The notes: generated by a model not told the origin, from the sequence alone. Positions 1-13,235 are shown, counted from the stretch's first letter. The stretch is 13,235 nucleotides of DNA from Candidatus Bathyarchaeota archaeon (GCA_963833125.1 CAWHWX010000036.1:1-13235), one strand, 5' to 3'. Numbers and translations: made by a program.

Positions 1-141
1 TCCAGTCACCGATTTCAGAAGTACCCGATTTAGTTTCGAGAAATGAACAACGGAGTTAGATGCTCTGTTTGCACTTTATTCAGGTGGAATCTAAGGAGAA
101 GTGAACGTTTTCCGTCGAATTCGGATCGGAATGCTCGCTTT

Positions 142-888
142 CTATTTCAACCGTTTGAAGCTCCATGTTCCGATTCCAATCATGACAACGGCGAAGGCTG
201 CGAGCACGCCGAGGTTGAGTGCTATGGGTAGTTGCGAGGAGCCTAAGAGTAGTCCACGAAGTCCGTCGACGGCGTAGGTAACTGGGTCGAGCATCGTAAG
301 AATTGACAGGTAGGGTGGGAGGTTTTTGAGTGGGAATAGGGCGCCGCTGAAGAAGAACATGGGAAAGACCAGGAAGCTTATGACTAATTGGAACCCTTCA
401 ACGCTCTCCATGTTCGAACCGATAATCAGACCAAGGCTCACGAGTGCGGATGCGAGAACGAACATGAAAACAAAGGAGAAGAGTACTCTCAGAATTGTGT
501 AGTTTATCCCCAACACTAGCCCAAGGACGAGCATCGCGCATCCTTGGAGTAACGCGTCAATGGTTCCTCCCACCATTTTGCCTGCGAAGATTGTTGTGCG
601 TGAGAGTGGGGCGACGAGTACTTCTTTGAAGAAATCTATCTTCTTATCCCAAACAATGTACAATCCGAAGAAGACGGATGAGAAGAGAATTGTCATCGCG
701 ATGATACCGGGGAAGATGAAGACCTGGTAGTTTACGCCGGACAGCGACACAGCTGAACCTAACCCGCCTCCGAAAACAACGATCCAAAGGAGCGGTGTGA
801 AGAGGGAGGATACTATCCGTGACTTCTCCCGCGTGAACACCTTAATCTCTCTGTACCAGAGAGCGTAGAAGCCTTCAAGCTCACCCAT
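142..888 (-). CDS. ABC-2 type transporter permease (DrrB/NodJ-like)
   Basis: 248 aa with about 6 hydrophobic segments. ABC-2 motifs 'FFKEVLVAPLSR', 'FFSGALFPL' and 'DPVTYAVDGLR'. Its ATG overlaps the ATPase TGA (TGATG) at 888. Confidence 0.93.
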   Translation of the reverse strand: MGELEGFYALWYREIKVFTREKSRIVSSLFTPLLWIVVFGGGLGSAVSLSGVNYQVFIFPGIIAMTILFSSVFFGLYIVWDKKIDFFKEVLVAPLSRTTIFAGKMVGGTIDALLQGCAMLVLGLVLGINYTILRVLFSFVFMFVLASALVSLGLIIGSNMESVEGFQLVISFLVFPMFFFSGALFPLKNLPPYLSILTMLDPVTYAVDGLRGLLLGSSQLPIALNLGVLAAFAVVMIGIGTWSFKRLK

Positions 889-1859
889 CAGCGTCCACTC
901 CTTGCTCGTGCTATTCGTTCGAACACGCCGCCTTCACCGGATTCCTCTCGGATCTCACGCCCAGTGTAATGTAAGAAGACATCATTCAAAGTAGCCGTGC
1001 GCACTTCTACTGATTCAACTTCACCCACCATGCTTAGAACCTCTTGTAAATGTGCACTTGCATCTTTAACAGTCAATCTTAGTGTGCTTCCCGATTGATC
1101 TATGGATAGGATGTAGTCCAAGTTTTTCAATGGCTCAAGGTTCGGCGACCGTACACGTAGTTTGATGATTTCGCCACCTACCTTGGATTTCAAGGCTGAT
1201 GGAGTATCCAAGGCCGAGATTTTACCGTGGTCGATTATGGCTACGCGGTTACATAATCTATCGGCCTCATCCATGTAATGAGTAGTTATGATCACACTGA
1301 CTTTCTCGGCTTTGACTAGGTTTTCAATGTAGGCCCAGATGTGTTCTCGGGTCTGTGGGTCAAGGCCTAAGGTCGGTTCGTCTAGGAATAGAATTCTGGG
1401 GTTATGGAGTAACCCCCGAGCCAACTCCAGTCGGCGCCGCATTCCACCCGAATATTTCTTTACAATATCATTCGCCCGGTCCTTCAGATCTACCAAGCCT
1501 AGAACGTAGTCTATTCGCTCTTGGCGCTGCTCTTTTGGGACTCCGAACATCAATGCGTGTAGGTATAGATTCTCCCTGCCTGTTAGAATATCGTCGCTGC
1601 TCGGGTCCTGGAAGACTATGCCAATCGAGCGCCTAACGTCCGCTGAATGAGTTATGATATCGAACCCATTCACTCTTGCAGTACCCGATGTTGGCTTGAG
1701 CAGTGTGGCTAACATTGAGAGGGTTGTGGTCTTCCCCGCCCCATTGGGGCCGAGCAACCCGAAAATTTCTCCCTCGTTGATTCCCAGGTTTAATGCGTCA
1801 ACGGCAAGCAAATCCCCATAACGCTTCGTCAACTCCGCCGTCTCAACCGCATACACCAT
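888..1859 (-). CDS. ABC transporter ATP-binding protein (DrrA-like exporter ATPase)
   Basis: Walker A GPNGAGKTT, signature YSGGMRRR, Walker B ILFLDEPT, H-loop TTHY, and the C-terminal 'TLNDVFLHYTG' typical of DrrA-family ATPases. Confidence 0.95.
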   Translation of the reverse strand: MVYAVETAELTKRYGDLLAVDALNLGINEGEIFGLLGPNGAGKTTTLSMLATLLKPTSGTARVNGFDIITHSADVRRSIGIVFQDPSSDDILTGRENLYLHALMFGVPKEQRQERIDYVLGLVDLKDRANDIVKKYSGGMRRRLELARGLLHNPRILFLDEPTLGLDPQTREHIWAYIENLVKAEKVSVIITTHYMDEADRLCNRVAIIDHGKISALDTPSALKSKVGGEIIKLRVRSPNLEPLKNLDYILSIDQSGSTLRLTVKDASAHLQEVLSMVGEVESVEVRTATLNDVFLHYTGREIREESGEGGVFERIARARSGR

Positions 1860-1897
1860 GAACCGTCAACCGTAATTACTCGAACTGGACATCGCGC

Positions 1898-1928
1898 TTT
1901 AAATTGACTTGGTACATTCTGTCAAGTC
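1898..1928. promoter_or_regulatory. Candidate TATA box (TTTAAA) next to an inverted repeat in the divergent ABC/EamA intergenic region
   Basis: TTTAAA at 1898-1903. GACTTG 1906-1911 is the reverse complement of CAAGTC 1923-1928, overlapping TTGAC-N12-GTCAA at 1904-1925. Confidence 0.35.
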
Positions 1929-1979
1929 TTCGTCTGGCGCCCCCGTGGATAGTGCACACCTGCGGAAGCGGAATAGATT

Positions 1980-2849
1980 TTGGATCTCGGTCTAAGCCTC
2001 GCTTGTGGAGTGCTAACAGCAACGGGGTTCGGTACTGCGGACTTCATCGCGAAACTCGCCACGAGTAAGATTGGGTTTCTCAGAACAGCCTTGTTCATGC
2101 AGGTCATTGGCAGTTTCTTCGTTCTACCCTTCGCTCTACAAGGCTTCACACGTCTAATCCCCAACCCTTGGGCGGTGTTAGGCGGAGTTTTGCTTGGCGT
2201 GATCAACGCCTTTGCTACCTTATCTCTGTACAAGGGGTTTGAGGTGGGTCGATTGTCGATAGTCTCTCCGATTGCGAGTAGTTGTCCTGTCGTCTCGATA
2301 CTTCTGGCAGTTTTGTTCTTGGGAGAGAGCATTACCGAAGAACGTCTACTCGGAATTGGGTTGGTGATTGTGGGCGTAATTTTGGTCTCATTGCAGACAG
2401 GCCGGGAAGGGGTTTCTGAGAAAGTAAACCGAGGAACGGTGTACGCTATTATCTACATGGTGTTGGGTGGCTTGCTTTTCTTCGGGTTGAAACCGGTATC
2501 AACAGCTCTCGGGGTTTTCCTTTCGGTGCTGATCATGCGCTGGGTAAGCATCCCAGTCCTAACCGTTACCCTTCTCGCCTGGAAAACGAAATCCAACGGC
2601 CCCGGTCCGACGCCTAGTGCGTTCTGGTTTATTCTTTCGATTGCTTTCTTTGACACTTTCGCAAATGTCATTTACGTCCTAGGCATAACCGTTGGAACTG
2701 TTTCCATTGTGTCGACTGTGGGCGGCATGTTTAGCGCAGTGACCGTGCTTTTGGCTCGGGTTGTCCTCAAGGAGAGACTCCTAAGGCATCAAATCTTAGG
2801 CTTCATAGCGATTGCTGCAGGAGTCGGAGTACTGGGATTATTCGGATAA
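1980..2849 (+). CDS. EamA/DMT family transporter
   Basis: 289 aa with about 10 TM segments in two repeats. Motifs 'LYKGFEVGRLSIVSPI...LAVLFLGESI' and 'GTVSIVS...LARVVLKERL'. TTG start is uncertain. Confidence 0.9.
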   Translation: MDLGLSLACGVLTATGFGTADFIAKLATSKIGFLRTALFMQVIGSFFVLPFALQGFTRLIPNPWAVLGGVLLGVINAFATLSLYKGFEVGRLSIVSPIASSCPVVSILLAVLFLGESITEERLLGIGLVIVGVILVSLQTGREGVSEKVNRGTVYAIIYMVLGGLLFFGLKPVSTALGVFLSVLIMRWVSIPVLTVTLLAWKTKSNGPGPTPSAFWFILSIAFFDTFANVIYVLGITVGTVSIVSTVGGMFSAVTVLLARVVLKERLLRHQILGFIAIAAGVGVLGLFG

Positions 2850-2929
2850 TCTAACTGATCGTGCCGACGCAGCCCAGGTGTTCGAAGCCTGTTGAACCGC
2901 TGATAGCTTCAGAGCTCAGTACTAGGCGT

Positions 2930-3595
2930 CTAGGTGTCTTTGGCGTGCCAAAGATAGAGGGAGGCAATCGAGCAGTAGGGATGCCATCTCTTAGCGATCT
3001 CAGTTATCCTTTCGGCGTTTGGTAATTTGCGTAACGAGTAGACACTCTGGACCGACTTTTGTATTCCAAGATCATCGACAGGGAGCACATCGGGTCGTCC
3101 AAGTGTGAAAAGCAGAAACATATGCGCGGTCCACGGTCCTATTCCTTTAACTTCGTCAAGCTGGCGGGTTACTTCGTCGTCCGGCATGTGTTTGAGGTCG
3201 TGAAGATTCAATTGTCCCTCAAGAACTCTTGAGGTTAAGTCTTTGAGATAACGTATCTTCTGCGGCGACACCCCTGCTTTCCTCATCATTGGATCAGGAA
3301 CCTGCGCCAAACTGTCGGCATCAATTGCTTCGGAATTAACGATCGCTTTCAATCTTCCGAAAATAGTTCTTGCAACCAACCCGTTCAGTTGCTGGGAAAT
3401 GATGGCTTCTACTAAAGATTCGAATGGGTTGCCGCCATCTACTTGAAACTTAATTATTCCATGCTTCTTGATGAGAGGACGGATTCTTGCATCAGCCTTA
3501 GAGACGTGACCGACGCCCAATCGAAACGTGTGTGGATTGCCGATGCTTGGAAAGCGCGTCGAACTAACCCCACGTACCGGTTTCGATTCGTTCAT
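2930..3595 (-). CDS. alkA: DNA-3-methyladenine glycosylase II (HhH-GPD, AlkA family)
   Basis: '[13 protein letters not shown]', HhH 'VKGIGPWTA', catalytic Asp region '[11 protein letters not shown]', and '[13 protein letters not shown]'. Start may lie slightly downstream. Confidence 0.9.
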
Positions 3596-3674
3596 GGGCA
3601 GTAACTCACAGTCTCTGAATGAGGTGAAGATAGATATTGGTGCGGATGCTGATCAATCTGGCTGGATAAAAGAT

Positions 3675-4073
3675 ATGGCGGATAAGATGGTTAAGACGGA
3701 GGAAGAGTGGAAGCGCCTTCTAACTCCCGAGCAGTTTCATGTCGCGAGGAAGAAGGGAACCGAAAAACCGTTCACCGGAGCTTACTGGAACAGCCATGAC
3801 GCGGGTGTCTACGAATGCGTTTGCTGCGGCAACAACCTCTTCAGTTCAGAAACCAAGTTCGATTCACAAACCGGATGGCCGAGCTTCTCGACCGCGATCG
3901 ACCAGATCAACGTGAAGACAGAGACCGATGGGAGTCTCTTCATGAGACGCACCGAAGTGCTATGCAGTCGATGCGAGGCTCACCTTGGTCACGTGTTCAA
4001 CGATGGACCAAAACCAACCGGGCTTCGCTACTGTATCAATTCAGCTTCCCTGAAATTCCGCAAGGCAGAATGA
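3675..4073 (+). CDS. msrB: Peptide-methionine (R)-S-oxide reductase MsrB, zinc-binding type
   Basis: GTEKPF, two CxxC (CVCC, CSRC), [15 protein letters not shown] and catalytic RYCINS. Start moved from 3528 to ATG 3675 ([12 protein letters not shown]), which removes the overlap with alkA. Confidence 0.95.
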
Positions 4074-4109
4074 ACCAAACCTGCCTTTGAAGCAACCAAG
4101 AACCAACAA

Positions 4110-4115
4110 TTTTTT
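4110..4115 (+). terminator. Candidate archaeal-type oligo-T terminator for msrB
   Basis: T6 run about 36 nt after the msrB stop codon. No GC-rich hairpin. Confidence 0.35.
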
Positions 4116-4166
4116 CAATCGTTCGAGAGAGAAGATTCTGACACTAAATTAACCGGTACAGGTAGA

Positions 4167-4174
4167 TTTTATAT
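4167..4174 (+). promoter_or_regulatory. Candidate TATA box for the thrC-like operon
   Basis: TTTTATAT preceded by purine-rich CAGGTAGA (BRE-like). An alternative candidate TTAATAT lies at 4251-4257. Confidence 0.45.
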
Positions 4175-4187
4175 CGTTTTGTTGAAA

Positions 4188-4232
4188 ATTCCTACCGGAA
4201 TAGAACGTGATGGCTGAAATTCCTATAGGAAT
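4188..4232. promoter_or_regulatory. Tandem palindromic operator-like sites ATTCCTAnnGGAAT
   Basis: ATTCCTACCGGAAT at 4188-4201 and perfect palindrome ATTCCTATAGGAAT at 4219-4232, 31 bp apart. Both are preceded by AA and followed by A. Confidence 0.65.
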
Positions 4233-4301
4233 ATCGAGTTCAACCATCCATTAATATCGCTCTCGCCTGCAAGCAAATCAAACTCGGATTGGTGTAAGAA
4301 G

Positions 4302-5528
4302 TTGGGAGTTGTGCAGTCTCTCGTGTGCCGTCGGTGTGATGCTGAAAGTCCGCCGCAACGAACCATTTCATGCCCGCAATGCTTCGCTCCGGTCGATGTG
4401 ACTTACGACCTTGATTCCATCCGGCTTACTCATGATTCGTTTGATTCACGTGCGAAAACATTATGGAGATACAAGGAGCTGCTCCCAGTTCAGGATTCAA
4501 GGAATATTGTTGACCTAAACGCAGGTTTTACCCCTCTTCATCGTTGCAGGAATCTGGAACGACTTTTTGGACTGCGGGAGGTGTATGTGAAGAATGATGG
4601 TTTGAACCCAACTAATTCTTTCAAGGACCGACCTGCTTCTGTAGCAATCTCCAAGGCGATCGAATTCCAGCTGGGGGTTGTTGGCGCAGTCTCGACGGGA
4701 AATCTCGCAGCCGCAGTGTCGGCTCACGCAGCTAAGGCAAACTTGTCTTGCTACATATTCATCCCTGAAGGAATAGAGGTAGGCAAGATCGCCCAAATCA
4801 ACGCCTACGGCCCGCAAATACTGAGCATAAGAGGAACTTACGATGACGCTAACCGCCTCGCATACTTAGCCTCAGAGAGGTATGGCTGGGCGATTGCCAA
4901 CATAACCATGCGTCCCTACTATGTCGAAGGATCCAAGACCATGGCTTTCGAAGTTTGCGAACAGTTAGATTGGCAGGTTCCCGATCATTTGATTGTAGCA
5001 GTTGGAAGTGGCGCACTTATGCGAGCAATCTGGAAGGGATTCAACGAATTTCACAAAATTGGCCTAATCGGAGATTCAACCACGTCCATTCACGGCGCTC
5101 AAGCGTCGGGATGCGCTCCGGTTGCGACCGCTTTCGAGAACAACACCGAAAGGATTCGGCCCGTAGCAAAACCGGACACCATTGCTAAGAGCATCGCGAT
5201 AGGCGACCCAGGTGACGGAGCTTACGCCATAGAGGTTGCCAAGAGAACTAAGGGCACGATAGGTCAAGTGACCGATTCCGATATTCAAAATGCAATAACC
5301 CTTCTCGCATCCAAAGAAGGAATATTTGCTGAACCCGCGGGAGCCGTAACAATCGCTTTACTGAAGAAACTTGTCGACCAGGGACAGGTTCGTTCCGATG
5401 AAAGTGTCGTCTGCTGCGTGACCGGTAATGGGCTGAAATCTATCGAAGCTGTACCTCCCTCCAAGGAACGATGGCATAGCCTCGACCCAACTCTTCAAGC
5501 TTTGAACACTGTAGTAGGGAGCAGGTAA
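4302..5528 (+). CDS. thrC: Threonine synthase-like fold-type II PLP enzyme (annotatable as ThrC; candidate MetM-type O-phosphohomoserine sulfhydrylase)
   Basis: N-terminal CRRC...CPQC ribbon, 'LWRYKELLP', 'GFTPL', PLP lysine in 'NPTNSFKDR', 'STGN', 'EGSKT', 'EGIFAEPA' and 'VTGNGLK'. TTG start with GGTG 7 nt upstream. Family is certain; exact reaction is not. Confidence 0.85.
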   Translation: MGVVQSLVCRRCDAESPPQRTISCPQCFAPVDVTYDLDSIRLTHDSFDSRAKTLWRYKELLPVQDSRNIVDLNAGFTPLHRCRNLERLFGLREVYVKNDGLNPTNSFKDRPASVAISKAIEFQLGVVGAVSTGNLAAAVSAHAAKANLSCYIFIPEGIEVGKIAQINAYGPQILSIRGTYDDANRLAYLASERYGWAIANITMRPYYVEGSKTMAFEVCEQLDWQVPDHLIVAVGSGALMRAIWKGFNEFHKIGLIGDSTTSIHGAQASGCAPVATAFENNTERIRPVAKPDTIAKSIAIGDPGDGAYAIEVAKRTKGTIGQVTDSDIQNAITLLASKEGIFAEPAGAVTIALLKKLVDQGQVRSDESVVCCVTGNGLKSIEAVPPSKERWHSLDPTLQALNTVVGSR

Positions 5529-5534
5529 TTCATC

Positions 5535-5816
5535 ATGGGACAAGTTACGGTAAAACTCTACGGAGCTGCGGTCGAAGCGGCGAAACAACAGACGGAGATG
5601 GAAGTTGATGCGTCAAATGTTCGCGAACTCCTTAGCAGGCTCTGCGAGAATTTCGGCGACTCATTCAAACGAAAAATCCTTGACTCGAATGGTGCACCCC
5701 AGTCGTTCGTTAATGTTTACGTGAATAACACTGACATACGTCACTTGAACGACGTAGAAACGGAATTGAAGGATGGCGATGAAGTACTCATTCTTCCAGC
5801 CGTCGCAGGCGGTTAA
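5535..5816 (+). CDS. Ubiquitin-like sulfur carrier protein (MoaD/ThiS/CysO/SAMP family)
   Basis: 93 aa, beta-grasp pattern, ending 'FVNVYVNNTDIRHL...DGDEVLILPAVAGG' with a free C-terminal GG. Starts 6 nt after the thrC-like stop. Confidence 0.93.
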   Translation: MGQVTVKLYGAAVEAAKQQTEMEVDASNVRELLSRLCENFGDSFKRKILDSNGAPQSFVNVYVNNTDIRHLNDVETELKDGDEVLILPAVAGG

Positions 5817-5832
5817 GGAGGATACAATCGCG

Positions 5833-7038
5833 ATGGCCTCTAACACAGAAGACGTAACACAGTATCAACAGGCGGCACCTCCGGCCCAGACTAGCGACCT
5901 CTCTAAAGAGGAGATCAGTCGATACGGAAGACACCTCATCATTCCTGAAGTCGGCATCAGAGGCCAGAAAAAACTCAAGGCCTCAAGCGTACTCGTGGTC
6001 GGCGCGGGTGGACTTGGATCGCCCCTATGCCTCTACCTCGCCGCAGCAGGCGTGGGACGAATCGGTTTAGTAGACTTCGATCAAGTCGACCACAGCAACT
6101 TACAACGCCAAGTAATCTACTCCTCTCGTGACATTGGCCGTCCCAAATTGGAGGCAGCGAAGGACCGCATACTGGAAATCAACCCCAACACAAAAGTCGA
6201 CAACTATGAGATTAGGTTAACATCTGAAAACGCCCTACAGATCATCAAAGGCTACGATGTCATAGTTGATGGGACAGATAATTTCCCGACCAGATACCTT
6301 GTTAATGACGCATGTGTTCTCCTTGGAAAGCCCAATGTGTATGGTAGCATTTTCAGGTTCGAAGGCCAAGTTTCAGTTTTCGACTCGAAAAATGGGCCGT
6401 GCTACCGATGCCTCTACCCAGAACCGCCGCCCCCGGGACTCGTTCCATCATGTGCGGAGGGTGGAGTTTTGGGAATACTCCCGGGAGTTATTGGAACACT
6501 CCAAGCAACGGAAACAACGAAACTAATACTTGGAAAGGGAACTCCACTCATCGGGCGGCTACTCCTCTTTGACGCCCTTAGCATGAGGTTCACGGAACTC
6601 AAACTGAAGAAGAACCTAGACTGCCCCATCTGCGGCCGTACACCGACCATCAAAGCTTTGATTGACTACGAAGCTTTCTGCGGCCTTCGCCGCGGAGAAC
6701 ATGCTTCAGCGTTGGGTGAAGAAAATGAGATAACGGTCACACAGCTCAAACAACTAATCGACAGCGGTGAACCCATCAACCTTATTGACGTAAGGGAACC
6801 ACACGAATATGAGATCTGCAGGATCGGAGGAAGCAAACTGATTCCCGCGAATGAGATTCCGAACCGCGTGAACGAACTAAGTCTGACTGACGAGTACGTC
6901 TTCCATTGCCACTTAGGCACAAGAAGTGCATCAGCAGTTAGCTTCCTGCGTCAGCTTGGTTTCAAGAATGTTAAGAACCTGAAAGGTGGCATTGACGCTT
7001 GGGCAAGCCAGATCGACCCTTCAATTCCCCGATATTAG
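5833..7038 (+). CDS. moeB: MoeB/ThiF E1-like adenylyltransferase fused to a C-terminal rhodanese domain (MoeZ/MoeBR architecture)
   Basis: 'RYGRHLIIPEVG', GAGGLG, 'SNLQRQ', 'DGTDNF', zinc sites CYRC and CPIC, 'SCAEGG', and rhodanese 'IDVREPHEY...CHLGTRS...LKGGIDAW'. Start moved to ATG 5833, which has SD AAGGAGGA at 5815-5822. Confidence 0.93.
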   Translation: MASNTEDVTQYQQAAPPAQTSDLSKEEISRYGRHLIIPEVGIRGQKKLKASSVLVVGAGGLGSPLCLYLAAAGVGRIGLVDFDQVDHSNLQRQVIYSSRDIGRPKLEAAKDRILEINPNTKVDNYEIRLTSENALQIIKGYDVIVDGTDNFPTRYLVNDACVLLGKPNVYGSIFRFEGQVSVFDSKNGPCYRCLYPEPPPPGLVPSCAEGGVLGILPGVIGTLQATETTKLILGKGTPLIGRLLLFDALSMRFTELKLKKNLDCPICGRTPTIKALIDYEAFCGLRRGEHASALGEENEITVTQLKQLIDSGEPINLIDVREPHEYEICRIGGSKLIPANEIPNRVNELSLTDEYVFHCHLGTRSASAVSFLRQLGFKNVKNLKGGIDAWASQIDPSIPRY

Positions 7039-7218
7039 CAATTCTCCTTATGAGATCCCTCCTTGAGAGTGGCTACGGTTGATCACTAGCATTCTTAGCA
7101 AACGCAGACGCTTTGTCTCATCAAATGGTTAGTCACGTCTACTTTACCGATAACAACATCAGACACGGGGTCCATCGAACGAGTTCTGAGTCTCTAAAAT
7201 GAGTAGCACGTGCCCAAT

Positions 7219-8248
7219 ATGAGAGTAATCATGATAGGTTTTGGGTCTGTCGGGAAAGCGTTTGTCGAAATAGTTAACAAAAGCTCAGAAATGCTAAGGA
7301 AGACTTACGGCATTGCTCCCAAAGTTGTCGCGATCGTAGATCGTGGCGGCGCGATGGTCAACCAGCAGGGCGTAGATTTTCAGGAAGCTATTGCGGCGCG
7401 ACTGTCCAGCGGATCGGTTGCTGGTCACAAAACTCTCGGGCATACAGGAACAACTGCATTGACCGCGATTGATGATGTTGAAGCTGACGTGCTTCTAGAA
7501 CTTACACCCACAACCTTGCCCGATGGCGAGCCGGGGCTTAATCACATCGAATCGGCTCTCAAGAAACGATTGAACGTAATTACAACGAATAAGGGTCCGC
7601 TCGCGGCTGCGATGCCATCGCTGCTTGAATTAGCGCGCTATCAGAGGGTAAGTCTCAGGTTCAGCGGAACTGTCGGAGGGGGCACCCCTTTTCTGAATTT
7701 CGCTAAAGAATGTTTGCCGGGTTGCAGAGTCGAATCGATCGAAGGAATTCTAAATGGTACGACAAACCATATTCTCACGCGTATGCTCGATGTGGGAATC
7801 ACATTCGACGACGCATTAAGGGAAGCCCAAGACTGCGGGGTATGCAGAGGCTGATCCAAGTTACGACCTAAACGGCTTGGATACCGCGAGCAAACTTGTC
7901 ATAATGGCGAACTGGATTATGGATAGAAGAGTGTCGATCAGAGATGTTGATGTCGAAGGCATCTCAAACGTAAGTACTCAAGATGTACAAAGCGCAAAAC
8001 GTTCGGAAAAAGCGATCAAGCTCGTAGGGGTGATAAACGACTCCGAGATATCCGTTCATCCACGGGCCTTATCTTTTGAAAATCCGCTTTGCGTGAAAGG
8101 TAGTTTGAACGCCGTTGTGTTCAACACGGATCTCGCGGGCCCAATAACTGTAACCGGCCGGGGAGCGGGAGGTAGGGAGACAGCTGGCGCCGTTCTGCGA
8201 GATCTAATTGACATAAAGAAGACTCTGTTGAGGTCAGATGACACTTGA
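7219..8248 (+). CDS. hom: Homoserine dehydrogenase, short archaeal type without ACT domain; one frameshift near 7837-7840
   Basis: GFGSVG, 'TTNKGP', 'GTVGGGTP', 'GILNGTTN'. Removing one G from GGGG 7837-7840 restores 'EAQDCGYAEADPSYDLNGLDTASKLVI' and joins ORFs 7210-7854 and 7877-8248 into about 342 aa ending with 'GRGAGGRETAGAV'. Confidence 0.9.
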
Positions 8249-9658
8249 GACTGGTTATGAAATTCGGTGGATCTGCCTTAGCTGATCCGCAGAGAATACT
8301 AAACGCCGTTGGAATCGTCAAGGAATACCAGTCTAACCAGCATCAATTGGTCGTCGTAACATCGGCCCTGCCCGAAGTCACTGACGAACTGGTCGCGATT
8401 ACTGAAAAGGCCACTGAACTGGACTCAGAAACTGTGGATGCATTTGTAGAAAGACAATTGGAACGCCACAGCACTACCGCAAGAAAGTGCATTCAAACTG
8501 CCGAAGTTCTACAGAAAGTCCTTATGGAGCTTGAAGAGACCGCAAAAGAATTGGCTGGCATACTGCAAAGTGTATCGCGCCTGAAGGAGCTCACGCCACG
8601 TTCGAAGGATTTCCTATTCTCTTTCGGAGAAAGACTGTCAACCCCTATTGTCTGTGGTGCGGCAACCGACTCTGGTCTCATAGCCCAATGGCTAACGGGC
8701 GGCAACGCAGGCATAGTTACCGATGAAAATTTCGGGGACGCCACTCCACTAATGGACATCACGAGTCGACGTGTGAAGGTAAAGCTCCAACCGCTGCTCG
8801 ATACCGGAAGCCTACCCATTATCGCCGGATATTCCGCATCAAGCCCCAATAGAATTACCACAACCCTCGGAAGGGGTGGGTCCGACTACACAGCAACAAT
8901 AATTGGTTCGGCTCTCGAGCACGGATGAGATCATACTCTGGAAAGACGTGGAAGGCCTCATGACAGCTGATCCAGCTATCGAACCTAACGCTAGGCTACT
9001 TCAGAGAGTATCCTACGCCGAAGCTAGTGAGATGGCATATTTCGGGACAAAAGCAATTCACCCTAGAGCTTTGGAGCCCGCAGTAGAAAAGAAGATTCCA
9101 ATCAGAATTAGAAACTTCTCTGATTCTACCAGCAAAGGAACCCTGATCACAAGCGATGCGCCGGAAAGAAAAGAGAACATCGTGAAAGCCGTCAGCTTAG
9201 TCAACAACGTTGCAATGCTAACCGTTGCCGGCAGTGGTATGGCTGGGTTACCGGGAGTTGCAGCCAAAGTTTTCAATATTCTAGCCGCCGAAGGCGTGAA
9301 CATCCTGATGATATCTCAAGGTTCCTCAGAAGCAGGAATCTCCTTCGTAATCACAAGAGACAAGTTGCATAGAGCAGCCAATGCATTAGAACTCGCAATC
9401 CTCGGTACGAAGCTGGTGAAGAACATAGTTTCAGAGAACGACATCTGTGTGGTCTCAGCGGTGGGTGCAGGAATGAGAGGAACCCCCGGAGTCGCGGCGA
9501 GAGTCTTCAAGGCCGTTTCGGATAAGGGACTGAACGTTAGGATGATTGCTCAGGGATCGTCAGAGCTAAACATTTCATTCGTCCTCGGGGAAAGGGACGG
9601 ACCTGAAGCCGTTCGAGCGATCCACGACGAATTTGGACTTGACAAGGATGGCAGTTGA
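8245..9658 (+). CDS. lysC: Aspartate kinase with two C-terminal ACT domains; one frameshift near 8917-8924
   Basis: 'VMKFGGS', 'SFGERLS', 'TTLGRGGSDYTA', then in the next frame 'DEIILWKDVEGLMTADP', 'EMAYFGTKAIHP' and two ACT repeats ('MISQGSSE', 'MIAQGSSE'). Deleting 1 nt gives about 470 aa. TTG start overlaps the hom stop (TTGA). Confidence 0.9.
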
Positions 9659-9759
9659 GGCATACCGAGCCCCTCAAATAACTGGCCTTTGAAGTTCCAA
9701 ACGCTTGTTTAATCCTTTGAAACTCCGGTCCAATTAGATTGAAAAATGGGCCATGACGC

Positions 9760-10593
9760 CTAGACTGCTTGAGGATATGATCCTAGGACTCTTAGGAAGG
9801 TTGCCGACTTTGCTAGGGCTTCGAGCGCCTCAATACAAGCAGGGTCTGTCTTATGGCCCTCAATGTCTACGAAGAAATGGTACTCCCAAGGCGTCCCTCT
9901 GATTGGTCGCGACTCTATTTTCGTGAGATTGATTCCACGCTTCGCTAGCTCGCTAAGTGTCGTGTAAAGGGAACCTGGAACGTGTTTCGTGCTAAAGACG
10001 ATCGACGTCTTGTCTTTCCCGGTTTTTGATGTCTCCCCCTTTCCGATCACGAAGAATCGGGTGAAGTTTTCGGGGGAATCTTCAATGTGTCTACTCAGTA
10101 TCTGCAATGCGTAAAGGTTCCCTGCCTTTTCGCTTGCTATGGCGGCTGCATTGCGAATGTTATTTTCTTTTATCAGCTTAGCACTGCCAGCCGTATCATA
10201 GGTTGGTTCAATGCGCACTGGTAGGCGTTCGAGAAAAGCGGAACACTGGGCGAGTGCCTGTGGATGTGAATACACTGTGCGAATCTCATCAATTTTGACT
10301 CCAGGCAGCGCCATTAGGCAATGGTTGACCCTGATTTTCACTTCGCCATTGATCTTTAGAGGTGACTGGAGCAACAGATCATACGTTTGATTGACGCTGC
10401 CCTCAATGGAGTTTTCAGCGGGAACAACTCCATGATCAGTGGATCCATCTTCAACCATTTTAAAAACCTGTTTGAGGGTGTTGCTTGGTTTTGTTATGAT
10501 CGATGCTCCGAAGAAGGATTGAGCTGCTTGCTCGCTGTATGCTCCGTGCTCGCCCTGAAAGGACACGCTCGGGCGGCTGGCTTTGTTGCTCAA
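9760..10593 (-). CDS. pheA: Prephenate dehydratase, monofunctional PDT + ACT
   Basis: 'FQGEHGAYSE', 'PAENSIEGSV', 'SHPQALAQC', TRF motif 'NFTRFFVI', 'NLTKIESRP' and 'LGSYP'. TTG start with SD-like GAGGTTGA upstream. No chorismate mutase domain. Confidence 0.95.
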   Translation of the reverse strand: MSNKASRPSVSFQGEHGAYSEQAAQSFFGASIITKPSNTLKQVFKMVEDGSTDHGVVPAENSIEGSVNQTYDLLLQSPLKINGEVKIRVNHCLMALPGVKIDEIRTVYSHPQALAQCSAFLERLPVRIEPTYDTAGSAKLIKENNIRNAAAIASEKAGNLYALQILSRHIEDSPENFTRFFVIGKGETSKTGKDKTSIVFSTKHVPGSLYTTLSELAKRGINLTKIESRPIRGTPWEYHFFVDIEGHKTDPACIEALEALAKSATFLRVLGSYPQAV

Positions 10594-10626
10594 CTTGTCA
10601 ACCTCATGAAACCGGCGGGTAACTTT

Positions 10627-11421
10627 CTAGATTTCTTGGCAATGAATGCTATGAAAGTCGTTTGATTGTTTTAGAACTGGTAGTTTTTTCCTCGCTTCAT
10701 CGATACGGCTGTCCTCAAGATCATAGAATCCAATGCGGTCTCCGGATCCCAAATCGAGAACTTTCACTCCCAACGGATCAATTACCATGCTGCGACCAAC
10801 GAATGTATCATTTGCATTACCCACACCAATCACGTAACTTGTGGTCTCCTGCGCACGCGCCATCAGAAGAGTCTGCCACTGTTCCTCTTTAAGAGGCCCG
10901 CGATACCAAGCTGAGGGCACGACAATCACTCGCGCCCCGGACATTGCTTCGCTCTTTGTCAATTCAGGAAAACGAATATCGTAACAGATAACGACACCTA
11001 ACAACGTGTCGCCTATCTTGAACAGAACCGGATCTGATCCCGAACCGAAGTAATCCGATTCCTTGTAGCCCAAAGCGTCGAAGAGGTGAATCTTGCGATA
11101 ACCACCCCTAACCTCGCCACGATTGATAATTACGGCGGTGTCGAAAATGCCGTCGTTGGATTTCTCGAAGATTGGCACTACGGCGGTTATTTCCTTTTGC
11201 TTGCTCTTCTCCGCAACGAGTGTGATGAACTCGCCGTCTAGAGGTTCAGCAGTCTTTTCCACGTAATCCCGAGATAGCCCTTCATGCGGATAACCCATAC
11301 AGTATTCAGGGAATACAAGAAGGTCACAGGTTCCACCTGCCGATTCAATGACGTCGACCGTGCGCTGTAGGTTTTCCTTCTTGGACGCGGTAACGTCCAG
11401 TTGAACCAGACCGATTCTCAT
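10627..11421 (-). CDS. Carbon-nitrogen hydrolase (Nit1/Nit2-like amidase; deaminated-glutathione amidase or omega-amidase family)
   Basis: Catalytic triad E-K-C in 'VFPEY', 'YRKIHLFD' and 'ICYDIRFPE', plus 'GRSMVIDPLG'. ATG 11421 has SD AAGGAG upstream (ORF track start 11436). Confidence 0.9.
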   Translation of the reverse strand: MRIGLVQLDVTASKKENLQRTVDVIESAGGTCDLLVFPEYCMGYPHEGLSRDYVEKTAEPLDGEFITLVAEKSKQKEITAVVPIFEKSNDGIFDTAVIINRGEVRGGYRKIHLFDALGYKESDYFGSGSDPVLFKIGDTLLGVVICYDIRFPELTKSEAMSGARVIVVPSAWYRGPLKEEQWQTLLMARAQETTSYVIGVGNANDTFVGRSMVIDPLGVKVLDLGSGDRIGFYDLEDSRIDEARKKLPVLKQSNDFHSIHCQEI

Positions 11422-11600
11422 TACTCCTTGCTTCAAAACGAATTCACGTGCCGGTAAACCGCTTCACAACCTGCCCTGTACGTTGCTTTTGGAATGCTCC
11501 CCGGATAATCAATCTACCTTAACGAGAGTCGCTGAAATTTGCTCGCACGTACATGTCTAGCACGAACCTTAGATTCAGGAAGTGCAACCTACACAACAGG

Positions 11601-12441
11601 ATGCTGTCGATGTTGTTGGACTCGATTTCATTCATTGGTGGCGGCGTTATGGGGGAAGCAATGATCCAAGGGCTGCTGTCTAGGAAGACCGTGAAACCTA
11701 ATGGAATAATCGCCAGCGAACCAAGGAAGGAACGCCGCGAGGAACTGAAACGAAAGTATGGCGTCAAGGTCACTTCAGATAATCGTGAAGCTGTCAAGTC
11801 TTGTCAGGTCGTTGTGCTCGCGCTTAAACCTCAAGACCTAGAGGCCGCCATCACCGAGCTGAAAGGTTCCTTGCTGGCGAACCAAATGGTCATGTCGATC
11901 GTCGCGGGTGTGCGCCTCAAGACGATCAGTAAAGGCTTGGCACATGATGTGGTTGTACGAGTGATGCCTAATACGCCGGCTCAGATTGGCGAGGGGATGA
12001 GCGTATGGACAGCAACGCAGGGCGTGAGCCATGGGCAGCTTGACCAAGCAAGAACAATCTTGCAAGCCTTAGGTAAGGAGCGTTACATGAATGACGAAAA
12101 GTTCCTGGATATGGCGACAGCCGTCAGTGGCACGGGTCCCACATACGTATTTCTAGTTATGGAGGCCATGATCGATGCAGCAGTCCATCTAGGGTTTCCT
12201 AGACACATAGCCTACGAGTTAGTTACAGAGACCATGCGAGGCTCCATCAACTTCGCTATGAAATCGACCAAGCACCCGGCAGAACTACGCAACATGGTCA
12301 CATCTCCGGGGAGGCACCAGCGCCGCAGCCCTTTACCAATTGGAGAAGGGAAGTCTGCGCACGGTCCTTTCAAAAGCCATCATGGCCGCCTACGAGCAAA
12401 GCAAGTCTCTAGGAGAAGGTGGCTCCTCGGTTAAGGCTTGA
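11601..12441 (+). CDS. proC: Pyrroline-5-carboxylate reductase; one frameshift at 12308-12311
   Basis: 'FIGGGVMG', 'LALKPQ', 'SIVAG', 'RVMPNTP', 'TAVSGTGP'. Removing one G from GGGG 12308-12311 restores '[39 protein letters not shown]' ending at TGA 12439-12441. Start is ATG 11601 or 11610. Confidence 0.92.
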
Positions 12442-12504
12442 GAAATGAGACTCAGCTCGGTAAAGCTAGACTTTGTGCTGAGATCATACTGTGAACATGA
12501 AGAG

Positions 12505-13235
12505 TCAGGGTTTCTGCGGCTGGTGAACGTGCGTCGCAGGAAGGTCGTACTGAAGGACGCCATAGACGGGCGTCAAGTACTTGCGATATTTATCGTTGGC
12601 ACCAGTTACGACCCGGTCGTACTCTTCGCCCAATCTGTAGTGTTATTCGGCCTGGTCTTCCATTTCCTACTGGTTTGCGATCAATGTTCAGTATCGGAGC
12701 TACTTCAGCAGCGGTGCCAGTGAAAAAGGCCTCCTCACAGGTGTATAGTTCAGCTCGGGCGATTGTACGTTCCTTGAAGGGCATGTCATCGTCCTTGATT
12801 AGATCTATGACGGTTTGACGGGTTATGCCGTTAAGGATGCCAGAGGAGGAAGTTGGTGTCGAAATGATCCCATCTTTAACTATGAAGATGTTTTCTCCCG
12901 TGCCTTCAGACACGTCCCCTTTATTGTCGAGGAACAATGCCTCGTCGAAACCTGCCTCAGCTGCTTCAGTTCTGGCGAGGACAGAATTGATGTAATGGCC
13001 GCAAGCCTTGGCGCTCCCTGGAACGGCCGGTTCACCAATACGGCGCCATGTTGAGACGCATATATCTAGTCCTGGTTTGTTTGCGTCGAAATATTTCTCG
13101 TATGGAAAGGCAATGATGCTGACGGAGGTTGGTGTGGCTCTTGCGTCGAGGTTTATTCCTCCTACACCTTTGAAGGCGATAGGCCTTATGTAGAGAGATG
13201 AATGGAAATCGTTCTTTTCTATAAGATCTGAAACT
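12505..13235 (-). CDS. ilvE: Branched-chain amino acid aminotransferase (fold type IV); 5' end outside the window; one frameshift near 12629-12631
   Basis: Frame is open from the window edge: 'LYIRPIAF', 'STWRR', 'AKACGHYINS', 'GFDEALFLD', 'SEGTGENIF', 'ILNGITR', 'EAFFTGTAAEV'. Removing one base gives the tail 'GEEYDRVVTGANDKYRKYLTPVY...' ending at TGA 12505-12507. Confidence 0.92.

Follow-up and report, generated by a model that had tools for sequence, protein, structure and literature searches.

In Mycobacterium tuberculosis, the CysM/CysO/MoeZ/Mec proteins include a thiocarboxylated ubiquitin-like carrier that serves as sulfur donor for a PLP enzyme of fold type II, the substrate being an O-phospho amino acid. 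In Wolinella succinogenes, work of 2011 by Krishnamoorthy and Begley is said to have found that HcyS, HcyF, HcyD and MetY make homocysteine from O-acetylhomoserine with sulfur from a protein thiocarboxylate. The closest described system is the MetM/MetO/MoeZ/Mec pathway of Streptomyces albulus. According to Table 2 of GapMind 2026, which cites Hasebe et al. 2024 (Appl Environ Microbiol 90:e0124724), the four Streptomyces proteins have experimental evidence, and the pathway is also cited in an mSystems 2025 article and a 2026 bioRxiv preprint. The former mentions a SAM riboswitch upstream of S. albulus metM. A cyanobacterial homologue from Microcystis, 51.6% identical to MetM, is reported to be a threonine synthase/deaminase, with methionine not raised.

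Here we describe a related locus in a soil archaeon of the Bathyarchaeia, which are abundant, uncultured archaea of sediment and soil. The window, i.e., the whole stretch of DNA that was analysed, comprises 13,235 nt, and all five genes of interest lie on its plus strand. The first (4302–5528, with a TTG start) encodes a 408-aa PLP enzyme of the threonine synthase (ThrC) family, of what we call the MetM type (Pfam PALP, 243.8 bits). The second (5535–5816) encodes a 93-aa MetO-like beta-grasp carrier of the ThiS/MoaD kind that ends in PAVAGG (ThiS, 56.1 bits), and the third (5833–7038) a 401-aa MoeZ/MoeB-like E1 protein with a C-terminal rhodanese domain (ThiF, 287.2 bits; Rhodanese, 71.9 bits), or 421 aa if an alternative ATG at 5773 is used. 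The gaps within the trio are only 6 nt (5529–5534) and 16 nt (5817–5832). After a further 171 nt (7039–7209) come the co-oriented genes hom (homoserine dehydrogenase, 7210–8248) and ask (aspartate kinase, 8245–9658), the start of ask overlapping the stop of hom at 8245–8248. An earlier note on this DNA had described three tightly packed genes followed by hom and ask in an apparently archaeal host; the ORF coordinates and the source organism agree with it on both counts.

We suggest, with a probability of about 0.78, that the trio is a MetM/MetO/MoeZ-type system that makes homocysteine, as the earlier note proposed; the comparative sequence tests that were run (clade membership, 17 signature residues and gene pairing) all point the same way. 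By homology, the E1 domain would adenylate the C-terminal glycine of the carrier, and the fused rhodanese domain would bring persulfide sulfur to give carrier-Gly-Gly-COSH. The PLP enzyme would remove phosphate from O-phospho-L-homoserine, supplied by Ask, Hom and a ThrB encoded elsewhere, and the thiocarboxylate would then add at C-gamma in place of water at C-beta. Homocysteine would be freed directly, or else a JAMM hydrolase with its gene elsewhere would cleave it from a carrier–homocysteine adduct, and a MetE-like pair, which is present in the genome, would methylate it to methionine. No JAMM gene was found in the window, but the JAMM family (PF14464) has four matches elsewhere in the genome, and loci L048, L052 and L219 each have a homologue of one of these, the copy on contig C34, adjoining the MetM-like gene.

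The pathway itself is not new, the archaeal trio most likely being a further instance of the published Streptomyces route. The locus shares with the S. albulus system a Gly-Gly carrier encoded directly downstream of the enzyme, an E1-rhodanese activator and, probably, O-phosphohomoserine as substrate and homocysteine as product. It differs in its archaeal host, in having the E1-rhodanese gene inside the operon with hom and ask following, and in having neither a SAM riboswitch nor a linked JAMM/Mec gene within the window, where all Rfam families stayed below their gathering scores. The window carrier also ends in Gly-Gly without an extra residue, whereas that of Streptomyces locus L103 ends in Gly-Gly plus Cys.

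The carrier scores 58.5 bits with TIGR01687 (moaD_arch; cut-off 49.5), and its whole length can be aligned with 27 carriers whose genes follow MetM-type ones, one of them from Streptomyces; N60, P88, G92 and G93 are invariant, and the protein ends in VAGG, so that its mature C-terminus is Gly-Gly. In the E1-rhodanese protein, the ThiF domain spans residues 31–265 and the rhodanese domain residues 301–392. It exceeds the cut-off of the MoeB model NF006444 (468.9 against 449 bits) and also passes the subfamily model NF004281, but falls below those of the MoeZ equivalog NF005902 (507.1 against 647) and of NF005646 (559.3 against 633). In its working it is predicted to be MoeZ-like.

Two key questions about the enzyme are: (i) which phosphorylated amino acid it acts on; and (ii) whether it uses the carrier at all. 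With regard to the first, the architecture of the trio is that of the M. tuberculosis system: a carrier, a fold-type II PLP enzyme and an E1 fused to a rhodanese. A carrier-dependent cysteine synthase that acts on O-phosphoserine in the manner of CysM, or an enzyme that accepts both O-phosphoserine and O-phosphohomoserine, is the alternative that survives best, though we consider it improbable. ThrC homologues that act on O-phosphoserine do exist, and the cysteate synthase model TIGR03844 gives a weak match to the window enzyme (89.9 bits). In addition, locus L204, also from the Bathyarchaeia, encodes a carrier fused to CysK, from which it follows that carriers of the MetM-linked type can serve cysteine synthesis. 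However, the PLP enzyme of the window belongs to the ThrC family rather than to the CysK/CysM family: there was no CysK or CysM model in the best 25 of 41 NCBIfam matches, and the best matches were all ThrC models. The predicted reaction would likewise be a gamma-replacement on a four-carbon substrate, unlike the beta-replacement that CysM carries out on O-phosphoserine.

The neighbourhoods of related genes also argue against a cysteine synthase. In all three of the Nitrospirota loci checked, cysK (447–463 bits) and an E1 gene precede the MetM-like gene and its carrier, and in L204, too, the operon's CysK is separate from the MetM-like gene. In Thermodesulfovibrio loci the MetM-like gene, the carrier gene and a canonical thrC are consecutive. 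Because a separate cysK or thrC is present in these bacterial loci, the MetM-like enzyme there is neither the cysteine nor the threonine synthase. A scan of 20 of the 80 homologous loci found the SAM riboswitch RF00162 (62–93 bits) immediately 5' of the MetM-like gene at 10/10 actinobacterial loci and at 0/10 loci of other phyla; the control seen on these bacterial members is thus by SAM riboswitches and not by cysteine. In the window itself, the linked genes are hom and ask rather than serine genes, and the genome already has a protein with PALP and CBS domains as well as a CysK-like gene.

With regard to the second question, the trio could be read as an ordinary second threonine synthase, or synthase/deaminase, that happens to adjoin a MoaD/MoeB pair of unrelated function (molybdopterin, thiamine or tRNA thiolation); this is very unlikely. 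In its favour, the enzyme passes the NCBIfam cut-offs for threonine synthase (TIGR00260, 276.8 against 167.1 bits; NF006050, 312.2 against 303), the Microcystis homologue is reported to have just such an activity, and the window E1, the only E1-rhodanese fusion that tblastn found in the genome, may serve other carriers, there being nine ThiS-family matches in the genome. The nearest solved structures (2ZSJ, 6CGQ, 2D1F and 1UIM) are true ThrCs, with which the enzyme shares the fold, the S-T-G-N loop, O-phosphohomoserine as probable substrate, and the PLP lysine: K108 is invariant in 30 homologues and aligns with Lys61 of 1UIM. Unlike them, it has an additional N-terminal zinc ribbon of four cysteines (C9, C12, C24 and C27, invariant in the same 30), and the structure alignments begin only at query residue 53–55; the canonical ThrC of the same genome also has an N-terminal extension.

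The ThrC models are of little help here. They put MetM-like genes of Streptomyces and Thermodesulfovibrio above cut-off as well, and so TIGR00260 and NF006050 do not separate MetM-type from ThrC-type enzymes; the genome's canonical ThrC scores 331 bits with TIGR00260. Overall identity is a point against the MetM reading, being only 42% to the Streptomyces orthologue and 40.5% to the genome's own ThrC. An IQ-TREE phylogeny built from 59 rows of the ThrC family puts the window enzyme and three Bathyarchaeia orthologues in a MetM-like clade of 43 rows (support 100/99), which also contains every carrier-linked enzyme from bacteria, two Streptomyces genes among them. A canonical ThrC clade of 12 rows (100/99) holds the genome's own thrB-linked ThrC together with those of Streptomyces and Thermodesulfovibrio. 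Constraining the window group to canonical ThrC costs 48.5 lnL units and is rejected by the AU test (p = 1.6e-5). The anchors of the tree are the S. albireticuli and Streptomyces sp. orthologues, identified as such by a SAM riboswitch and by the carrier gene that follows them, and not the characterised S. albulus protein.

The same division is seen in individual residues. We derived 17 discriminating positions, at which 90% or more of the 43 MetM-like rows agree and the 12 ThrC rows conserve something else, and the window enzyme has the MetM-type residue at 17/17, as in the Streptomyces orthologues. Among them, by comparison with T. thermophilus ThrC (1UIM), L135 replaces Thr88, Y207 replaces Arg160 and R204 replaces Asn157. 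It had been anticipated that the enzyme would stand apart from canonical ThrC, that a second, canonical thrC would be found in the genome and that annotation pipelines would nonetheless call this one thrC. All three expectations were confirmed: besides the separate clade, a canonical thrC adjoins a thrB-like gene elsewhere in the genome, and databases name the window enzyme threonine synthase. The thrB–thrC pair speaks further against a second enzyme of the same function.

The association with the carrier is likewise specific to the MetM type. ORFs were typed by 11 of the 17 residues, and a carrier was counted where a ThiS-like ORF ended 150–1100 nt downstream on the same strand, at loci that had not been chosen by the presence of a carrier. 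A carrier followed the enzyme gene in 101/112 assessable MetM-type loci (the window included), which come from many phyla, but in none of the 20 ThrC-type loci and none of nine loci of other types. Because the enzyme–carrier pair recurs so widely, the arrangement of the trio is far from chance, and the gene pair is conserved, as the reading in the earlier note predicted. The wider linkage is looser: E1, hom and ask differ in their linkage among relatives, and in 21 other Bathyarchaeia loci hom was linked in three and E1 in nine.

An enzyme of the MetM type could also perform the same chemistry with a different acceptor, and its product would then be some other sulfur compound, for instance a cofactor precursor or an amino acid with another gamma substituent. 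An accessory role of this kind would fit both the patchy distribution of the pair in the genus of the window organism (6/23 genomes) and its overlap with the HcyBio route to homocysteine elsewhere in the Bathyarchaeia: HcyBio is also present in 14/21 other genomes with the pair, so that the two are not complementary. Against it stand the clade and the 17 signature residues in common with the Streptomyces orthologues, the SAM riboswitch control of bacterial members and the linkage to hom and ask, and a Pfam scan of the window found no biosynthetic-cluster genes near the trio. We therefore see little prospect for such a product. Within the genus, neither MetX nor HcyBio was found (0/23 genomes searched), nor was a MetA-type route; with the pair in only 6/23, another route or external methionine is needed.

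For the window organism, the earlier note had envisaged homocysteine synthesis without MetA/MetX, MetB or MetY. The first part stands, in that searches of the genome, which is 87.8% complete, returned no MetX, MetA or HcyBio. The part on MetB needs qualifying, because contig C19 carries a cystathionine gamma-synthase/lyase-type gene of the MetB/CGL family (NF005871, 532 against 513 bits). Its product could belong to a plant-like transsulfuration route from O-phosphohomoserine, as reported for plants. The likeness to Wolinella lies in a protein thiocarboxylate as the sulfur source of homocysteine; there, however, the enzyme is of the MetY type (Cys_Met_Meta_PP) and uses O-acetylhomoserine, whereas here it is ThrC-like and MetX/MetA were not found.

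A complication is that hom and ask are each broken by one frameshift in the assembly, and neither is a single open frame. The hom gene is divided into two ORFs (7210–7854 and 7877–8248), with Homoserine_dh and NAD_binding_3 matches over both, and ask into two (8245–8928 and 8903–9658), with AA_kinase and two ACT domains and NF004938 scores of 235 and 323 bits for its two ORFs. Searches by tblastn with unbroken homologues from L032, a related locus in the Bathyarchaeia (Hom, 338 aa; Ask, 473 aa), place the frame changes at 7829–7839 and 8919–8924, respectively. In a soil-metagenome contig from a related strain (X1; 198 nt, depth 2.9, five other letters different from the window), a single letter is missing at 7834, so that hom is in frame again; the contigs of run X1 did not cover the ask site. 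The window's proC and ilvE genes carry frameshifts too, which makes indel errors in the assembly the likeliest cause. A decaying, non-functional locus with real frameshifts would fit the two breaks and the absence of the pair from 17/23 genomes of the genus, but it has hardly any credence, given the intact three core genes, the still-open halves of hom and ask (55–66% identical to intact homologues), the status of hom as the only copy that tblastn found in the genome, the neighbouring frameshifts and the short-read contig without the extra hom letter.

The assignment has consequences for annotation. Pipelines label the enzyme as threonine synthase, and the carrier and E1 as MoaD and MoeB, and metabolic reconstructions of Bathyarchaeia would consequently score methionine synthesis as missing. 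Once recognised, a MetM-type unit closes the methionine gap for the 6/23 genomes of the genus, and during annotation MetM-type genes can be told from ThrC-type ones simply by the 17 discriminating residues. The enzyme, carrier and E1 also form a compact, self-contained operon that would be convenient for reconstitution.

Finally, we note a broader and rather doubtful possibility, that in this lineage of the Bathyarchaeia amino acids obtain their sulfur chiefly through the trio, with homocysteine made first on the protein thiocarboxylate and cysteine then by reverse transsulfuration through the PALP and CBS-domain protein and the genome's one enzyme of the cystathionine gamma-lyase type, and that the MetM kind arose in archaea. 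The tree shows a basal grade of Bathyarchaeia sequences, with all bacterial ones in a single nested clade.

The unit at issue consists of three genes on the + strand: a PLP enzyme of 408 aa (4302-5528; PALP, 243.8 bits), whose N-terminus carries four cysteines invariant in 30 homologues, a ThiS/MoaD-family carrier of 93 aa with a Gly-Gly end (5535-5816), and an E1 of the ThiF type whose C-terminal part is a rhodanese domain (5833-7038), the last two recognized by profile match. The earlier note described a closely packed trio, and the ORF coordinates bear this out, with intergenic gaps of 6 and 16 nt. It also placed hom and ask behind the trio; the positions are right, the two genes beginning 171 nt downstream of the E1 gene and overlapping by 4 nt, but each is split into two ORFs in this assembly. 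Taken together, the tree, diagnostic residues and gene context support the note's MetM-type reading of enzyme, carrier and E1, and we consider it probable, at roughly four chances in five, that the unit works by a mechanism of the MetM/MetO/MoeZ type. As judged by sequence comparison, it is a new archaeal and self-contained member of a known pathway, in which a single operon next to hom and ask encodes the enzyme, the carrier and the E1.

The pathway itself is established in Streptomyces. GapMind 2026 cites Hasebe et al. 2024 for experimental evidence on MetO, Mec, MoeZ and MetM and lists the S. albulus MetM as UniProt A0A059WBP2; a 2026 preprint describes the route as present "in some Streptomyces". 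Cyanobacterial homologues are noted in a 2025 mSystems paper, which reports that one of them has threonine synthase/deaminase activity. A sequence search of the PDB found no MetM structure.

The window derives from a genome of 3.07 Mb in 39 contigs (87.8% complete, 7% contamination), and its closest named relatives are Bathyarchaeia metagenome-assembled genomes, whose enzyme is 74-79% identical to that of the window. Directly upstream of the enzyme gene, on the same strand, lies another methionine-related neighbor, a gene for methionine sulfoxide reductase B (3528-4073, +; SelR, 181.6 bits).

A key question is whether the enzyme is simply a threonine synthase. There are three ThrC-family genes in the genome: a canonical ThrC of 394 aa that adjoins a thrB-like gene (TIGR00260, 331 bits), which is the second thrC that the earlier note proposed to look for; the window gene (277 bits); and a divergent third paralogue on the - strand of another contig (G000:C1:15534-16406; L003:1417-2568). 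All three score with the NCBIfam threonine synthase models, and carrier-linked genes of Streptomyces and Thermodesulfovibrio lie above the cut-off of the same models, which therefore cannot tell the kinds apart. Anchors were instead sought by scanning public genomes with a DNA motif encoding a conserved zinc-ribbon peptide. Among the 80 loci so found are two Streptomyces genes, each with a SAM riboswitch in front of it and a carrier gene behind it; this agrees with the mSystems 2025 paper, which describes an upstream SAM riboswitch for metM of S. albulus.

Phylogeny separates the window enzyme from threonine synthase. An IQ-TREE analysis of 59 rows (38 representatives, sharing less than 70% identity, from a set of 124 trimmed ORFs, 3 more of those ORFs, and 18 rows from the Bathyarchaeia class sample) placed 43 rows in a MetM-like clade (support 100/99), in which the window enzyme stands with other Bathyarchaeia and all bacterial carrier-linked enzymes, including those of Streptomyces. 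The canonical ThrC clade (12 rows, 100/99) includes the genome's own thrB-linked ThrC. Joining the window group to ThrC was rejected by an AU test (p = 1.6e-5, for a group defined after the tree was seen). The third paralogue forms its own clade with an Anaerolineae protein (support 100/100); both signatures, MetM-type and ThrC-type, are missing from it, no carrier accompanies it, and an amidohydrolase gene and a cyclophilin-like gene are its neighbors.

The signature in question comprises 17 positions that separate the MetM-like clade from the ThrC clade, and the window enzyme is MetM-type at all 17. When aligned to Thermus ThrC, its K108 corresponds to Lys61, L135 to Thr88, R204 to Asn157 and Y207 to Arg160. 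Threonine synthase uses the retained phosphate to direct water to C-beta, and we take Thr88 and Arg160 of the Thermus enzyme to be phosphate ligands; if these roles are right, the phosphate site would be remodelled in the MetM clade.

Gene context across phyla is in keeping with the tree. When all ThrC-family ORFs in the compared loci were typed by 11 of the 17 signature residues, a ThiS-like ORF was found downstream of 101 of the 112 assessable MetM-type genes, of 0 of 20 ThrC-type genes and of 0 of 9 genes of other type, the last class including the Anaerolineae and Acidobacteriota proteins. Of these carriers, 66 terminate in GG; the chain runs one residue past the GG in 11 and two residues past it in 15, and the remaining 9 have other ends. 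A SAM riboswitch lies 5′ of the gene in 10/10 actinobacterial loci scanned, versus 0/10 from other phyla. In Thermodesulfovibrio (loci within L038-L050) the MetM-like gene is followed by a carrier with GG plus two residues and by a canonical thrC, and in three Nitrospirota loci (L070, L077 and L141) the order is cysK, E1, MetM-like gene, carrier; one carrier may serve both cysteine and homocysteine synthesis in such loci. In three loci (L048, L052 and L219) the enzyme gene has a JAMM gene as its neighbor. Because of these riboswitches, operon orders and JAMM neighbors, the MetM-like family can be linked to methionine and told apart from the synthases for cysteine and for threonine whose genes adjoin it.

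Within Bathyarchaeia, an orthologue (defined by at least 50% identity and a score of 426 bits or more, with two fragmentary hits excluded) occurs in 21 of 151 genomes besides the window's own, and no other match exceeds 45% identity. In the family sample of 59 genomes it is confined to the window's genus (6/23 genomes). The earlier note made conservation of the trio a test of its proposal, and this is borne out for the carrier, present at 19 of the 21 loci (twice as a fusion), but not for the E1, present at only 9; hom is adjacent at 3. The closest relative (L238, G189:C1:178500-192500) has an enzyme 89% and a carrier 83% identical to those of the window, located between a Dak1 gene and genes for KaiC-like and HTH regulator proteins, without E1, hom or ask. 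With its closest counterpart in such an unrelated neighborhood, the enzyme-carrier pair is therefore the conserved core, and its two genes apparently move together. Two loci from other Bathyarchaeia have fusions after the MetM-like gene: an in-frame ThiS-ThiF protein of 442 aa (L205:2724-4052) and a ThiS-CysK protein of 404 aa (L204:2725-3939; cysK, 457 bits). Unless these are assembly artefacts, cleavage after the GG would be needed to free the carrier.

Whether the pair fills a gap in homocysteine synthesis is less straightforward. MetX, MetA and HcyBio were not found in the window's genome, which is 87.8% complete and contains a MetE-like pair, and MetX and HcyBio were each found in 0/23 genomes of the genus. 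A complementary distribution of pair and HcyBio was considered and fails at the class level: genomes with the pair have HcyBio at least as often (14/21) as the whole class sample does (74/151), which counts against a gap-filling role. The earlier note's check for absence of metX and metB is answered in part, in that MetX was not found but a cystathionine gamma-synthase/lyase-type gene is present (G000:C19:212708-213832). A PALP protein of 467 aa with two CBS domains, the architecture of cystathionine beta-synthase, is encoded on the - strand (G000:C1:72327-73232; L239:1051-2454). From their sequences, these two proteins could support transsulfuration in either direction, and they are the parts needed to convert homocysteine to cysteine. 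Exactly one Cys_Met_Meta_PP gene is present in 6/6 genus genomes with the pair, and two or more in 10/17 without it, which, in related genomes that are not independent, hints at a two-enzyme transsulfuration alternative where the pair is missing.

The split hom and ask genes could be taken for decayed genes. Each has a single frame change (7829-7839 and 8919-8924, respectively, located with intact homologues from a related Bathyarchaeia locus, L032), as do proC (about 12300-12320) and ilvE (about 12640-12660). Single shifts in four genes within 13 kb, with both halves open and conserved, point to an indel-prone assembly and not to gene decay. A low-depth short-read contig from a soil metagenome (run X1), 97% like the window, has one letter fewer at 7834, which restores the hom frame; our first reading, a shift in the GGGG run at 7837-7840, was dropped because this contig puts the extra letter at 7834. 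We read the hom and ask frameshifts as assembly errors because proC and ilvE are also shifted, the X1 contig restores hom, and hom is the sole copy in the genome; the read support covers the hom site only. The third ThrC paralogue also appears broken.

Two further observations concern Acidobacteriota. Vicinamibacteria and other members of the phylum (L057, L059-L067) encode a distant ThrC-family enzyme that shares 31-34% identity with that of the window and has the same WRY motif but a distinct signature; it may have yet another specificity. Finally, a 6.3-kb contig labelled Candidatus Acidoferrum (L033 and P0013; DASQZS010000237.1) has the gene order of the Bathyarchaeia locus L032, and the two show near-equal identity to the enzyme, carrier, ask and hom proteins of the window. 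The contig is probably archaeal and was misbinned.
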